Shown piece after piece: positions 1-64,000 of a stretch of 64,000 nucleotides of DNA. Both the position numbers and the translations under genes were made by a program. The stretch covers positions 992,001-1,056,000 of the forward strand of contig OZ245003.1 in NCBI GenBank assembly GCA_965223425.1, written 5' to 3'. Source of the DNA: Nitrosopumilus sp. GTDB lineage: Archaea; Thermoproteota; Nitrososphaeria; Nitrososphaerales; Nitrosopumilaceae. The notes beneath the pieces were generated by a model. That model saw nothing but the letters and a program-made list of their open reading frames with translations. It was not told the DNA's origin and made no database searches. Within the stretch, counting starts at the first letter, position 1, and every line of letters starts with the position of its first letter.

Positions 1-14
1 CACATGCTATACCC

Positions 15-71
15 ATGTCAGACTCGGTAGAATCAAACAATGTTCTAGTTGTACTGCTGAGTGTCTGTTAA
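15..71 (+). CDS. Putative Val/Leu-rich leader peptide (MSDSVESNNVLVVLLSVC) upstream of ilvB
   Basis: ATG at 15, TAA at 69-71; 5 Val and 3 Leu codons, 7 of them within VLVVLLSV. The frame is open to the window edge, so it could be the tail of an upstream gene. Confidence 0.4.
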   Translation: MSDSVESNNVLVVLLSVC

Positions 72-103
72 AGCTCCGAACGTTGCCTTAACACATTAAA
101 ATT

Positions 104-1816
104 ATGGAGATTGAATTGATGAATAAAATGGAAACTATGACTGGCGCAAAGGCCCTGATGAAGGCCATGGAAAAGGAAGGTGTCAAACAAGTGTTTGGCT
201 TACCGGGAGGTGCAAATCTTCCAATGTATGATGAATTTGCTAGATGTGATATTAGACATATTTTGGCAAGACATGAGCAATCAGCTGCTCATATGGCTGA
301 TGGTTTTGGTAGGGTCAGCAGAAAACCGGGGGTTTGCTTTGCAACATCAGGACCTGGAGCAACTAACATACTAACTGGAATTGCAACAGCACAAGCTGAT
401 TCTGCACCAATGATTGCAGTAACTGGCCAAGTACCAGTTGAAATGATCGGAAAAGATGCATTTCAAGAAAGCGATATTATTGGAATGGCAAACCCCGTTG
501 TAAAATATGCATATCAGCCAAGAACAGCTGCTGACATTCCAAAAGCAGTAAGAAAAGGATTTTACATTGCAGAGACTGGCAGACCAGGACCTGTGTTAAT
601 TGACATCCCAAAAGATGTTCAGACAAACAAAGCTGAGATGGAATTTCCAGATGAATTTAGAATACAAGGTTATAACCCTTGGACTGATCCTGACATTGTT
701 GACTGTGAAAAAGCAATCGACATGTTACTTAATTCAGAAAAACCAATCATTTTAGCTGGTGGTGGAACTATTATCTCATCTGCATTTGTTGAATTACAGT
801 CTATTGCTGAAACTCTTCTGCTTCCAGTAGTCACCACTTTCAAAGGAAAGGGCGCATTTCCTGAGAACCATCCTTTGTCATTAGGTCCAATTGGAATGCA
901 TGGACATGCAGAGGCAAATAAAATGATGACAGAAGCTGATTGTGTGTTGGCAATAGGAACCCGTTTCTCTGATAGGTCAGTTGGAACCTTTGAGACATTT
1001 GAAAAGAGGCTCAAAATCATTCACATGGACGTGGATCCAGCAGAGATTGGTAAAAACCAAATGGCACAAGTTGCAGTAGTTGGAGACGTAAAGGCGTCAC
1101 TTCGAATAATGATAAAATTACTTTTGCAAAGAGCAATCAAAAAAACTGAAGAGAGTACATGGATTAAACATGTCAAAGAGACTAAAGCATACTGGAAAGA
1201 AAACTTGAAACTTCATCCCGGTGAAATGGGAGCTGCAAAAATTTTGCGTAAACTCCGTGAGCTGTTGCCTCCCGAAGCTGTTGTAACTACTGAAGTAGGA
1301 CAGCACCAAATGTGGGCATCATTATTTTATGATGTAATTCAGCCCGGTACTTTCTTTAGTTCCACCGGACTTGGTACCATGGGTTGGGGATTTCCTGCAT
1401 CAATTGGTGCCAAAGTAGCACGTCCTGACGTTCCTGTAGTGGATATTGCAGGTGATGGCAGCTTTGCAATGACTGAAAACTCCCTTGCAACTTGCATGCA
1501 AGAAGACATTCCAGTAATTGTATTTGTCTTAAACAACTCTTCATTAGGAATGGTAGCTCAATGGCAGAGAACTTTCTATCAAAGAAGAATGATTGGAGTG
1601 GAACAAGATCATTGTCCTGACTATGTTAAATTAGCAGAATCTTATGGAGCTCAAGGAATTCGAGCACAATCAATGGATGAACTTGATAAGGCAATAAAAT
1701 CTGCACTAAGCAGTGACGTTGCAACTGTAATTGATATTCCAATTGACCCTGAAGAGGACGTATTGCCATTTGTAGCCCCTGGAACTTCGCTTGAGGATAT
1801 GATCTTACCATCATAG
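104..1816 (+). CDS. ilvB: Acetolactate synthase large subunit
   Basis: FGLPGGA, RHEQSAAHMADG, TSGPGATN and TPP-binding GDGSF...NN motifs. True start may be 119 or 128, after the GGAG at 106-109. Confidence 0.97.
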   Translation: MEIELMNKMETMTGAKALMKAMEKEGVKQVFGLPGGANLPMYDEFARCDIRHILARHEQSAAHMADGFGRVSRKPGVCFATSGPGATNILTGIATAQADSAPMIAVTGQVPVEMIGKDAFQESDIIGMANPVVKYAYQPRTAADIPKAVRKGFYIAETGRPGPVLIDIPKDVQTNKAEMEFPDEFRIQGYNPWTDPDIVDCEKAIDMLLNSEKPIILAGGGTIISSAFVELQSIAETLLLPVVTTFKGKGAFPENHPLSLGPIGMHGHAEANKMMTEADCVLAIGTRFSDRSVGTFETFEKRLKIIHMDVDPAEIGKNQMAQVAVVGDVKASLRIMIKLLLQRAIKKTEESTWIKHVKETKAYWKENLKLHPGEMGAAKILRKLRELLPPEAVVTTEVGQHQMWASLFYDVIQPGTFFSSTGLGTMGWGFPASIGAKVARPDVPVVDIAGDGSFAMTENSLATCMQEDIPVIVFVLNNSSLGMVAQWQRTFYQRRMIGVEQDHCPDYVKLAESYGAQGIRAQSMDELDKAIKSALSSDVATVIDIPIDPEEDVLPFVAPGTSLEDMILPS

Positions 1817-1825
1817 TGGTTTATC

Positions 1826-2308
1826 ATGTGGGCAATTCTTTCTTTAGTAGTTGAAAACAAACCTGGAATCTTGTTTAAGGTGACCCATCTTTTCCGTTCA
1901 AGGAACTTTAACATTGACAGTATTTCTGTTGGCGTGATGGAAAATACAGAGTACTCCAAGATGACTATTACTACAATCGGCGATGAAAAACAAGTGGCAC
2001 AGATTGTAAAACAACTCGATAAAATGATTGATACAGTAGAGGTCAAGTATCTAGATGAGCACAAAACCGTGTATAGGGAACTTAGTCTTTTTAAGATAAA
2101 ACTCAGTAATGCCGATGATAGTATGGAAGTAAACAAAATTGCCAATGCATATGGCGGCAAAGTACATGATGTAAAAAAAGATTCCATTATGGTGGAATTG
2201 ACTGCGACTCCCCACCAAATCGAGGCATTTGAGGAGTTAGTAAAACCATTTGGAATCATTGATGTTGCGCGTACTGGTGTTGCCGCATTACAGAGGAGTG
2301 GGGCATGA
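1826..2308 (+). CDS. ilvN: Acetolactate synthase small (regulatory ACT) subunit
   Basis: VENKPGIL...RNFNIDSISVG and C-terminal ARTG; adjacent to ilvB. Confidence 0.95.
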   Translation: MWAILSLVVENKPGILFKVTHLFRSRNFNIDSISVGVMENTEYSKMTITTIGDEKQVAQIVKQLDKMIDTVEVKYLDEHKTVYRELSLFKIKLSNADDSMEVNKIANAYGGKVHDVKKDSIMVELTATPHQIEAFEELVKPFGIIDVARTGVAALQRSGA

Positions 2309-3819
2309 ACATTAGAATATTTGACACAACATTAAGGGATGGAGAGCAAACCATCGGGGTTTCTCTATCGCCGGATCAAAAACTATCTATTGCAAAAAAA
2401 CTTGATGAGCTTGGAGTTGATGCAATCGAAGCTGGTTTTCCAGTAATTTCTGAAGGTGAGTTAAAAGCAGCAAAAATGATTGCCGCTGAAGGATTATCAT
2501 GTGAAATTGCAGGGTTGACCAGAACTATCAAAAAAGATATTGATGCTGCAGTTGATGCTGGATTAAACTATGTACACACATTTATTGCAACATCTGATAT
2601 TCATTTAGAGCACAAGCTCCACATTAGCAGAGAGCAAGCATTAGAAAAAGCAGTTGAAGCAGTTGAATATGGAAAATCCCGCGGACTTCAAGTAGAGTTT
2701 TCAGCCGAAGATGCCACAAGAACTGACGGAGAGTTTTTGAAAAAAGTGTTTGGCGCAGTTGCAGAGGCAGGGGCAGACAGAGTTAACATTCCAGACACTG
2801 TAGGATATTGTACTCCTGAACACATGGCAGAATTAACTAGAGACACAATTAAAGTGACAAAACTTCCAGTAAGTGTTCATTGCCACAATGACTTTGGACT
2901 GGCAGTTGCAAACGCGTTATCTGGAATTCATGCAGGAGCTGCATGTGCACATGTTACAATTAATGGAATAGGTGAACGTGCAGGAAATGCGTCATTGGAA
3001 GAATTCTCTATGGCGTTGAAATGTCTTCCATATGAGCAAAAATACGAAACCAACATTAAATCTGAGTTAATCTATGGCACTTCACGATATATTTCAAAAA
3101 TTGTAGGCATCAAGGTACAGCCAAACAAGGCAATTGTTGGCGATAATGCATTTGGACACGAGTCTGGAATTCACACCCATGGCGTGCTAAACAATCCCCT
3201 TACATACGAACCAATAAGCCCAGAATTAGTTGGAAGAAAAAGAAGACTTCGTGTTGGAAAACATGCAGGAATCCATGGAATGAATGCAATGCTTGCAGAA
3301 TTTGGAGTCAAACCAACAGGTGGACAATCACAAGAAATTCTTGAAAAAGTCAAAGTATTAGGCGACCAAGGAAAACAAATCACTGATGTTGAATTGCTTT
3401 CTATTGCAAGTAAAGTTTTAGGTGAAGAAGGAATAAAAAGAATTGTTCAGTTAACCGGATTTTCAGTATCCACTGGAATTGGAACAATGCCTTATGCATT
3501 TGTAAAGCTAAACATTGATGGAAAAGAGTATACTGGAACCGATCACGGCGTTGGTCCAGTTGATGCATCGCTTAATGCAATTCAAAAGATCACTGGAAAA
3601 ATTTCAGAGATTAGAATTAAAGATTATGCCTTGGCATCAATTTCTGGGGGTTCTACCGCACTATGTGAAGTTACAATTAGTGTAGAGGATGCACAAGGAA
3701 ATCGAGTTTCTGCAAAATCAGTGGGTGAAGATATTGTAACTACAAGCGTCCAAGCAGTCATTGATGGCATTAACAGAATTATGCTCAAAAAAATGTTAAA
3801 AGAAAAACAGCTAAATTAA
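2305..3819 (+). CDS. leuA: 2-isopropylmalate synthase / citramalate synthase family enzyme
   Basis: DTTLRDGEQ, HCHNDFGLA, GIGERAGNA and HESGIH motifs plus C-terminal regulatory domain. LeuA versus CimA specificity cannot be resolved by eye. Confidence 0.85.
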   Translation: MNIRIFDTTLRDGEQTIGVSLSPDQKLSIAKKLDELGVDAIEAGFPVISEGELKAAKMIAAEGLSCEIAGLTRTIKKDIDAAVDAGLNYVHTFIATSDIHLEHKLHISREQALEKAVEAVEYGKSRGLQVEFSAEDATRTDGEFLKKVFGAVAEAGADRVNIPDTVGYCTPEHMAELTRDTIKVTKLPVSVHCHNDFGLAVANALSGIHAGAACAHVTINGIGERAGNASLEEFSMALKCLPYEQKYETNIKSELIYGTSRYISKIVGIKVQPNKAIVGDNAFGHESGIHTHGVLNNPLTYEPISPELVGRKRRLRVGKHAGIHGMNAMLAEFGVKPTGGQSQEILEKVKVLGDQGKQITDVELLSIASKVLGEEGIKRIVQLTGFSVSTGIGTMPYAFVKLNIDGKEYTGTDHGVGPVDASLNAIQKITGKISEIRIKDYALASISGGSTALCEVTISVEDAQGNRVSAKSVGEDIVTTSVQAVIDGINRIMLKKMLKEKQLN

Positions 3820-3828
3820 ATTTTAATT

Positions 3829-3997
3829 TTACAGCGCATCTGCTCCGGCTTGACTGTCTTTTATTTTTACTAATTTGTTGATATTGAATGTAAATATCAC
3901 GCCATCCCCATCTGAAAAAGTGGGAATTTCAATTTCGGCTAAAGCATATTGTGCCTCATGTAATGTTGAACTCCTAACAATTGCCTCAATTTAGCAT
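3829..3997 (-). pseudogene. Degraded P-II nitrogen regulatory protein (GlnB/GlnK family)
   Basis: Conceptual translation ML/IEAIVRSSTLHEAQYALAEIEIPTFS-DGDGVIFTFNINKLVKIKDSQAGADAL matches the P-II N-terminus and GDGxIF C-terminus. Frameshift at codon 3 and the central half is missing. Confidence 0.8.
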
Positions 3998-4091
3998 CTT
4001 ACTTTCTTGCTTGCATAATAATTATGATTTTTTGTTATTTATGCTGTGTTTTCTGGTAATCATTTAAAATTCCCTTGTGACATTCCAAATC

Positions 4092-5105
4092 ATGTACAAA
4101 ATTTCATTAATTACCGGGGATGGAATAGGTCCTGAATTATCTGACTCTGCAATTTCTGTACTTGATACCATTAATGACCGATTTGATGTAAAATTCGAGA
4201 TTACAAAGTTGCCTGCAGGGGACAAGTCTCTTGCAGAAACAGGAAAAGCGCTTCCTGATGAAACAGTAAATACAATAAAACAATCTGATGCGTGTTTGAA
4301 AGCCCCTGTTGGTGAAAGTGCAGCTGATGTCATTGTAGTGTTGAGAAGGATACTTGATCTTTATGCCAATATTCGACCGGCAAAATCTTATCCTCACATG
4401 CCTGCATTACGTGGTGATGTTGATATGGTAATAGTGCGAGAAAACACTGAAGACCTTTACACCGGTAAAGAATTCAGCGTTGGGGATTCTGCAGTTGCAT
4501 TGAGAATAATTTCAGAAAGTGCTTCTAAAAGAATTGCAAAATATGCATTTGAAACTGCCAAACAACGGGATTCTATGAAAAAAGTAACTTGTGTTCATAA
4601 ATCAAATGTAATGCGAGTCACAGACGGATTATTTGCCAAGGCTTGTACTGATGTTTCCAAAGATTATCCTGATATCTTATTTGAAGAGATGTATGTTGAT
4701 GCGTGTGCAATGAATTTAATTCGTCAACCAGAACAGTTTGATGTTGTAGTTACCACAAATCTGTTTGGTGACATCTTATCTGATGAATCGTCCCAAGTTG
4801 TGGGTGGGTTGGGAATGGCCCCAGCTGCTAATATCGGCGATACTTTTGCATTATTTGAACCAGTTCATGGAGCAGCATTTGATATTGCTGGACAAAACAT
4901 TGCGAATCCTTCATCGTTTTTACTTTCTATCAAAATGATGCTTGATTGGCTTGGCACAAAAAATAATGATTCAAAATGTTTTGAAATAGGTCAAAAGTTG
5001 GAGTCAACGATATTTGATTTAGTAAAATCAGGTGTTAAAACCAAAGATATCGGCGGAGATAAAACCACGGTAGAATTTACAAAACAAATTACAGATAATC
5101 TCTAA
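4092..5105 (+). CDS. leuB: 3-isopropylmalate dehydrogenase (isocitrate/isopropylmalate dehydrogenase family)
   Basis: GDGIGPE, VRENTEDLY, NLFGDILSD and FEPVHGAAFDIAG motifs. Confidence 0.9.
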   Translation: MYKISLITGDGIGPELSDSAISVLDTINDRFDVKFEITKLPAGDKSLAETGKALPDETVNTIKQSDACLKAPVGESAADVIVVLRRILDLYANIRPAKSYPHMPALRGDVDMVIVRENTEDLYTGKEFSVGDSAVALRIISESASKRIAKYAFETAKQRDSMKKVTCVHKSNVMRVTDGLFAKACTDVSKDYPDILFEEMYVDACAMNLIRQPEQFDVVVTTNLFGDILSDESSQVVGGLGMAPAANIGDTFALFEPVHGAAFDIAGQNIANPSSFLLSIKMMLDWLGTKNNDSKCFEIGQKLESTIFDLVKSGVKTKDIGGDKTTVEFTKQITDNL

Positions 5106-5262
5106 TGTCTAATAAAATCTGAGGATATAGGATCCAACGAATATTTTTTTACTGGAAAGCAGTACGATGGTTCTAAAGAAGGAGAGCTGTTATCAGGAAA
5201 TCATCAATCGAATCCGATGGCAATACAAAATCCTACAATACAATCACACCCCAGAAAAAAGC

Positions 5263-5634
5263 ATGCAAGACGCAATTAGAGACAACGCGTTTCTGTTTGC
5301 GATAGTTGTATCAGGAATCGTGATTCTCGGCTTTGGATATGTTCCTCCGCACTCAGAGATGCTAATCGCGCTGGGAGCTGCCTTTATTATTGCAGGTGCT
5401 GTAGGCATATACATGATGCTCGCAACAAGACAGGTAGCCAGAAAGCTGCATGAGAGGTTCAACGAGCAAAACGACATCCTCAAGGAAATAGCATCGTCTC
5501 AGAAGGAAATAGCATCGTCTCAGAAGGAAATGACATCATCTCAGAAGGAAATGACATCGTCTCAAAAACAAAACCATTCAGAGATGATGGGTATCCTTAA
5601 GAGCATAAGCAATACGCTGGAGAAAAAGCTTTAG
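5263..5634 (+). CDS. Two-TM membrane protein with C-terminal heptad-repeat coiled coil
   Basis: Two hydrophobic segments followed by 4 x KE(I/M)(A/T)SSQ. ORF is open from 5167; ATG 5263 chosen by analogy with the neighbouring gene. Confidence 0.7.
   Translation: MQDAIRDNAFLFAIVVSGIVILGFGYVPPHSEMLIALGAAFIIAGAVGIYMMLATRQVARKLHERFNEQNDILKEIASSQKEIASSQKEMTSSQKEMTSSQKQNHSEMMGILKSISNTLEKKL
5482..5565 (+). repeat. 21-bp tandem repeat x4 (aaggaaatagcatcgtctcag)
   Basis: Read directly; in-frame heptad. Confidence 0.95.
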
Positions 5635-5653
5635 CAAAACACAATGCGAGCTA

Positions 5654-5708
5654 GTTTGTTGGTCAGTTTAAACTGCGTGGTAGATTTTAGGCGTGTTATG
5701 CAACAAGC
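5654..5708 (-). mobile_element. MITE-like element, degenerate copy
   Basis: TA|gtttgttgg...ttatgcaacaagc|TA; shares gttgca(t/c)aac...cgcctaaa with the 48249-48324 copy. Confidence 0.5.
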
Positions 5709-5714
5709 TAGAAC

Positions 5715-6188
5715 CTAGTCTTTGTGATCAAGTTTGTTGTTGACCTGACCAAGTGATTCGACAATGTTGTCCTGAGACTTTGCGATGTTGTCCTGAGACT
5801 TTGCGATGTTGTCCTGAGACTTTGCGATGTTGTCCTGAGACTTTGCGATGTTGTCCTGGAGATCACCAAGTAATTTGGCAATGTTGTCCTGAGACCTTGC
5901 TATCCTCTCAGTTGACTCGGAGAGCTTTATCAGCGCCTTTCTATTCTCTATTCCCACGTCATGTATTGCCTCCTTGATGCTAGCTCCGATATCCATTGTA
6001 GTCCAAGACATTAGTATTCCTACGAATCCGACGATAATAAAGGCTATGCCCTCGCTTAGGAGTCTTTGGTCTACTAGCTGGCTCAGTGTAATCAAGGATA
6101 TACCAACTGCGATCATTGCAACAAATATGATGTGCTGTCGTCGAATCAGACCGGTTTTTATTTTGGTTGTTGTGTCTTTTTCTTGCAT
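5715..6188 (-). CDS. Two-TM membrane protein with C-terminal heptad-repeat coiled coil
   Basis: Two hydrophobic segments followed by repeated DNIAKSQ; converges on the previous gene. Confidence 0.75.
   Translation of the reverse strand: MQEKDTTTKIKTGLIRRQHIIFVAMIAVGISLITLSQLVDQRLLSEGIAFIIVGFVGILMSWTTMDIGASIKEAIHDVGIENRKALIKLSESTERIARSQDNIAKLLGDLQDNIAKSQDNIAKSQDNIAKSQDNIAKSQDNIVESLGQVNNKLDHKD
5764..5900 (-). repeat. 21-bp tandem repeat (atgttgtcctgagactttgcg), 4 perfect units plus partial units
   Basis: Read directly. Confidence 0.95.
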
Positions 6189-6369
6189 ATTTTTTCCTAA
6201 ATGCCGCAAGCATTTTTACCTTTCCCACACCCATCTACCTGTCAGCAGTACATGGAAATGCGTTGCCACAACACGCCCGGTGGTTAACATATGCTGTCAC
6301 TCAAAAGTTCTTGAGGTCAAACATGTTAGATGGTAATACATTTTGATCACCTAGTACCACGCATTACAA

Positions 6370-6486
6370 TGCCAGCAGCAAACCGGAAGACCTCAGGAAG
6401 GCGTACAAGAAAGAGGTATGAGTTTAGGTAGCCACTAACACCTTTAACAGCTCATCCTGAACGTTCCTGCCCTGAATCTTCCATGT
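6370..6486. pseudogene. Tiny transposase remnants (IS630-like on +, IS66-like C-terminus on -)
   Basis: + strand SKPEDLRKAYKKE resembles SVADLKRAYKKE of the IS630 at 59457. - strand TWKIQGRNVQDELLKVL* resembles TWQKRGTSIQEEILRLY of the IS66 at 25357. Confidence 0.45.
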
Positions 6487-7852
6487 CAGTAGTTCCCAGA
6501 TGTAGATTTGTGCCCAGATGTAGGTTTATGCCCAGATGCCGGTGCGTTACCGCATAATAACTGCAATGCAAAGATCCAGATTAGGCTACGGCGTGCAATA
6601 TGTCATGAAAGTCGAATTACAAGACGAACTGATCGCACGCCAGTACAATATAACATCAAACCGGTTTAAAATCCTGCGCTCGTCGTTTCAAAAGCTTGGC
6701 ATGCCAATGTCTGAGAGGCACAACGCCGTATACGGATGCGGCGACATACTGGACGTGCTAATCAGGGCGTCTGAGAGAAACACGTTTGTAGAATCCCTCG
6801 TACGGCACAACAGGCTTCAAGACACGGGTGCACGTACGCCTGATGCAGACCTGGTCATGTCTGCAGTCCGTGGCGTCAAACCGGCAGACGTGCAGGCCTG
6901 GTGTGCAAGGACGCTGGCACGCACGGTGCGGCACGCCCGCCATACAGGAATGCTGCAGGACATCGACGCCATTGCAATAGACGTTACGGACATACCATAC
7001 CATGGGGAGCAGCTGCAGGAGCATACAAGAAAGTCGCGTCCAAAGGCAGGAACATCCACGTTTCTCTCGTATGTCGCAGTGCACGGAGTCGGCAGGGACT
7101 CCTCGCAGATTGTCCTGGAATCGCAGCTGCTGCCGGCAAAGGAGAAACTGGCCGATTTTATAGCCAAAACACGCACGAAAATCCTCAGAGGAGGGGGCGC
7201 ACACTCAAAGACTGTGTTCCTGTACGACCGCGCCTTTTACAACGTTGACTGCATGACAGAGGCAGGAAAGGGCGGGTGCCGCTACATTATGCCTGTCATC
7301 ATGAACTCCAAGATCAAGAGGATAGTCAAGCTGTATGAGGGCAGAAAGGCAAACCAGGTATCGCAGCAGTCAATGACCAACAAAGACGGCGTAACTGTGA
7401 CCTACAACCTTGTAATTGTCAAAAGAGACAGGAAGAAGAAGAAGAAGGAAGAGGAGGAAGAGGAGCAATACATTGCGTTTGCAACAAACATTCCCATCAG
7501 GAGTGCCACAGAGCCATGACAGGCATCATACCGGAGCAGTACCGCAAGATGGGGCATCGAGACGGGACTTCGCGTCATAAAGGAGATCATGGGCAGGACA
7601 TGCAGCAACTCCCTGTCTGTGAGGCTGCTGATGTTTTACCTGCCGCTGCTGCTGTACAACCTGTGGAGGATTGCCAGGTTCTGCCTTGATGCGGGAAAGA
7701 GGCATGGAAGAGTGTCTTCTGCGGGAAAAAAACTCACCATGGCGTTGTTTATCGTGTACATTACAAGCAGAAACGAGTTGTTTGTCAATGATCGAGGCAA
7801 GTAGAACCGATGCCAGTTGCGGTTGCGGTAAATCCACATCTGGGAACTACTG
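6487..7852 (+). mobile_element. ISH3-family insertion sequence, copy 1
   Basis: TIRs cagtagttcccagatgt(a/g)gattt, 4-bp TSD atgt (6483-6486 / 7853-7856), 1366 bp, 18-bp subterminal repeats at the left end. Confidence 0.9.
6536..7804 (+). pseudogene. ISH3-family DDE transposase, frameshifted
   Basis: IAIDVT, LYDRAFY and YIAFATN motifs; the YxxRWGIE motif is broken across frames. Confidence 0.85.
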
Positions 7853-8086
7853 ATGTAGGGGAGCAGGTGCATGGATCCTGGGACGAACGGGATGTGGTCA
7901 GGCCGAGTTATGCAACACACTACCGCATGCGCGTCTTGTTGCACTATCGGCGCGGCGCTCAGGGAAGCAGTGTTAATTGATCGCTGAGCGTATAGATTTT
8001 CAATCCAGAGAAGATCCATATTTCAGGTCACCATAACGTTACAGAACCAGCAAAACTAATAATTAAATACAGATTTTACCTAATAT

Positions 8087-8218
8087 ATGGTAGTTTGTTG
8101 TATTTGTAAAATTGCTAAAGGTAATCTCAAAATTACTGACGGCAATCCAAAATACAAAGGAAAACCAATCTGCAAAGAATGCAGTGATTATCGTAAATTA
8201 CTAAAAGAAACCAAATAA
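8087..8218 (+). CDS. 43-aa zinc-finger microprotein (not in the ORF track)
   Basis: MVVCCICKIAKGNLKITDGNPKYKGKPICKECSDYRKLLKETK; CxxC...CxxC. Confidence 0.65.
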   Translation: MVVCCICKIAKGNLKITDGNPKYKGKPICKECSDYRKLLKETK

Positions 8219-8219
8219 T

Positions 8220-8465
8220 TTACTCTGTTTTTGGTTTGTTCTTTTCTACCCATTCTTCATACATCTTGATTAATTCATCTACATCTTTTCCATCTTCTGA
8301 ATATGTGAGAATTACTCCAAACGTCCCTTTTTTATCATGGCCTCTTGCAAAATACCCCCAAAAAGAATCTGGTAGTTTCTGAAAACTGTTTGAATCATGA
8401 GATACTCCGATTAGGTTATTTCCAATTACTTCAACCACTTTTTTTGCATCATCTGACTCTATCAT
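8220..8465 (-). CDS. Small hypothetical protein
   Basis: Starts 2 bp after the aspS stop; core-like composition. Confidence 0.75.
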   Translation of the reverse strand: MIESDDAKKVVEVIGNNLIGVSHDSNSFQKLPDSFWGYFARGHDKKGTFGVILTYSEDGKDVDELIKMYEEWVEKNKPKTE

Positions 8466-8467
8466 AA

Positions 8468-9754
8468 TTATGGACTCAACCTATCAGGGTCTCTTGGGTA
8501 TAACACCACTTCACGAACATTATCAATTCCAATAAGCGTGGTCATCAATCTGTCTAACCCCATTCCCCATCCTGAATGTGGAGGCATTCCCCAGTCAAAT
8601 GCTTTAAGATGGTCTGTAAACTGTGCGGGATCCAAGTCTTGCTCTTTTAATCTGGCTTTTAACATCTCTGGATTATGAAGTCTGGTTCCACCAGATGATA
8701 ATTCTAGATACCCAAATTGCAAATCAAATGAACGTGACAGTGTCGCATCTTCATCTTTTTCTCTAATGTAAAATGGTTTTAGTTTCATTGGCCAGTCAGT
8801 CAAAAAGAAGAATCCCGGGTGACTGTCTCCAATAATTCTAAGATGTGAATCAAGTAAATCCCCTCCAAACTCTATTTTTTCATCTGCTTTTTTGAGCTCC
8901 TCTACACACTGATTGTATGTGATTCTCTCAAATGGTGGTTTTGGAACCTCAATAGTGTGACCAATGCTTTCTTGTTCTGCTTTACAGTTTTCTGCTGCAA
9001 ATTTGTAAACATCCATCACTGTGGATTCTAATACATCCATAACGTCGTTGTAATCCATAAATGCTGCTTCAATGTCAATACTGGTGAATTCATTTAGGTG
9101 TCTTCCTGTGTGAGAATTTTCTGCACGATAAAAGTTTGAAATCTCAAACACCCTCTCTAACCCTATTGTCATCTGTTCTTTGTATAGTTGTGGGCTTTGT
9201 GCAAGATATGCAGTCTTTCCAAAATAATCCAACGAAAACAAGTTTGCGCCTCCTTCACTTGCGCTGCCTATAATTTTGGGAGTTGTAATTTCTATGAATT
9301 TTTTTTCAGTCAAAGTTTTACGTAATGATTGCAGTACATGGTGTCTAAGTTTAAAAATTGAAGCAGTTTTTTGATTTCTCATGTCTAGTGCACGATGATT
9401 TAGTCTTGTGTCAATGTTACTTTCAAGCCTTCCAATAGGGTCTACTGGCAATGGGTGAACGGCTTTTCCTAACACTTCTACTTTTTCTGCCTTGATCTCA
9501 AATGAAAAGTCTCTTGCTTTAGTTTCTTGCACAATTCCTCTTACGCTTACAACGCTTTGACGATTAATTTCGCCAAGATTGTCATTGAGTTTGCCTTTTA
9601 CAACTACTTGAGATATTCCTGACACATCGCGTAAAGTGATAAATGACATTTTACCTAGTTTTCGAAGATCCTCAATCCATCCGCCTAACACAACTTGCTT
9701 TCCAATTAACTCTGATGTAAGATCTGCAATGTCATGAGTCTTCACAAAAACCAT
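8468..9754 (-). CDS. aspS: Aspartate--tRNA(Asp/Asn) ligase, archaeal type
   Basis: OB-fold, LAQSPQLYK, YRAENSHTGRHLNEF and GMPPHSGWGMGLDRL motifs. Confidence 0.97.
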   Translation of the reverse strand: MVFVKTHDIADLTSELIGKQVVLGGWIEDLRKLGKMSFITLRDVSGISQVVVKGKLNDNLGEINRQSVVSVRGIVQETKARDFSFEIKAEKVEVLGKAVHPLPVDPIGRLESNIDTRLNHRALDMRNQKTASIFKLRHHVLQSLRKTLTEKKFIEITTPKIIGSASEGGANLFSLDYFGKTAYLAQSPQLYKEQMTIGLERVFEISNFYRAENSHTGRHLNEFTSIDIEAAFMDYNDVMDVLESTVMDVYKFAAENCKAEQESIGHTIEVPKPPFERITYNQCVEELKKADEKIEFGGDLLDSHLRIIGDSHPGFFFLTDWPMKLKPFYIREKDEDATLSRSFDLQFGYLELSSGGTRLHNPEMLKARLKEQDLDPAQFTDHLKAFDWGMPPHSGWGMGLDRLMTTLIGIDNVREVVLYPRDPDRLSP

Positions 9755-9757
9755 CTT

Positions 9758-10272
9758 CTATCTTTTATCCTCAAATTCCATCTCAATGTCAAGGTTTCGG
9801 GCATTTTTTACAATTTGTACAGCTTTTCCGGCATCTATCGGAAATCTAGGCGTCCATTTGCCAGAAATCACGGCTTTGGTTTTTTGAACTCCGCCTATGC
9901 CCATACTGAGTTTATTGATAGAACCTTGGTTGGGAAAAACAGGTCTTCTATGAATTTTTTATCTGTCTCATCTGGGCCTCAATTAACCAAATCTTACCCA
10001 CAAACTGGTCTTGTAATAACCTATACAAAGTACGACTTTGTCTTATTTTCATTATATCATTTTTGGCTAATGTCAAAACAAAACCTTCTTCCACTTTTTT
10101 GCAAGAATGCATGGTAAAATCTTCAACTTTATTGTTTGATTCTGCAATTTTTGCAAGAATAATTGATGCATCCACTTCTGCCTGCGTGATGTCTCCAAAC
10201 CCTACTTTTTTTTTCACATTGAGGGCATAAAACAGCGTTTTTTGCATCAAAACCACAAATTGGAAGTTTCAT
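9758..10272 (-). pseudogene. Archaeal NusA-like/KH-domain protein with N-terminal Cys motif, triple frameshift
   Basis: Joined translation MKLPICGFDAKNAVLCPQCEKK/VGFGDITQAEVDASI...IWLIEA/DETDKKFIEDLFFP...VWA/GGVQKTKAVISGKWTPRFPID...EFEDKR; lesions near 10210, 9975 and 9897. Confidence 0.7.
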
Positions 10273-10355
10273 TTGAATCGACTTTTATCATTCTGATGGT
10301 GTTGCTTATATCCCCTAGTGCAAAACAAAAATCCTAGTTTGGATCTAACAAATAC

Positions 10356-11288
10356 ATGACTTTTCTCTCAGTTAGTGGGCTATCTGCCAAATATCATGCA
10401 TCTAAAGGACCAGTCTATGCAGTTGATGACGTAGATTTTGAGTTAGAAGATGGGAAATCAATAGGAATTGCAGGTGAGAGTGCATGTGGAAAAAGCACAT
10501 TGGGGTTGTCTATTATACGAATGCTTTCAGGAGGAAGGACAGACGGCAAAATTCTCTTTGAGAATGAATCAATTTTAGATATGGACGAGTCTGATTTTGA
10601 TAAACGATATCGATGGAAAAAAATTTCCATGATCTTTCAGGGTGCAATGAATTCATTAGATCCTGTATTTACCATCAAGGAGCAATTCCTAGAAATTCTA
10701 AAACAACACAACTTTGATGGTGATTCTGATAAAGTAGTTTTAGATGCAATGAATTCCGTTAATCTAGATAACCTTGTTTTGAAAAAATATCCACATGAAC
10801 TTAGTGGAGGAATGAAACAGAGAGTGATTATTGCCATGGCCTTGCTTCTTAAACCAAAATTTGTAATTGCAGATGAACCAACAACTGCACTTGACGTATT
10901 GATTCAGGCTCAAATTGTAAACTTGCTCAAATCCCTCAAAAAAGATGGCATGTCTTTTATGCTAATTACGCATGATTTGGCAGTATTATCTGAAATTGCA
11001 GATAAAATCGGAATTATGTATGGTGGGCAAATGGTGGAATTTGGAACTTCTCAAGAAATTTACAAAAATCCAAAACATCCATACACCCAAGGACTTTTAG
11101 AATCAATTCCAACATTAAAGGGAGATGTTCCAAAATACATTAAAGGAATTCCGCCTAGTTTACTTGATGTCCCAACTGAATGCAGGTTTATAGAAAGATG
11201 TCCTTTGGCAATCGAAAAATGTAAACAGCTTCCTCCTAAATTTAAAACAGATACTGGTTATGTGAGATGCTGGTTGTATGAAGAATAA
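10356..11288 (+). CDS. Oligopeptide/dipeptide ABC transporter ATP-binding subunit (OppD/DppD-like)
   Basis: GESACGKS Walker A, LSGGMKQR, ADEPTTALD, PKHPYT and C-terminal Cys motif. Confidence 0.93.
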   Translation: MTFLSVSGLSAKYHASKGPVYAVDDVDFELEDGKSIGIAGESACGKSTLGLSIIRMLSGGRTDGKILFENESILDMDESDFDKRYRWKKISMIFQGAMNSLDPVFTIKEQFLEILKQHNFDGDSDKVVLDAMNSVNLDNLVLKKYPHELSGGMKQRVIIAMALLLKPKFVIADEPTTALDVLIQAQIVNLLKSLKKDGMSFMLITHDLAVLSEIADKIGIMYGGQMVEFGTSQEIYKNPKHPYTQGLLESIPTLKGDVPKYIKGIPPSLLDVPTECRFIERCPLAIEKCKQLPPKFKTDTGYVRCWLYEE

Positions 11289-11296
11289 ATCTAATT

Positions 11297-11602
11297 TTAT
11301 TTTGAACTGAGGTATTCCCTATCAATTTTATCTAAATATATTTCTTGAATGCATGTAATTTCTCTTTTAGTTGTATTGCGACAAATCATCTTTGCATAAT
11401 TTATTAAATCTGGATTATCTTGGGTCCTTTCAAACTCTTCTATTTTTTTAAATGATTCTTGTTCAAACTTTATTATGTCTTTGAGTTCCTTACTGATTTG
11501 CTCTATATTCATTTTTTTATAATCCTTCGAGTTTGACTTTCTAAAACTAATGCCATCAATTAATTCTTGAATCTCATCGGATTGTTGCATATTTTTTGTC
11601 AT
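11297..11602 (-). CDS. Hypothetical protein
   Basis: 101-aa ORF with core-like composition. Confidence 0.6.
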   Translation of the reverse strand: MTKNMQQSDEIQELIDGISFRKSNSKDYKKMNIEQISKELKDIIKFEQESFKKIEEFERTQDNPDLINYAKMICRNTTKREITCIQEIYLDKIDREYLSSK

Positions 11603-11726
11603 GTGTAGTTTTTAAAAAAGTTAACTTTGATTTTTCTTTTTATGCCCTAAAATGCTTTAACCCATCTGTCATGCTAAGTGAGTCTAAACCAACTTCACAA
11701 TATGGACATTCCAAATTATTCAACAC

Positions 11727-12101
11727 TCAAGAGTGTTTTTTTACAATTGGCAGACATGCATCTATGATTCTTAACATTTCAGATCTGATTACTTTCTTAT
11801 CAATTGATATCCACACTCTTGACTTGTTTATTGCAAAAGAAATAATCTGAACCTTTTCTCTCTCCTCCCAAACAAATTCAATTTCTCCTAGATTTTTATC
11901 AAAAAATCCTTCCAAATCTGTCTTTATGGCAATATGTGAAAACTGGTATTGGGTGTTTTTCTCATCTAAAAGTGGAATCAAATCTGACCTCCTTCTATAT
12001 GCTAATAGCTCTCCGCTCTCACCAATCACGCCTACAAACCTGATAAATGGACTGATGGTGCTAACTGCATCACAAATTTGTTGCAAGTTTTTGTTTGTCA
12101 T
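11727..12101 (-). CDS. Thaumarchaeal roadblock/profilin-like small protein
   Basis: IRFVGVIGESGELL...FDKNLGEIEF...ER pattern typical of this lineage-expanded family. Confidence 0.65.
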   Translation of the reverse strand: MTNKNLQQICDAVSTISPFIRFVGVIGESGELLAYRRRSDLIPLLDEKNTQYQFSHIAIKTDLEGFFDKNLGEIEFVWEEREKVQIISFAINKSRVWISIDKKVIRSEMLRIIDACLPIVKKHS

Positions 12102-12192
12102 TTGATTGAGTTGTAAAAATATGATATTTTAATGATTACTGTACGCTTTGTTCCAGTTTTAATTAAATAAAGCCTGTAAAACACATTGATTT

Positions 12193-12831
12193 GTGGATTT
12201 TGTTGACCTATTTCCATTTGCGCCAGAAGTAGGTTATCTGAGTTTAGCACTAGTCAACTTCCTTGGTTCTTTAGTTCCGTTTGTACCATTACCTGGATTT
12301 TTGTTGTTAGCTACAATGTCTGTTGGTGATCAATTTGATCTACATGTTCTGGCAATACTGTCCGCACTTACGGCAACTGCTGCAAAACAAATTATCTTCT
12401 ATGCAAGCTATGGTGGAAGAAAGATTGTCAGTGAAAAAACCAGAAAGAGAATGCGCCCGTTTCAAAGATTAGTTAAAAGATATGGTGCAGGCGCAGCTTT
12501 TTTTGCAGCTGCCACCCCGATTCCAGATGATTTGGTGTATGTTCCATTGGGATTGGCAAAGTATAATCCAAAAAAATTCTTTATAGCAACTCTTACTGGT
12601 AAATTTGTCCTAAGTTATACTATAGTTTTTGTCTCTCATTATCTCGGATTATCTTTGGCTGAACCCCTCCTAGAAAATATTGACGATGCAACACCAGTTT
12701 ACATTGGAATTACTGTCTTTGGCGCAACGATGACTACAGTTATAGTTTTATTATTAAGACTAGATTGGCATAGAGTTCTGGGACGATTTGCTCCCTGGAC
12801 ATTAGATGAAAACAACGAAGACGAAAATTAA
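12193..12831 (+). CDS. DedA/VTT-domain membrane protein
   Basis: AATPIPDD...PLGLAKY...F...GK motif; multiple TM segments. Confidence 0.85.
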   Translation: MDFVDLFPFAPEVGYLSLALVNFLGSLVPFVPLPGFLLLATMSVGDQFDLHVLAILSALTATAAKQIIFYASYGGRKIVSEKTRKRMRPFQRLVKRYGAGAAFFAAATPIPDDLVYVPLGLAKYNPKKFFIATLTGKFVLSYTIVFVSHYLGLSLAEPLLENIDDATPVYIGITVFGATMTTVIVLLLRLDWHRVLGRFAPWTLDENNEDEN

Positions 12832-13385
12832 ATTTTTATTTTAAAATTCCACAATTTGTCAGTTGCCTCTTTAATTCCAATTCTGGATGATGAAACAATC
12901 TTCTTTGGTTTTATTCCGTCTGTAATGAATAGTTTGGAATGTTTTGTCAGATCAATTCCGTAATGTTCTCTTGTAATTTCTAATGCCTGAGTTAGTTTTG
13001 CAGGACCGTTTGTCAGAATTCTCACATCCTTATTTTTTCTGTTTTTTTGCATAATTTTGATTCCTTTTTCAGGTTCAATTGCACGAACAAGCACCGCTCC
13101 TGCTGCAGTTCTTGGATGTCTTGCCACTACATTAAAGCAGTAATACATCCCATATGTAAAATAAACGTAAGCCATTCCTACATCTCCGAACATGGCCTTG
13201 TTTCTGTCAGTAATTCTTCTAAATGCGTGACTTGCAGGATCATCTTTGTGTTTGTATGCTTCAGTTTCTGTAATTATCCCCGAAATCTCCTGATTTCCTA
13301 TTTTTCTTACAATTTTTTTTCCTAAAAGATTTTTTGCAACTTTGACCGTATCTTGCAGATAAAATTCTCTAGGCAGTTTGCTCAA
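12828..13385 (-). CDS. mpg: 3-methyladenine DNA glycosylase (AAG/MPG type)
   Basis: ITETEAY, DPASHA, YVYFTYGMYYCFNVV, GAVLVRAIEP and NGPAKL motifs. Confidence 0.93.
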   Translation of the reverse strand: MSKLPREFYLQDTVKVAKNLLGKKIVRKIGNQEISGIITETEAYKHKDDPASHAFRRITDRNKAMFGDVGMAYVYFTYGMYYCFNVVARHPRTAAGAVLVRAIEPEKGIKIMQKNRKNKDVRILTNGPAKLTQALEITREHYGIDLTKHSKLFITDGIKPKKIVSSSRIGIKEATDKLWNFKIKI

Positions 13386-13956
13386 TGTCTATTGTGATCT
13401 TTTTACCATTTTTTAATTCTCTGATCAATTCAAAGAGTTTTATGATGTCCTCCTTTAGCACTTTGATTAGTTCTTGATTGTAAATTGTTGCCGCTGGATG
13501 AACTGTTAGAAAATACAGCTGATTGTTTTTTCGAGCTACCTTGCCTCTGTATTTTGTAATCTCAGAACCTCCCAAAATAGAATTAAACGCAGTATTGCCC
13601 AAAATACAGATTATTTTTGGTTTGATTATGGAAATCTCTTGTTTTAGATAATCTTGACACGTATTCCGCTCTGTTGTATTTGGAACTCGATTATTTGGCG
13701 GTCTGCATTTTACCACATTTGTAATGTATATCGCATCTCTTGAAACCCCAGCTTCTTCTAATGCCATTGATAGTCTCTTTCCTGCAGCTCCTACAAACGG
13801 CTCTCCGTTTTTATCTTCATTTCTTCCTGGTGCTTCCCCCACAAAAATTACATCTGACTGAAAATTCCCATTGCCTGGAACTGCATTGGTTCTTGTTTTA
13901 CAAAGATCACACTTTGTACATTCTATAACTTGTTGTTTTATTGTCTCTAGGCTCAT
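13369..13956 (-). CDS. udg: Family 4 uracil-DNA glycosylase
   Basis: CxxC, GEAPGRNED, PFVGAAG, NVVKCRPP and HPAA motifs. Confidence 0.93.
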   Translation of the reverse strand: MSLETIKQQVIECTKCDLCKTRTNAVPGNGNFQSDVIFVGEAPGRNEDKNGEPFVGAAGKRLSMALEEAGVSRDAIYITNVVKCRPPNNRVPNTTERNTCQDYLKQEISIIKPKIICILGNTAFNSILGGSEITKYRGKVARKNNQLYFLTVHPAATIYNQELIKVLKEDIIKLFELIRELKNGKKITIDIEQTA

Positions 13957-15369
13957 TTAATTTACACTCTTTACTGTTGCTGTCCCTCGAATTGATGGTC
14001 CGCCATTGCCCATTATCATTGGTTGCATGGGATCCCCTTTACCGCAATTAGTTATTGGTCTTACAGTAAAATCATCCCCGCATGCATCAATTGATTCAAA
14101 AAATTCCGGCGCTGTACCCATTACAATTACGTCTCGTAATAGGTCAGTTACCTCACCATTATCTATTTTTTGCGCGTATTGGCACGAAATACTCCAACTA
14201 TGCCGCTTCATGTCAATTGAAGGGATTTTCATATTTGATATCAAATAACCATCTTTGACTTCCTTTATCATCTCTGATACGCTCCAATCTCCATTGCCAA
14301 TACATGTACATGCCATTCGAATTAAGGGCATGAATCTGTAGTTTGTTGCTCTCATGTTTCCAGTTGGTGGGGTATCAAAAATTTTTCCAGTTTCCCTACT
14401 TTGCATATGATTTTTTAAAATTCCGTCTTCTACTAGGATAGTCTTTTTAGCTTTGACTCCCTCATCATCATAATAATACCATCCTAAACTTTCTTTGATG
14501 GTGGGATCATCAAATACATTTAATTTTTCAGAACCGATTTTTTCCCCAATTTTTCCTCTCCACCACGCACCTCCGGCCCAGGCCATCTCCTTTCCTAAAA
14601 CTCTGTCCGCCTCTGATGGATGGCCTAATATCTCATGTGTAAGCAGCGATACAAAATCTGGATTCATTACAACTGTAGCCTTTTTTTCTTTTGCAGGCTT
14701 TGCATTTGTTAGTTGTGATGCTTTGCTAGAAACCTCTTTTGCGCTTTTTATAATTTTGTCATCTCGTATAATTTGCTCCATTCCGCCTCTTCCCCCCTCT
14801 GTGATGTTTACTGATTGAGTTAATCCTGATTCATGTGCAGTAGCTATCATATCAACTACTACATCTGTAAAGTTTTGTACAATTTCTGAGCCTTCACTAT
14901 TTACAAAATATTTTGAATTATTTGCATACCGTGAATTTACAATTGATTTGATGATTCTTGGCGTATCTGAAATAATTTTGCTGCATTCAAACCCCATTCC
15001 TATTAATTCATCTAATTCCGGTTTTTGTAAAACTGGAAAATCTATCTTGATTTTATTGCTAGGATTGGGGTAGAGGTTACTTTCGTTTTTTGTATGATGT
15101 AAAGAACTTCTAAAAGCCTCATCTACTGCATTTCTGATTTGTCCAAAAGAGTTTGGATTTGTAATTGAACAAAACCCCCATGTTCCTCCTTTTACCAGTC
15201 TAATGCCAATGCCTGAATCCCTGTTAGTTCTAACATGCTCAATTTCCCCGTTATCAATTAGCACTGATCTGCTTTCTTGTTGTTCTGCCCTTGCATCACA
15301 GTATTGGGCTCCAGATTCAGACGCATATGTTACTGCTTTGTCTGCTAGGTCTTGCCGGCTCAAATCCAT
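13957..15369 (-). CDS. tldD: TldD/PmbA family metalloprotease
   Basis: HEILGHPSEAD and CGKG motifs. Confidence 0.9.
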   Translation of the reverse strand: MDLSRQDLADKAVTYASESGAQYCDARAEQQESRSVLIDNGEIEHVRTNRDSGIGIRLVKGGTWGFCSITNPNSFGQIRNAVDEAFRSSLHHTKNESNLYPNPSNKIKIDFPVLQKPELDELIGMGFECSKIISDTPRIIKSIVNSRYANNSKYFVNSEGSEIVQNFTDVVVDMIATAHESGLTQSVNITEGGRGGMEQIIRDDKIIKSAKEVSSKASQLTNAKPAKEKKATVVMNPDFVSLLTHEILGHPSEADRVLGKEMAWAGGAWWRGKIGEKIGSEKLNVFDDPTIKESLGWYYYDDEGVKAKKTILVEDGILKNHMQSRETGKIFDTPPTGNMRATNYRFMPLIRMACTCIGNGDWSVSEMIKEVKDGYLISNMKIPSIDMKRHSWSISCQYAQKIDNGEVTDLLRDVIVMGTAPEFFESIDACGDDFTVRPITNCGKGDPMQPMIMGNGGPSIRGTATVKSVN

Positions 15370-15410
15370 GATTAATGAAATCTAAAGGTATTCGTAAATC
15401 TTTTGTATTT

Positions 15411-15551
15411 TCACTGATTTGAGATTGCAGGCATTGTAAAGTAGTATTCGTCCTCAAATTCATAGTCAGTTGCATCTTTTTTGCGCAAAAACTCAAAATA
15501 TTTGGCACAGTTTTCATAAAATTCCCTGTTTGTATTGCCTTTGCGACTCAT
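15411..15551 (-). CDS. 46-aa aromatic/acidic microprotein (not in the ORF track)
   Basis: MSRKGNTNREFYENCAKYFEFLRKKDATDYEFEDEYYFTMPAISNQ; intact, co-oriented upstream of tldD. Confidence 0.55.
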   Translation of the reverse strand: MSRKGNTNREFYENCAKYFEFLRKKDATDYEFEDEYYFTMPAISNQ

Positions 15552-15744
15552 GCTCTCAATGTCTAAATGTGCATTTTTTCAAGAGTGTGAGTAATTTTAG
15601 TTCTAAATGTATGTTTTCTTTAAACAGAACCTACTGGAGATTTTGGCTGTTTAGATGTGTGCATCCTTTGGTATAGATTTTTTAAACAAAAAGTCAACAA
15701 AACTATAACTATGCCAAAATAAAATAATCCTATAATGCTTCTTT

Positions 15745-17262
15745 ATGAAGCACTACAGTTTGTTGTTGTTGTCAATAATTATTATTACAAGCACCAGTGT
15801 TGCATATGCACAAGGCGCACAACCTTCATTATCACTTGGCGGTTCATTATCGTTTGTTCTTATAAATACAGAATACGTTGATGGTGCTGCGTGTACCTCC
15901 GGTACTGGTGATGCCTTGGATATTACAACTAGTGGAGATGCCATAGATACCAGTAAAGTTGGTGTATACAGCATTACTTATTCTTGCACTGATGGTTCTT
16001 CAGACCCCGTATCTGCTAGCAGAACCATAGTTGTATTTGATAACGTCCCACCAAAAATTACAATAAATGGGAGCGCTAGACAAACAATTAACATCAACGA
16101 CGTATATGTGGACAAAGGTGCTACTTGTCATGATAACCTAGAAGGTATGCTAAGCGTTACAGCCAAAGGTGCAATATTTAGCACTGCATCTAGTAAAATA
16201 CATGATATTGTATACTCTTGCTATGACTCTTCAGGAAACACGGCGCATAAAACCAGAGCCATCTATGTAAACGACCCTTCTCCGGGAGCACCGCTCCCAA
16301 CTAGACCAGTTGATCCGACTTTGCCTGTAATTGAGATATCAGGTCATAATCCAGCTAAAATATTACAAGGCCAACACTATAGTGATGTGGGTGCCAGCTG
16401 TTCTGATAATAAAGGCACAAGTCTAACTGTATACATTTCAGAGTATCAAGTAGATACAAGTACGCCTGGTCAAGGCCATGTAACTTATTCTTGCACTGAT
16501 AAAGATGGCAACAGGGTTGTCAAGACACGAACGGTAACTGTTTCGGATCTTCCGCCGGTAATCACACTAACAGGTGATGCTGTTGTACATGTTCACCTAA
16601 ATACTGACTGGACTGATGTGGGTGCCACTTGTACTGATTCAGGCGGCGCAACGCACCCAACTACTCCTAGAGGAGATACTGTGGATACTGGAGTTGATGG
16701 CGCTTACTCTATAACTTATGATTGCATTGATTCGAATGGCATGCCCGCTGTGCCTGTAACTAGAACTGTAACTGTCTCAGATTATGAGGTACCTGTGGTT
16801 ACCCTAAACGGCCCTGATTATGTCAGGCTAAACATTGGCGACATATATGATGAGCAACGCGCCCAATGTACTGATGATATTGACGCAAACCCCCGTCTTG
16901 TAATTGGTGGCGATACTGTAAGTACATCTGTTGCAGGCCAACATGTTGTAAAGTATCTTTGCATAGATGACGCAGGAAACGAGGCAAGCCTTCATCGTAC
17001 CATACACGTTTATGATCGTTCTGCGCCCTCAATTACAATGAATGGCCTGTCAGAGGTACGCGTGAACGTCGGTGATACATATGAGGACGCAGGCGCAACT
17101 TGTTATGATGGTGTAGATGGGGACCTATCAGTAATGACGATTGGGCTACCAATCAGTACAAAATATATTACCGCCACATATCCATATGACGTAGTTTACA
17201 TATGCTTTGACTCTAATTCCAATTATTCAATTGAGACTAGACTGGTGCATGTAGTCCAATGA
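15745..17262 (+). CDS. Secreted protein of six DUF5011/HYR-like Ig-fold repeats
   Basis: Signal peptide followed by about 6 repeats of PxIxLxG...YxDxGAxCxD...VDT...G.Y.ITY.C.D...RTV.V, each with 2 Cys. Confidence 0.85.
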   Translation: MKHYSLLLLSIIIITSTSVAYAQGAQPSLSLGGSLSFVLINTEYVDGAACTSGTGDALDITTSGDAIDTSKVGVYSITYSCTDGSSDPVSASRTIVVFDNVPPKITINGSARQTININDVYVDKGATCHDNLEGMLSVTAKGAIFSTASSKIHDIVYSCYDSSGNTAHKTRAIYVNDPSPGAPLPTRPVDPTLPVIEISGHNPAKILQGQHYSDVGASCSDNKGTSLTVYISEYQVDTSTPGQGHVTYSCTDKDGNRVVKTRTVTVSDLPPVITLTGDAVVHVHLNTDWTDVGATCTDSGGATHPTTPRGDTVDTGVDGAYSITYDCIDSNGMPAVPVTRTVTVSDYEVPVVTLNGPDYVRLNIGDIYDEQRAQCTDDIDANPRLVIGGDTVSTSVAGQHVVKYLCIDDAGNEASLHRTIHVYDRSAPSITMNGLSEVRVNVGDTYEDAGATCYDGVDGDLSVMTIGLPISTKYITATYPYDVVYICFDSNSNYSIETRLVHVVQ

Positions 17263-17266
17263 TCCA

Positions 17267-17341
17267 CCTGTCTCATAACTATGCCTAAACTGTGAAAAGC
17301 AAGGTGAATTTCGTGCTTGAAATCCGAGTTATGAAACAGAC
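17267..17341 (+). mobile_element. MITE-like element
   Basis: ctgtctcataact...agttatgaaacag inverted ends; the internal ~60 bp is nearly identical to the reverse complement of 38755-38812. Confidence 0.7.
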
Positions 17342-17470
17342 CACAATCTTTAGAATATTAATACCCAACACACGATAACACAACAGAATCGGTTTTAATG
17401 GTGTCTTAAAAGCAATTAGCGGTAATTTAGCAAAGTAATTTATGGAATTAATTTACAATCTAACTAAACA

Positions 17471-19291
17471 TTGTCAAAAATTGTCGCTGATACTAGTGTT
17501 ATAATTAACGGCCAATTAATTGCCCAAATAGAAGCAGGCTCGATTAAAAATTCTGAAATTATAATACCCCAGGCAGTTTTTGATGAATTACAATCCCAAG
17601 CTTCTAATAAAAAAGAACAGGGATTTGTAGGATTAGAAAAAATTCGAAAGCTCAAAAAACTGTCTGGAAGCCACGGTTTGGAGATTGTTTTAAAGGGGCC
17701 ACATCCATCAACTGATGACATTAAACTTGCTGGGAGTGGTAGAATTGATGCACTCATTACTGATATGGCTAAACAAAATGATGCTATTCTTTACACCTCA
17801 GACAACGTACAACACCTAGTATCTCAAGCAGAAGATGTGGAAACAGTTTTTCTTAAATCCATAACAAAACATGAAAAATTGGAATTTCTAAAATTTTTTG
17901 ATGCTAAAACAATGAGCATTCATTTAAAAGAAAATCAACACCCTTTGGCCAAAAAAGGAAAGCCGGGTACTTTTTCGCTTGCTAGGATTAATGATGAGCT
18001 GCTTTCAAAAGACTATTTAGAATTGATTTCATCACAAATACTGGACGCGGCAAACGTATCTGATTTGAGCGCGATTGAAATATCCAAAACTGGAGCCTCG
18101 GTAATCCAGCTTGATGACTATCGCATTGCTATAACTCATCCCCCCTTCTCCGAATCTTTTGAAATAACAGTAGTTCACCCGATCGTCAAATTGTCCCTTG
18201 AGGATTACAAAATTTCTGATGAACTGATGAAACGTTTTTCTGACGGAGCTGAGGGAATTGTCATTTCTGGCGCTCCTGGTTCTGGGAAAAGCACTCTTGC
18301 CTCGGGACTTGCTAATTTTTATCACGGCACTGGAAAGATTGTTAAAACATTTGAATCTCCGCGTGATTTACAAGTTGATCCTGGAGTTACTCAATACAGT
18401 AAACTAGATGGAAGTTTTGATAACACTGCTGATATCTTGTTACTTGTTCGTCCAGATTATACAATTTTTGATGAAGTGCGAAGGCGGGAGGATTTTAGAA
18501 CGTTTGCCGACTTGCGATTAACGGGAGTTGGGATGGTTGGCGTGGTTCACGCAAATTCACCAATAGATGCAGTCCAGCGTTTCATTGGAAAGGTTGAACT
18601 CGGTATAATTCCGAGTGTGCTGGATACTGTAGTCTTTGTAAAGGATGGTAAAATTGAAAAAGTCTATGATTTGGAGCTGAAAGTTAAAGTTCCTTCTGGT
18701 ATGACTGAGTCTGATCTGGCTCGACCCGTTATTGAAATAAGGAATTTTGCAGACAACGTACTGGAACACGAAATCTACACGTTCGGAGAAGAAAACGTCA
18801 TTGTTCCAATTGCTAAACGGTCTTCAAAAATTGGAATTGAAAAACTGGCCGGAGACAAAGTGCGAGAAGCCTTCCAAAGATATGATCCTCGCGCTGAGGT
18901 TGAAATTTTATCTGATGACCGAGTCAAAGTTTTCGTAGATGAACAATGCATTCCCTCAATTATAGGAAGAAGGGGCGCCAACATTAATGACATTGAAAAG
19001 TCTCTTAACGTTCACATTGATGTTGTTCAAAGGGACTCTGATAACACATCACAAATAACAGATGAGCTGCCTTTTACTTTCTCAGAATCAAAGACTGCCT
19101 TGCTTCTGACTGTTAATAGAGAATATACTTCGATGCATGCTGATGTCTTAGTTAATGACAAATATGTTACATCTGTACGTGTTGGAAAGAAAGGCCAGAT
19201 AAAAATTCCAAAACGGTCAGATGTTGCAAGAAATCTTATGAACCTTGCATCCTCTCAAAATGATATTCAGCTTTGCCTCAAAGATTTTTAA
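17471..19291 (+). CDS. PIN-domain ATPase with KH domain (PINA-type branch-migration ATPase)
   Basis: N-terminal PIN (VADTSVII), Walker A GAPGSGKS, DEVR, GVVHA and KH motif IIGRRG. Confidence 0.9.
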   Translation: MSKIVADTSVIINGQLIAQIEAGSIKNSEIIIPQAVFDELQSQASNKKEQGFVGLEKIRKLKKLSGSHGLEIVLKGPHPSTDDIKLAGSGRIDALITDMAKQNDAILYTSDNVQHLVSQAEDVETVFLKSITKHEKLEFLKFFDAKTMSIHLKENQHPLAKKGKPGTFSLARINDELLSKDYLELISSQILDAANVSDLSAIEISKTGASVIQLDDYRIAITHPPFSESFEITVVHPIVKLSLEDYKISDELMKRFSDGAEGIVISGAPGSGKSTLASGLANFYHGTGKIVKTFESPRDLQVDPGVTQYSKLDGSFDNTADILLLVRPDYTIFDEVRRREDFRTFADLRLTGVGMVGVVHANSPIDAVQRFIGKVELGIIPSVLDTVVFVKDGKIEKVYDLELKVKVPSGMTESDLARPVIEIRNFADNVLEHEIYTFGEENVIVPIAKRSSKIGIEKLAGDKVREAFQRYDPRAEVEILSDDRVKVFVDEQCIPSIIGRRGANINDIEKSLNVHIDVVQRDSDNTSQITDELPFTFSESKTALLLTVNREYTSMHADVLVNDKYVTSVRVGKKGQIKIPKRSDVARNLMNLASSQNDIQLCLKDF

Positions 19292-19742
19292 AATTTTCAA
19301 TTATCTTGGGATTTGCTTTAAGAAAAGTAATGAATTTTCTTAACTGTTTTATCGTTTTTGGATTTAAATGATGCTCGATACCTTCTGTATCTTGATTTGC
19401 AGTATCATACCCCACTCCTAAAATTTCAAAAAATTCTAACAAAATTCCGTGTTTTTGTCTAATTCCGTCTGCTACTTGTGAGCCTTTGCCTGTAAGATTA
19501 ATTCCGTGATATTTTTCATACTCTAAAAATCCTCCTTCATCAAGTCTTTGCAGCATCTTAGTTACGCTTGGCGCACTAACTCCCATGTATCTTGAAATGT
19601 CTAACGTGGTTGCGTAACCCTTCAATTCAACTAGTTCTGAAATTATTTCCAAATAGTCCTCCATTCTTGTACTTGATTGGGTTCTTTCTGATTGGTGTGC
19701 TGCTTTTATTGAATCTAGCCTCTTGGAGTTTTTAGATTTCAT
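19278..19742 (-). CDS. DtxR/MntR family metal-dependent repressor
   Basis: MEDYLE, VSAPSVTKML and EGIEHHL motifs. Confidence 0.92.
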   Translation of the reverse strand: MKSKNSKRLDSIKAAHQSERTQSSTRMEDYLEIISELVELKGYATTLDISRYMGVSAPSVTKMLQRLDEGGFLEYEKYHGINLTGKGSQVADGIRQKHGILLEFFEILGVGYDTANQDTEGIEHHLNPKTIKQLRKFITFLKANPKIIENFKNL

Positions 19743-19877
19743 CTAATCTTTGTATCTAAATTCAATCTAGTATAATTGAATGTCTTTTCAACTAGTTTTA
19801 GTTATTCTTTGTTGACTTGGATGTAACCGTAATTGATCTTTGAATCTTAACTAATCTCTTCTAAATTACAGGCTGGA

Positions 19878-20228
19878 ATGGCTGATCCCCTAAAGGCACG
19901 ACTAGAGCAATTAAAGAAGTTCTCAGATTCTGCTAAACGTAGAGCGAATTTGTATGCTGAAATGACTCAGATGGATAGCAAGCATACTGCAAATTCATTG
20001 GGCGCCTTGCAGAAAGCTCCCGCACCTGGCAAAAAACTTCAAAAAATTGGGTTTTTGATGTTATGGGTTCCTGAACCTACCGGTGTTACTTGCGCAGTTG
20101 GCGGCCCTATGATCGTTGCAGGGAGATATCTTGACAAAAAATACAACGGCGCTACCATTCATGATATTGGTCATGAAACAAAAAATACACTTTCATCAAT
20201 TAATGATTTTAAGAATTCTGTAATGTGA
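19878..20228 (+). CDS. Hypothetical protein
   Basis: 116-aa ORF with a hydrophobic PEPTG hairpin. Confidence 0.7.
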   Translation: MADPLKARLEQLKKFSDSAKRRANLYAEMTQMDSKHTANSLGALQKAPAPGKKLQKIGFLMLWVPEPTGVTCAVGGPMIVAGRYLDKKYNGATIHDIGHETKNTLSSINDFKNSVM

Positions 20229-20266
20229 CACTCTTAGTTTTTAAAAGGTTCAAACTAAACCAACTT

Positions 20267-20758
20267 ATGACAACTAGAACTCAAGTAATAATTCCTATCT
20301 TCATTGCTGCAGTAATAGTGGGCATCGTTGGTATGATATCGCTTCCAAGTGATAGTAAATTAGAGTCTGTCGAGTTTCCTAGAGGTACAATTAAGGTTGA
20401 TGATGTCCCTCTTCAGGTACAAATCGCAGATTCGGAACCCAGACGTGTCCGTGGATTAATGTTCCAAGATCCGTTACCTTATGATCAAGGAATGATCTTT
20501 GTATTTGATCAACCCGGCTTACACTCACTATGGATGCTTAACATGCAATTTTCACTTGACATGATTTGGTTTGATAAAGATGGCAAAGTTGTGCATATAG
20601 AAACAGATGTTCCTCCATGCAAAACTGCTTTAGAAATCGCGGCTTGTCAAAGTGTCGTGCCTGATGCTGAGGCAAGTTATATTTTAGAGGTTACCTCTGG
20701 GTTTGTTGATCAAAATAACATCACAAAAGATTCAGTTTTGAGCATAATCTCAATTTAG
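20267..20758 (+). CDS. DUF192 family protein
   Basis: GLMF...GMIFVF...WMLNMQFSLDMIW...YILEV signature; N-terminal anchor. Confidence 0.88.
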   Translation: MTTRTQVIIPIFIAAVIVGIVGMISLPSDSKLESVEFPRGTIKVDDVPLQVQIADSEPRRVRGLMFQDPLPYDQGMIFVFDQPGLHSLWMLNMQFSLDMIWFDKDGKVVHIETDVPPCKTALEIAACQSVVPDAEASYILEVTSGFVDQNNITKDSVLSIISI

Positions 20759-20799
20759 AATTGCAAAACCTTATCTTTGAATGTACTAATTTGTAATTT

Positions 20800-21432
20800 A
20801 TGAACAAGTTTGTCATTCCAATCTTAATTGGCGCTGTAGCTGCCGCCTCTGTATCTTTAATTTCTGTTTATGAAGAACCTTCTAAAGTACCATCAAACCC
20901 AATCTATGATGCTGGTTTCACTTATTATGATATTGAAAGAATTCAAGAAACTTTGGCAGAACAAAACATCGTCGTGTCTGCACCCACGGCAATTACTGAT
21001 CAAACCATAGGTCAATACTGTACATACTTTGATGGTAGTCTTCCTAGGACAGTCGACTATTGTACTACCACTGCTGTGTTGGACTTTGAAGGAAACGCTA
21101 TAGGGAATATCAACATTGGCGGTGACACAAATTCACCAATTATGGCAGTGGCTAATCTTGAAACTGCAACTTTGGAATCAAATAAAGCTGAATCTCTTGC
21201 AATATTTGAGACTATGATTGAGACACTTGTTTGTGACTGTTGGGAAGAAGAGAAAGCAGATGATGATATTGAATCCATTCCCGCCTGGATAGATCTTGTC
21301 CACAAATTTTACTATGACTCTGGCACACGTGGCATTACGTCCCAAGTTGACGATTTAGGAAGTTCTGTAATAACCTTGGAAATCACACCTAAGGAAAAGT
21401 CCATCTTACAGACATTAATTATTCTAAAGTAG
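20800..21432 (+). CDS. Secreted/anchored hypothetical protein
   Basis: Signal-anchor, paired Cys residues, CDCWE motif. Confidence 0.75.
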   Translation: MNKFVIPILIGAVAAASVSLISVYEEPSKVPSNPIYDAGFTYYDIERIQETLAEQNIVVSAPTAITDQTIGQYCTYFDGSLPRTVDYCTTTAVLDFEGNAIGNINIGGDTNSPIMAVANLETATLESNKAESLAIFETMIETLVCDCWEEEKADDDIESIPAWIDLVHKFYYDSGTRGITSQVDDLGSSVITLEITPKEKSILQTLIILK

Positions 21433-21473
21433 CCTAATTATATACGGCAGACTTCTTTGATTGACGAATTACA

Positions 21474-22244
21474 ATGATTGATCAATTGTGGCTAATTCCT
21501 TTAGGGTTTGCTGCTGGAATATTGGGTTCTGTGATTGGATTGGGTGGGGGAATTATTGTTGTTCCTGTGTTGATATTTTCGGGGTTTTCCCCAACGGCTG
21601 CTGCAAGTAACAGTCTCTTTGCCGCATTAAGCAATGCTATAGCATCAACTATCTCTTATTCTAAACAAAAAAGAATTGAATATTCATTAGGCATAAAATT
21701 AGGATTGCTCTCAATTCCTGGAACCATTTTGGGCGCAATAATTTCTACTGATGCAACTCCGGGCATTTTTAAAATATTGTTTGGACTGGTATTGATTGCA
21801 TCAGCAGCTTATATTTTTTTGAGAAAAAAATTCGAGAGCAAAGACAGGACATTATCCAAACAAATGATTGTGTTTGCAATCGGCGCTAGCTTTTTTGCAG
21901 GAATCATTTCTTCATTTTTTGGGATAGGCGGCGGGACTGTCTTTGTTCCATTAATGGTAGTTGGAATGGGAATGGCCATGAAAAAAGCTGCTCCCACTTC
22001 TCAACTGATCTTATTGCTTGCATCACTGTCTGGTGTGATCGTTCATAGTCTTTTGGGACATCCTGATTTTCTTCAAGCAGGATTTTTGGCAATTGGCTCA
22101 TTTTTTGGTGGATTGCTTGGAGCAAGATTATCGCTAGATATCAGAGAGCGTTATTTGCAAATCATAGCGTCTGTTGTAATTTTGACTGCAGCTGTAAAAT
22201 TGTTCTTTGATTCGGCAACTGAGAATCCTATGTTGGGTTTTTAA
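21474..22244 (+). CDS. TauE/SafE family sulfite exporter
   Basis: Duplicated G(L/I)GGG..VP motifs; about 8 TM segments. Confidence 0.9.
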   Translation: MIDQLWLIPLGFAAGILGSVIGLGGGIIVVPVLIFSGFSPTAAASNSLFAALSNAIASTISYSKQKRIEYSLGIKLGLLSIPGTILGAIISTDATPGIFKILFGLVLIASAAYIFLRKKFESKDRTLSKQMIVFAIGASFFAGIISSFFGIGGGTVFVPLMVVGMGMAMKKAAPTSQLILLLASLSGVIVHSLLGHPDFLQAGFLAIGSFFGGLLGARLSLDIRERYLQIIASVVILTAAVKLFFDSATENPMLGF

Positions 22245-22308
22245 CCTCAAATTTTTTCTTGTGCTTTTATAGTAATCTTGTAATTAATGGTGTCCGTTAG
22301 GTCTGACC

Positions 22309-23384
22309 GGGGTTGTCGCCAAATTCGACCAAATGATCTAATTTTGTGATTTTTCACGCATATTGATCAGGGAGGTGTGGGTTTCCCAATGACTTACCAT
22401 AAGAGACGTGATCAGTACTGGAAGTACTATCACGATGCCCACACCCGAGAACTGGATTTTCTCACGTCCCATATAGTTTCTTTGATTGATTGTGGAGAAT
22501 CCGTGTCCCGTACATGCCAGAAGGTCTGGTGCGGGGCGCAAACCGGTACATGACAAAAACAAGCTTGCATTTCTCTGCATACTCACGGTGTGCCTTGACT
22601 TTACATTCAGGGACATGGAGAATCTTGCAGCTCTGCTGAGGATGCCGTGGAACGAACCCCTGCCGGATCACAGCACCATTGCCAGGTTCATGCAAAAGAT
22701 TCCTGTTGCGTGGCTTGAGGACACGGTTGCCGTCACGGCAGCATCGTGCCTTGCAGGATTTGATGCCTCTGATCTCACGCTGGCATCAGACAGCAGCGGC
22801 GTTGCCACTGACAGGTATGAAAGGGTGCAAAAAAATGCCAGAAACAGGCACAACAGGAGGCAAAGCGTCAAAAGAAATACCTGAAATAGCACGTGGCCTC
22901 GGTACTGGGCCTGCAGGTCATACTCTCCTGCCGCATCACATCCAACAGGATGGCAGACACTACAGTCTTTGCCTCGCTGCTAAAGAAGATCAAAAAGACA
23001 GGCATTGCCTTTGCAGGCAGGTTCAACGCAGACAGGGGGTATGACTCTGATAGGAACTGCAGGCTTGTCTTTGGTGCCGGCATGACCCCGAACATAAAGC
23101 AGAGGGGCAATGCCGTGAACAGAACAAAAAAGTTCAGGAAAAAGGCCGCAGGGCTGTTTGACGGGGAGATCTACAAAAAACGAGGCATGATAGAGGGAAT
23201 ATTTGGAGCAGAGGAGACAGAGGGCCACAGGCTGCTGTGCAGGTTCAGAAAGACATCCACAAGAAGGCGGTTTGGACTGTGCAAGACAATAGGATGGAAC
23301 CTTGAGGTGTTAAACCGTTTGGAGTGCGCCGCAAGGCGAAATATTCAGGTGGTGGCAGCTTGATGTGAATTTGGCGACAACCCC
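22309..23384 (+). mobile_element. IS5-family element with an inactivated transposase
   Basis: 18-bp TIR ggggttgtcgccaaattc / gaatttggcgacaacccc. Transposase 22486-23363 (PDHSTI, SDSSG, ADRGYD, YKKRGMIEGIF) is split by a frameshift and a TAG near 22887. No TSD. Confidence 0.88.
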
Positions 23385-23587
23385 TGCTGTACAACCTGTG
23401 GAGGATTGCCAGGTTCTGCCTTGATGCAGGAAAGAGGCATGGAAGAGTATCTTCTGCAGGAAAAAAACTCACCATGGTGTTGTTTATTGTGCATATTACA
23501 AGCAGAAACGAGTTGTTTGTCAATGATCGAGGCAAGTAGAACCGATGCTAGTTGTGGTTGCGGTAAATCTACATCTGGGAACTACTG
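23385..23587 (+). mobile_element. Right-end fragment of the ISH3 element (third copy)
   Basis: Nearly identical to 7650-7852 and ends in the TIR ...ctgggaactactg. Confidence 0.92.
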
Positions 23588-23636
23588 ATATGATAGTCTT
23601 CTTGTGGACATCCAGGCCGACAAAGACAGATGACAT
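23588..23636 (-). pseudogene. IS110-family transposase N-terminal remnant
   Basis: MSSVFVGLDVHKKTII carries the GxD(V)xK first catalytic motif of IS110 recombinases; cut by the ISH3 end. Confidence 0.6.
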
Positions 23637-23810
23637 GCATATCCACGGATCTGGGGTTGTGTGTTTGTTTGCATTTCTGATCTTTGCAGTACTAGCTCTG
23701 TTTTTTGAACCAGAACCATTCCTATCATCTAATTTCCTTGATCGAGGCACGTAAGATTACACTAAAAACAAAGAATCAGTTTAATATGATAAGTTATACA
23801 AAAAAATTCA

Positions 23811-25340
23811 ATGATAGGTAAAACAATGTTAGGATTAATAGTCTTGGCAATCGGATTAAGTACAATTCCTGCATTTGCAGAGACGGAGATACTATCGCCA
23901 TTAGCACAATATAGTCAAGGAGCATCTATACAAGAAATACAGTGCAGGGATTCAAAAGTACTCATGGAGACAACGCGCGGAACACCTGCATGTGTAAACG
24001 AAGAATCCGTGCAAAAGGTCCAGCAAAGAGGATGGGTTGCAGTGCCGGCATTACAGCAGGATGACACTGAGATTCTAGACATACCAACTGAGATCTCTAC
24101 AAAAAAGATAACCACTGGCAACATGAATAATACATATGACGGGATATATGAGCTTGGCCCAATGGCAGATTTTTGGCCGCAATACAGCCTTACCTTTCCT
24201 GAGCAAGTCATAGTCGGGGAGCAATTTGAGGTCGTACTGGATTACACCTTTGTCATACCCTCTGAGGAGGAAGACGATGACGGCGTAGAGTTTCTAGACT
24301 ATGAAGATCCTGAAAAAGTATGTAGTGAAGGATGCTTGGAATACTGGATCTCTACAGATTCAAAGTTCCACATAGGTAGAAATGCATATGTTGATCTTCT
24401 AAACGATACAGACTATGTGTTGCATGGCATTGCAAACGATACCAGATATCTTCCAATCAGAGCATTTGAACACGGTACTATGTTGCCACTATTTAACAAC
24501 ACACAGCCACATCAAAAGACATTCACGTTTGTAATCAACGAACCAGATACAGAGTATCCCTTTGGAGAGATACGCATAGATTTTAGTGGTGACGGAGGAG
24601 GATGGATTTACTTTTACGTGGAGCCAGGCAATACGGTTCGTCTCAGCGATGAGCCAATCATTGTTACAGGCGAAGGTGTTCCACAACTAGTAATGAATCA
24701 CCCTACTAACTCTACTGCAAAAACTCTTCCTCAAGACCCATTAAGTGGCGTAGATGACCCAAAAAAATTAATGCATGAACTAGCAGCGTTCTTCGAAGAG
24801 TATTATTCAGAAGGTGATGTAGAGGCGGAATTGCGACTATCAAACTTTACAGATGCATTCATCGACAGGTTCTTTACACTATATCCAGACCTGAGGACAC
24901 AATCATTTGTTCCATCTCTACAATTCATACTGCCATCTGTATATGCCCAATCCAACCCCACTTCTTTTGTTTATGGAAATGCGTATTATTATGATCTAGA
25001 TAACAGCAAGGTTCTCTTAAAAAATACAGAAATATGTGCTTACACAAAAACTTACCAAACTTATAATCAAGTTATGAATGGCCGAACACATGTATGTGAT
25101 AAAACAGATGCATCTGGTTCCTTTTCGTTGGTCGGTGTCCCGCAAGGCATTAACTTGTATCTGGGGGCACATACTGAGGGAGATGACATCAAAGTTGTCA
25201 AAAACAATAATCTAAATTTACATATTTACTATGCTCCAACTTTTATTTCAGTCAATAGCGGCACAATAAATGCAGGTGACTTTACATTACCTTCAAGTGG
25301 AATACAATCGCTTGCGTTTAAACTGCTAGGAGAGCTTGAG
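23811..25340 (+). pseudogene. Secreted thaumarchaeal surface protein truncated by IS66
   Basis: Signal peptide and SPL.Q...C...PACV...RGW module; the ORF runs into the IS66 TIR and stops inside it at 25352. Confidence 0.75.
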
Positions 25341-26808
25341 GTAAGAGGCTAGGTCTCTAGTACAGTCTCAGTATCTCTTCTTGAATGCTGGTTCCCCTTT
25401 TCTGCCATGTCAGCAAGCAGCTCACAAGTATGCCAAATACCTTCATGCCTGCTTCGGTGACAAGACGCTGTCTAATCTTGCGCGATATGACGACCCGGCG
25501 AAGCATCCTTTCTGATTCGTTGTTTGTGGGATCCATTCCGGGATGCTTTAGAAACGTAAACAGGTTTGGTGTGGCCTTTTCCAGCTTGTCTCCGAACTTG
25601 CAGTCCGGACAGCCCTTGTACGAATCCGCAATTGCCGTGCAGGAGATCACAAACGAGTCATAATGCGTGTGCGCGTCAGGCCGCAGCGCAACCTGCTTTG
25701 CATCGTGGTATAGCAAACGCAGTTTCTCATACAGCATGGTTTTTGGTTCATCATCACCATCACCATCATCCTGTTCAAATTCGGCATCACACAGTATGTG
25801 TGACCAGCACCGTTGAATTGTTCTGAAACGATTGTATGCCGCATAACCGTCGACTGTCACGGGAATATCCCAGTGAGGAAAGTGAATATCCAGTACGGCA
25901 GCGGCCCTGCTTCTGTCCACATGAATCAGTACCGCATCATCACCGATGCATACCCAGACATATCCCAGTTTGTCGTATATTGTATATGACGTCTCATCAA
26001 GTTTCAGGTATTTTGATCTGCCAATCTTTTCTTTCCATGACTCTACCTCTGACTCTAACGCTCCTCCTAATGCAAACAGCGCGTTTTGTATTGTTTTTTT
26101 GCAGATTGACGTGTCATACAGGCTTGCTGCCTCCCTGATTGAGTTCAGGCTGCAGCCTTGTTTATACATCGACATGGTTATTGTCATGAGGTTCTTGCCA
26201 ATCGATGTTCCGTCTATTCCGACCTGGGGCGTTGTGACATGTCCGCACCTGCAGGTGCAGTGCTGTATGACGTTGTTTGTGGATACGGTCCTTGGAATCT
26301 CCGGAATGTCGACTGTCATCTTTGTCGTGGTCTTTGTAACTGTAATGCCTTTGCTGCCGCACTTTGCGCATTTCTTTGGCCTGTGCACCGTTGTGTGACA
26401 AGGCCTTCTCTTGTGGGATGCGCCGACGTGGCCTGCACTTGCTCCGCCCTTGTTTGGAGGGGGGGAGGAGGAGGAGGAGGAACCGCCTTTTGCACGGTCT
26501 GCCTTTTTTCGGCGCGTGGGAATGGAGTTTGCCGACGGCGGTGAGTGCGGATTCTCGTAGAACGCTACGCGCCTCTCTAGTTCCGCTATTGTCAAATCCT
26601 TCTCGGCTTCCCTTGCCTGTAATTTTTTTACATCGCCTGCCAACTGGCTGACAATCTTTCGCAAGCTGTCGTTTTCAGCAAATGATTTTGCCAGAGCATC
26701 CCGTAATATCTTGATCTCCGAGTCACTCATTAGACAGAGTCAGGGATCATCGAATTTGGATCAGTATGATCTAGAATGTTTGAGTTCGTGACTAATCTAG
26801 CCTCTTAC
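25341..26808 (-). mobile_element. IS66-family element, single-ORF (ISBst12-like) type
   Basis: TIR gtaagaggctag / ctagcctcttac with the GTAA start typical of IS66; flanks agcttgag and gattaatc do not match, so no TSD. Confidence 0.88.
25357..26730 (-). CDS. IS66-family transposase (intact)
   Basis: Coiled coil, NPHSPPS, Zn fingers, LDET, VDGYAAY, QRCWSH and PTNNESERMLR motifs. Confidence 0.92.
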   Translation of the reverse strand: MSDSEIKILRDALAKSFAENDSLRKIVSQLAGDVKKLQAREAEKDLTIAELERRVAFYENPHSPPSANSIPTRRKKADRAKGGSSSSSSPPPNKGGASAGHVGASHKRRPCHTTVHRPKKCAKCGSKGITVTKTTTKMTVDIPEIPRTVSTNNVIQHCTCRCGHVTTPQVGIDGTSIGKNLMTITMSMYKQGCSLNSIREAASLYDTSICKKTIQNALFALGGALESEVESWKEKIGRSKYLKLDETSYTIYDKLGYVWVCIGDDAVLIHVDRSRAAAVLDIHFPHWDIPVTVDGYAAYNRFRTIQRCWSHILCDAEFEQDDGDGDDEPKTMLYEKLRLLYHDAKQVALRPDAHTHYDSFVISCTAIADSYKGCPDCKFGDKLEKATPNLFTFLKHPGMDPTNNESERMLRRVVISRKIRQRLVTEAGMKVFGILVSCLLTWQKRGTSIQEEILRLY

Positions 26809-26845
26809 GATTAATCTAAAGATTAATCTTTAATTCAGCTACTAC

Positions 26846-27298
26846 TTAGCGAGGCGGCTCTTTTTTAATTCTGTAGATGTTTTTCTTTGAAAGAACGATT
26901 GTTTCTCCGTCCTGAGCAGTTCCTTCATAATCAACTGCAATCTTTCCAAATTCTTCATCAATTTCTTCTTTTTCTGAAATTGTAAATTTCAATTTTAAAA
27001 CCTGATCAGTGGATAATGGCCTGAGAAATCTTGTGTTTTTATTGCCCCATTTAGGATCCCCGTCTGTTCCAAGAAAAATAATATGGTTTCCGTAAATCTG
27101 GCTTAGTCTTGTAAATTCCCCCTCCATTCTTGATAAAATTGCTCTTCCTGAAACTATCTGCTGCTCTCCTTTTTGTTTGTCCTCTAAGAATGCATTTCTG
27201 ACTCTTGAGAAACTCAGATATTCTTTTAATTCTTTGTCTGATATGCTGCATGTTGAAAAAAAAGAATCTCCAACCCTAAACTCGGAAAATTTTTTCAT
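26846..27298 (-). CDS. Hot-dog fold (MaoC-like) protein
   Basis: F.VGD start, RFLRPL.TD strand pattern; start overlaps the SDR gene stop. Confidence 0.7.
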   Translation of the reverse strand: MKKFSEFRVGDSFFSTCSISDKELKEYLSFSRVRNAFLEDKQKGEQQIVSGRAILSRMEGEFTRLSQIYGNHIIFLGTDGDPKWGNKNTRFLRPLSTDQVLKLKFTISEKEEIDEEFGKIAVDYEGTAQDGETIVLSKKNIYRIKKEPPR

Positions 27299-29067
27299 TA
27301 TCTTGACTCGTCAACACAGAAAATAACTTCAGCTGATGAAGCTGCACTATCTGATACAAGGAAATTAAATGCATCTGCAATTTTTTCATTATCTGGCTCT
27401 CCGCCTGCAACTGTGCCAGGAAGTATTGTAAACATTCTAATTTTTGATTTTAAGACATCACTTAGTTCCTGATTAACTGTGGTTGTAAATGGTCTTAGCG
27501 CCCCTCTGAACACTTCCACTTGGGCCCTTTGAGTTCCTGTCACTTTTCTTCCAACTGGCAAATCTGGACCAACTATCATAATTGCACCCCTTGCATCTTT
27601 GTAAAGGCGGGGATCCTTGCTTCCTCCCGGAACAAATTGTTCAAGCGTTCTTTGTGCCACTGTCGCCGGGGTTGAAATGAATTTTTCACCAAGTGCTTCC
27701 CATTTTGCCCTTGATAGTTCAGTCAATTTTGATATCTCTGGCAGTTTGCCCGTAACGTGAATCACACCTAAAATTTCACCAATGTTGGTTTTGGCAGTGT
27801 TTAGCCACTTTTCTACTTTGTCGGGATTCTTGATATCTACTACGTGAGAATGGAATCTGCCACTAATGGACTCTTGAAGTTCTTTTGGTGTTTCTTGTGA
27901 AATAAAACATGCAACTTTTCCACCGTTTTTCTCAACATGCTGTGCCAAAAATTCTACTCGTTTGGCATCTGTTTTGTCAGTGGCATCGACTGTGATTACG
28001 ACTGCTTTTCCACCAAAGTCTGGTTGGTGGACTCTTGGTGTTGCGGTTCCAATATGGGCTTTGACAGGATAAAACACCCTATCGCCTGGAACCACTTTGC
28101 CGTTTAGAATCTTTGCTATTTTGTCATCACACAAGTTTAGAACTGATTCTGCAACTTGTGATTGTGATAGGAATTCTTGATCTGCAATCATGTGTGATGT
28201 GTTGTTCTGAACTTTTTCTGCTATGGCTTGAATTTTATTTAATAGACTTGTAAGTGTCTCAGTTAGTTTAGATACATCTTTTCCATTTGCCAATTTTTCT
28301 GCAGCTTTTGCAACGCCTTCTTTGACTGTATTTTTGTCTTCTCCTAACAATGGAAGTAATTCTTTGTTTGCTGCACTCACCTCTGCTGGATTCAGATCTT
28401 CAAAACCGCTTACCCTCATAAACTCTGATGCAGCTTTTGGATAAACTGTCTTGTAAATTCTATCAGAATGTACTGGTCCTGGATTTGTTGCAATTGACAT
28501 GATTCCTTTATCTACTAGTTCCCATGACATTGCTTCGGCTAATCTATTTTTTGCACCTTGAGAAGCAGTATATGGACTTCTAAATCTGTATGGCCTTTGC
28601 TCTAATGGCCTTTCTTCAGTAAAGAATGTTGAAATTGTGATAATTTTCCCGCCTTCTTTCATAACCTTTAGTGCTTGAACTGAACCCCAGAATGTACCTG
28701 TAAGATGTATTCCTATGGTGCTTTTGAATTCATCTAGTGGCGCATTTGCAAAACATGTGACAGGACCTGAAACTCCTGCATTGTTAATCATGTAATCCAC
28801 AGTAACGCCGTCGTTTTTAAGCGAGTCAAACGTGTTGTTCATTGCAGCCTCATCAGCTACATCGACTCCTGCAAAAATTCTAACTGACGCCCCGCTGTCC
28901 TGGGGAACTTTTCCTTCAAGTTCTTTTGCTGCTTCTTCTAATGGCTCTTTTCTTCTTCCAAGAATAATCACACTTGCTCCATTCTCAACAAATTTTGTGG
29001 CAATGGCCTTGCCTATACCTGTACCACTACCTGTAATCAGAGCAATTTTGTCTTGGAATTTTAGCAT
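27298..29067 (-). CDS. Tandem SDR-domain oxidoreductase resembling Chloroflexus malonyl-CoA reductase domains
   Basis: ITGSGTGIG, INNAGVSGP, RSPYTASQ and PGPVHSDRI motifs, plus a second degenerate Rossmann domain. Confidence 0.8.
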   Translation of the reverse strand: MLKFQDKIALITGSGTGIGKAIATKFVENGASVIILGRRKEPLEEAAKELEGKVPQDSGASVRIFAGVDVADEAAMNNTFDSLKNDGVTVDYMINNAGVSGPVTCFANAPLDEFKSTIGIHLTGTFWGSVQALKVMKEGGKIITISTFFTEERPLEQRPYRFRSPYTASQGAKNRLAEAMSWELVDKGIMSIATNPGPVHSDRIYKTVYPKAASEFMRVSGFEDLNPAEVSAANKELLPLLGEDKNTVKEGVAKAAEKLANGKDVSKLTETLTSLLNKIQAIAEKVQNNTSHMIADQEFLSQSQVAESVLNLCDDKIAKILNGKVVPGDRVFYPVKAHIGTATPRVHQPDFGGKAVVITVDATDKTDAKRVEFLAQHVEKNGGKVACFISQETPKELQESISGRFHSHVVDIKNPDKVEKWLNTAKTNIGEILGVIHVTGKLPEISKLTELSRAKWEALGEKFISTPATVAQRTLEQFVPGGSKDPRLYKDARGAIMIVGPDLPVGRKVTGTQRAQVEVFRGALRPFTTTVNQELSDVLKSKIRMFTILPGTVAGGEPDNEKIADAFNFLVSDSAASSAEVIFCVDESR

Positions 29068-29164
29068 AGATAAACTGTCAAAACTTTTGTGATATTTATG
29101 GATTGATCTCTGTAAAAAACAATTTCTTGATATCTTTATTTGTGGGCATGATTCATGATTTTCA

Positions 29165-29401
29165 ATGCATGACACAGAACCAGATACATTTGTCTATAAA
29201 ACCTGGCCTGAAAGGTTTAGTGACATGTTAAAAGAAATTGGAGTAGACTCCGAATCCAAGGAAATCGGAACCGATGATGTTGAAAAAGGTGATTATTACA
29301 GCAGATATTTTGCTCAAACCCCTAGAATGATAACTAATAGAGGGTGTCTTGATGTCAAGGGCTCTAACATCGATGTAATTCAAATTATTCGAAAGGGGTA
29401 A
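29165..29401 (+). CDS. Hypothetical protein
   Basis: 78-aa ORF apparently co-transcribed with the next gene. Confidence 0.7.
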   Translation: MHDTEPDTFVYKTWPERFSDMLKEIGVDSESKEIGTDDVEKGDYYSRYFAQTPRMITNRGCLDVKGSNIDVIQIIRKG

Positions 29402-29403
29402 AA

Positions 29404-29784
29404 ATGCAAGAATCAAATCCAATTTTCCCTTGGGGCGCAGAAGATAGATTTCAAGCACACTTCATTGTCAGAAGGGATACTGGTGCAGGGGTTGAAAACT
29501 ATGTTGCAAAAACACAACTAACTACTAAGGGACATTTTGCTGCTAAAACTATTGTAAAAGTTGACTGGAATGGACACGGTAAATTGTCTTCTAAACTAAA
29601 CGAAGATTTAGAACTTAATGAAATGATTGCAAAACAGTCAATCAAAGACGCCACTATCTATGTTGAGCCTACAGATAATGCAGTTCGAATTAGAAGTAAA
29701 TGGGATAACCACCTTGCATTTGGTATTACCAAAGAGCTCTTTGAGATCTATGATCGGATAGCTGGTCACATAAAATCAATCTAG
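29404..29784 (+). CDS. Hypothetical protein
   Basis: 126-aa ORF starting 2 bp after the previous stop. Confidence 0.7.
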   Translation: MQESNPIFPWGAEDRFQAHFIVRRDTGAGVENYVAKTQLTTKGHFAAKTIVKVDWNGHGKLSSKLNEDLELNEMIAKQSIKDATIYVEPTDNAVRIRSKWDNHLAFGITKELFEIYDRIAGHIKSI

Positions 29785-30317
29785 GCCCTCCACCAATCTA
29801 GGGCAAGAAAATCAACCCTGTCTTTTCCTTTTGGAACCGCCAAAATAAATTGCTTTTTTACTGTAGTTGCAAGCCTGCCGGCAAGAACAATCCCTGTGGA
29901 TGTAATTGACTCGTTTCTGTTATACACCTGAATCAAATAGGGCGCATGATCAATTCCGGGCCCTTTTTCATACACTGCAAAGTCACAACCAAATTTTATT
30001 CCGGGATTGATGATGTATCCTTTATCCCTGAAATTTTTGTAAACTAGGTATTTTTTATCAAAATCATAGTGCTCTTTTTTGCAAATCCCAATCATTTGTT
30101 CTACAGTAACTTTTTGCTTGTCTTTTGTAATGGCTATTTTCTTGCTCTCTAAAAGATACAGACCTTCAATCAGATCTAGAATTAATGGGGCATCAATTTC
30201 TTCAATCTTTGGCTTCGGTATTCCTATGGGCTTTCCGTAGTAGCCTTTGCCAAAGAGCTTGCGCGAGTCATCAATGTTCCAAACTATGATTCTATTTTCT
30301 ATTAACTCACTTTTCAT
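29781..30317 (-). CDS. endA: tRNA-intron endonuclease catalytic subunit
   Basis: EGLYL, YLVYKNFRDKGY, GIKFGCDFAVY, GPGIDHAPY and RLATTVKK motifs. Confidence 0.93.
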   Translation of the reverse strand: MKSELIENRIIVWNIDDSRKLFGKGYYGKPIGIPKPKIEEIDAPLILDLIEGLYLLESKKIAITKDKQKVTVEQMIGICKKEHYDFDKKYLVYKNFRDKGYIINPGIKFGCDFAVYEKGPGIDHAPYLIQVYNRNESITSTGIVLAGRLATTVKKQFILAVPKGKDRVDFLALDWWRA

Positions 30318-30414
30318 TACACTTGTCAAACGCCAAGCGTATATGAATTCTTTAGTTAAATCAGACATTATTGAAGAATCAAACAAAGTAAAGATTTGGA
30401 ATAATTTGTTTTGT

Positions 30415-31068
30415 TTATAGGCTCAATGCTAGTAATATGAAGGAATCTGACACCCTTTGACATTTATCTGCCATCTCCTCAATTCCTTCAATCACGTCCT
30501 TGATCAACATCAATTCTTTTGTATTTGACACTTCGGTTAGAAGCTTCAGTGTTGCATCTCTGTATTTGATGTCAATTTCCCTCTCTATTGTTTGCGTCTC
30601 TTGAGCTAATTCAATGGCACTTGCGGTGTTTGTGTTTAGACTTCGAATAATTTCATTTAGCTTGTAAACTTGGTCTACAACCAGTTCAATTAACTTTGTG
30701 ATGTCTTTGTCGAGTTTTGCACTTTTTAATGTGGTGACTTTTACGTTTGAGAGTTTGAAGGAAATGCCTGTAATGTAACCTGCGATTTCGTCCATAGTAT
30801 ATGCCGTGTTGAGAAGGTTTTCCCTATTCATGATCAGCCCTCCTACGTCTGCCACTTCTCGTGTGATCTTTCTTCTTAGATTTTCCACTTCGTCTTCGAT
30901 TGTTGAGATTTGTTCTATTGCATTTTTGATTCCTGTCTTATCTTTTTTCATCATAAGCTCAGGTATTGTTGCAAGTTCTCTGGAAGCGTTTAGAATTCTA
31001 TTTATCTCGTCTTGTAAAACTGCTATGGCCTTCCTTTTTGCCTGAACTTCAAGCTCCCCGCTATACAT
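30415..31068 (-). CDS. DUF47 (PhoU-like) phosphate transport regulator
   Basis: Helical repeats with E..D, DEIA and IEEMADKC motifs. Confidence 0.8.
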   Translation of the reverse strand: MYSGELEVQAKRKAIAVLQDEINRILNASRELATIPELMMKKDKTGIKNAIEQISTIEDEVENLRRKITREVADVGGLIMNRENLLNTAYTMDEIAGYITGISFKLSNVKVTTLKSAKLDKDITKLIELVVDQVYKLNEIIRSLNTNTASAIELAQETQTIEREIDIKYRDATLKLLTEVSNTKELMLIKDVIEGIEEMADKCQRVSDSFILLALSL

Positions 31069-31134
31069 AACAGAAAACAAAAAATCCTAAGGTAATTTAA
31101 ATCCTCTATGATTTTTGATAATTTTTGAGCACAA

Positions 31135-32901
31135 TTATATCAAATTTTTATCATGTGCAACTTTTTTCTGTCCTTTGTACAGCGTAATGACTTCCTCATT
31201 TGTGGAAGCATCCTCGACTGCTTTTTCAACTCTGATCTTTCCTGTAAACTTTGGAAATCTCAAAGCAAGGCCTGCATCTTTTCTTATAGCATCTTTTGCC
31301 GCTTTGTGAATTGGGCTCAGTGTAATTTCTGATGCTACAACTTCTATCACTAATTCTGGTTCAAACCACACATCAGCTTCCATTTCACTGTAGATCCGTG
31401 GATTTTTCTTGATTGTCACTTTTGGATTTAAAATCTGATATAACTGATCCAAATCTTCATCTGAAAAACCCGTTCCAACTTTACAAATGCTAGTGAAAAC
31501 GTCCCCATCTTCGTCATATGTTGCAAGTAATAACGTCCCATAACTTCCAGTCCTTCTGCCTTTTCCAAAAAATCCCCCTATCACAACAAGATCTAAACTG
31601 TCTCCTAATTCATTTTGATATTCACGCTTTAGTTTTAACCAATAACTTCCCCTTGAACCTGCTTGATATGGCTTGTCAAGCATTTTTAACATCAAGCCTT
31701 CACTGCCTGCATTGATACTATTTTCCAAAAAGTCCTCGATCTCGTTATTGTTTTTGACTGTTGTCATTGGGATGTGTTTTGCAAAATCTCCCTCCTCGAC
31801 AACTTTTTCTAGTTTTTCTCTTCTGTCTTTGTAAGTTGATTCTAAACAGCTTTTTCCATTGCAGTACAAAATATCAAAAAAATTAACTGTAATCGGATAT
31901 TGCGCAACTGCTTTTTCTATTTTGTATTTTCGTCTTCTATGCATTAATTCTTGAAATGGTAAAAACTCACCCGTGCTCTCGTTGATTGCCACTGCCTCTG
32001 CCTCTAATACTACATTGTCTGCTTTGATTGCTTTGGGAATTTTTTCAATAATATCTGGATAATAACTTGAAATATTTTCCAGGCTTCTAGAAAACAACAC
32101 AACTTTCCCCCCCTCGATGTGAAGTTGTACTCTTTCCCCATCCAATTTGTATTCTGCTGAAAACTCGACTCCCAATTTTTCAATCGCCTCTTCTTTACTT
32201 TTTACCCTGTCTGCAAGCATCGGCCTAATTGGATTAAACAAAATGATTTCAAACTTTTCCACCCCCTCCAATCCTTTGATTGCTACGGTTTCTGCAACTT
32301 TGCCCAAGTCACTTGATACATTGTATGCATGCTCCAAAACTTTTCTGTTGTCTTTATTCCCAGAAAATGCTATTGCCAGTGCATCCATCACTGTATTTTC
32401 TGCAACTCCCAGCCTTAAAGAACCAAGTAGAATTTTCAAAATATAACTGGCTTCTAATGGATTTGCGTCGTTTAGCAAACTCGAAATGTATTTCATCTTC
32501 ATGTCTTGCGAACGAGAACCTTCCAGCTTGGCGATTTTAAATAATGTCTCATAGACTCTTTCTACTGTAATGTCTTCTACAAGAAAGGTAGTCTGGGTTT
32601 TTTGCTCCAGTATGGTTGATGCAGCATGTCCTAAATCTCCGCCTTTCCTGTATTCCTCTTCAATTTTTTTAATTGGAATTCCAGATGATTTTGAAATTGC
32701 TCTTATTGCAAGTTTTTCTGCAACACCTAACTCTACTCCTTCAAAATCTGGCCTTAGTTTTCCTTGTAAGAGATAAGCAATCTTGGACATAACTTCATGA
32801 GGAGTGTTCTCAAATAATTCTACTAGGAATTGTGTTAACTCTAACCTTTTTCTAGTTGATTCCATTTTGTTAAAAGATTCAGCTAAAATAGAAAATTTCA
32901 T
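31135..32901 (-). CDS. lig: ATP-dependent DNA ligase
   Basis: EYKLDGERVQ, EGLMLK, WLKLK, KVGTGFSD and ALRFPKF motifs. Confidence 0.97.
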   Translation of the reverse strand: MKFSILAESFNKMESTRKRLELTQFLVELFENTPHEVMSKIAYLLQGKLRPDFEGVELGVAEKLAIRAISKSSGIPIKKIEEEYRKGGDLGHAASTILEQKTQTTFLVEDITVERVYETLFKIAKLEGSRSQDMKMKYISSLLNDANPLEASYILKILLGSLRLGVAENTVMDALAIAFSGNKDNRKVLEHAYNVSSDLGKVAETVAIKGLEGVEKFEIILFNPIRPMLADRVKSKEEAIEKLGVEFSAEYKLDGERVQLHIEGGKVVLFSRSLENISSYYPDIIEKIPKAIKADNVVLEAEAVAINESTGEFLPFQELMHRRRKYKIEKAVAQYPITVNFFDILYCNGKSCLESTYKDRREKLEKVVEEGDFAKHIPMTTVKNNNEIEDFLENSINAGSEGLMLKMLDKPYQAGSRGSYWLKLKREYQNELGDSLDLVVIGGFFGKGRRTGSYGTLLLATYDEDGDVFTSICKVGTGFSDEDLDQLYQILNPKVTIKKNPRIYSEMEADVWFEPELVIEVVASEITLSPIHKAAKDAIRKDAGLALRFPKFTGKIRVEKAVEDASTNEEVITLYKGQKKVAHDKNLI

Positions 32902-32934
32902 TCTAATCCAGTTATCCTAGATAAAAGCTTGAAA

Positions 32935-33348
32935 CTAAATGTATCTGAAAATTGTTGGTTTTTCTGATTTTGGGTTCTCAGAAACAAGTGCAAAATTGTA
33001 TAATGGATACTCTTTTTTGTATTGTTTCATAAAACTCCACGCCACATCATGCGTTTTAAATTCAGTTCTAATGCCGTCAATCTGGCTCTTTTTTCCAAAC
33101 ACATCAAAGACTACCACTGAATATTGTTTAGGACGATTGTGAGGTTTTGCTTTAAGAAACCATGCAAGTGCAAAAACAAAGACTGATCCTAAAATTACAT
33201 ATTCTCCGGCTACTTTGAAAAATGCCATAACAACTCCTGGTATGGTTTGTCCAAACAGAACTGCCATAAAATTTGAAAATGAAATAACTGCTAGTGCTGT
33301 TATGATGTACGTTTTCCAATTAAAGACTTTTTGAAAAATATTTGGCAT
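32935..33348 (-). CDS. Hypothetical membrane protein
   Basis: Two TM segments plus a conserved-looking C-terminus. Confidence 0.75.
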   Translation of the reverse strand: MPNIFQKVFNWKTYIITALAVISFSNFMAVLFGQTIPGVVMAFFKVAGEYVILGSVFVFALAWFLKAKPHNRPKQYSVVVFDVFGKKSQIDGIRTEFKTHDVAWSFMKQYKKEYPLYNFALVSENPKSEKPTIFRYI

Positions 33349-33371
33349 CTATTTTTAATGGATCTTTTTTG

Positions 33372-33560
33372 ATTTAACTATTTCCCATGAAGGTTCTGTG
33401 AAGTTATCGGGAGTTAACCCCTATAACTCGACTTTGACATATCGGCTATTCGGATTGCCAATGGTGTGCCGGATTCCGTCATCGCCGGCTCAAAAGTGCC
33501 GGACTGCGCTTCACATATGTCATCTCTACTGCCCCTAAACCTGGGGGGCAGCTTGCGTGA
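33372..33560 (-). ncRNA. Putative omegaRNA (scaffold plus ~20-nt guide) overlapping the tnpB 3' end
   Basis: Minus-strand stems ctgcccc/ggggcag, tgacatat/atatgtca and ccggc/gccgg, and a terminal hairpin using the TIR. Position matches known TnpB omegaRNAs. Confidence 0.6.
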
Positions 33561-34682
33561 TATGTTGTTCATGGCAGCGACAATATCCCTGTCCATAAAC
33601 AAACCGCAATTATTACACGACAGTTTACGATGCTGTTGCATGTCCTCTTGGAGTCTCTTTCCGCATTGCGGACACTGCGTGCTCGTGTTTCTTGGGTCTA
33701 CATATTCGACTGGCGGGAGCCCGACCCATCGGGCTTTGTATTCTATTTGGCGTTGCAGCTCGTAGAATTGCCACCCGTTCAATCTGCGCCTGTACTTGTT
33801 GCCCTGACCATTTCCTTTTTTGTAGAGTTTTCTAACTCCTTTCAGGTTTTCTAGAACGATTGCAGCCTTTTCTTTGACGGCATTATCCACAATATCCTTT
33901 GATATTCTGTGGATGTACTGCCTTGCTCTGTCAGTCATTCTTCGCTGTTTTATCTTCCAGAACTGGTTTTTCTTCCTGCGGTCATTTCTGTGGAAGCCTG
34001 CCCTGGCGTGTACTGTGTTCTCCTTTATGGATAACAGTTTGTTTGTCTTGCAGACTGTCACCCCTTCCTCGCTCCCACACGTCACATTTCTTAGGTTTCT
34101 GTCTATTCCAACTTTCTTGGTGCACTCTATCTCTTGTACTTTTTTTGAAACACAAAGACTGATGTTGAGGGCAGTCAGTGAAAACGAGCGCACCGTCAGG
34201 GCGGGATCAGACAGGATTTTTTGGGTGTGATCGTTGAGTAAGATGTTGATTGTGTTGTGTTTCTTGTATGGGATTGTTAGTAGTGCACCGTTGTGTTTTA
34301 TGCCGTAACAGTTTGTCATAAAGGGATTTTTGACTATTGGGTCTCTTATTCTGACGCCTCGTTTGACTGATTGTTTTCTGTTTGATAATATGCCTGCAGC
34401 TCTTGATATTGCACATATCTTGTATGACGATAAAATGCCATAGTTACGCAATTCGTGACAACATAACATGGACAGCCTCTTCATATTGTGAGTGTCTTCT
34501 TTCAACCCTATCTTGATGCAATGATTGGCCATCTTTGTGAATGTAGCCGCCATATCCATTAGGTCAGAGTTTGGCGCATATTTCTGTGATATTGGCTTTA
34601 TCGCCTTCAGCGAATATCTTGCGGTTTGGAGGCTTGTACATTTTGGGAATTGACATGTAACTCCCGATAACTTCACAGAACC
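33392..34682 (-). mobile_element. Non-autonomous TnpB-only element with 25-bp perfect TIRs and an 8-bp TSD
   Basis: TIR ggttctgtgaagttatcgggagtta at 33392-33416 with its exact reverse complement at 34658-34682; flanks cccatgaa (33384-33391) and cctatgaa (34683-34690). Confidence 0.88.
33414..34640 (-). CDS. tnpB: TnpB / Cas12f-like RNA-guided endonuclease
   Basis: RuvC-I VGIDRN, RuvC-II VLENL, Zn finger CPQC...CNNC, RuvC-III DRDIVAAMN. Start uncertain: the ATG at 34656 is out of frame and the first in-frame ATG is near 34559. Confidence 0.92.
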   Translation of the reverse strand, partial: CTSLQTARYSLKAIKPISQKYAPNSDLMDMAATFTKMANHCIKIGLKEDTHNMKRLSMLCCHELRNYGILSSYKICAISRAAGILSNRKQSVKRGVRIRDPIVKNPFMTNCYGIKHNGALLTIPYKKHNTINILLNDHTQKILSDPALTVRSFSLTALNISLCVSKKVQEIECTKKVGIDRNLRNVTCGSEEGVTVCKTNKLLSIKENTVHARAGFHRNDRRKKNQFWKIKQRRMTDRARQYIHRISKDIVDNAVKEKAAIVLENLKGVRKLYKKGNGQGNKYRRRLNGWQFYELQRQIEYKARWVGLPPVEYVDPRNTSTQCPQCGKRLQEDMQQHRKLSCNNCGLFMDRDIVAAMNNISRKLPPRFRGSRDDICEAQSGTFEPAMTESGTPLAIRIADMSKSSYRG

Positions 34683-34708
34683 CCTATGAATAAAAATACG
34701 TACGACAG

Positions 34709-35845
34709 TCAATCTGGATCTTCGTAATTTTCTTTCTTTTCGCCGCTGGAGGTACTCCCCCTCATTGGCTTCATCTTGCTTTTAAGAACATCCATTCTGG
34801 CTCTGTATCCTTCAGCATATTCCAGTTCTGATGGAACAAGTGTAGCCGGATGAATGAATCCCTGGCTTCTAATTGCCATCGCTTTCTTCGTTGCAATCTC
34901 TCTTATGTAGTCCCAGTCCGGAGTTGAGAATCCATCAAATGGACCTGTAAACTTTCCATTATGCATGCTAAACACCAATGACTCAACAATTGGAATGCAG
35001 AAATTTATAGTTGCAGCAGAATTTAGTTTTACAGGCATTAGTGGCATGTTGTGACTGCCTCTTGTATTTCCTGCTACATAATGGGGATTGTTAAAGACGC
35101 TGCCAACTTCTTCTGTTGCTGGAAATTTCTTTTGTGTTCTAACTAAACAGACTGGATCGTCTTTTCCAACATATGTTCCTGCAATGTTGTGCAGTCTGTC
35201 AGTTGATGCTGCAAGAATTGGCTCTCCATCTTTGGTGGTTACTGAGTCTACAACATATCTTCCCGGATACATTAATGCTGCCTCTATTGTTGGCTTGTCT
35301 TGCCATAATTCAAGTTCTGCAACCTTTCCCTCTTCAACATCCATGATGTTCATTTTTACGCCGCCTGCAAGACTCTTGTTAACAATCAATCCTGTATTGC
35401 TTAGCGAGTCTACAAACATTCTATAAATTGGATAATTGAATGCGCCCGGCTCTGTCTTGTCTGCTGCAAATACTGTAAATGCCTCGTTTGGCCTTTCCTC
35501 AAACTCCATTTCCGCAACTCCGGGACCCATCCCTTTTACGTTTCCCGAAAAAGAGTCTTTTAACAGGTCTTGTCCTGCGCCATACAGGCCCTCCTCTTTT
35601 GCGACTTGGGTTCCTGCCATGAATGCGTCCCATGCCAGTTTGTGAATTTGTTGATTGTCTACTCCATGTGTGTGAGACATTACAATATGTGTGTCATCTC
35701 CGCAATAACCAATGTAATAATCAATTAGCAAATCTGCTGAATTTTTAACGGTGCTTCTAACTGCATCAAGCAGTCTGTCACTTGGTTTTGTGTGACCTCC
35801 AACTCCTCCCACATCTGCTTTGATAACTGAAACTGTAATCTTCAT
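34709..35845 (-). CDS. fbp: Fructose-1,6-bisphosphate aldolase/phosphatase (class V)
   Basis: IKADVGG, GDD, LYGAGQDLLKD, DKTEPGAFN and YVGKDDPV motifs. Confidence 0.96.
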   Translation of the reverse strand: MKITVSVIKADVGGVGGHTKPSDRLLDAVRSTVKNSADLLIDYYIGYCGDDTHIVMSHTHGVDNQQIHKLAWDAFMAGTQVAKEEGLYGAGQDLLKDSFSGNVKGMGPGVAEMEFEERPNEAFTVFAADKTEPGAFNYPIYRMFVDSLSNTGLIVNKSLAGGVKMNIMDVEEGKVAELELWQDKPTIEAALMYPGRYVVDSVTTKDGEPILAASTDRLHNIAGTYVGKDDPVCLVRTQKKFPATEEVGSVFNNPHYVAGNTRGSHNMPLMPVKLNSAATINFCIPIVESLVFSMHNGKFTGPFDGFSTPDWDYIREIATKKAMAIRSQGFIHPATLVPSELEYAEGYRARMDVLKSKMKPMRGSTSSGEKKENYEDPD

Positions 35846-35975
35846 AATTCACATTTTTGCTACTTTGATTTATGTGCTTTTAGGAAAATAATGTGATCTG
35901 CAATTAGTTGAAAAAAATTTGATTTTTTTTCAAAAATCCATAACAGTAATAAATGCCCTCAAATAGGCACTTGTT

Positions 35976-37274
35976 ATGGCAGACAAACCCCACCTGAACC
36001 TGATTGTTACAGGCCACATTGATAATGGAAAATCAACGACCATGGGCCATTTCTTGATGGATCTAGGCGTTGTAGACGAGCGAACAATTGCAGCACATGC
36101 TGCTGAATCCGAAAAGACAGGAAAAGGTGATACCTTCAAGTACGCATGGGTTATGGATAACATTAAAGATGAAAGAGAGAGGGGCATTACAATCGATCTG
36201 GCTTTCCAAAAATTTGAGTCTCCAAAGTACTTCTTTACTTTGATTGACGCCCCCGGTCACAGGGACTTTATTAAAAATATGATTACTGGTGCCTCTGAAG
36301 CAGACGCAGCCATTTTGGTATTATCAGCAAAAGAAGGTGAAACTGACACTGCAATCGCTGCAGGCGGACAAGCAAGAGAACACGCATTCTTGCTCAAGAC
36401 ACTCGGTGTGGGCCAACTAATCGTTGCAATTAACAAAATGGATGATAGCAACTACTCTGAGGATGCATTCAAAGCAGCCAAAGAAAAGGGTGAGAAATTA
36501 GTAAAATCTGTGGGTTACAAACTAGAAAACGTACCGTTCATTCCAGTTTCTGGATGGAAAGGTGACAACTTGGTCAAAAAATCTGAGAACATGTCATGGT
36601 ATGCCGGTAAAACGCTGCTTGAAGCATTTGATGACTTTACTGTGGCAGAAAAACCAACTGGCAAGCCGCTACGCGTTCCAGTTCAAGATGTTTACACCAT
36701 TACTGGTGTAGGCACAGTTCCTGTAGGTAGAGTTGAGACAGGAGTTATGAAAGCAGGTGACAAAATTGTTGTTATGCCTTCAGGCTCTCCTGGTGAAATC
36801 AAATCTATTGAAACCCACCACACAGAGATGCCATCTGCAGAGGCAGGTGATAACATTGGTTTTAACTTAAGGGGCGTTGAAAAGAAAGATATCAAGAGAG
36901 GTGATGTACTTGGAACTCCTGATGCGCCACCAAATGTTGCAAAAGAATTCAAGGCACAAATTATAGTCATTCACCACCCAACAGCAATTGCTCCTGGTTA
37001 CACGCCAGTCATGCACGCACACACAGCACAAGTTGCAGCAACTGTTACAGAGTTCCTCCAAAAGATCAACCCGGCAACTGGTGCAGTTGAGGAAGAAAAT
37101 CCAAAGTTCCTTAAAGTTGGAGATTCAGCAATTGTCAAAATTAGGCCGGTGAGGCCAACTTGTATCGAAACCTTCCAAAATTTTCCTGAAATGGGCAGGT
37201 TTGCCCTTAGAGATATGGGCGCAACTATCGCAGCAGGTATTGTTAAGGAAATTACCGAAGAATACAAACCATAG
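35976..37274 (+). CDS. tuf: Elongation factor 1-alpha
   Basis: GHIDNGKST, ERERGITI, DAPGHRDF and NKMD motifs. Confidence 0.98.
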   Translation: MADKPHLNLIVTGHIDNGKSTTMGHFLMDLGVVDERTIAAHAAESEKTGKGDTFKYAWVMDNIKDERERGITIDLAFQKFESPKYFFTLIDAPGHRDFIKNMITGASEADAAILVLSAKEGETDTAIAAGGQAREHAFLLKTLGVGQLIVAINKMDDSNYSEDAFKAAKEKGEKLVKSVGYKLENVPFIPVSGWKGDNLVKKSENMSWYAGKTLLEAFDDFTVAEKPTGKPLRVPVQDVYTITGVGTVPVGRVETGVMKAGDKIVVMPSGSPGEIKSIETHHTEMPSAEAGDNIGFNLRGVEKKDIKRGDVLGTPDAPPNVAKEFKAQIIVIHHPTAIAPGYTPVMHAHTAQVAATVTEFLQKINPATGAVEEENPKFLKVGDSAIVKIRPVRPTCIETFQNFPEMGRFALRDMGATIAAGIVKEITEEYKP

Positions 37275-37283
37275 GCGGATTTC

Positions 37284-37592
37284 ATGACGCAGACTGCCCG
37301 TGTAAAACTTACTTCCACGAGTCTACTGAAACTAGATGGTGTCTGTGGAGAGATCATGGGAATTGGTAAAAAAACCGGTGTTAAAGTAAAAGGCCCAACT
37401 CCGTTGCCTGTAAAAAGGCTACATGTTGCAACTAGAAAGTCCCCTTGTGGCAGTGGCACTGAAACTTATGAGAAATGGGAAATGAAAATGCATAGAAGAA
37501 TAATCAACATTAATGCTGATGATAAAGCCATAAGACAGTTAATGAGACTAAAAATCCCTGATGATGTCTACATTGAGTTATCCCTGACATAA
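37284..37592 (+). CDS. rpsJ: 30S ribosomal protein uS10
   Basis: GPTPLP, RKSPCGSG and HRRII motifs; follows tuf. Confidence 0.97.
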   Translation: MTQTARVKLTSTSLLKLDGVCGEIMGIGKKTGVKVKGPTPLPVKRLHVATRKSPCGSGTETYEKWEMKMHRRIININADDKAIRQLMRLKIPDDVYIELSLT

Positions 37593-37629
37593 TTGGTATC
37601 CTTAAATTATGGAAATTTTGACGGTAAGC

Positions 37630-37824
37630 ATGGCTGAAGAAACCTTTGATTCTGTTGAAGAGAACGCTACTGAAACATTTGATGTAGTCTATTCATGTCT
37701 TAGGTGTGGAACCAATGTTTCTAATACTGAATTGTCTCGTTTACCTGAAATCAAGTGCATCTGTGGGTTTAGAGTATTTACCAAAGCAAGGCCACCTGTT
37801 GTAAAAACAGTAGACGCAATCTAA
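37630..37824 (+). CDS. rpoP: RNA polymerase subunit P (Rpo12)
   Basis: YSCLRCG...KCICGFRVFTKARP zinc ribbon. Confidence 0.85.
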   Translation: MAEETFDSVEENATETFDVVYSCLRCGTNVSNTELSRLPEIKCICGFRVFTKARPPVVKTVDAI

Positions 37825-38022
37825 TTACCTGTCTTTTTTGTAGCTATGTTCTCTTTGTAAATGGGTTCTCATGTCTTCCATGTTTGAAAAATATTTGTTG
37901 CATTCCCTGCAATCATATTGTAAATCTTTGCCATGAACAACCTGTTTATGGTTCATCATTTCTTCTTCTTTTGAAAATTTTTTACCGCAACTATCACATG
38001 TAATTTTTTTAAAAAATCCCAC
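37825..38022 (-). CDS. C2H2 zinc-finger protein
   Basis: Two CxxC-F-H-H fingers. Confidence 0.85.
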   Translation of the reverse strand: MGFFKKITCDSCGKKFSKEEEMMNHKQVVHGKDLQYDCRECNKYFSNMEDMRTHLQREHSYKKDR

Positions 38023-38024
38023 TT

Positions 38025-38435
38025 TTATCCAAACTCTGCTTTCTTTTCATCCCAACATTTTCTGCAAAGCTGGCCTTCAATCCCCCATTTTCCCTTTGGG
38101 TTGTATCTGATCAATCCCATCCTTCCTCCGCACAATGCACAAAAGTTTTTTTTCTTTCCATGATCTTCTTCTTTTTTGTCAAAACATGTTTTGCATAGTA
38201 AACCTTCCATGTCCCACTGCCATCGTGGTTCCCACAAATCTGTAATCTTTTGGGTTGCCCCACATTCAACACATGGCTGTCTTACTTTTCCTTCATAGTA
38301 TTCCTTTGATTTATCAAAATGGCAATCGCCACAAAGTGAGCCCTTGATGTTCCATTCCCTTTTTGGCTTGTGCTTGTGGACCAGTTCTCTGTTGCAAATC
38401 GTACAATACTCTGCTTTCTTGCTAAACAGGCCCAT
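38025..38435 (-). CDS. Triple zinc-finger repeat protein
   Basis: Three repeats of CxxC...P..W...G.LCxxC. Confidence 0.8.
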   Translation of the reverse strand: MGLFSKKAEYCTICNRELVHKHKPKREWNIKGSLCGDCHFDKSKEYYEGKVRQPCVECGATQKITDLWEPRWQWDMEGLLCKTCFDKKEEDHGKKKNFCALCGGRMGLIRYNPKGKWGIEGQLCRKCWDEKKAEFG

Positions 38436-38499
38436 AGTATCCCTGGCTCAACGTTTCATTAAAAATGATTCTAGATACAAACACACAAGGAACAGACTA

Positions 38500-38625
38500 T
38501 TAGGCGTCATTAAGAATTTTCTCAATTGCTTGACTTGTGTTTAACATACCGTGCTCTTTTGCAAACTCTTCGATCATTTTGTACTGCTCATTTGTAAAGC
38601 AAATTGGCATTGAACGCCTTATCAT
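38500..38625 (-). CDS. 41-aa ribbon-helix-helix-like microprotein (not in the ORF track)
   Basis: MIRRSMPICFTNEQYKMIEEFAKEHGMLNTSQAIEKILNDA; strand-helix-G-S-helix pattern. Confidence 0.6.
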   Translation of the reverse strand: MIRRSMPICFTNEQYKMIEEFAKEHGMLNTSQAIEKILNDA

Positions 38626-38754
38626 GCATCACCTTGTTGCTGTCATTTAATATGCTTTATCTTTGATCGGGCTGTGTCCTACGGGCATATGCCGTGACCC
38701 TGCGTTGATGGCATGGGTTGTCCTGTGGGACAGCGCGATATACACATACATTTA

Positions 38755-38827
38755 GTCTGTTTCGTAACTCATTTCAAGCACGAAATTTACCTTGCTTTTC
38801 ACAGTTTAGGCAGGATTGCGCAACAGC
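38755..38827 (-). mobile_element. MITE-like element
   Basis: TA|gtctgtttcgtaac...gcgcaacagc|TA; near-identical to the 17267-17341 copy in reverse orientation. Confidence 0.75.
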
Positions 38828-39060
38828 TAAGCCAAACCAAATTTATAAATACCATCTTAAAAACATCTTGTTGTTGAACCACACCTTTCAGTTATCTACT
38901 TTCAAGAAGCCGTCGCTAGCCGTATTGCGCCTCTGTCATTCCTGTAGTAATCTTGCCTTCCCTGACACAATGTTGCCTGACATCGGGGGGGGGGGGGGTG
39001 GAGGAAGGATTAGCAGCAGTAATGGCATTGGGAGAAGGAGAGTACAGGAGAGTCTGATAG

Positions 39061-42000
39061 TTGCAACGATTGATAAAACCACCATTGCTTGCAACAGTAG
39101 CAGCAGCAACAGCGCTTGTTCTTCTGATTCCACTTTGCATCCCCTTTGCTGATGCCACGATAGATTCGCCTGTTCCAGTAGCCTCTGTCACTGACGGCCA
39201 GACCCATTCCAACGGCCAGACATTTGACGAGCTTGCAGGCGCACGTGCCATCACCACCGTAAAGATAGGCACCAGTATCTATGCCCTGGTTGCAGCATTC
39301 GATGACCACGGCGTCCAGATAATCAACATCACTAATCCCGCAAACCCCGTTCCGACTGCCTCCTTTGATGACGGGGATCGCGTTACAGTCGACGGGACAA
39401 CCAAGACATTTGACGAGCTTGGAAGCGCCACTTTCATCACCACAGTAAAGATAAGTTCCAACACGTACGCCCTGGTTGCAGGAGGCCTTGACAGAGGCGT
39501 CCAGATAGTCGACATTACAGATCCCGCAAACCCCGTCCCAACAGCCTCCTTTGATGACGGGGACACCGTCACAGTCGACGGGACACCCAAGACATTTCAC
39601 GAGCTTCGCGACATAAATGGCATCACCATCGTAACTATCGGCACCAGTACGTACGCCCTGGCCACAGCAGGCATTGACGACGGCGTCCAGATAGTCGACA
39701 TTACAGATCCCGCAAACCCCGTCCCGACTGCCTCCTTTGATGACGGGGACACCGTCACAGTCAACGGGACACCCAAGACATTTGACGAGCTTAACGGCGC
39801 ACGGGCCATCACCACCGTAACTATCGACTCCAGTACGTACGCTCTGGTCGCATCAGGCGATGACGACGGCGTCCAGATAATCAACATCACTAATCCCGCA
39901 AACCCCGTCCCAACAGCCTCCTTTGATGACGGGGACACCGTCACAGTCGACGGGGAAACCAAAACATTTGACGAGCTTAACGGCGCATGGGACATCACCG
40001 CCGTAAAGATAGACACTAGTATCTATGCCCTGGTCGCGTCAGACGATGACCACGGCGTCCAGATAATAGAAATTACTAATCCCGCAAACCCCATCCCGAC
40101 TGCCTCCTTTGATGACGGGGACACCGTCACAGTCGACGGGACACCCAAGACATTTGATGAGCTTCGCGGTGCAGAGGGCATCACCACCGTGAAGATAGGC
40201 ACCAGTACGTACGCCTTGGTTGCAGCATGGAATGACGACGGCGTCCAGATAATCAACATCACTAATCCCGCAAACCCCGTCCCGACTGCCTCCTTTGATG
40301 ACGGGGACACCGTCCCAATCGCCGGGGCAACCAGGACATTTGACACGCTTAAACGCGCATATGGCATCACCACAGTAACTATCGGCTCCGGTACCTACGC
40401 CCTGGTCGCAGCAGAAGCTGATCACGGCGTCCAGATAGTCGACATCTCGGCAAGAACTATTCCAGGCCAGACCACGCCAGTAATCAAACTTTTCGGTGTG
40501 AACCCGCACCTGATGGAGCTTGGCGGCGCCAACTATACAGAGTCCGGGGCCACGTGTAATGATGCAGACGGCACCGATCTAACAAGCAAAGTCATCATAA
40601 ACAGCGACAGTGTCAACAGGCTTGCCGTGGGGGAGTACCAAGTTACCTACGACTGTGCAGCAGATGACAGCGGCAGCGACAGCAGCAGGGCCGACACCAT
40701 GATCCGCAAAGTCGCAGTCCGCGACACCGTAAAGCCCGCATTTGTAGTCGATGAGCACGACGCAGACTATACCACCACCATAAACCTTGGGGGCATATAC
40801 GTTGCAGGCACGATCCTAAACGTGACTGACCGCGACCAGTTCACCCAGAGCACAGAGAACGCCGAGACAGTCAACACGGACAGTCCTGGAACCTACTACG
40901 TCACATACACCGTCACTGATGCCTCTGGCAACTCGCACACAATAACTGAGACCGTAATAATATTTGATCCAAGGCCCCCCGCAATCACGCTAAACGGCGA
41001 CAACCCGTACTTTGTGGAGTGGGGCTCCGGATACGACGAGCCGGGTGCCGTATGCATTGACGGTGCAGGCGATGACACGCTCTCCCCGGAGAACCTCGTG
41101 ATAAACTTTACCGCACCAGTTGACGCACTCACCGTGGGCTTCTACGAGGTCAGCTACTACTGTACGGATCCAGACACCAACATTCACACAGGCCCCGTGG
41201 TCCGCCCGGTTACAGTCCGCGATACGGTGTCACCCGTAATTGTTGATGCCTCCATGCTCGGGGCAGGCACCATAGTCCTGACCTACAGCGAGCCAGTCGA
41301 CGTAAAGTCCGATGCGACTGACGGCTCCGGGTTCGGGCTGTCTGACGGAGGTGGAACAGTACATTTCAACTCGGATCCCGCAGGCGCCGCCAACAAGATA
41401 ACGCTTGGCATCTCCGGGCGTAACGGCTCCACTGCCGATCCGCCTGACATCACGTATGATTCTGAATCCGGAGGAAGCGTGGAGGACACCAACGGGAACG
41501 CCGCGCACACGGGGACCTTTGATGGAACCATAGATATGGCGCCCCCCATACCAAAGTCTGCCCGCACGTCCAACTCCACTGCCATTCACATCGGGCTTTC
41601 AGAGGCAGTAGCTGACGCCGGTGTCGCTCCCGGCGACTTTGCGCTGTCTGTGGCCCCCTCAGCAGTAACGCCTGTTAATGCTACTGTGCATGCAGGTGAT
41701 GATGATAATCTCCACGCTGCCCCGCATGTCACCTCCGTGTCAGTTGACGGCTCCCGCATCACGCTCCTCCTAAACGGCACGCTGCACGGAAACCAGGACG
41801 TCAAGGTCTCATACCAAAAGGGCGGCTCCATCGGTACGGGCACCGGTTCAGGCGGCACCATAAACGACCTCTCAGGGGGCACCACGCTTGCCGGCTCTGT
41901 TCCGATCGGCCAGCAGGCAGACTTTCCAGTCGCCATGACCCTCTCCAAGGACGGCACAACAATTTTTGTGCTTGACTTTTTTAACAGCCTGCACGCATAC

Positions 42001-45000
42001 GGTTTGCCTGCCCCGTGGGACACATCCGGCGCATCCCACGCATACACCACCCCGCTGTCATCGCTGATACCGCCCGTTCCAGTCAACAGCACCGTCACGG
42101 TGAACCCCGAAACTTACATGGCGGGCCTGACCTTCTCTGATGACGGCACCAGGCTGTTTGCCACAGACGCGCTGGACGGCTCTGTCATCCACGAGTTTGC
42201 GTTCTCCTCCCCGTGGAACGCCTCTGCTGAATCCTTTTCCTCGTACACTGCCCACTCTTTATCCCTGTCCGGCATCGGGCCCAACACGGATCTGCGCGGC
42301 ATTGACTTCTCGCCGGACGGTACCACCATGTACATCGCAAGTGACCTCAACGACCAGATACACGAGTTTTCCCTTACTGATGCGTGGAACGCCTCCTCTG
42401 CCTTCCCGACGCCGCACAGCATCTCTGCGCAGGGCCCCCGGGCAGACGCTGCAGATGTCACTGCAGGCATCGCCTTCTCCGCTGACGGCTCCCGCATGTT
42501 CGTGGCAGTGCCTGATAAAAACCTCATAAACGAGTTTGCGCTTTCAGAGGCCTGGAACATCTCAAGTGCCGCACACGCGGGATCATTCAGCCCAGGGCCG
42601 TCCGTATTCAGCGTCCTCCCCCCCGGTTCCCTGTCCTTTGTTGACGTGGAACTGCCGTTTGAGCCCTCTGACGTGGCCTTCTCCGCTGACGGCACCAGCA
42701 TGTTCGTGCTAGATGAGAGCGCAGGCGATGACTTTCCTGATTCGGTATCCGGCCTGACGCCCGCAGTAAAAGGGTACGCTCTGGCGCCCCCTGCCAAACC
42801 CTTTGATCCCGGGGCCCTCCCAAACCAGCTCGGGTCATTTGGGCTGCGTGAGGTCCAAAACACCCTGCCTGTGGCAAGGGCAGGCCCTGACGTCTTTGCA
42901 TATACGAACACGGCAGTGTCCCTTGACGGCACCGGCTCGTATGACGCAAACGGCGACACCCTGGCATACCTGTGGGAGCAGACTGGAGGCCCGGGGAACG
43001 TGGCACTGGATGATCACACCCTGCAAAAACCGGCGTTCATAGCACCTGCAGTGGCAGACTCGGGGCCCCCCATCGTACTGGAGTTCACGCTGACGGTAAG
43101 TGACGAAACAGGCAACGCAGACCGTGACACGGTGGCAGTAACGGTGCTTGCAGGCGTGGGTACGCCTGCTATAGTGTCTGCCAGCGTGGTCAGTGCGACG
43201 CAGTTTGAAATAGTGTATAACAAGGCAGTACACGGAAACAGCACCGATTACACCAACCTTGTAATTGACGGCAGGGGGCAGACAGTCGGTGTGGTGGCCG
43301 GCACCGGGACTGCAACTCACACCGTCTCATATTCCCCCTCTGATACAACGGCAACAACAACAACAGCGACTGATGCGACAGGCACCGTGGATATCGGCGC
43401 GGGAATTACCGATGCCCACGTGCCTGACATCTCGCTGGTTCCAGTTGTCGGCCAAACGCTGTCTGACGGCGTTGCCCCTACGCTGGTTTCTGCCAGGACG
43501 GGTCCTGCCTCAAACCAGATAGACGTCACCTTCTCTGAGGCTGTCCGCAGCGGCGCCTCTGATGACTTTGTCGGCTGGAGTGTATCGCTGGGAGACAACA
43601 ATGACAACTACAACACAGTCATTACAGTCACCGGCCTTGACGGTACCGGCAGCACTGCAACCCTGACGCTGCAAAAACCGGTCATGCCCAGTGACGCAAC
43701 GCCTGACGTAACGTACGATGCCGCTGCGGGGAGCGTCTCAGATGCGGCAGGCAACCCGCTGGCAACTGCAACTGTCACCGCTACTGCGGGACATCCTGCA
43801 GGTCTTCACATCCACCTGATCGGCGATGCCTTCCTATACCACCCGTACGGGGAACCGTACACCGACAAGGGCGTCCTGTGCCATGACGCAGACGGAAACG
43901 ACATAACTGACACCGGCGACTATGAAACCCTGCCATACCTGCAGCAGCTAAACAAGACCAACGTCAACCTTCATAAAGATACCGTTCTTAATTTTACCCA
44001 CCAATCCCAAAACGAGTACCGCCCATTTGATCCGCAGGAGGTAATATACAGGTGTGTCACCCCGCTTGGATCCGTAGAGGAGGGCAGGACCGTAGCCCTG
44101 CGTGATGAAACCCCTCCTGAAATCCGACTAAACGGGCCACGCGACGTGGATCTGGAGATAGGCAAGACATTTGATGAGACTGCCACGTGCACTGACGCTC
44201 CTCTCAAATACCAGAGAGAACGTCTAACCGGTGCCTTTTATCTGACTTTTACCATCTCTTCCCTCCCTGACGGGTACCAGGACACCGCAGGAGAGTACAC
44301 GATAAGCTACACATGTTCGGACTCTAAAGGCAACGACGCAGAGGATACAAGCAGGACGCTTCATGTAGGCACGCCTGACAACACGCCACCCGTGCTTGCA
44401 GTCAACCCCGGTGTGGTGACCACCCTGGAGAACGGCACGCATACCGTACGGCAGGATGTCGGCTTTGCAGCAGCAGGTGACGGCGGCCTGCAGACAGCAG
44501 TATCCTGCACGGACAACAGGGATGATACCCCCGCAATCACCCTTGATCCTGCCACGGTGGACACCTCGTCTGCTGGCACCCACGCCGTAACGTACTCCTG
44601 CACGGATGCTGCCGGCAATCCATCTAATACAGTCACAGTCACCTGGGATTTCGGTCCTGCAGCCCCCGTGCTTGCAGTAACGCCCGCAGACACCGCAGTC
44701 ACGCTTGCAATCAACGCATCATACAGCATCCCCACAGCATCCTGCACAGACCACAAAGACGGTGATATCACCAACACCGGGATTCTAACTGCCATCTCGT
44801 CTGGAGGCCAGTCAGTCGACGAAATAGACACCTCCTCTGCAGGCACCTACGATATAACGTACTCCTGCTCAGACTCTGACGGCAACACAGTAGAGCACAA
44901 CGTGACAGTCACAATCCGGGCTGCCACAACTGACAACACGCCGCCTCACATAGTGCTAAAGTCGCCGCCCCTGACACTGTTTGTTCCGGCCGGAGCCGCC

Positions 45001-47679
45001 TTTGCAGATGCCGATCCCGGCGCCTTCTGCATTGATGGCCAGGACGGACGCACAGACGAGGGAATCGACGTGGATGCCACCGCACTTGACACGGCCGTTC
45101 TTGGCAACCACACCGTGACGTACTCCTGCACGGATTCTGGCGGCCTCCGGTCTGACACCATATCAAGGCCAGTCAGCGTGTACGGATTCACCGTAAACGG
45201 GAACATCGCCGACTTTGCAACTGACATCACCACCTCTGATGTCTACGAGCCATACGCAATCCTAGACATTACGAATATCAAGAATGCGTCACCCAGCAAA
45301 AAGTATTACGATACAGACGGGCAAGACACTGCCCCCTTTAACGGAACAACGCTCCAGGCGGGAACCTGGAGCGTGACGTATGCCGTCTCTGGCCGCGACG
45401 ACGTGTCAAATCCGATCAACTTTGCAATCGAGGAGACCATAACCGTGGCTACTGCGACTGCACCGCCGGATGACAACGTCACCCCGACTGCGAGAATCAG
45501 CGCGCCTGCCACCGCAGACGAGGGAACACTGGTAACCCTTAACGGCACCGGCTCGACAGACACTGACGGCACCATATCATCATACGCATGGACCACCAAC
45601 GACACGTCCATCACAATAACAAACCCCTCTCAGGCAACTGCATCATTTACGGCGCCTAATGTCACAAAAGACACCCGGCTAGTCATCACGCTGGATGTAA
45701 CTGACAACAAAAACGCTCCAGGCTCTGCACAGCACACCATGACCATAACCAATGTAAACCAGCTACCGGACGGTACACCTGACACCACGCCTCCAACCTT
45801 TACGGTAAACGGCAACGCAGGCGACTTTGCGACGTCCCTAACAGAAGGCCAGACCTACACGGAGGGCACGATAGGCAACATCATAGAGGCTGACAGCCCT
45901 CCGACCGACCAGGGGACAAGGTACTATAACGGCACCGGCGATGCTGCCACCATCATCACTGCCGAAAACGAGATCGACTCCATTAACGGTACCCAGCCTG
46001 CAGTCGGAAGCTACACCGTACAGTACAGCGTCTCTGACTCGGCCGTTCCGCCAAACACCCACACAATCACAGAGACGGTAACTGTGGGTGAGGCATCAGT
46101 GATTGCACCACCTCCACCACCTTCTCCTCCTCCTTCCAACACGCCACCAACCATTACGCTTAACGGCAATTCCACAGTAACGGTAAAAGAGAGTCTACCG
46201 GGGGAGGAGGATCCACTGTACGATGATCCCGGTGCCACCTGCACGGACAGCGAGGACGCCGACGCTGAAGGCTATCCTGAACTGAAGACAGGCGGCGACA
46301 CCGTACGCACCTCCGTCCCCGGCACATACGCCATCACGTACTACTGCCTGGACTCTGACGGAGACAGGTCAGAGACCCTGACCAGGGAAGTCACAGTCAC
46401 AGAAGAAAAGCCCAAGCTCGCACTTGACGGCCCTAACCTCGTATCCCTGCCAATTGGGGCGTCATCTGACATGATCAATAACATAAACTTGAACGCCACC
46501 TGCACGGATCCGCAGGAAGGCACCATTAATGACAGAATCGAGGTGCAACTGCTGTTCGGCAACCAAACGTCAATTGATACGGTAAATGACATATCGGACA
46601 TATCGGATATACGGAACCAAATCAAGACCGACCAGCGCGTCACCTACGAGATAGAGTACTCCTGCACAGATCGCAACGACGGACGCTCAGCCGAACCTGC
46701 CATCATAAAAGTCGAGGTGGGCAGATCCGGCGGCGGCGGTGGCAGCAGCGGAGACGTCTCTGCCCCCTCAATCCGCACGGGCTTTGATGCGGGCCAGTAC
46801 CCCCTGGTATACGACGGGGTAAAGTACGGCCCTGACACGATTGACTCGCCCCACACTGCCACGATACGCGCAGGCAGCGGCGAGAGGCTTCTCAGCACCC
46901 TCACAGTATACGAGAACGGCGGGGCGCAAAACGTACAACACGTCGACATGTTTGTCGCACACGACGGCAGGACAATACACAACGACGGCACGGAAACCCA
47001 CGTGACATACGATTCGGGCAACGTCCGGATAACTGATCCGCACGGCCTGATTGCCAGCGCCACTGTGGATGCGTCTGCCCTCGACGCCACAAAGGCGCAG
47101 TTTGAGTTTGCCATAACCTTTGCCAAAAAGGTCCCGCTCTCTGACGTGCTGTACCGCCTGTGGGACACCGGCAGAAACGCGCTTTACATCCACCTTGAGG
47201 ACGCCCTTGTGGTGTCTGAGGGAAGGAAAGGCGGAGGCGGAGGTAGCAGTGGCGGCAGCAGCAGCGGTAGCAGCAGCAGCAGTGGCGGAGGCGGAGGCGG
47301 CGGCGGCAGTAGCAGCAGCAGTACTGCCACCCCAGCCACCGGCAGCGGCAACGGCACAACCACAACAACCACCACCACCGCTGGCAACGGCACCGCAGCT
47401 GACACTGCAGACAAACAGCAACCACAACAACAACAACCCCTACAAGGCTTTACCGCAGAACAGCTTGACACCCTAAAGCAGTGGGGCGGATTTGCGTCCC
47501 AGTCCGCATCTGACTCGCAGCTTTTAGCCCAGTTCGGAATAGAGGGCACCAGCATACCCCCATACTTTAAGCAGACAGCAAAGTGGTTCCTTGATGCAGA
47601 TGACGGCGGTGACGGCCTGACTGCGCAGGAGTTTGTCGCAGCGCTGTCGTACCTTGGGCAGCGCGGGCTGCTAAACTAG
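39061..47679 (+). CDS. Giant (2872 aa) multi-domain surface protein/adhesin
   Basis: Signal peptide; 7 x 60-aa LVIVD-like repeats; many DUF5011-like Ig repeats; a second propeller (FSxDGT repeats); PKD-like domains; Gly/Ser/Thr/Gln linker; C-terminal IP.YFKQTAKW...EFV.AL.YL thaumarchaeal module. Confidence 0.9.
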   Translation: MQRLIKPPLLATVAAATALVLLIPLCIPFADATIDSPVPVASVTDGQTHSNGQTFDELAGARAITTVKIGTSIYALVAAFDDHGVQIINITNPANPVPTASFDDGDRVTVDGTTKTFDELGSATFITTVKISSNTYALVAGGLDRGVQIVDITDPANPVPTASFDDGDTVTVDGTPKTFHELRDINGITIVTIGTSTYALATAGIDDGVQIVDITDPANPVPTASFDDGDTVTVNGTPKTFDELNGARAITTVTIDSSTYALVASGDDDGVQIINITNPANPVPTASFDDGDTVTVDGETKTFDELNGAWDITAVKIDTSIYALVASDDDHGVQIIEITNPANPIPTASFDDGDTVTVDGTPKTFDELRGAEGITTVKIGTSTYALVAAWNDDGVQIINITNPANPVPTASFDDGDTVPIAGATRTFDTLKRAYGITTVTIGSGTYALVAAEADHGVQIVDISARTIPGQTTPVIKLFGVNPHLMELGGANYTESGATCNDADGTDLTSKVIINSDSVNRLAVGEYQVTYDCAADDSGSDSSRADTMIRKVAVRDTVKPAFVVDEHDADYTTTINLGGIYVAGTILNVTDRDQFTQSTENAETVNTDSPGTYYVTYTVTDASGNSHTITETVIIFDPRPPAITLNGDNPYFVEWGSGYDEPGAVCIDGAGDDTLSPENLVINFTAPVDALTVGFYEVSYYCTDPDTNIHTGPVVRPVTVRDTVSPVIVDASMLGAGTIVLTYSEPVDVKSDATDGSGFGLSDGGGTVHFNSDPAGAANKITLGISGRNGSTADPPDITYDSESGGSVEDTNGNAAHTGTFDGTIDMAPPIPKSARTSNSTAIHIGLSEAVADAGVAPGDFALSVAPSAVTPVNATVHAGDDDNLHAAPHVTSVSVDGSRITLLLNGTLHGNQDVKVSYQKGGSIGTGTGSGGTINDLSGGTTLAGSVPIGQQADFPVAMTLSKDGTTIFVLDFFNSLHAYGLPAPWDTSGASHAYTTPLSSLIPPVPVNSTVTVNPETYMAGLTFSDDGTRLFATDALDGSVIHEFAFSSPWNASAESFSSYTAHSLSLSGIGPNTDLRGIDFSPDGTTMYIASDLNDQIHEFSLTDAWNASSAFPTPHSISAQGPRADAADVTAGIAFSADGSRMFVAVPDKNLINEFALSEAWNISSAAHAGSFSPGPSVFSVLPPGSLSFVDVELPFEPSDVAFSADGTSMFVLDESAGDDFPDSVSGLTPAVKGYALAPPAKPFDPGALPNQLGSFGLREVQNTLPVARAGPDVFAYTNTAVSLDGTGSYDANGDTLAYLWEQTGGPGNVALDDHTLQKPAFIAPAVADSGPPIVLEFTLTVSDETGNADRDTVAVTVLAGVGTPAIVSASVVSATQFEIVYNKAVHGNSTDYTNLVIDGRGQTVGVVAGTGTATHTVSYSPSDTTATTTTATDATGTVDIGAGITDAHVPDISLVPVVGQTLSDGVAPTLVSARTGPASNQIDVTFSEAVRSGASDDFVGWSVSLGDNNDNYNTVITVTGLDGTGSTATLTLQKPVMPSDATPDVTYDAAAGSVSDAAGNPLATATVTATAGHPAGLHIHLIGDAFLYHPYGEPYTDKGVLCHDADGNDITDTGDYETLPYLQQLNKTNVNLHKDTVLNFTHQSQNEYRPFDPQEVIYRCVTPLGSVEEGRTVALRDETPPEIRLNGPRDVDLEIGKTFDETATCTDAPLKYQRERLTGAFYLTFTISSLPDGYQDTAGEYTISYTCSDSKGNDAEDTSRTLHVGTPDNTPPVLAVNPGVVTTLENGTHTVRQDVGFAAAGDGGLQTAVSCTDNRDDTPAITLDPATVDTSSAGTHAVTYSCTDAAGNPSNTVTVTWDFGPAAPVLAVTPADTAVTLAINASYSIPTASCTDHKDGDITNTGILTAISSGGQSVDEIDTSSAGTYDITYSCSDSDGNTVEHNVTVTIRAATTDNTPPHIVLKSPPLTLFVPAGAAFADADPGAFCIDGQDGRTDEGIDVDATALDTAVLGNHTVTYSCTDSGGLRSDTISRPVSVYGFTVNGNIADFATDITTSDVYEPYAILDITNIKNASPSKKYYDTDGQDTAPFNGTTLQAGTWSVTYAVSGRDDVSNPINFAIEETITVATATAPPDDNVTPTARISAPATADEGTLVTLNGTGSTDTDGTISSYAWTTNDTSITITNPSQATASFTAPNVTKDTRLVITLDVTDNKNAPGSAQHTMTITNVNQLPDGTPDTTPPTFTVNGNAGDFATSLTEGQTYTEGTIGNIIEADSPPTDQGTRYYNGTGDAATIITAENEIDSINGTQPAVGSYTVQYSVSDSAVPPNTHTITETVTVGEASVIAPPPPPSPPPSNTPPTITLNGNSTVTVKESLPGEEDPLYDDPGATCTDSEDADAEGYPELKTGGDTVRTSVPGTYAITYYCLDSDGDRSETLTREVTVTEEKPKLALDGPNLVSLPIGASSDMINNINLNATCTDPQEGTINDRIEVQLLFGNQTSIDTVNDISDISDIRNQIKTDQRVTYEIEYSCTDRNDGRSAEPAIIKVEVGRSGGGGGSSGDVSAPSIRTGFDAGQYPLVYDGVKYGPDTIDSPHTATIRAGSGERLLSTLTVYENGGAQNVQHVDMFVAHDGRTIHNDGTETHVTYDSGNVRITDPHGLIASATVDASALDATKAQFEFAITFAKKVPLSDVLYRLWDTGRNALYIHLEDALVVSEGRKGGGGGSSGGSSSGSSSSSGGGGGGGGSSSSSTATPATGSGNGTTTTTTTTAGNGTAADTADKQQPQQQQPLQGFTAEQLDTLKQWGGFASQSASDSQLLAQFGIEGTSIPPYFKQTAKWFLDADDGGDGLTAQEFVAALSYLGQRGLLN
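39170..40450 (+). repeat. 180-bp tandem coding repeat x7
   Basis: Near-identical blocks ggcgtccagata...cccgcaaaccccgt...gcctcctttgatgacgggga recur every 180 bp. Confidence 0.92.
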
Positions 47680-47918
47680 GGACGCCAATAACAACGACAC
47701 CCCGCCCAATCAAGGACAGAACGGCCAGCTGCACGGCTAACTGCCAGGTGAGATTGGAGAATCTTCAACGTATCCGGATCCTGCAATTGCGACCAGGGCC
47801 TGGTGTTATAGCTTTTGCAGTCGGTCATGACAGTATTGCTGTTTTCAATGTGCCTGGAGGTGATGACACATCTCAAATGAGAATGATTCGGGAACCCTCT
47901 TGCCATATCCTGAATTTA

Positions 47919-48212
47919 ATGCCAAAGAAACAAGCCGTCCTCCCATCTGACACCGTAACCCACGAGCTGGTGCGGGCATACAAGACAAGCGACGTGCGGA
48001 CTGACCAGTTCGGTTACACCTGGACGAAAAACTCGTACGGCACGTGGTACTACCTTGAGGGTCCCACACCCCACACCGGCACTGCCTGCACTGACGTCAA
48101 CAACAGGCTGTGCGACGCGTTTGCCGCAAAGATGGCAGGGCACACGGCGCTCATGGAGCAGCTGCGCGATGCGGAGTACGGTGCTGACGTGTACAAAGGC
48201 GGCAAAAGATAG
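47919..48212 (+). CDS. Short GC-rich ORF, probably an orphan C-terminal fragment of a surface protein
   Basis: TDQFGYTWTKNSYGTWYY...CTDVNNRLC; same GC-rich codon style as the giant gene. Confidence 0.45.
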   Translation: MPKKQAVLPSDTVTHELVRAYKTSDVRTDQFGYTWTKNSYGTWYYLEGPTPHTGTACTDVNNRLCDAFAAKMAGHTALMEQLRDAEYGADVYKGGKR

Positions 48213-48248
48213 CAGTAGCGGTAGCTTTTTGCGTTTTCTCAAAAAATA

Positions 48249-48324
48249 GTCTGTTGCACAACCACGCCTAAACTAGTAAAAACAACGAGATTTTTGTACT
48301 TGAAATTGAAGTTATGCAACAGAC
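48249..48324 (+). mobile_element. MITE-like element (best preserved copy)
   Basis: TA|gtctgttgcacaac...gttatgcaacagac|TA; 14-bp TIR with 1 mismatch; 76 bp. Confidence 0.8.
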
Positions 48325-48375
48325 TACTATATTATAAAGTTTAATATACTGAGTTTTGATTCGATCGATCGGATT

Positions 48376-50493
48376 ATGGTTACAGTTAAGAAAATTTTTG
48401 ATGAAACTATCCAAACTGATCACAAAGTCATTACTGAGGAATCATCCAAATCTATTCTCAAAACTTATGGTGTTAAAGTTCCGCCTTTTGCACTAGTTAC
48501 ATCTGCTGAAGAGGCAGCAAAACAGGCAAAGAAAATTGGTTTTCCACTTGTAATGAAAGTAGTTTCACCACAAATCTTACACAAAACTGATGTTGGTGGG
48601 GTTAAAGTTGGATTAGACAATGTCAACGATGTAAAAAAGACATTCAATGACATGTATGGCCGCCTTTCAAAAAAGAAGGGAGTTCAAGTCAAAGGAATTC
48701 TTCTTGAAAAGATGGTTCCAAAAGGTGTTGAACTAATTGTAGGTATTCAAAACGACTCACAATTCGGTCCAATCATTATGGCAGGACTTGGAGGAATTAT
48801 GACAGAAGTTATGAAAGATGTTGCATTTAGAATGCTTCCAATTTCTACATCTGATGCAAAGTCTATGATAAACGAACTCAAAGGTTCGAAACTTCTCAAA
48901 GGATTCAGAGGAAGCGAGCCAATTGATCTCAATATGGTTGCAAAAATGTTGGTACAAATTGGAAAACTAGGCGTTGATAATGCTGATTATATCAACAGTA
49001 TTGACTTTAACCCTGTCATCGTATATCCAAAATCACACTATGTTGTAGATGCAAAAATCATACTAAATAACAAAATAAAAAAGAATTCTATTTCAAAAGC
49101 AAAACCAAACAAGGAATCTATGGAGAAATTTTTCACTCCAAAGTCCGTCGCACTGGTAGGGGCATCTGCAACTCCTGGAAAGATTGGCAATTCTGTATTG
49201 GATGCTCTTGGAAAACAAGATTACAAAGGTAAAGTGTATCCAATTAATCCTAAACAAAAGTCAATTCTTGGAATCAAATGTTATCCGTCATTGGATGCAA
49301 TACCTGCAAAGGTTGATCTGGTTGTTGTCTGTATTGATCTTGCAGAATGCGGGCCTATTATGAAAATATGCGCTAAAAAAGGAATCCATAATGTTGTAAT
49401 AGTCTCTGGTGGCGGCAAAGAGCTTGGCGGTGACAGAGCTGCAATGGAGGCTGAGGTAAGAGAATTGTCTCTAAAGCACAAAATCCGCGTGGTTGGCCCT
49501 AATTGTATTGGGATGTTCAACGCTGCAAACCGTCTTGACTGTGCATTCCAAGGACAAGAAAGAATGGTACGTTCAAAATTAGGAAATGTTGCATTTTTCT
49601 CACAAAGTGGAACCATGGGAATTAGCATGTTAGAAAGTGCCGACGTGTTTGGCTTGTCAAAAATGATCAGTTATGGCAATCGCTCTGACGTTGATGAAGC
49701 AGATATGATATGGTATGCGGCAAGTGATCCCCAAACAAAAGTAATTGGATTATACGTTGAAGGCTTTGGAGATGGAAGAAAATTCATCAAAACTGCAAAG
49801 CGTGTAATGAAAGAAAGGAAGAAACCAATCGTTATTTGGAAGAGTGGAAGAACCGCTCTTGGTGCTAAACAGGCAGCATCACATACAGGCTCTCTTGGTG
49901 GTTCAAATGCAATCATTATGGGCACATTCAAACAGGCAGGAATTATCTCAGTTGATAGTTATCAAGAACTGGCTGGAGTCTTAAAGGCACTAGCATGGCA
50001 GCCTCCTGCCAAGGGTAATCGCGTTGCTATGACTAGTAATGGTGCCGGTCCGATGATTGGCGGAATGGATCATTTAGAAAGACTGGGTCTTACAATAGGA
50101 AAGCTGTCACCACAACTTCTCAAAAAAATGAAGGCTCGTTTTCCACCAACTGTTCCTATTCATAGCGGTAATCCAGCAGATGTAGGTGGTGGCGCAACTG
50201 CCGATGACTATAGATTTGTCATTCAGCAGTTTTTTGATGAAAAGAATATTGATATTGCCATGCCATGGTTTGTCTTCCAAGATGATCCACTTGAAGAAAC
50301 AATTGTCGGTCATCTAGCTGATTTCTCAAAGAAAAAGATGAAACCGCTTGTAGTTGGCTGTAACGGCGGCCCATATACTGAAAAAATGATAAAATTAGTT
50401 GAGAAACACAACGTTCCAGTTTACCAAGACCTTCGAACTTGGGTTGCAGTTGCGTCTGCATTGGCCCAATGGGGCAAAGTACGCGGAAAATAG
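48376..50493 (+). CDS. 3-hydroxypropionate--CoA ligase (ADP-forming), HP/HB carbon-fixation cycle
   Basis: 705-aa ATP-grasp plus CoA-binding fusion ([19 protein letters not shown]). Matches my recollection of N. maritimus Nmar_1309 and lies near the cognate hydratase. Confidence 0.88.
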
Positions 50494-50659
50494 AGAGTTC
50501 TGCGTAATCTACGTTTGGCAATTCTTCGTGTTTACTTTTGTTTGGTGAATGTGATGACTAAAACATTATCTAATTGTAAATTCTGGAACCTTGGCAATAC
50601 CCTGAACTAGCATTGTATATACCGTCAATTTTTGTCATGGTTACAAAACATGCTACCGT

Positions 50660-51013
50660 CTAGTTTTTCATTTTTGTCTTCTTCTTTTGCAATTGCCCGT
50701 CAATTCTTCGTGAGGCAATTGCAGAAATCAGCTTGTCAATGTATGCTGCCTGAGTTGATTTCATGTTAAATTGAAACATTGTGGCATTGCCTATGATTCT
50801 AGTCTGTGTTACTACGTCTTGGGACTCTAACTTTTTGATTCCAGACAATGCAGTCTTGAATGACACGCCGGAGTTTTTTGCAATATCTGATACAGAGTAA
50901 TCCCATTCCTTGTAGGTGGATAGAAAATCTAGGATCTTGGAGCTGGCAACTGGAAACATGCTCTCTAGTGGTCCATCCGGCATTGCTTTGTTCTTTGATT
51001 TTGTTCTTATCAT
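50660..51013 (-). CDS. Winged helix-turn-helix protein
   Basis: KILDFL...DYSVSDIAKNSGVSFKT...L...VV...R.IG...FQFN pattern. Confidence 0.8.
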   Translation of the reverse strand: MIRTKSKNKAMPDGPLESMFPVASSKILDFLSTYKEWDYSVSDIAKNSGVSFKTALSGIKKLESQDVVTQTRIIGNATMFQFNMKSTQAAYIDKLISAIASRRIDGQLQKKKTKMKN

Positions 51014-51116
51014 GTCTTATGCACACTAGTATGCCATACTATATTATATTAAATTACTGTTTACTATATAATTTACTACATATACTTCTTATATGCAGTT
51101 TTCGTATAGTGAAGCT

Positions 51117-51368
51117 ATGAGGCAAAACAACATCCCGGTTTGGATTCTGCAAAAAATGTTTAGAAACAGAATCATCTGTGCAAAACACATATCGCTAGAA
51201 GATCTAAAGACTGGATTGCCTTCACATGTAAAGGATGGCATCGGTAAGGAATTAAAAAAACTAGTCAAACCAAACCTGCTGCTGACTCATCCCACATCTT
51301 ATGGCATGCAGTATCATCTAAACCCTCAAAAAATCAATGAAATCAAAAAGATTCTAAAAATCTCATGA
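51117..51368 (+). CDS. Small basic wHTH-like protein
   Basis: ILQKMFRNRII..KH...GLPSH...LV...L...PTSYG.Q..LNP..I.EI pattern; divergent from the wHTH gene. Confidence 0.7.
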   Translation: MRQNNIPVWILQKMFRNRIICAKHISLEDLKTGLPSHVKDGIGKELKKLVKPNLLLTHPTSYGMQYHLNPQKINEIKKILKIS

Positions 51369-51533
51369 TGTCTTCCTTCTGTTGGCGTGTTTGCCCATCT
51401 TTTCCATACAAGTCAAGATGGGTGAATATGCCTTGTATTTGGATCTGCTTGATCGTGTTTTGTTCTTAAAATGATCAGTTTGGCCTATTCAAAATATACA
51501 ATCCCATCTACTGCAAATAGAGAGAACATTTAA

Positions 51534-52319
<786 letters not shown>

Positions 52320-52485
52320 CCATTCCCTTTCTATTTTATTTTTTTATTTTATTTTTTTATTTTACAGTAACTAATTCAACTATCCACGGATGGAATGAGC
52401 AGAAGTAATTGTAGACTTTATGCATGATTGAATCATAAAAATTTTTCCGAAAGACTTGGATCTATTTTGATCGCCGCAACAGGTA

Positions 52486-52840
52486 ATGGAATCTCCAGAA
52501 CAGGCGATACGCAGGCTGCAAAGGGGCTCAAGCAGAACAACGCAGCAATCAAGCAGAGCAACAGAGCAACCAAGCAGAAGGACACAGAAATCAGCAGGTG
52601 CGAGAAGACAGTCGGCTTGCTACGCGAGCAGCAGCTGCTGCGCGAGGACAGCCTGTAGGCCGCTACAGATGCAGGCCGCTCTGATACGGACACGTCGCCG
52701 CCGCTGCCGCCGCACAGCAGGGTGGTGATCCGCGGCATACTGCATAGCAGCGCAAAGCTTGCAGGGATTACCGTATGACCTTGGAGGCAGATATCAATGA
52801 TTGACGGCCATGACAAAAAGCGACATGATTCTCGTATAAT
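52486..52840 (+). pseudogene. GC-rich degraded ORF with 21-bp heptad repeats, probable transposase N-terminal remnant
   Basis: MESPEQAIRRLQR/LKQNNAAIKQSNRATKQKDTEISRCEK...; frameshift and stops; GC-rich patch in an AT-rich intergenic space. Confidence 0.4.
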
Positions 52841-52898
52841 ACACCGTGTGGGATGGGTGAAAAGCTTATTATAATTTGAGCCAGCTTTTTTGTTTATA

Positions 52899-53249
52899 AT
52901 GGCAACTGAACAAACACAAAAGATGATCACAGTCACTGCAAAAGCAGCTGAGAAAATCAAAGAATTCATGAAAGAAGAAGCAGAGGCCCCTGAATACCTT
53001 AGGGTATACGTTCAAGGTGGCGGCTGTTCTGGCCTGTCTTACGGAATGGGCTTTGAAAAAGCGCCAGAAGAAGATGACATCGTCATGGAAGAAAACGGGG
53101 TAAAACTCCTAGTTGACAGCTACAGTGTTGACCATCTACAAGGTGCAAACGTAGACTATATTGAAAGCCTGATGGGATCTGGATTCAAGATCAACAATCC
53201 AAATGTTACAAAATCCTGTTCATGTGGTCACTCATTTAGCACTGAATAA
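52899..53249 (+). CDS. Fe-S cluster assembly accessory protein (IscA/ErpA/HesB)
   Basis: GGGCSGLSY and NPN...CSCGHSF motifs. Confidence 0.93.
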   Translation: MATEQTQKMITVTAKAAEKIKEFMKEEAEAPEYLRVYVQGGGCSGLSYGMGFEKAPEEDDIVMEENGVKLLVDSYSVDHLQGANVDYIESLMGSGFKINNPNVTKSCSCGHSFSTE

Positions 53250-53402
53250 GCAACTATTATTTCTCATTTTTAGATTTCTCTAGCGACTGCTATGCACTCA
53301 GATTACTTGAAAAATTTTGTATTTTTAGTGCAAATTTTTGCGATACCCTCATATACCGAAAGCAGAAACCACAATTATGATAATTAAGGAGATGAATAGT
53401 TT

Positions 53403-54545
53403 ATGCCTCAATCGGGAATTGTCAAATATCATGTTAAACTTTCCTATGAAGTTGATGGGCTCGTTGAAAGAGCAGATATAATCGGAGCCATCTTTGGCCA
53501 AACAGAAGGACTGTTGGGCCCGGAGATGAATCTAAATGAACTGCAACGAGTTTCCAAAGTGGGCCGTATCGAGGTCAATGCAAAGTCTACAGCTAACACC
53601 ACATCTGGTGATGCTGTCATACCAATGAGTACTGATATTGACACGTGTGCATTGATTGCTGCTGGAATTGAAAGCATCGACAAGGTAGGTCCGTTTGACT
53701 GTAAATTCAGATTAGATGCTATTGACGATGTAAGAGCTGCAAAAAAAGATGACATTGTAAGGCGTGCAAAAGAAATCAAGCAAAAATGGGCGACAAAAAC
53801 CGTCAGTGAAGGAGAAACAATGCTAAATGATGTCCACCAAGGCGATACCGGAAAACTGTCTACATACGGCCCTTCAAAACTTACTTGTAGTTCCGGCGTG
53901 TTTGATTCTAACTGGATTATCCTAGTTGAAGGCAGAGCTGATGTGATTAATCTTTTAAGAGCAGGATATGATAATGCCCTTGCCATCGAAGGTGCAAAAA
54001 TAGATGAATCTATCAAAGAGCTATGTGATTCTAAAGACACTATTGTAGCATTTCTTGATGGAGACAGAGCAGGTGGATTTATTCTCAAAGAACTCGCATC
54101 TGTTGTTTCAGTAGATTATGAACTTAGGGCAGACAATGATGTCGAAGTCGAAGAATTGACTCCACAAAGAATTGATGAAATTCTCAAACCAGTTGCTGAT
54201 GAAATTAAAGATGGAAAACCAGCTCCTACACTCACAAACGAAGACGATAAACCACTTGCTGATATGGTCTCAAAGGTTTTCCCAAACCTAAATGAAACCC
54301 TTGAAGCAATTGCACTAGACGATGATCAAAACGAAATTTTCAAGGTTCCAATCAGCGAGGTTGTCAGCAAACTATCCACACAGTCAGGAATCAAATACCT
54401 TCTACTGGATGGAATCATTACTCAAAGACTTTTAGAAGGTGCCAAAAATGCAGGTATTCAGTGTGTTGTTGGCCATAGAATTGCTAAACTATCAAACTCT
54501 GATGGAATGACACTGAAAACATTTGGTGACTTGGGCATATCCTAG
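53403..54545 (+). CDS. dnaG: Archaeal DnaG (TOPRIM, exosome-associated)
   Basis: GAIFGQTEGLLG, VEGRADV and DGDRAG motifs. Confidence 0.95.
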   Translation: MPQSGIVKYHVKLSYEVDGLVERADIIGAIFGQTEGLLGPEMNLNELQRVSKVGRIEVNAKSTANTTSGDAVIPMSTDIDTCALIAAGIESIDKVGPFDCKFRLDAIDDVRAAKKDDIVRRAKEIKQKWATKTVSEGETMLNDVHQGDTGKLSTYGPSKLTCSSGVFDSNWIILVEGRADVINLLRAGYDNALAIEGAKIDESIKELCDSKDTIVAFLDGDRAGGFILKELASVVSVDYELRADNDVEVEELTPQRIDEILKPVADEIKDGKPAPTLTNEDDKPLADMVSKVFPNLNETLEAIALDDDQNEIFKVPISEVVSKLSTQSGIKYLLLDGIITQRLLEGAKNAGIQCVVGHRIAKLSNSDGMTLKTFGDLGIS

Positions 54546-54553
54546 GATTCTAG

Positions 54554-55237
54554 ATGACTGAACTAAAGATTCAGCACATCTTAACTCTCTCTTACTTGTT
54601 ATCTAAAGGGGCAAAATACAATTACGTTACTATTACCACTTCCTCACTTGGAAAGAATATCAAAAGGTCACAACAGGCTGCATCAAAACATTTGCTCGAA
54701 TTAGAACAAAATCAATTCATTGAGAGAATCATCAGTGGAAGGAATATCTCTGTAAAAATTACTCCCAAAGGATTCTCTGAAATGGTAAAACTGTCATCTG
54801 TTTTACAAAAAAGTCTAGATTCCTCCCCTTCCAGTGTTGAGCTAAAAGGATCTCTGGTTTCCGGAATGGGTGAGGGCGCATACTATATGGGGTTAAAAGG
54901 ATACACAAAACAGTTCAAAGCAAAAATAGGATATGTTCCATTTCCAGGAACTCTTAACGTTAGACTAGATAAAAAAATTCATCAAGAGGCAATCAAACAA
55001 TTTGAAACTTTAGAAGGCATCAAAATCAAGAGCTTTTCAGATGGCAAGCGAACCTATGGCTGGGTAAAATGTTTTCCTGCCAAACTCAACGGCTCAACAA
55101 ATTGCCAACTAATCATACTTGAACGAACTCATCATGATGACTCGATAATTGAGCTGATATCCAAAGTTTGTATAAGAAAATCTGAAAAACTAAAAGATGG
55201 CTCAAAAGTTTCAATCAAAATTCCAATCCCTTCCTAA
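54554..55237 (+). CDS. ribK: CTP-dependent riboflavin kinase with N-terminal HTH (RbkR-like)
   Basis: SQQAAS HTH, VSGMGEG, PFPGTLN and ERTHH motifs. Confidence 0.92.
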   Translation: MTELKIQHILTLSYLLSKGAKYNYVTITTSSLGKNIKRSQQAASKHLLELEQNQFIERIISGRNISVKITPKGFSEMVKLSSVLQKSLDSSPSSVELKGSLVSGMGEGAYYMGLKGYTKQFKAKIGYVPFPGTLNVRLDKKIHQEAIKQFETLEGIKIKSFSDGKRTYGWVKCFPAKLNGSTNCQLIILERTHHDDSIIELISKVCIRKSEKLKDGSKVSIKIPIPS

Positions 55238-55854
55238 ATTCCATGGATTGATTTGCCATACTCTTTTTCTATTTTAGAGCTGGAGCTTTCAGGTATTGGA
55301 GACTGTAATCTTGCAACCTTTGCATCTAGGTTGATCCTTTTGCATCCGTCTGTGATGAATTTTTCTTGATGGACCTGATCATACCCTAACGCAATAATTT
55401 GCGGCCTTGCCCGATCGACAGTTTTGAATATGTCATCTTCCTGTCCAATTAGACAGAGATCTACAACTGAGAGTGAGTTTACTAGTTCCTGTCTCTGCTC
55501 TTGGTTGTGTAACGGACTCCGTTTCTTCATTTTTATTGTTGTGTTGTCTGTTGCAACAACAACAACCAAAACATCCCCGAGTGCTTTTGCTGCGTTTAAT
55601 GTATGGATATGGCCCGGATGAATAATGTCAAAAACCCCCCCTGCTAATACAACATGTAGCGAGTTTCTTCCAATCTCTGTAATGGTATTCCTGTCCTCGT
55701 TAACAAGTTGGTTCTTTACCAATTCATCAATTTTTGCGTTAATTACTTCTTCAGAAAGCATACTTTGCCTCATTATTTGTTCGATCGGTGATTTTCCATT
55801 AATCTGACATACATACATGGCAGAAAGAATTGCTTTTTCACTTAGTTCCAACAT
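55234..55854 (-). CDS. ribL: FAD synthetase (cytidylyltransferase family)
   Basis: GGVFDIIHPGH and ALGYDQ motifs; converges on ribK. Confidence 0.85.
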   Translation of the reverse strand: MLELSEKAILSAMYVCQINGKSPIEQIMRQSMLSEEVINAKIDELVKNQLVNEDRNTITEIGRNSLHVVLAGGVFDIIHPGHIHTLNAAKALGDVLVVVVATDNTTIKMKKRSPLHNQEQRQELVNSLSVVDLCLIGQEDDIFKTVDRARPQIIALGYDQVHQEKFITDGCKRINLDAKVARLQSPIPESSSSKIEKEYGKSIHGI

Positions 55855-56334
55855 TCTTCTTATTTCTAGACCCTCTCTTTAATTCATCGCTAAAGGGTTC
55901 TGATCACATGTAAACTACCAGCTTATAGTAGTGGTGTTGGCTGACCCCTTGTGTTACTCCAGTCGGTGTGTGCGGGTCATGGCGTTGTCTGTCTCAGCAG
56001 ATGAAAATGTACTCTTGACTCTCCTAGGATCCAAGTTTTAAACCAACTATGAAAACAATTCAGACAGAAAAAGCAATTGATCAGCGCCTCTGTTGTTCCT
56101 TATGTATGACCAAAAAGATCAACTGGGACACCATCTCGATACGGCAGACAAGGCATTTAAAATGTTGCCTGGCATTGAAGTTGTTGCGTAACTCGTGCCC
56201 GTGTCTGTTTTTATCAAAATCGTTGACGATTTTATCTACATCACGCAGTGATTATGGCAGATAAGCGCCCATGTTGGATTCTTTCTAGTGTCATGCGTAA
56301 TCTTTTTGATCGTTTTTCAATCCAAATTACTATG

Positions 56335-56979
56335 TCACAGATCAAGATCCCTCTTGATCTGCTCGTACTCCTCTTTGCTGATCTCACCAGTGGCGTACCT
56401 ATGCTTGAGGGTTTCTAGCGGGTTGGATTTGCGGTTATGAATCTGCTCGTACTCCTCCTTTGTTATCTCACCAGCTGCGTATTTGTTCTTCAGATCAGTA
56501 AGCTCAGATGAAAACGACTCGTCCACAACATGCTCTTCTAGGACATCATGGATCCTGTTGAATGCATCTGCCATCTTATGGTCGTATCCGGTTACTCCGG
56601 CAGAATACCCCTCATAGGTTGACTTGAAGGTGGTTTGGTTCCCGATTGCTTCCTTCAGGTAAAATTTCATGTACCGACTTTTGGATCCGTAATGGTCAGC
56701 GGCGGCTCCTAGACCCATTGTTATCATTCCATACGCGGCCTTTACCTTCTTGCTACTGCCACGTCCCCCGTAGGCCGTGATCCTTTTGTAGGGAACGGTT
56801 TCATCATTGACGATAGTGAATGTGGTTTTTCTCTTGATTCTGTCAATTATTATCTCATAGACCTCCTTAGGGCTGAGGTTAAGCAGGACATTGTCCCATG
56901 CTTGGAGTCGATCCATTCCCGCAGGAGCCTTTTCACCCTTGTTTACATCTGACCCGAAATTAGGTATAAATCGTATCAT
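56335..56979 (-). CDS. Protein with two C-terminal SHOCT domains
   Basis: LKNKYAAGEITKEEYE and LKHRYATGEISKEEYE repeats. Confidence 0.8.
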   Translation of the reverse strand: MIRFIPNFGSDVNKGEKAPAGMDRLQAWDNVLLNLSPKEVYEIIIDRIKRKTTFTIVNDETVPYKRITAYGGRGSSKKVKAAYGMITMGLGAAADHYGSKSRYMKFYLKEAIGNQTTFKSTYEGYSAGVTGYDHKMADAFNRIHDVLEEHVVDESFSSELTDLKNKYAAGEITKEEYEQIHNRKSNPLETLKHRYATGEISKEEYEQIKRDLDL

Positions 56980-57492
56980 AGACGGTAAAAAACAAGACGT
57001 TCTCGCTTATTATTATATCGGTTTTCAGCTAAGCGAAATGTGTCCCAAGCCTGAGATCATGTAGGCGGTTTGGACTGGCGTATGGGAAGTGATTCCAGCT
57101 GCACCCTAAACGTCAGCATGGTCATGGCACTGCCTTTCAGTGCCGTCAGAAAGCATTGCCCTGACAATTATCCATTCATTGTACAATACCAGAGAATGGT
57201 AAAAGCACAGCATCCGCGATTCCATGTCTGTGATCCGTGTCTTGGCCCCGCACTCCTCGATTTTGCCGTACTCATCTCTATCCCCCATCTTTTGGCATAG
57301 ACCTCGGTCCTGACTGCGGGATGGTTTGTTGCAAACCCGATGTACCTCCTTCTGGGCCATCAGAGTCTTTGGCCTTTTTCCTGTCAGTTATTATCATGGA
57401 ATATTCAGCAGAACCCAGGTTGTTTTCAATTACGTTCCCTGAGATCTTTCCTTCTCTTCCCCTGTGCAAACTCTTGCAGGCGGCCACCACGT

Positions 57493-58864
57493 CAGTAGTT
57501 CCCAGATGTAGATTTACCGCAACCGCAACTGGCATCGGTTCTACTTGCCTCGATCATTGACAAACAACTCGTTTCTGCTTGTAATGTACACGATAAACAG
57601 CGCCATGGTGAGTTTTTTTCCCGCAGAAGACGCTCTTCCGTGCCTCTTTCCCGCATCAAGGCAGAACCTGGCAATCCTCCACAGGTTGTACAGCAGCAGC
57701 GGCAGGTAAAACATCAGCAGCCTCACAGACAGGGAGTTGCTGCATGTCCTGCCCATGATCTCCTTTATGACGCGAAACCCCGTCTCGATGCCCCATCTTG
57801 CGGTACTGCTCCGGTATGATGCCTGTCATGGCTCTGGCGCTCCTGATGGGAATGTTTGTTGCAAACGCAATGTATTGCTCCTCCCCCTCCTCTTCCCCCT
57901 CCCCCTTTTTCTTCTTCTTCTTCCTGTCTCTTTTGACAATTACAAGGTTGTAGGTCACAGTTACGCCGTCTTTGTTGGTCATTGACTGCTGCGATACCTG
58001 GCTTGCCTTTCCGTCCTTGTACATCTTGACTATCCTCTTGATCTTGGAGTTCATGATGACAGGCATAATGTAGCGGCACCCGCCCTTTCCTGCCTCTGTC
58101 ATGCAGTCAACGTTGTAAAAGGCGCGGTCGTACAGGAACACAATCTTTGAGTGTGCGCCCCCCCTCTGAGGATTTTCGTGCGTGTTTTGGCTATAAAATC
58201 GGCCAGTTTTTCCTTTGCCGGCAGCAGCTTCGATTCCAGGACAACCTGCGAGGAGTCCCTGCCGACTCCGTGCACTGCGACATACGAGAGAAACGTGGAT
58301 GTTCCTGCCCTTGGACGCGACTTTCTTGTATGCTCCTGCAGCTGCTCCCCATGGTATGGTATGTCCGTAACGTCTATTGCAATGGCGTCGATGTCCTGCA
58401 GCATTCCTGCACGGCGGGCGTGCCGCACCGTGCGTGCCAGCGTCCTTGCACACCAGGCCTGCACGTCTGCCGGTTCGACGCCACGGACTGCAGACATGAC
58501 CAGGTCTGCATCAGGCGTACGTGCACCCGTGTCTTGAAGCCTGTTGTGCCGTACGAGGGATTCTACAAACGTGTTTCTCTCAGACGCCTTGATTAGCACG
58601 TCCAGTATGTCATTGCATCCGTATACGGCGTTGTGCCTCTCAGACATTGGCATGCCAAGCTTTTGAAACGACGAGCGCAGGATTTTAAACCGGTTTGATG
58701 TTATATTGTACTGGCGTGCGATCAGTTCGTCATGTAATTCGACTTTCATGACATATTGCACGCCGTAGCCTAATCTGGATCTTTGCATTGCAGTTATGCG
58801 GTAACGCACCGGCATCTGGGCATAAACCTACATCTAGGCACAAATCTACATCTGGGAACTACTG
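57493..58864 (-). mobile_element. ISH3-family insertion sequence, copy 2 (frameshifted transposase)
   Basis: Same TIRs as 6487-7852; 4-bp TSD acgt at 57489-57492 / 58865-58868. Confidence 0.92.
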
Positions 58865-59455
58865 ACGTTGTACGTGTTCTTGCACGGCATCAGAAACTTT
58901 ACGTTGTTTTCCTGCAGCCTGCTTATCGCATCAACTGAGAAGAACTCACGGTCAAGCAACGCCAGGTGTATCCTGATGCCCCCATCCCTGCCATGGTTTT
59001 GAGGACGGCATCCACGTAATCAGGCACGGATTCGAGCATCTTCAGGTATGATGCGGCAAGAACGATACGCATCTTGTCATTTACGCACTGGACTGTCATG
59101 TAGCGCTCAAGTATTTGGTTCCGTTCTTGTATTTGGAACGTGTCAGCTCCGCCCCCGGTACCCTGTCATAGCGCGGTATGAGGTGCATGTCGATTGCCAT
59201 GTCCAGTCCTTTTTTTGGAACCCTGCCCAGTCTTTTGAGGGTTTCAAGATGCCTTGCTATCTGGCCTTCAAGCGTGTGCTGGATTGCATCCTGCTCAATT
59301 CCCCTGATTGCCGATGCAATCCACCTGTCAGACGGGGCATTGCAGCCCTTGCGCCTTTGCGCCTTTGCGCATCCGCCCACAGAGGAATCCATGGTGGCAG
59401 CCTTTAGCATGCCGCAGTTCAGATCATCTGATCCAAACGTTGCGTTGTACCTGTA

Positions 59456-60593
59456 GTTAGCACATTAAATAATTGAACATTTTCACAGGCAGGATCTCCT
59501 TTCTGGCAAACAGCTTGCGTACTGACTGCTCCATCTCATCTAGCGTGCCAAACACTTTTGCAGACAGTACCCGTTTTATCACCCTCCACTGCATCTCAAT
59601 GGGATTAAGCTCCGGCGTGTACGGCAGCAGGTACTCCAGAACTATCTCGCCGTTGTATCTTTCCAGAAACTCCCTTGCCTTTTTGGATTTGTGATATGAC
59701 GCATTGTCTACAAACAGCAGCACCTTGCCGAATCTTTTGTGAACCCGTTCCAAAAAGCTGCAAAAGCTGTCGCTGTTTGACTTTTCATAAAACATAAAGT
59801 AAAATGCGTTTGCCGCCAAAGCTCCAAAGATGTATCTTCTTTCGCGTGACAAAACAGAGGGGGATGTGGCGCGCTTGCCGCGCCTTCTCCACCCGTAGCC
59901 GGGCCTGTTTGATGCCTTTTGAATCGAGGATGCATCGCCGGCCAGTACGGTGTATCCCTGCGCCGACTTTTCTGCAACGAGTTTTTTTGCCCGCTCCTGA
60001 AACTCTTTTTGCTTTCTTTTTGAGGCTGATCTTGGGTTTTTTGGACGCGCCTTGCTCCACGAAAAGCCCATCTCCCTGACCAGCTGCAGCGCGCCTGTCT
60101 TGCTGTACTGCACGCCGAACTTTTTCTTGATGTGCAGCCTTACCAGGTTGGAATCCCACAGGCTGCTCTCAAAGCCGCATGACTCCGGGCCCGCATCCAG
60201 GTCTGCTGCAAGCTGTCTTGCCTGCGGCCCGCCTATCAGGTGCTTTCGTCCCCTGCCGCTGCGCTCGAACCTTGCGCGTATTCCCTCGTCCTGTGCGCGG
60301 TTGAGCCATGCAGATATGGTGGACTTGGGCCTTCCCAGCATCCCTCCGATCCTGTCTAGCGGCACGCCGTCCTTGCGCTGCATGTACGCAAGCAGCCTGT
60401 CGCGCCTTCTGGGATCGGTCTCTTTTTTGTATGCCCTTTTGAGGTCTGCAACGCTGGTGTTTGGCAGAAATTTTGCCCCCCTTGCAACCTGTCTCTTTTT
60501 TTGTTTGTACATGCAGTGTGTGCGGTATGGCCGGTCTTGGATCTTTTGGCCAAAAATAATTGTCAAAATGGTTCAGGTTTTTTATGTACTTAC
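59456..60593 (-). mobile_element. IS630-family element, copy 1
   Basis: TA duplication at 59454-59455 / 60594-60595; imperfect TIRs gttagcacattaaataattgaac vs gtaagtacataaaaaacctgaac. Confidence 0.9.
59457..60566 (-). CDS. IS630-family transposase (intact)
   Basis: HTH domains, GDAS, VDNASYH and PYTPELNPIE..W motifs. Confidence 0.92.
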   Translation of the reverse strand: MTIIFGQKIQDRPYRTHCMYKQKKRQVARGAKFLPNTSVADLKRAYKKETDPRRRDRLLAYMQRKDGVPLDRIGGMLGRPKSTISAWLNRAQDEGIRARFERSGRGRKHLIGGPQARQLAADLDAGPESCGFESSLWDSNLVRLHIKKKFGVQYSKTGALQLVREMGFSWSKARPKNPRSASKRKQKEFQERAKKLVAEKSAQGYTVLAGDASSIQKASNRPGYGWRRRGKRATSPSVLSRERRYIFGALAANAFYFMFYEKSNSDSFCSFLERVHKRFGKVLLFVDNASYHKSKKAREFLERYNGEIVLEYLLPYTPELNPIEMQWRVIKRVLSAKVFGTLDEMEQSVRKLFARKEILPVKMFNYLMC

Positions 60594-60641
60594 TATGTCT
60601 GATGTGTTGGCGCATGCAAGCATGTTTTTGGCGCCGTCTGC

Positions 60642-61867
60642 GGTGCTGTCCAAATTTTTCCCGGAAATTTCCAGAAAAGCTTATAGATCATGACGAAATC
60701 CTGCTGCAAGGCTTTTGGATCACGGGCTTGGCACCATGTCAATGTCAAAACGACGAAAAAAGGGCAGGAAAAACGGACAGCATGACGCCCACGTCCGAAG
60801 GTACAGGATCCAGATGTGCCGGAACTATTCAGCATACGAGAAGAAGCGGAGGGGCGAGGGCAACAAGATAGTGACGAGGATCAAAAAACTCAAAGAAATG
60901 ATCCCCGCCGTCTTGGAGGGCGCCTCCAAGGACGAGACATCGGCACTATTGTGCGTGCTGGACATGGTGTTCCGTAACCACTCGTACAGGGTTCACGTCA
61001 CGTACATGGAACTGCACCCGGGTACGGTAAACGCCTACGGCCTAAAAAGGATTCCATCAAAATCGTCACTGCACAACATGGCAAAAGCGCTGTCAGGGAG
61101 GATCGAGCAGCTCGCAGGACTGCTTCTGGCACAGGCAGGAGACGACGCGCGCGGCACCGTCATAGGCGACTCGTCTGGGTTCTCCATCATGAATTACGTG
61201 GACTGGGAGGACGCCAAGAAAGGACTCGTCTCAAGGCGCGAGTTTGACAAGCTGCACGTGCTGGTGGCCCCGCACGGCATGATATCTGCGTGCGAGGTGA
61301 CGTACGGCAGAAAGCACGACTCGCCGGTGTTCTGCGACATGTACGGGAGGATCCCGCACGGCGACACCGGCGGCCACGTCCTGCTGGATGCGGCATACCT
61401 CTCAAGGAAGAACTGCCGTATCATTGCAGACAGCGGAAGGGAGCCGGTCATATGTCCCAAGAAGAACTCTGTTCCCAGGGGGTTTAACCCCATGGGAAAA
61501 ATGCTTCGCTGGCACAGGGACGACCCGTGCGGGTTTGCAAAGGCCTACGGCCAGCGCAGCCTGGTGGAGAACACGTTTTCTGTCATGAAGGAGAGGTTCG
61601 GCGCAGTCGCCCGTGCAAGGACGGCATCCATGAGAAGGCTGCAGCTTGTCCTAAAGTGCATCTGCTACAACCTGGTCGCATAAGACTGCCGTAATGCGGA
61701 GAGGGCTTTCCCAGCGTAAGCTGTACTCCTGCTTGCCATTCTTTGGGACAAGGCACCTGATGACGGTGTCACCGGTATTCTTCTGGCATGGGCAGCACCG
61801 ATGCTTGCCTGTTTTTGCGCAAAAATCACGAAACATGTGATCGAAATCAGTCAATTTGGACAGCACC
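60642..61867 (+). mobile_element. IS5-family element with a 9-bp TSD
   Basis: TIR ggtgctgtccaaatt / aatttggacagcacc; TSD gccgtctgc at 60633-60641 and 61868-61876. Confidence 0.9.
60715..61683 (+). CDS. IS5-family DDE transposase (intact)
   Basis: GDSSGF, KLHV, HDSP, LDAAY and YGQRSLVENTFSVMK motifs. Confidence 0.9.
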   Translation: MDHGLGTMSMSKRRKKGRKNGQHDAHVRRYRIQMCRNYSAYEKKRRGEGNKIVTRIKKLKEMIPAVLEGASKDETSALLCVLDMVFRNHSYRVHVTYMELHPGTVNAYGLKRIPSKSSLHNMAKALSGRIEQLAGLLLAQAGDDARGTVIGDSSGFSIMNYVDWEDAKKGLVSRREFDKLHVLVAPHGMISACEVTYGRKHDSPVFCDMYGRIPHGDTGGHVLLDAAYLSRKNCRIIADSGREPVICPKKNSVPRGFNPMGKMLRWHRDDPCGFAKAYGQRSLVENTFSVMKERFGAVARARTASMRRLQLVLKCICYNLVA

Positions 61868-62032
61868 GCCGTCTGCAACATCTTCATATATGCGTGGGTT
61901 GTTTAACAGTTCGCGGCCCTGTCTGGTTTTTTGTCTCAACAACAGAAATCATGGGGTCGTACCCTCATTGATCTGTTTGCATTTTGTAGCCGATTTGGCC
62001 CGAATTAGAGCATATTTCGCTTAGCTGCCAAT

Positions 62033-62680
62033 ATGGAAAACATTAATACCATGTGGAAATATTATTTACCATACATGAAACTGCACGGATATCTGGAACA
62101 ACTGCTTGGCAGCAAGGCCTCAATCAGCGTACTTCGTACCCTAGTAAGACACAAGGGCAAGATATTTACCATAAGGAGACTGGCACACGATGCACACGTC
62201 TCACATCCCAGAGTGTCCAAAACAGTCAAGGGATTGGACAAGCTTGGGGTTGTGCAGATCCAGCCAATAGGCAGATCCCATCAAGTCTCACTGAATGAAA
62301 AAAGCCACATCCTCAAAAGGATCATAGTGCCGATGTTTGAGGCCGAAGAGCGGACACTTGACCAGATGATCTTGGTTCTCAAAAGATACTTGGGTGCGGA
62401 AAAAAATACCTCGGCTGCAATCTTTGGAAGTGTTCCAAAAAGTCAGGAGAAGGAAGGTAGCGACATTGACGTCCTTATCATATCAGATGATTTTGACGGC
62501 GCCATCGCCGCAGCATCAGATGCCGGTGAGGAGATATTTGCGAAATTCCACGGCAGGATCTCCCCAATTGTCTTCTCAGAGTCCGAATTAAGGTTAAAAA
62601 AGAGAAGCGGTCTTGTATGTTCCATACTGGACAACCATACTATGGTATATGGGAGGAATCTGGAGGATCTATTGAAATGA
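62033..62680 (+). CDS. wHTH-fused minimal nucleotidyltransferase (MNT) antitoxin-like protein
   Basis: N-terminal wHTH; FGS...SDIDV catalytic motif. Confidence 0.88.
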   Translation: MENINTMWKYYLPYMKLHGYLEQLLGSKASISVLRTLVRHKGKIFTIRRLAHDAHVSHPRVSKTVKGLDKLGVVQIQPIGRSHQVSLNEKSHILKRIIVPMFEAEERTLDQMILVLKRYLGAEKNTSAAIFGSVPKSQEKEGSDIDVLIISDDFDGAIAAASDAGEEIFAKFHGRISPIVFSESELRLKKRSGLVCSILDNHTMVYGRNLEDLLK

Positions 62681-63063
62681 GAGACGTTGATCCCAGTGAG
62701 GCGACAAACTATCTCACAAAATCAGAGGAGTTTTTGGAGATGGCCAAGCTTGCAGCACAGAATGCAAAGTACAACAGCACAGTGACTGGTGCCGTGCACA
62801 GTGCCATCAGTGCGCTGGATGCGCTGACCACATCGTACAAGGGAAGACGCGCCTCAGATGACCACACCCAGGCGCTGTCACTTGTCAAGGGGATATTTTC
62901 CCCGCAGGAGTACCGTGAGATCAAGAGACAGTTTACCTCATTAATAGACAAAAAGAATGCAGCAGAGTACCAGCCAGATCTCATGGAACCAAAGGATGCC
63001 CAAGACTCTGTAAAGTGGGCAGAAAGAATCGTTAGCAGAGTCAAAAAGAGACTGGATCCGTAA
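62677..63063 (+). CDS. HEPN-domain protein
   Basis: ATGA overlap with the MNT gene; helical pattern A..YL.KSEEFL.A...H...KNAAEY...A...AERIV. Confidence 0.85.
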   Translation: MRDVDPSEATNYLTKSEEFLEMAKLAAQNAKYNSTVTGAVHSAISALDALTTSYKGRRASDDHTQALSLVKGIFSPQEYREIKRQFTSLIDKKNAAEYQPDLMEPKDAQDSVKWAERIVSRVKKRLDP

Positions 63064-63096
63064 GCCCATGTACTTAATTTGATGTATTGGACCGAC

Positions 63097-63238
63097 GGTG
63101 CTGTCCAAATTGACTGATTTCGATCACATGTTTCGTGATTTTTGCGCAAAAACAGGCAAGACGGCGGTGCTGCCCATGCCAGAAGAATACCGGTGACACC
63201 GTCATCAGGTACTGCCTTGTCCCAAAGAATGGCAAGCA
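63097..63238 (-). mobile_element. Right end of a second IS5 copy, inverted and cut by IS630
   Basis: Near-identical reverse complement of ~61729-61867. Confidence 0.88.
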
Positions 63239-63240
63239 TA

Positions 63241-64000
63241 GTAAGTACATAAAAAACCTGAACCATTTTGACAATTATTTTTGGCCAAAAGATCCAAGAC
63301 CGGCCATATCGCACACACTGCATGTACAAACAAAAAAAGAGACAGGTTGCAAGGGGGGCAAAATTTCTGCCAAACACCAGCGTTGCAGACCTCAAAAGGG
63401 CATACAAAAAAGAGACCGATCCCAGAAGGCGCGACAGGCTGCTTGCGTACATGCAGCGCAAGGACGGCGTGCCGCTAGACAGGATCGGAGGGATGCTGGG
63501 AAGGCCCAAGTCCACCATATCTGCATGGCTCAACCGCGCACAGGACGAGGGAATACGCGCAAGGTTCGAGCGCAGCGGCAGGGGACGAAAGCACCTGATA
63601 GGCGGGCCGCAGGCAAGACAGCTTGCAGCAGACCTGGATGCGGGGCCGGAGTCATGCGGCTTTGAGAGCAGCCTGTGGGATTCCAACCTGGTAAGGCTGC
63701 ACATCAAGAAAAAGTTCGGCGTGCAGTACAGCAAGACAGGCGCGCTGCAGCTGGTCAGGGAGATGGGCTTTTCGTGGAGCAAGGCGCGTCCAAAAAACCC
63801 AAGATCAGCCTCAAAAAGAAAGCAAAAAGAGTTTCAGGAGCGGGCAAAAAAACTCGTTGCAGAAAAGTCGGCGCAGGGATACACCGTACTGGCCGGCGAT
63901 GCATCCTCGATTCAAAAGGCATCAAACAGGCCCGGCTACGGGTGGAGAAGGCGCGGCAAGCGCGCCACATCCCCCTCTGTTTTGTCACGCGAAAGAAGAT
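63241..64000 (+). mobile_element. IS630-family element, copy 2 (runs off the window)
   Basis: Reverse complement of 59834-60593 with very few differences; preceded by TA. Confidence 0.92.

Follow-up and report, generated by a model that had tools for sequence, protein, structure and literature searches.

A 1291-bp element in the genome of Nitrosopumilus sp. (assembly GCA_965223425.1, contig OZ245003.1) carries a TnpB nuclease gene between terminal inverted repeats of the type found on IS6-family DDE transposons. Judged from its sequence, the element is probably a non-autonomous IS6-type transposon with a TnpB-omegaRNA module as its sole cargo. Copies and related elements almost always lie directly behind one three-letter motif, a placement suggesting that TnpB aids their persistence or spread.

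The element, its insertion site and its copies

The element was located in a 64,000-nucleotide stretch of the contig (the window), where it occupies positions 33392-34682 and contains the following features:

33384..33391, no strand: target-site duplication beside the TnpB 3' end (cccatgaa), of which relatives have one such 8-mer
33392..33416, plus strand: arm of the terminal inverted repeat on the TnpB 3' side, which is the right end when read with TnpB; the TAA stop makes up its innermost 3 nt
33414..34676, minus strand: TnpB gene, 420 codons if it starts at a GTG within the left repeat, with RuvC residues D192/E276/D364 and a CxxC..CxxC zinc finger
34658..34682, minus strand: other arm of the terminal inverted repeat, on the TnpB 5' side, which is the left end when read with TnpB; the two arms are complementary over 25 nt, and contigs break at 34682
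34683..34690, no strand: target-site duplication beside the TnpB 5' end (cctatgaa)

The two 25-nt arms, with tips GGTTCTGT, are 100% complementary, and the 25-mer occurs in the window at these two positions only (expectation from 100 shuffles, 0). The flanking 8-mers are identical at 7 of 8 positions. In five relatives with flanks of 79-87% identity the locus is unoccupied; fbp there adjoins a 137-codon gene, with a single CCTA(A/T)AA-like 8-mer. The perfect repeats and the 8-bp target duplication of the original prediction were thus both borne out. Metagenome contigs had their breakpoints exactly at 33392 and 34682, the edges of the element. In three DNA-type runs (X1, X3 and X5) no contig linked 33391 to 34691 and no empty/occupied polymorphism showed at the locus, a gap that by itself proves nothing about the empty allele. 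That the inverted repeats directly abut the open reading frame, as had also been proposed, is true of the copies in this genome but not of sister subfamilies, in which the left repeat and the TTG start are 57-99 nt apart and the stop and the right repeat as much as about 110 nt.

The sole long frame of the element (minus strand, 33414-34712) encodes its only gene, an intact-looking TnpB. It matched PF07282 (Cas12f1-like/TnpB TNB domain) at 2e-20. Among solved structures, TnpB/Cas12f chains were matched with values from 7e-11 to 3e-6, including the ISDra2 TnpB structures 8exa and 8h1j; Cas12f nucleases were the best PDB sequence matches and are the closest solved relatives. The predicted RuvC triad and zinc finger were recovered: across 26 copies and relatives, no change was seen at D192, E276 and D364 (numbered on the 420-aa reading P0001) or at three of the zinc finger's four cysteines. 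Values of dN/dS between 0.06 and 0.32 among copies and subfamilies indicate that TnpB is under purifying selection across subfamilies. In most subfamilies the left end itself contains a TATA-like box and a TTG start. Given that in the copies of this genome the ancestral TTG is replaced by CTG and the TATA-like box is altered, expression in this genome is uncertain. In the RNA-library run X10, contigs fell on 33392-33750, 33892-34107 and 34195-34594 with 90-99% likeness, and one 695-nt contig spans the right-end junction of some copy; such contigs are unable to show transcription, strand or ends.

The repeats and duplications recur elsewhere, in line with the original prediction. Searching the genome for the 25-mer with up to 3 mismatches returned 26 matches, compared with 0 for the reversed control. 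There are eight full-length copies of 1291 bp, each with an open 422-codon frame, plus derivatives, and perfect 8-bp duplications surround five copies (four of the eight full-length ones and a 2399-bp derivative). All 14 matches to PF07282 on the chromosome lie inside such elements. Across the class Nitrososphaeria, 77 of 301 genomes had a TnpB match, and relatives at 44-62% identity, from other genera and one other family, also displayed GGTTCTGT ends and 8-bp duplications. The 44 TnpB elements collected comprise 33 with perfect 8-bp duplications and three more with 7/8 identity. Another 15 loci found class-wide were not counted, as their candidate 8-mers (up to 2 mismatches) were near the level expected by chance for an 8-mer.

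IS6-type ends and proposed mobilisation in trans

The ends of the element (GGTTCTGTGAAGTT..., 25/25) combine GG tips, a CTGT motif and 8-bp duplications. The same GG tips, CTGT/cTGTt motif and 8-bp duplications define IS6 ends in the sections of Varani 2021 (PMC7986276) covered here, in agreement with what had been predicted; the 'caaa' motif of the family is not present as such in the element ends. IS6-family transposase genes (PF13610, DDE_Tnp_IS240) of this genome and of relatives have ends that share the first 16-19 nt. Among them is L076, a complete element of 1970 bp whose repeat matches at 24/24 positions and which has CTATTGTG as its duplication and a PF13610 frame of 403 codons; its first 18 nt are those of the TnpB elements L055, L063 and L069. 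In the Nitrosopumilus sp. genome itself, the end beside a transposase remnant at 793017 has 16 nt in common with the window element, a figure that rises to about 24 nt for a second TnpB subfamily (1781136, 2433495), and the end at 2470372, together with its 141-bp mini-elements, has up to 19 nt in common. A second end was looked for at the IS6 remnants at 793017 and 918405 of this genome, and none was found. The Nitrosopumilus sp. genome has only partial transposase genes and no complete IS6 partner with identical ends. The expectation that a DDE transposase would share these repeats consequently held for their first 16-19 nt, but not for a complete partner within the genome, and the copies of this genome may now be stranded.

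Y1 TnpA (PF01797) gave 0 matches in this 99.99%-complete genome, with a control in which the profile matched in 6 of 14 known genomes. Because IS6-family transposons of this and of related genomes have matching ends, the proposed movement of a non-autonomous TnpB element in trans by an IS6-like DDE transposase is supported rather than shown; the 8-bp duplications and the lack of a Y1 TnpA point the same way. Since TnpB is the only gene and a DDE_Tnp_IS240 transposase is missing, the element counts as a derivative that has kept ends of the IS6 type, and not as a member of the family in the strict sense. Its TnpB is flanked by inverted repeats common to a DDE transposon, as in DDE-associated TnpB branches; the inverted repeats, the target duplication and a genome devoid of Y1 (HUH) TnpA set it apart from the IS1341 group of IS200/IS605.

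Compared with IS6/IS26 (PMC7986276, sections covered), the element has similar GG-tipped short repeats, a CTGT motif and 8-bp duplications, and DDE_Tnp_IS240 transposases with the same ends are present in this and in related genomes. Unlike IS6/IS26, it contains no transposase and carries a 420-codon nuclease with a guide-RNA scaffold. The same sections record one passenger-carrying IS6 member and two mini-elements and do not mention TnpB (PMC7986276). The autonomous relatives identified here are 2.0-3.9 kb long and encode transposases of 370-400 codons with an extra SWIM-like zinc finger, whereas a typical IS6 element measures about 800 bp and encodes 220-250 aa.

DDE transposons with TnpB are known. 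Six DDE-associated TnpB branches with inverted terminal repeats (DDE-1 to DDE-6) are presented by Altae-Tran et al. 2023 (PNAS, PMC10691335), along with solo TnpBs that bear the same ends as transposase-bearing elements and were presumably moved in trans. As in DDE-1 to DDE-6, the TnpB studied here lies within symmetrical inverted repeats, with its 3' end less than 250 bp from the transposon end. However, the main text of that paper names IS630 alone and not IS6, and its sections covered here describe no TAM imprint at insertion sites. The portions of a 2026 review (PMC13565253) used here give ISL2, IS630 and IS1031 as DDE-type partners and do not name IS6. A prior description in print of TnpB with IS6-type ends or of a TAM imprint was not found in the literature searched, most subscription journals lying outside that search. 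To call the partnership little-described, as the original prediction did, is fair, but undescribed it is not, TnpB in DDE transposons with inverted repeats having already been published (PMC10691335).

The omegaRNA scaffold and its predicted guide

Two RNA features were assigned at the right end:

33392..33552, minus strand: omegaRNA-like scaffold, backed by covariation and comprising a hairpin and a long-range helix, the conserved block AAUCC..GUCGAUAUGUCAAAGUC and then a terminal hairpin
33372..33391, minus strand: predicted omegaRNA guide template, 20 nt that directly follow the right end when read with TnpB (TTCATGGGAAATAGTTAAAT) and begin with the 8 nt of the target duplication

Covariation argues for an omegaRNA scaffold overlapping the TnpB 3' end, which is new in this analysis. 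It comprises 17 pairs, 11 of them with compensatory changes, and pairing was retained in 95.7% of cells, compared with 27-49% when the structure was slid; 0 of 500 shuffles scored as high. The terminal hairpin, formed in 10 of 11 folded subfamilies, incorporates the central part of the inverted repeat, with AGAACC remaining unpaired. Rfam contained no matching family, the single match (E 0.23) being attributable to chance. It seems that the scaffold continues across the right inverted repeat, in which case the guide would consist of the duplication and the adjoining flank. We infer this template because the scaffold reaches the end of the element and because TTR abuts the duplication on its 5' side (see below). 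A fixed internal guide, i.e. the 16-20 nt right after GUCGAG, was also considered and set aside, given that in all but one of the 11 folded subfamilies this segment is base-paired to the inverted repeat and that TTR abuts the duplication.

In its size of about 400 aa, its RuvC triad and zinc finger and its scaffold overlapping the 3' end of the gene (omegaRNA/reRNA), the module resembles IS1341-type TnpB of IS200/IS605 elements, e.g. ISDra2. Similarly to ISDra2 TnpB, its guide is predicted to derive from DNA just outside the right end and its TAM to lie 5' of the left end. IS200/IS605 elements, however, have asymmetric hairpin ends, neither inverted repeats nor duplications, and a TAM that is the target site of TnpA, whereas the element has IS6-type ends, an arbitrary 8-bp duplication, a predicted TAM outside that duplication and a genome without Y1 TnpA.

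The nuclease might also be a passenger without present function, either an IS1341-type TnpB trapped once between IS6 ends or a host regulator with a fixed guide. The loss of the TTG start and TATA-like box in the copies of this genome and the lack of a transposase with identical ends would suit such a passenger, to which we nevertheless assign a very low probability. Selection across subfamilies is purifying, the catalytic residues do not vary, the RNA scaffold shows covariation, and the association with IS6-type ends is kept down to 44% protein identity across genera. Moreover, the one-sided TTR described below calls for an explanation that involves orientation, and a fixed internal guide is at odds with the terminal hairpin, which places AGAACC at the extreme end.

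The motif beside insertions and a possible homing role

In the window copy, one further feature lies outside the left end:

34691..34693, minus strand: TAM-like TTA (minus-strand reading), immediately 5' of the duplication

Directly 5' of the left-end duplication, T at -10 followed by R at -9 (mostly as TTR) was present in 42 of the 44 TnpB elements, a one-sided imprint on insertion sites and not a cleavage assay. The corresponding count was 7 of 44 for the mirrored right side (Fisher 5e-15) and 6 of 36 for the sides of TnpB-less IS6-type elements (Fisher 8e-14), this control being a modest set of 18 elements with duplications. Genome-wide, the frequency of TR is 0.13. The T-R imprint looks like a putative TAM that would let TnpB cut the empty site. 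Cas12f nucleases recognise T-rich 5' PAMs of the TTTR/NTTR type, which TTR resembles; unlike Cas12f, the TnpB gene is transposon-borne and multicopy and comes with no CRISPR array or adaptation genes.

A T-rich motif could have an origin unrelated to TnpB, such as a site preference of the insertion machinery or a host promoter or terminator in AT-rich intergenic DNA. Left flanks are indeed AT-rich at -20 to -10, the T-run in the window is a likely fbp terminator, and T-R also occurs beside TnpB-less elements, but the latter count is close to the genome-wide frequency. The motif is furthermore one-sided although both repeats are identical, and from identical repeats a transposase would be unable to sense orientation. 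Left-side neighbour genes lay at distances of 0-585 nt, 16 of them co-directional and 15 divergent, and one case had no such neighbour; as orientation and distance vary this widely, T-R is not tied to a neighbouring promoter. As most subfamilies bring a start codon and a TATA-like box of their own within the left end, an outside promoter would be unneeded, and a promoter or initiator reading of T-R was set aside on these grounds. Altogether, we see only a slim chance that the motif arose independently of TnpB.

Alternatively, guide-free TnpB might recruit or position the IS6 transpososome beside TTR through its TAM-binding surface, with no later selection by homing. Such steering would account for the exact spacing, the motif abutting the duplication in 42 of the 44 elements, and for its confinement to TnpB-carrying elements. 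It also has a precedent in Cas12k-type CRISPR-associated transposons, in which a guide-RNA nuclease steers the transposase and which are likewise named in PMC10691335. Here, however, TnpB and transposase are encoded on separate elements and neither an interaction domain nor a fusion was seen, while exact adjacency already follows, with no added assumptions, from a guide that begins at the first base beyond the end. We therefore regard steering as unlikely.

The reading that we prefer is homing. DDE transposases of the IS6 family, with their genes at other sites of the same genome or in a co-resident one, would bind the shared ends, insert the element and create the 8-bp duplication. The omegaRNA would be transcribed through the right inverted repeat, folded as the terminal hairpin, and its guide would be the 8-nt duplication with the adjoining flank. 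With TTR as TAM, an unoccupied copy of the chromosome or incoming DNA would present a perfect TnpB target (TTR-duplication-flank). The occupied site would be immune, as the target at the right end is preceded by AGAACC and the left end matches the guide by 8 nt only. Cutting of the empty allele followed by repair from the occupied allele would then copy or retain the insertion, and the survivors would be those copies that had landed beside TTR in the right orientation. A homing role was reportedly proposed for IS200/IS605 TnpB by Meers et al. in 2023. IS6 elements are thought to move copy-in, without excision, according to the sections of PMC7986276 covered here; restoration of a donor site would thus be unneeded, and homing would require a second, empty copy of the chromosome.

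Tentatively, and with rather less assurance than we attach to the IS6-type nature of the element, we propose that TnpB-omegaRNA is a standing cargo of IS6-type DDE transposons in ammonia-oxidising archaea. It would serve as a homing or drive device, with a guide starting with the 8-nt duplication and a TTR TAM restricting cuts to unoccupied sites, and it would be so decisive that about 95% of surviving copies adjoin TTR in the correct orientation.

The arrangement would be a prokaryotic counterpart to the capture of Fanzor by transposons with terminal inverted repeats. Bao and Jurka are said to have described Fanzor nucleases in such eukaryotic transposons in 2013. Common to both are a TnpB-family nuclease in duplication-making DDE transposons and a guide RNA that reaches the transposon end. 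The host here, in contrast, is archaeal. In Fanzor the 5' duplication is part of the TAM, according to the portions of PMC13565253 used here, whereas in the present elements it is predicted to form the opening 8 nt of the sequence targeted by the guide, with the TAM 5' of it. Inflexible target recognition may, according to the same portions, explain the rarity of TnpB-DDE pairings in prokaryotes (PMC13565253). A concrete and testable answer to how TnpB can serve transposons with arbitrary target sites and target duplications is offered by these elements, in the form of a short TAM, a guide with the duplication as its beginning, and an insertion record of TAM-adjacent copies only. The IS6 family would gain a cargo type, and the module adds a compact archaeal nuclease of about 400 aa with a covariation-backed RNA scaffold and a predicted TTR TAM. 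If homing holds true, these insertions would be the first natural read-out of the benefit of TnpB for a DDE transposon with arbitrary target sites.

The focal element and its insertion site

The focal element (33392-34682; 1291 bp) has one long open reading frame, on the minus strand, which encodes TnpB and gives the sense in which left and right ends are named here. It is bounded by two inverted repeat arms.

Inverted repeats of the focal element
33392-33416: inverted repeat arm, 25 nt, perfectly complementary to the other arm
34658-34682: inverted repeat arm, 25 nt, perfectly complementary to the other arm

The 25-mer is absent elsewhere in the window (none is expected by chance), and directly outside the arms lie cccatgaa and cctatgaa, identical at 7 of 8 positions. 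The original prediction of a 1291-bp element with perfect 25-bp terminal inverted repeats (25/25 complementary) and an 8-bp target site duplication thus agrees with what is seen at both ends. The neighbouring genes encode an archaeal class V fructose-1,6-bisphosphatase (fbp; PF01950, 6e-153) and, on the other side, a 137-codon membrane-like ORF. In five congeneric genomes, whose flanks are 79-87% identical, these genes are adjacent to each other, and the unbroken spacer between them contains a single CCTA(A/T)AA-like 8-mer; the 8-mer was therefore duplicated upon insertion.

Matches to the frame include the TnpB/Cas12f TNB domain (PF07282, 2e-20) as well as solved TnpB and Cas12f chains. Across 26 copies and relatives, three of the four zinc-finger cysteines never vary, nor do D192, E276 and D364 (numbered on the 420-aa reading), consistent with the expectation that the element encodes only a TnpB with its RuvC acidic residues and zinc finger. 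The dN/dS ratio, calculated after trimming 20 columns from the start of the alignment and 75 from its end, is 0.06-0.25 between TnpB subfamilies and 0.32 between two copies of the window's genome, which indicates, as judged from sequence, that the nuclease is maintained. The further claim that the repeats abut the ORF holds for the window's genome, as the frame stays open up to a GTG within the left repeat, but not for most subfamilies, which have their own TATA-like box and a TTG start, 57-99 nt in from the left end. At the left end of the window-genome copies (34600-34682 in the window) CTG stands in place of the ancestral TTG start, which sister subfamilies keep, and the TATA-like box has become TACAAG.

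Copies, relatives and IS6-type transposases

The window's genome comprises a 2.51-Mb chromosome (C1) and a 123-kb second contig (C2). Searching it with the 25-mer gave 26 matches at up to three mismatches, compared to 0 for the reversed control. Eight copies are exactly 1291 bp long, each with an open 422-codon frame, two further copies are broken by IS630-type (DDE_3) insertions, two are diverged, and one more has been reduced by deletion to 344 bp. The inner repeat is different in a second TnpB subfamily (1781136, 2433495). Perfect 8-bp duplications, looked for at other copies, were found at five, namely one interrupted copy (2292571-2294969) and four of the eight that are 1291 bp long. Every one of the 14 chromosomal PF07282 hits falls within such an element; C2 (46.9% G+C, against 41.2%) has three additional TnpB-domain genes. 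Y1 TnpA (PF01797) was not found in this 99.99%-complete genome.

Several rearrangements were observed alongside. Two inverted copies (C1:1325308-1326598 and C1:1451399-1452689) have exchanged 8-bp flanks that are mutual reverse complements, which points to an inversion of about 126 kb through recombination between them. An IS630-type element with a 371-codon DDE_3 transposase is inserted in two TnpB elements and an IS6 transposase gene (C1:594234-596770, 2292571-2294969 and 2470410-2472267). Two large elements bounded by IS6-type repeats, C1:1201385-1208237 (6853 bp; duplication 8/8) and C1:256390-260474 (4085 bp; 7/8), contain a number of further ORFs, transposase-like and cargo, and resemble composite or nested transposons. 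Solitary IS6-type ends lie in the window at 8048 (minus strand, GGTTCTGTAACGTTATGGTGACC...) and 17390 (minus strand, GATTCTGTTGTGTTATCGTGTG...); no partner was found near them and no transposase in the window, and ends resembling them are present at other places in the genome. A loose pattern search also picked up 186-nt periodic repeat arrays on C1 (GGATCTGTAATGTCGA...; e.g. 539837-540581, 712449-713193 and 2226747-2227491), probably tandem domains of large surface proteins. In metagenome run X1, the element is covered about 12 to 55 times as deeply as its flanks. Metagenome contigs stop exactly at 33392 and 34682, then run into several different flanks. One contig of run X5 links both repeats (window 33413 to 34661), omitting 1247 bp, and represents either a mini-element running from repeat to repeat or a deletion derivative.

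A public Nitrosopumilus MAG chromosome has at least 34 loci of this TnpB at 64-90% identity, in elements of 1262-1408 bp that form several end subfamilies; all ends begin GGTTCTGT or near-identical, and 20 of 30 paired elements have perfect 8-bp duplications. Class-wide, TnpB matched (E <= 1e-10) in 77 of 301 sampled genomes and 28 of 67 genera. A GGTTCTGT-type repeat pair surrounds the gene in 14 of 29 loci fetched from this search (one of these loci, L090, is from an unpublished genome, G133), and such pairs extend to relatives 44-62% identical in other genera and one other family (L081, L100, L106).

An 8-bp duplication, GG-tipped repeats of 15-20 bp and a cTGTt motif are the features by which Varani et al. 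(2021; PMC7986276) define IS6 ends, and the focal ends fit that definition. IS6-type transposases (PF13610, DDE_Tnp_IS240) gave 8 matches in the window's genome, all partial-looking versus full-length relatives (the best covering residues 42-375 of 379), and occur in 54 of the 151 genomes sampled from the family. Complete elements, supported by Pfam, were found at other loci.

Complete transposase-bearing IS6-type elements with perfect duplications
L076: 1970 bp, 24/24 repeat
L111, L114, L116: 2454-2680 bp
L152, L154, L158, L160: 2825-3867 bp

The first 18 nt of L076 are identical to those of three TnpB elements of the same genome (L055, L063, L069). In the window's genome, an end at 793017 beside a transposase remnant has 16 nt in common with the focal element and nearly the whole repeat in common with the second TnpB subfamily, and for the 2470372 end and its mini-elements the shared stretch is up to 19 nt. 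From these shared ends, past mobilisation in trans through an IS6-type enzyme, as originally proposed, is well supported as history. The autonomous elements (L111, L114, L116, L152-L160; 2.0-3.9 kb) are far larger than the bacterial IS6 norm of roughly 800 bp; they encode transposases of 370-400 codons with a SWIM-like zinc finger at the N terminus, and have small accessory ORFs alongside.

A one-sided T-R next to the duplication

Each of 44 TnpB elements with defined ends was oriented by its TnpB, and the bases directly 5' of the left-end duplication were scored.

Bases 5' of the left-end duplication, with controls
T at -11: 29/44
T at -10: 43/44
R at -9: G 24, A 19
T(-10)R(-9) jointly: 42/44
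34691-34693, minus strand: the motif in the window, TTA
Mirrored position at the right end of the same elements: T-R 7/44
Sides of 18 TnpB-less IS6-type elements with duplications: T-R 6/36
Genome-wide T-R frequency: 0.13

The two misses are L106 (TTT) and L086, where the duplication is absent and the flank rearranged; leaving out the row from the unpublished genome gives 41/43. The TnpB-less control set is modest in size (nine elements of the window's genome, 4/18 sides; eight from other genomes, 2/16; L076, 0/2), and Fisher tests gave 5e-15 versus the mirrored right end and 8e-14 versus the TnpB-less elements. Because the repeats are identical and a transposase would have no obvious side cue, a one-sided motif that follows TnpB orientation points to the nuclease.

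T-R as a host promoter was considered and not followed, since the neighbours vary, most subfamilies have internal starts with their own TATA-like box and TTG, and the TnpB-less elements of this modest control set show no enrichment. Of 32 elements, 16 have a co-directional nearest gene on the left side and 15 a divergent one, 0-585 nt away; the remaining element has none.

A predicted omegaRNA and the standing of the finding

The last ~160 nt (TnpB sense) align over 15 diverged elements and form two helices of 17 pairs, 11 with compensatory changes; 95.7% of the cells are paired, compared to 27-49% with the partner slid, and 0 of 500 shuffles attain the covariation score. The helices are followed 3' by a conserved block ending AAGUC, a variable segment (8 to ~90 nt) and the inverted repeat. 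Folding from block to element end covered the 11 subfamilies with the anchoring motif, which was not found in three further ones (L081, L100, L087). In 10 of the 11, bases after AAGUC pair with the mid-repeat and close a hairpin or branched stem, leaving ~6-8 nt ending AGAACC single-stranded at the extreme end; L051 folds differently. An Rfam search with the scaffold returned no model. We read the scaffold as a putative omegaRNA, the guide RNA of TnpB, that would be transcribed through the repeat, so that the guide would begin with the base immediately beyond the element.

Such a guide would begin with the duplication, and at an unoccupied site TTR, the 8 nt and the right flank would line up. 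T-R would then lie exactly where the target-adjacent motif (TAM) must be. An occupied site would escape, with AGAACC ahead of the target at the right end and a match of only 8 nt at the left end.

TnpB captured by a DDE transposon with terminal inverted repeats is already known: Altae-Tran et al. (2023; PMC10691335) describe DDE-associated TnpB branches with such repeats and solo TnpBs sharing them, naming IS630, and a 2026 review (PMC13565253) gives ISL2, IS630 and IS1031 and regards pairings of this sort as rare in prokaryotes. TnpB is not mentioned in the available portion of the IS6 review (PMC7986276), nor are TnpBs in IS6-type elements in those of the thaumarchaeal and archaeal mobile-element surveys (PMC6563490, PMC13343696). 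In line with the suggestion of a little-described partnership, our literature search, whose scope lay outside ISfinder and the PMC10691335 supplements, found no paper on TnpB with IS6-type ends. As far as could be checked, the IS6 partnership, its breadth in Nitrososphaeria and the RNA reading through the repeat are thus new. We infer the mechanism behind the observation; within the same limits, the one-sided TTR imprint itself is the foremost of the new points.

Follow-up and report, generated by a model that had tools for sequence, protein, structure and literature searches.

The accepted role of TnpB is to assist the homing of transposons whose excision leaves no scar; its role inside prokaryotic DDE transposons is an open question. 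Altae-Tran et al. described in 2023 six DDE-associated branches of TnpB with inverted terminal repeats, in the sections of their paper devoted to these branches (PMC10691335), and the passages of a 2026 review that deal with such DDE-linked cases present them as rare and unexplained (PMC13565253). On the transposase side, an account of the IS6 family gives, in its passages on target duplication and movement, an 8-bp duplication as the hallmark of the family and presents replicative movement, with no excision step, as the presumed mode of its elements (PMC7986276); IS200/IS605-style rescue of a donor site after excision would therefore not apply to them. Here we describe a tnpB-bearing element in a 64,000-nucleotide stretch of a Nitrosopumilus genome, the whole of which we call the window (C1:992001-1056000 of the 2.64-Mb genome labelled G000). 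At the left ends of this family a one-sided 3-nt motif abuts a freely varying 8-bp duplication, an arrangement that would link nuclease targeting to the fate or placement of DDE insertions.

The element, its TnpB and its IS6-type ends

On the minus strand of the window, positions 33392-34682 form an element of 1291 bp, whose 25-bp terminal inverted repeats match perfectly and which is flanked by a target duplication of 8 bp. Its sole gene and sole long reading frame is tnpB, and it encodes no transposase. The parts are as follows.

33414-34610, minus strand: tnpB gene (Pfam PF07282, NCBIfam NF040570)
34658-34682, minus strand: left terminal inverted repeat, 25 bp, identical in sequence to the right one
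33392-33416, minus strand: right terminal inverted repeat, whose last 6 nt, AGAACC (33392-33397), are unpaired, with a hairpin on one side and the flank on the other
34683-34690, minus strand: left 8-bp target-site duplication, TTCATAGG, 7 of 8 letters identical to 33384-33391
33384-33391, minus strand: right copy of the duplication, TTCATGGG

The protein matches Pfam PF07282 at 2e-20 (73.1 bits, cut-off 26.3) and belongs to the curated TnpB family NCBIfam NF040570 by its score of 115.8 bits (cut-off 100); its closest solved structures by sequence are Cas12f and TnpB chains (E about 1e-10). The translation contains the RuvC motifs GIDRN, LENL and DRD together with a zinc finger, CPQCG..CNNCG (CxxC..CxxC), and the equivalent D, E, D and four C residues are invariant in an alignment with a distant clade. 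The dN/dS ratio of tnpB is 0.08-0.24 between subfamilies (measured against 12 relatives) and 0.35 among eight copies of G000 itself. Judged by its sequence, TnpB is intact and under purifying selection. Its stop codon (33414-33416) forms the innermost 3 nt of the right repeat. At the other end, the homologous N-terminus begins at 34608-34610, where relatives, namely the copies on the Nitrosopumilus MAG chromosome OZ240211.1 (hereafter G041) and other subfamilies, have the start codon TTG and where the codon here is CTG. Because CTG replaces TTG in all nine near-identical copies of G000, expression of full-length TnpB in this genome is uncertain. Two other starts are available in frame, namely a GTG within the left repeat (element nt 7-9) and an ATG at 34557-34559, 17 codons downstream, a start at which would drop the protein's first conserved strand. 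A 30-codon frame at the left end was considered as a frameshifted N-terminus and ruled out, since the homologous N-terminus of the relatives lies in the main frame.

A DNA search of G000 with the element gave 42 matches, comprising nine copies at 95-100% identity, three at 83-86%, two split by other insertions, and fragments; full or split copies number about 13. The 8-bp duplication and the short, near-perfect terminal repeats are those of IS6/IS26, and the traits of the IS1341 group of IS200/IS605 (no inverted repeats, no duplication, asymmetric hairpin ends) do not describe the element. We classify it, from these ends, as a non-autonomous IS6-type element, an assignment that is absent from the first-pass annotation of this DNA.

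Candidate sources of the missing transposase exist in both genomes, in the form of PF13610 (IS240-type, IS6 family) transposases with long zinc-finger N-termini. A 1970-bp PF13610 DDE element in G041 (746475-748444) has an 8-bp duplication, and the first 18 nt of its repeat recur in one TnpB subfamily (L089/L099/L102); in G000, the ends closest to the element's repeat adjoin only degraded DDE genes, and the intact DDE genes have somewhat different repeats. Because its ends and duplication are of IS6 type, and because a DDE element in a relative has part of its repeat in common with a TnpB subfamily, the element is probably mobilised in trans by an IS6-family DDE transposase. The swapped flanks of two inverted copies, and deletions beside right ends, are compatible with replicative cointegrate transposition. 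The IS240-type transposases at C1:917303-918337 and 258918-259946 of G000 and at 746888-748096 of G041 are 340-400 aa long, and their N-terminal extensions are rich in Cys/His pairs; the usual length of an IS240-type (IS6) transposase is about 240 aa.

Several features of the surrounding genome deserve mention in their own right. The two inverted copies with exchanged flanks lie at C1:1325308-1326598 and C1:1451399-1452689; the left duplication of each matches the right duplication of the other, and both left flanks have the motif described below. As read from the junctions, the exchange is the trace either of recombination that inverted 126 kb or of an intramolecular event of IS6 type. One orthologous left junction is occupied in both G000 (C1:2292571-2294969) and G041 (L102) by elements of different subfamilies, with 78% protein identity and differing repeat interiors. 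The former copy is split by a 1.1-kb insertion and the latter has a 40-bp deletion beside its right end; the shared site could reflect an ancient insertion with later homogenisation, or re-use of the site. The first 8 nt of the repeat occur 233 times in C1 of G000, in several distinct end families of at most about 27 copies each, and the genome is rich in IS-like ends of the element's kind. The window also holds, at 60642-61867, a member of another repeat family (1226-1235 bp, five genome copies) with different inverted ends and 9-bp duplications.

The RNA scaffold and the terminal hairpin

The first-pass annotation had noted nested stems in the tail of tnpB and a final hairpin involving the right repeat, and had named covariation as a check. 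The predicted structure is as follows.

33430-33552, minus strand: conserved omegaRNA-like scaffold (covariation; the synonymous rate falls in this part of the reading frame)
33545-33552 with 33528-33535, minus strand: stem A, with an invariant loop (covariation)
33511-33522 with 33435-33445, minus strand: stem B (covariation)
33498-33502 with 33485-33489, minus strand: stem C (covariation)
33475-33478 with 33451-33454, minus strand: stem D (covariation)
33398-33432, minus strand: terminal hairpin, whose 3' arm is the inner right repeat (MFE fold)

The scaffold alignment comprised 28 distinct homologous tails of 172 nt each, ending in ..AAAGTC and drawn from G000, G041 (33 of its 35 loci), G004, G021 and two other MAGs. 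RNAalifold predicts 33 pairs in it, and 17 of these show compensatory double changes; the covarying pairs include 7 of the 8 in stem A and all 5 in stem C. Scaffold cells are paired in 97.1% of cases, against 88.2% in shuffles (none of 500 as high), and sliding the partners by 1-3 columns leaves only 28-45% of cells paired. A single-sequence fold of the element's tail gives z = -3.2. By this score and the shuffles the nested stems go beyond chance, and the covariation is evidence for a structured RNA that begins near 33552 and reaches the right end. Across the 12 relatives, dS is 0.09-0.82 in the tail of the reading frame versus 0.24-2.6 in its core, and dN/dS is 0.44-0.82 in the tail versus 0.08-0.24 in the core. 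The frame runs on through the scaffold, yet these rates place the constraint there on the nucleotides, which supports the view that the gene's final ~160 nt fold as a structured RNA. Covariation and the drop in dS together indicate what is expected of a TnpB locus, namely a structured RNA that overlaps the 3' end of tnpB and reaches the right end of the element.

The family is abundant, since a profile of the RNA region finds 17 copies in G000, and 43 scaffolds lie in 1.19 Mb of G041. An Rfam 15 scan of the element returned no matching family, its sole match (E = 0.23) being to a human lncRNA model and attributable to chance. In a small share of one metatranscriptome run, contigs match 33392-33750 at 90-99% likeness and show neither ends, strand nor transcription level; one of them crosses the right end into another flank, from which only the presence of the sequence in an RNA library follows. 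Short derivatives of 344-497 bp (C1:1199933-1200276 in G000; near 144139, 516600, 549013, 736377, 803552, 852832 and 871066 in G041) keep both repeats and the RNA scaffold and have lost most of tnpB, and TTA stands upstream of most of them. These derivatives could be guide-RNA-only MITEs, possible users of TnpB made elsewhere.

Between the scaffold and the flank stands the terminal hairpin. Its 5' arm (33418-33429) is a degenerate inverted copy of the repeat interior and pairs with the right repeat in the MFE fold, as had been claimed, so that only AGAACC separates the hairpin from the flank. Past ..AAAGTC the tails of the family no longer align and vary in length from 25 to 102 nt. The MFE helix nevertheless pairs the letters just after the scaffold with the inner right repeat, and leaves AGAACC single-stranded, in about 15 of 26 distinct tails. 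The 5' arm is in each case a degenerate copy of the subfamily's own repeat interior, and the closing helix recurs in most subfamilies with differing interiors and loop lengths. The distant clade, whose TnpB is only 34% identical, has the same layout. The hairpin is weak or displaced in L101, L084/085/088 and L040, and 8-9 nt are left unpaired before the flank in L089, L099, L092 and L050. When arms were swapped between tails, own arms gave -11.0 and crossed arms -8.7 kcal/mol (none of 10,000 permutations as low), a difference that is inflated for short tails because their arm windows overlap. The left and right ends, folded in 41-nt windows, reach -5.3 versus -7.1 kcal/mol, a small difference. 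If the RNA has this architecture, omegaRNAs may tolerate an insertion of 25-100 nt just before the guide. A pseudoknot between AGAACC and the invariant loop of stem A (GGUUU), for which five pairs are possible in the main clade, was considered and set aside as unsupported by covariation, because two members end in AGUACC with no matching change in the loop.

The conserved 3' structure might alternatively be some other cis element, such as a transposase-binding site or DNA hairpin, a stabiliser or terminator of the transcript, or a device of translational control. The hairpin does include the repeat that a transposase must bind, and Rfam offers no family for the structure. However, G-U pairs and compensatory changes fit an RNA, the left end has no comparable hairpin by eye, and a cis element would leave the one-sided motif described below unexplained. 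The position of the structure also agrees with that at every TnpB locus studied, no more than 250 bp from the right end according to the sections of PMC10691335 that deal with locus layout. We regard a cis element of this kind as highly improbable.

The motif at left junctions and its owner

34691-34693, minus strand: TAM-like motif directly 5' of the left duplication, TTA here, with the family consensus (T>A)-T-(G/A)

In the left flank, ...TTTTTA precedes the duplication and then the left repeat, just as the first-pass annotation had it, and from this single junction a TAM of TTTA had been proposed. We examined 59 distinct main-clade left junctions from G000, from G041 (a complete scan of its first 1.19 Mb, together with its other loci), and from G004, G021 and two MAGs. 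Left out of the count were C1:654737 and C1:783913 (truncated left end), L040 (left flank shorter than 20 nt), left ends with at least three repeat mismatches and no duplication, and three distant-clade loci; shifting the boundary of L101 by one base restored its duplication. A duplication with at most one mismatch was taken as intact, which holds for 37 of the 59 junctions. Relative to the left duplication, TR was read at -2/-1, and WTR and TTR at -3..-1.

Left side, directly 5' of the duplication (n = 59): TR 55, WTR 52, TTR 42
Mirrored positions, right side (n = 59): TR 11, WTR 6, TTR 6
Left side, duplication intact (n = 37): TR 37, WTR 36, TTR 28

The difference between left and mirrored positions is significant at 1e-18 in a Fisher test, in which junctions from the same genome are not fully independent. 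A conserved motif thus precedes the left duplication and is confined to that side (TR at 55 junctions versus 11 mirrored ones), the outcome for which the earlier proposal of a junction survey had looked. Genome-wide, TR, WTR and TTR have frequencies of 0.130, 0.079 and 0.041. The commonest triplets at -3..-1 of the 59 junctions are TTG (22), TTA (20), ATA (7) and ATG (3), and at none of the four junctions without T-R is there a matching duplication. The base at -4 is close to unconstrained (T 21, A 19, C 12, G 7), and the motif is therefore better written (N)TTR than TTTA; the earlier reading stands in that a T-rich motif ending in R lies 5' of the duplication, and is amended in that the motif has three letters. 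Nine short derivatives (344-839 bp) with repeats and RNA region and with little or no tnpB follow the same rule, with TR in 8 of 9 and WTR in 7 of 9.

Such a motif may belong to TnpB or to the transposase. If it reflected where the IS6-like transposase prefers to insert, the nuclease and its RNA would be cargo, and guide and TAM would have nothing to do with it. Target preferences often adjoin duplications, and a control set of eight elements, few in number, with similar ends and a duplication and without the RNA scaffold, has WTR on one side in four cases, above the 0.15 expected by chance (p = 0.02). These four are a 141-bp MITE, a 1794-bp element, an 851-bp element and one DDE element (ATA), and the motif is therefore not wholly specific to omegaRNA carriers. 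Re-use of sites may inflate this control, because the MITE (C1:1088904-1089044 in G000), which has no RNA scaffold and follows TTG, occupies or adjoins the place of the TnpB element L092 in G041. The transposases themselves speak against such a preference: of the six sides of the three DDE-bearing elements that have a duplication, none has strict TTR and one has WTR. Moreover, although both repeats consist of the same 25 bp, the motif stands on one side only, follows the orientation of tnpB (WTR at 52 of 59 versus 6 of 59), and sits exactly where the TAM of a TnpB or Cas12 must sit relative to the sequence transcribed past the right end.

The distant (L055) clade bears on the same question. 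Its seven junctions with intact duplications read TAT (4), ATA (2) and TTG (1), and TAT is found at 4 of 7 junctions there versus 0 of 37 intact junctions in the main clade (p = 3e-4); across the junctions compared, the motif tracks the TnpB clade. The two clades also differ in their repeat interiors, so a difference between transposases could give TTR in one and TAT in the other. We favour assignment of the motif to TnpB because it is one-sided despite identical repeats and because TAT is preferred in the distant clade, and we consider a preference of the transposase quite unlikely. The 1794-bp element of the control set (C1:1860917-1862710; similar ends, 8-bp duplication) contains a homopolymer stretch of some 230 nt, and neither a transposase nor TnpB is recognisable in it.

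Predicted guide, proposed mechanism and relation to known systems

33372-33391, minus strand: predicted guide template, consisting of the right duplication TTCATGGG and 12 nt of flank (from the geometry of the right end)

The 20 nt after the right repeat read as they had been quoted in the first-pass annotation. All 11 loci of relatives are empty at this place, with one copy of the 8 bp and no element, and span from the end of the upstream gene to a conserved AAATAGTTAAATC. Conversely, 10 places in G000 that are orthologous to insertions of other genomes were compared, and about 5 of them are recognisable as empty sites (L055, L081, L079, L097, L041), the remainder being rearranged or too diverged to read. 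Three DNA runs searched for joints of the empty allele contained none. In 13 of 13 G000 copies, the 16 nt that follow the right end match the genome exactly at one place only, which is the copy's own right junction, preceded by ..AACC and not by the motif. On paper, the earlier layout of empty and occupied sites holds in that the empty site has the motif and the full target, the left junction has the motif and 8 nt, and the right junction has the full target and no motif. A guide made of duplication plus flank, with the motif upstream, fits these arrangements, and we infer from the sequence at both junctions that the element would spare itself. The flank from which the guide would be drawn, AAATAGTTAAATCAAAAAA (33350-33383, minus strand), is strongly conserved across 11 relatives (L221-L231) and lies just upstream of a small gene (32935-33348). 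It may be the promoter of that gene, in which case the element has inserted directly upstream of it.

Taken together, the explanation that fits best, and in which we have fair though far from full confidence, is an IS6-type non-autonomous element that carries TnpB and an omegaRNA, takes its guide from the flank, recognises a TTR TAM and is subject to a homing filter. The omegaRNA would come from the 3' end of tnpB and the right end of the element, and would consist of the four-helix scaffold, a hairpin that tucks the repeat away, and AGAACC. Transcription would read through into the flank, giving a guide of the 8-bp duplication and the next ~8-12 nt. An empty site, with TTR, one 8-bp copy and the flank, would be a complete target; at an occupied site, the left junction would offer only the motif and 8 bp and the right junction a full match with no motif, so that the element's own locus would be spared. 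An IS6-family DDE transposase encoded elsewhere, as the shared ends suggest, would move the element, after which TnpB would cut empty alleles, and repair from the occupied copy would favour insertions that lie beside the motif in the right orientation. Nearly all surviving copies would then stand beside the motif because homing favours such insertions. Homing would require empty and occupied alleles to meet in these archaea.

The motif score of 37 of 37 intact junctions is very strict for a filter that acts only after insertion, and it keeps alive, together with the replicative habit of IS6 elements, a reading in which the TnpB ribonucleoprotein acts at insertion itself: recognition of a TAM would mark or distort the DNA by TTR, and the DDE transpososome would insert there in one orientation. 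Selection on random insertions would predict less strictness than the motif's abutment of the duplication shows, derivatives with only the RNA region obey the rule (TR in 8 of 9), and DDE-bearing elements that have no RNA show strict TTR on none of six sides. However, the donor's guide does not match new sites, so that only TAM binding could act, and TAM binding is transient in known systems. The strict orientation would in addition require a physical link between TnpB and an end of the element; metagenome-derived genomes show mostly fixed alleles and may hide unfiltered insertions; and we know of no TnpB that acts at the insertion step. We consider such action unlikely. If true, it would couple an RNA-guided nuclease to DDE transposition naturally and without CRISPR, and the 8-bp duplication would by design become part of the next guide. 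The element family also supplies a TAM prediction, a register for the guide, and an architecture of the RNA in which the hairpin is predicted to be dispensable.

A literature search for a link between TnpB and the IS6 family found none, although the supplements of PMC10691335 might list an IS6-linked branch. The search likewise returned no description of a hairpin that sequesters a repeat, none of a motif lying beyond an 8-bp duplication of free sequence, and no report of TnpB for Nitrosopumilus or Thaumarchaeota. Among described systems, Cas12f (type V-F) provides the best solved-structure relatives by sequence. It uses a T-rich 5' PAM of the TTTR/NTTR kind, and the present element differs in having no CRISPR array and in a guide taken from the transposon flank.

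The DDE-associated TnpBs resemble ours in lying inside inverted-repeat elements with the 3' end of tnpB at most 250 bp from the element's end, and solo members have the same ends as elements that encode a transposase and are considered to be mobilised in trans (PMC10691335, sections on these branches). The families named in the corresponding passages are IS630, ISL2 and IS1031, and not IS6 (PMC10691335, PMC13565253), and those of PMC10691335 describe neither a TAM beside a duplication nor a repeat hairpin. The IS6/IS26 family shares with the element the 8-bp duplication, repeats that are short and nearly perfect, derivatives of MITE type, and inversions and deletions next to copies (PMC7986276, passages on family traits), and the PF13610 transposases of G000 and G041 carry similar ends. 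Unlike the family, the element has no transposase, and the same passages list one passenger gene, for a hypothetical protein, mention no TnpB, and describe no one-sided target motif (PMC7986276).

In Fanzor systems, inverted repeats flank the nuclease gene, the omegaRNA lies at the right end with its guide outside the repeat, and "ghost" copies consist of the repeats alone, as the passages of Saito et al. 2023 on their loci describe (PMC10432273). Their short fixed duplication, however, forms part of the TAM on the left and of the RNA scaffold on the right, according to the review's passages on Fanzor (PMC13565253), whereas in the present element the motif falls outside the duplication, whose 8 bp are free in sequence. 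The TnpB-omegaRNA of ISDra2-type IS200/IS605 elements is similar in its protein of about 400 aa, in a structured RNA that runs over the 3' end of the gene to the right end, and in a guide taken from the flank, with a TAM 5' of the target beside the left end and the occupied site spared. Those elements have no inverted repeats or duplication, and their TAM is the transposase's own target word (PMC13565253, passages on IS200/IS605). The element described here has, in contrast, 25-bp repeats, a variable 8-bp duplication that is predicted to supply the first 8 nt of the guide, and a hairpin before the guide that would sequester the repeat, and it would have no excision step to rescue.
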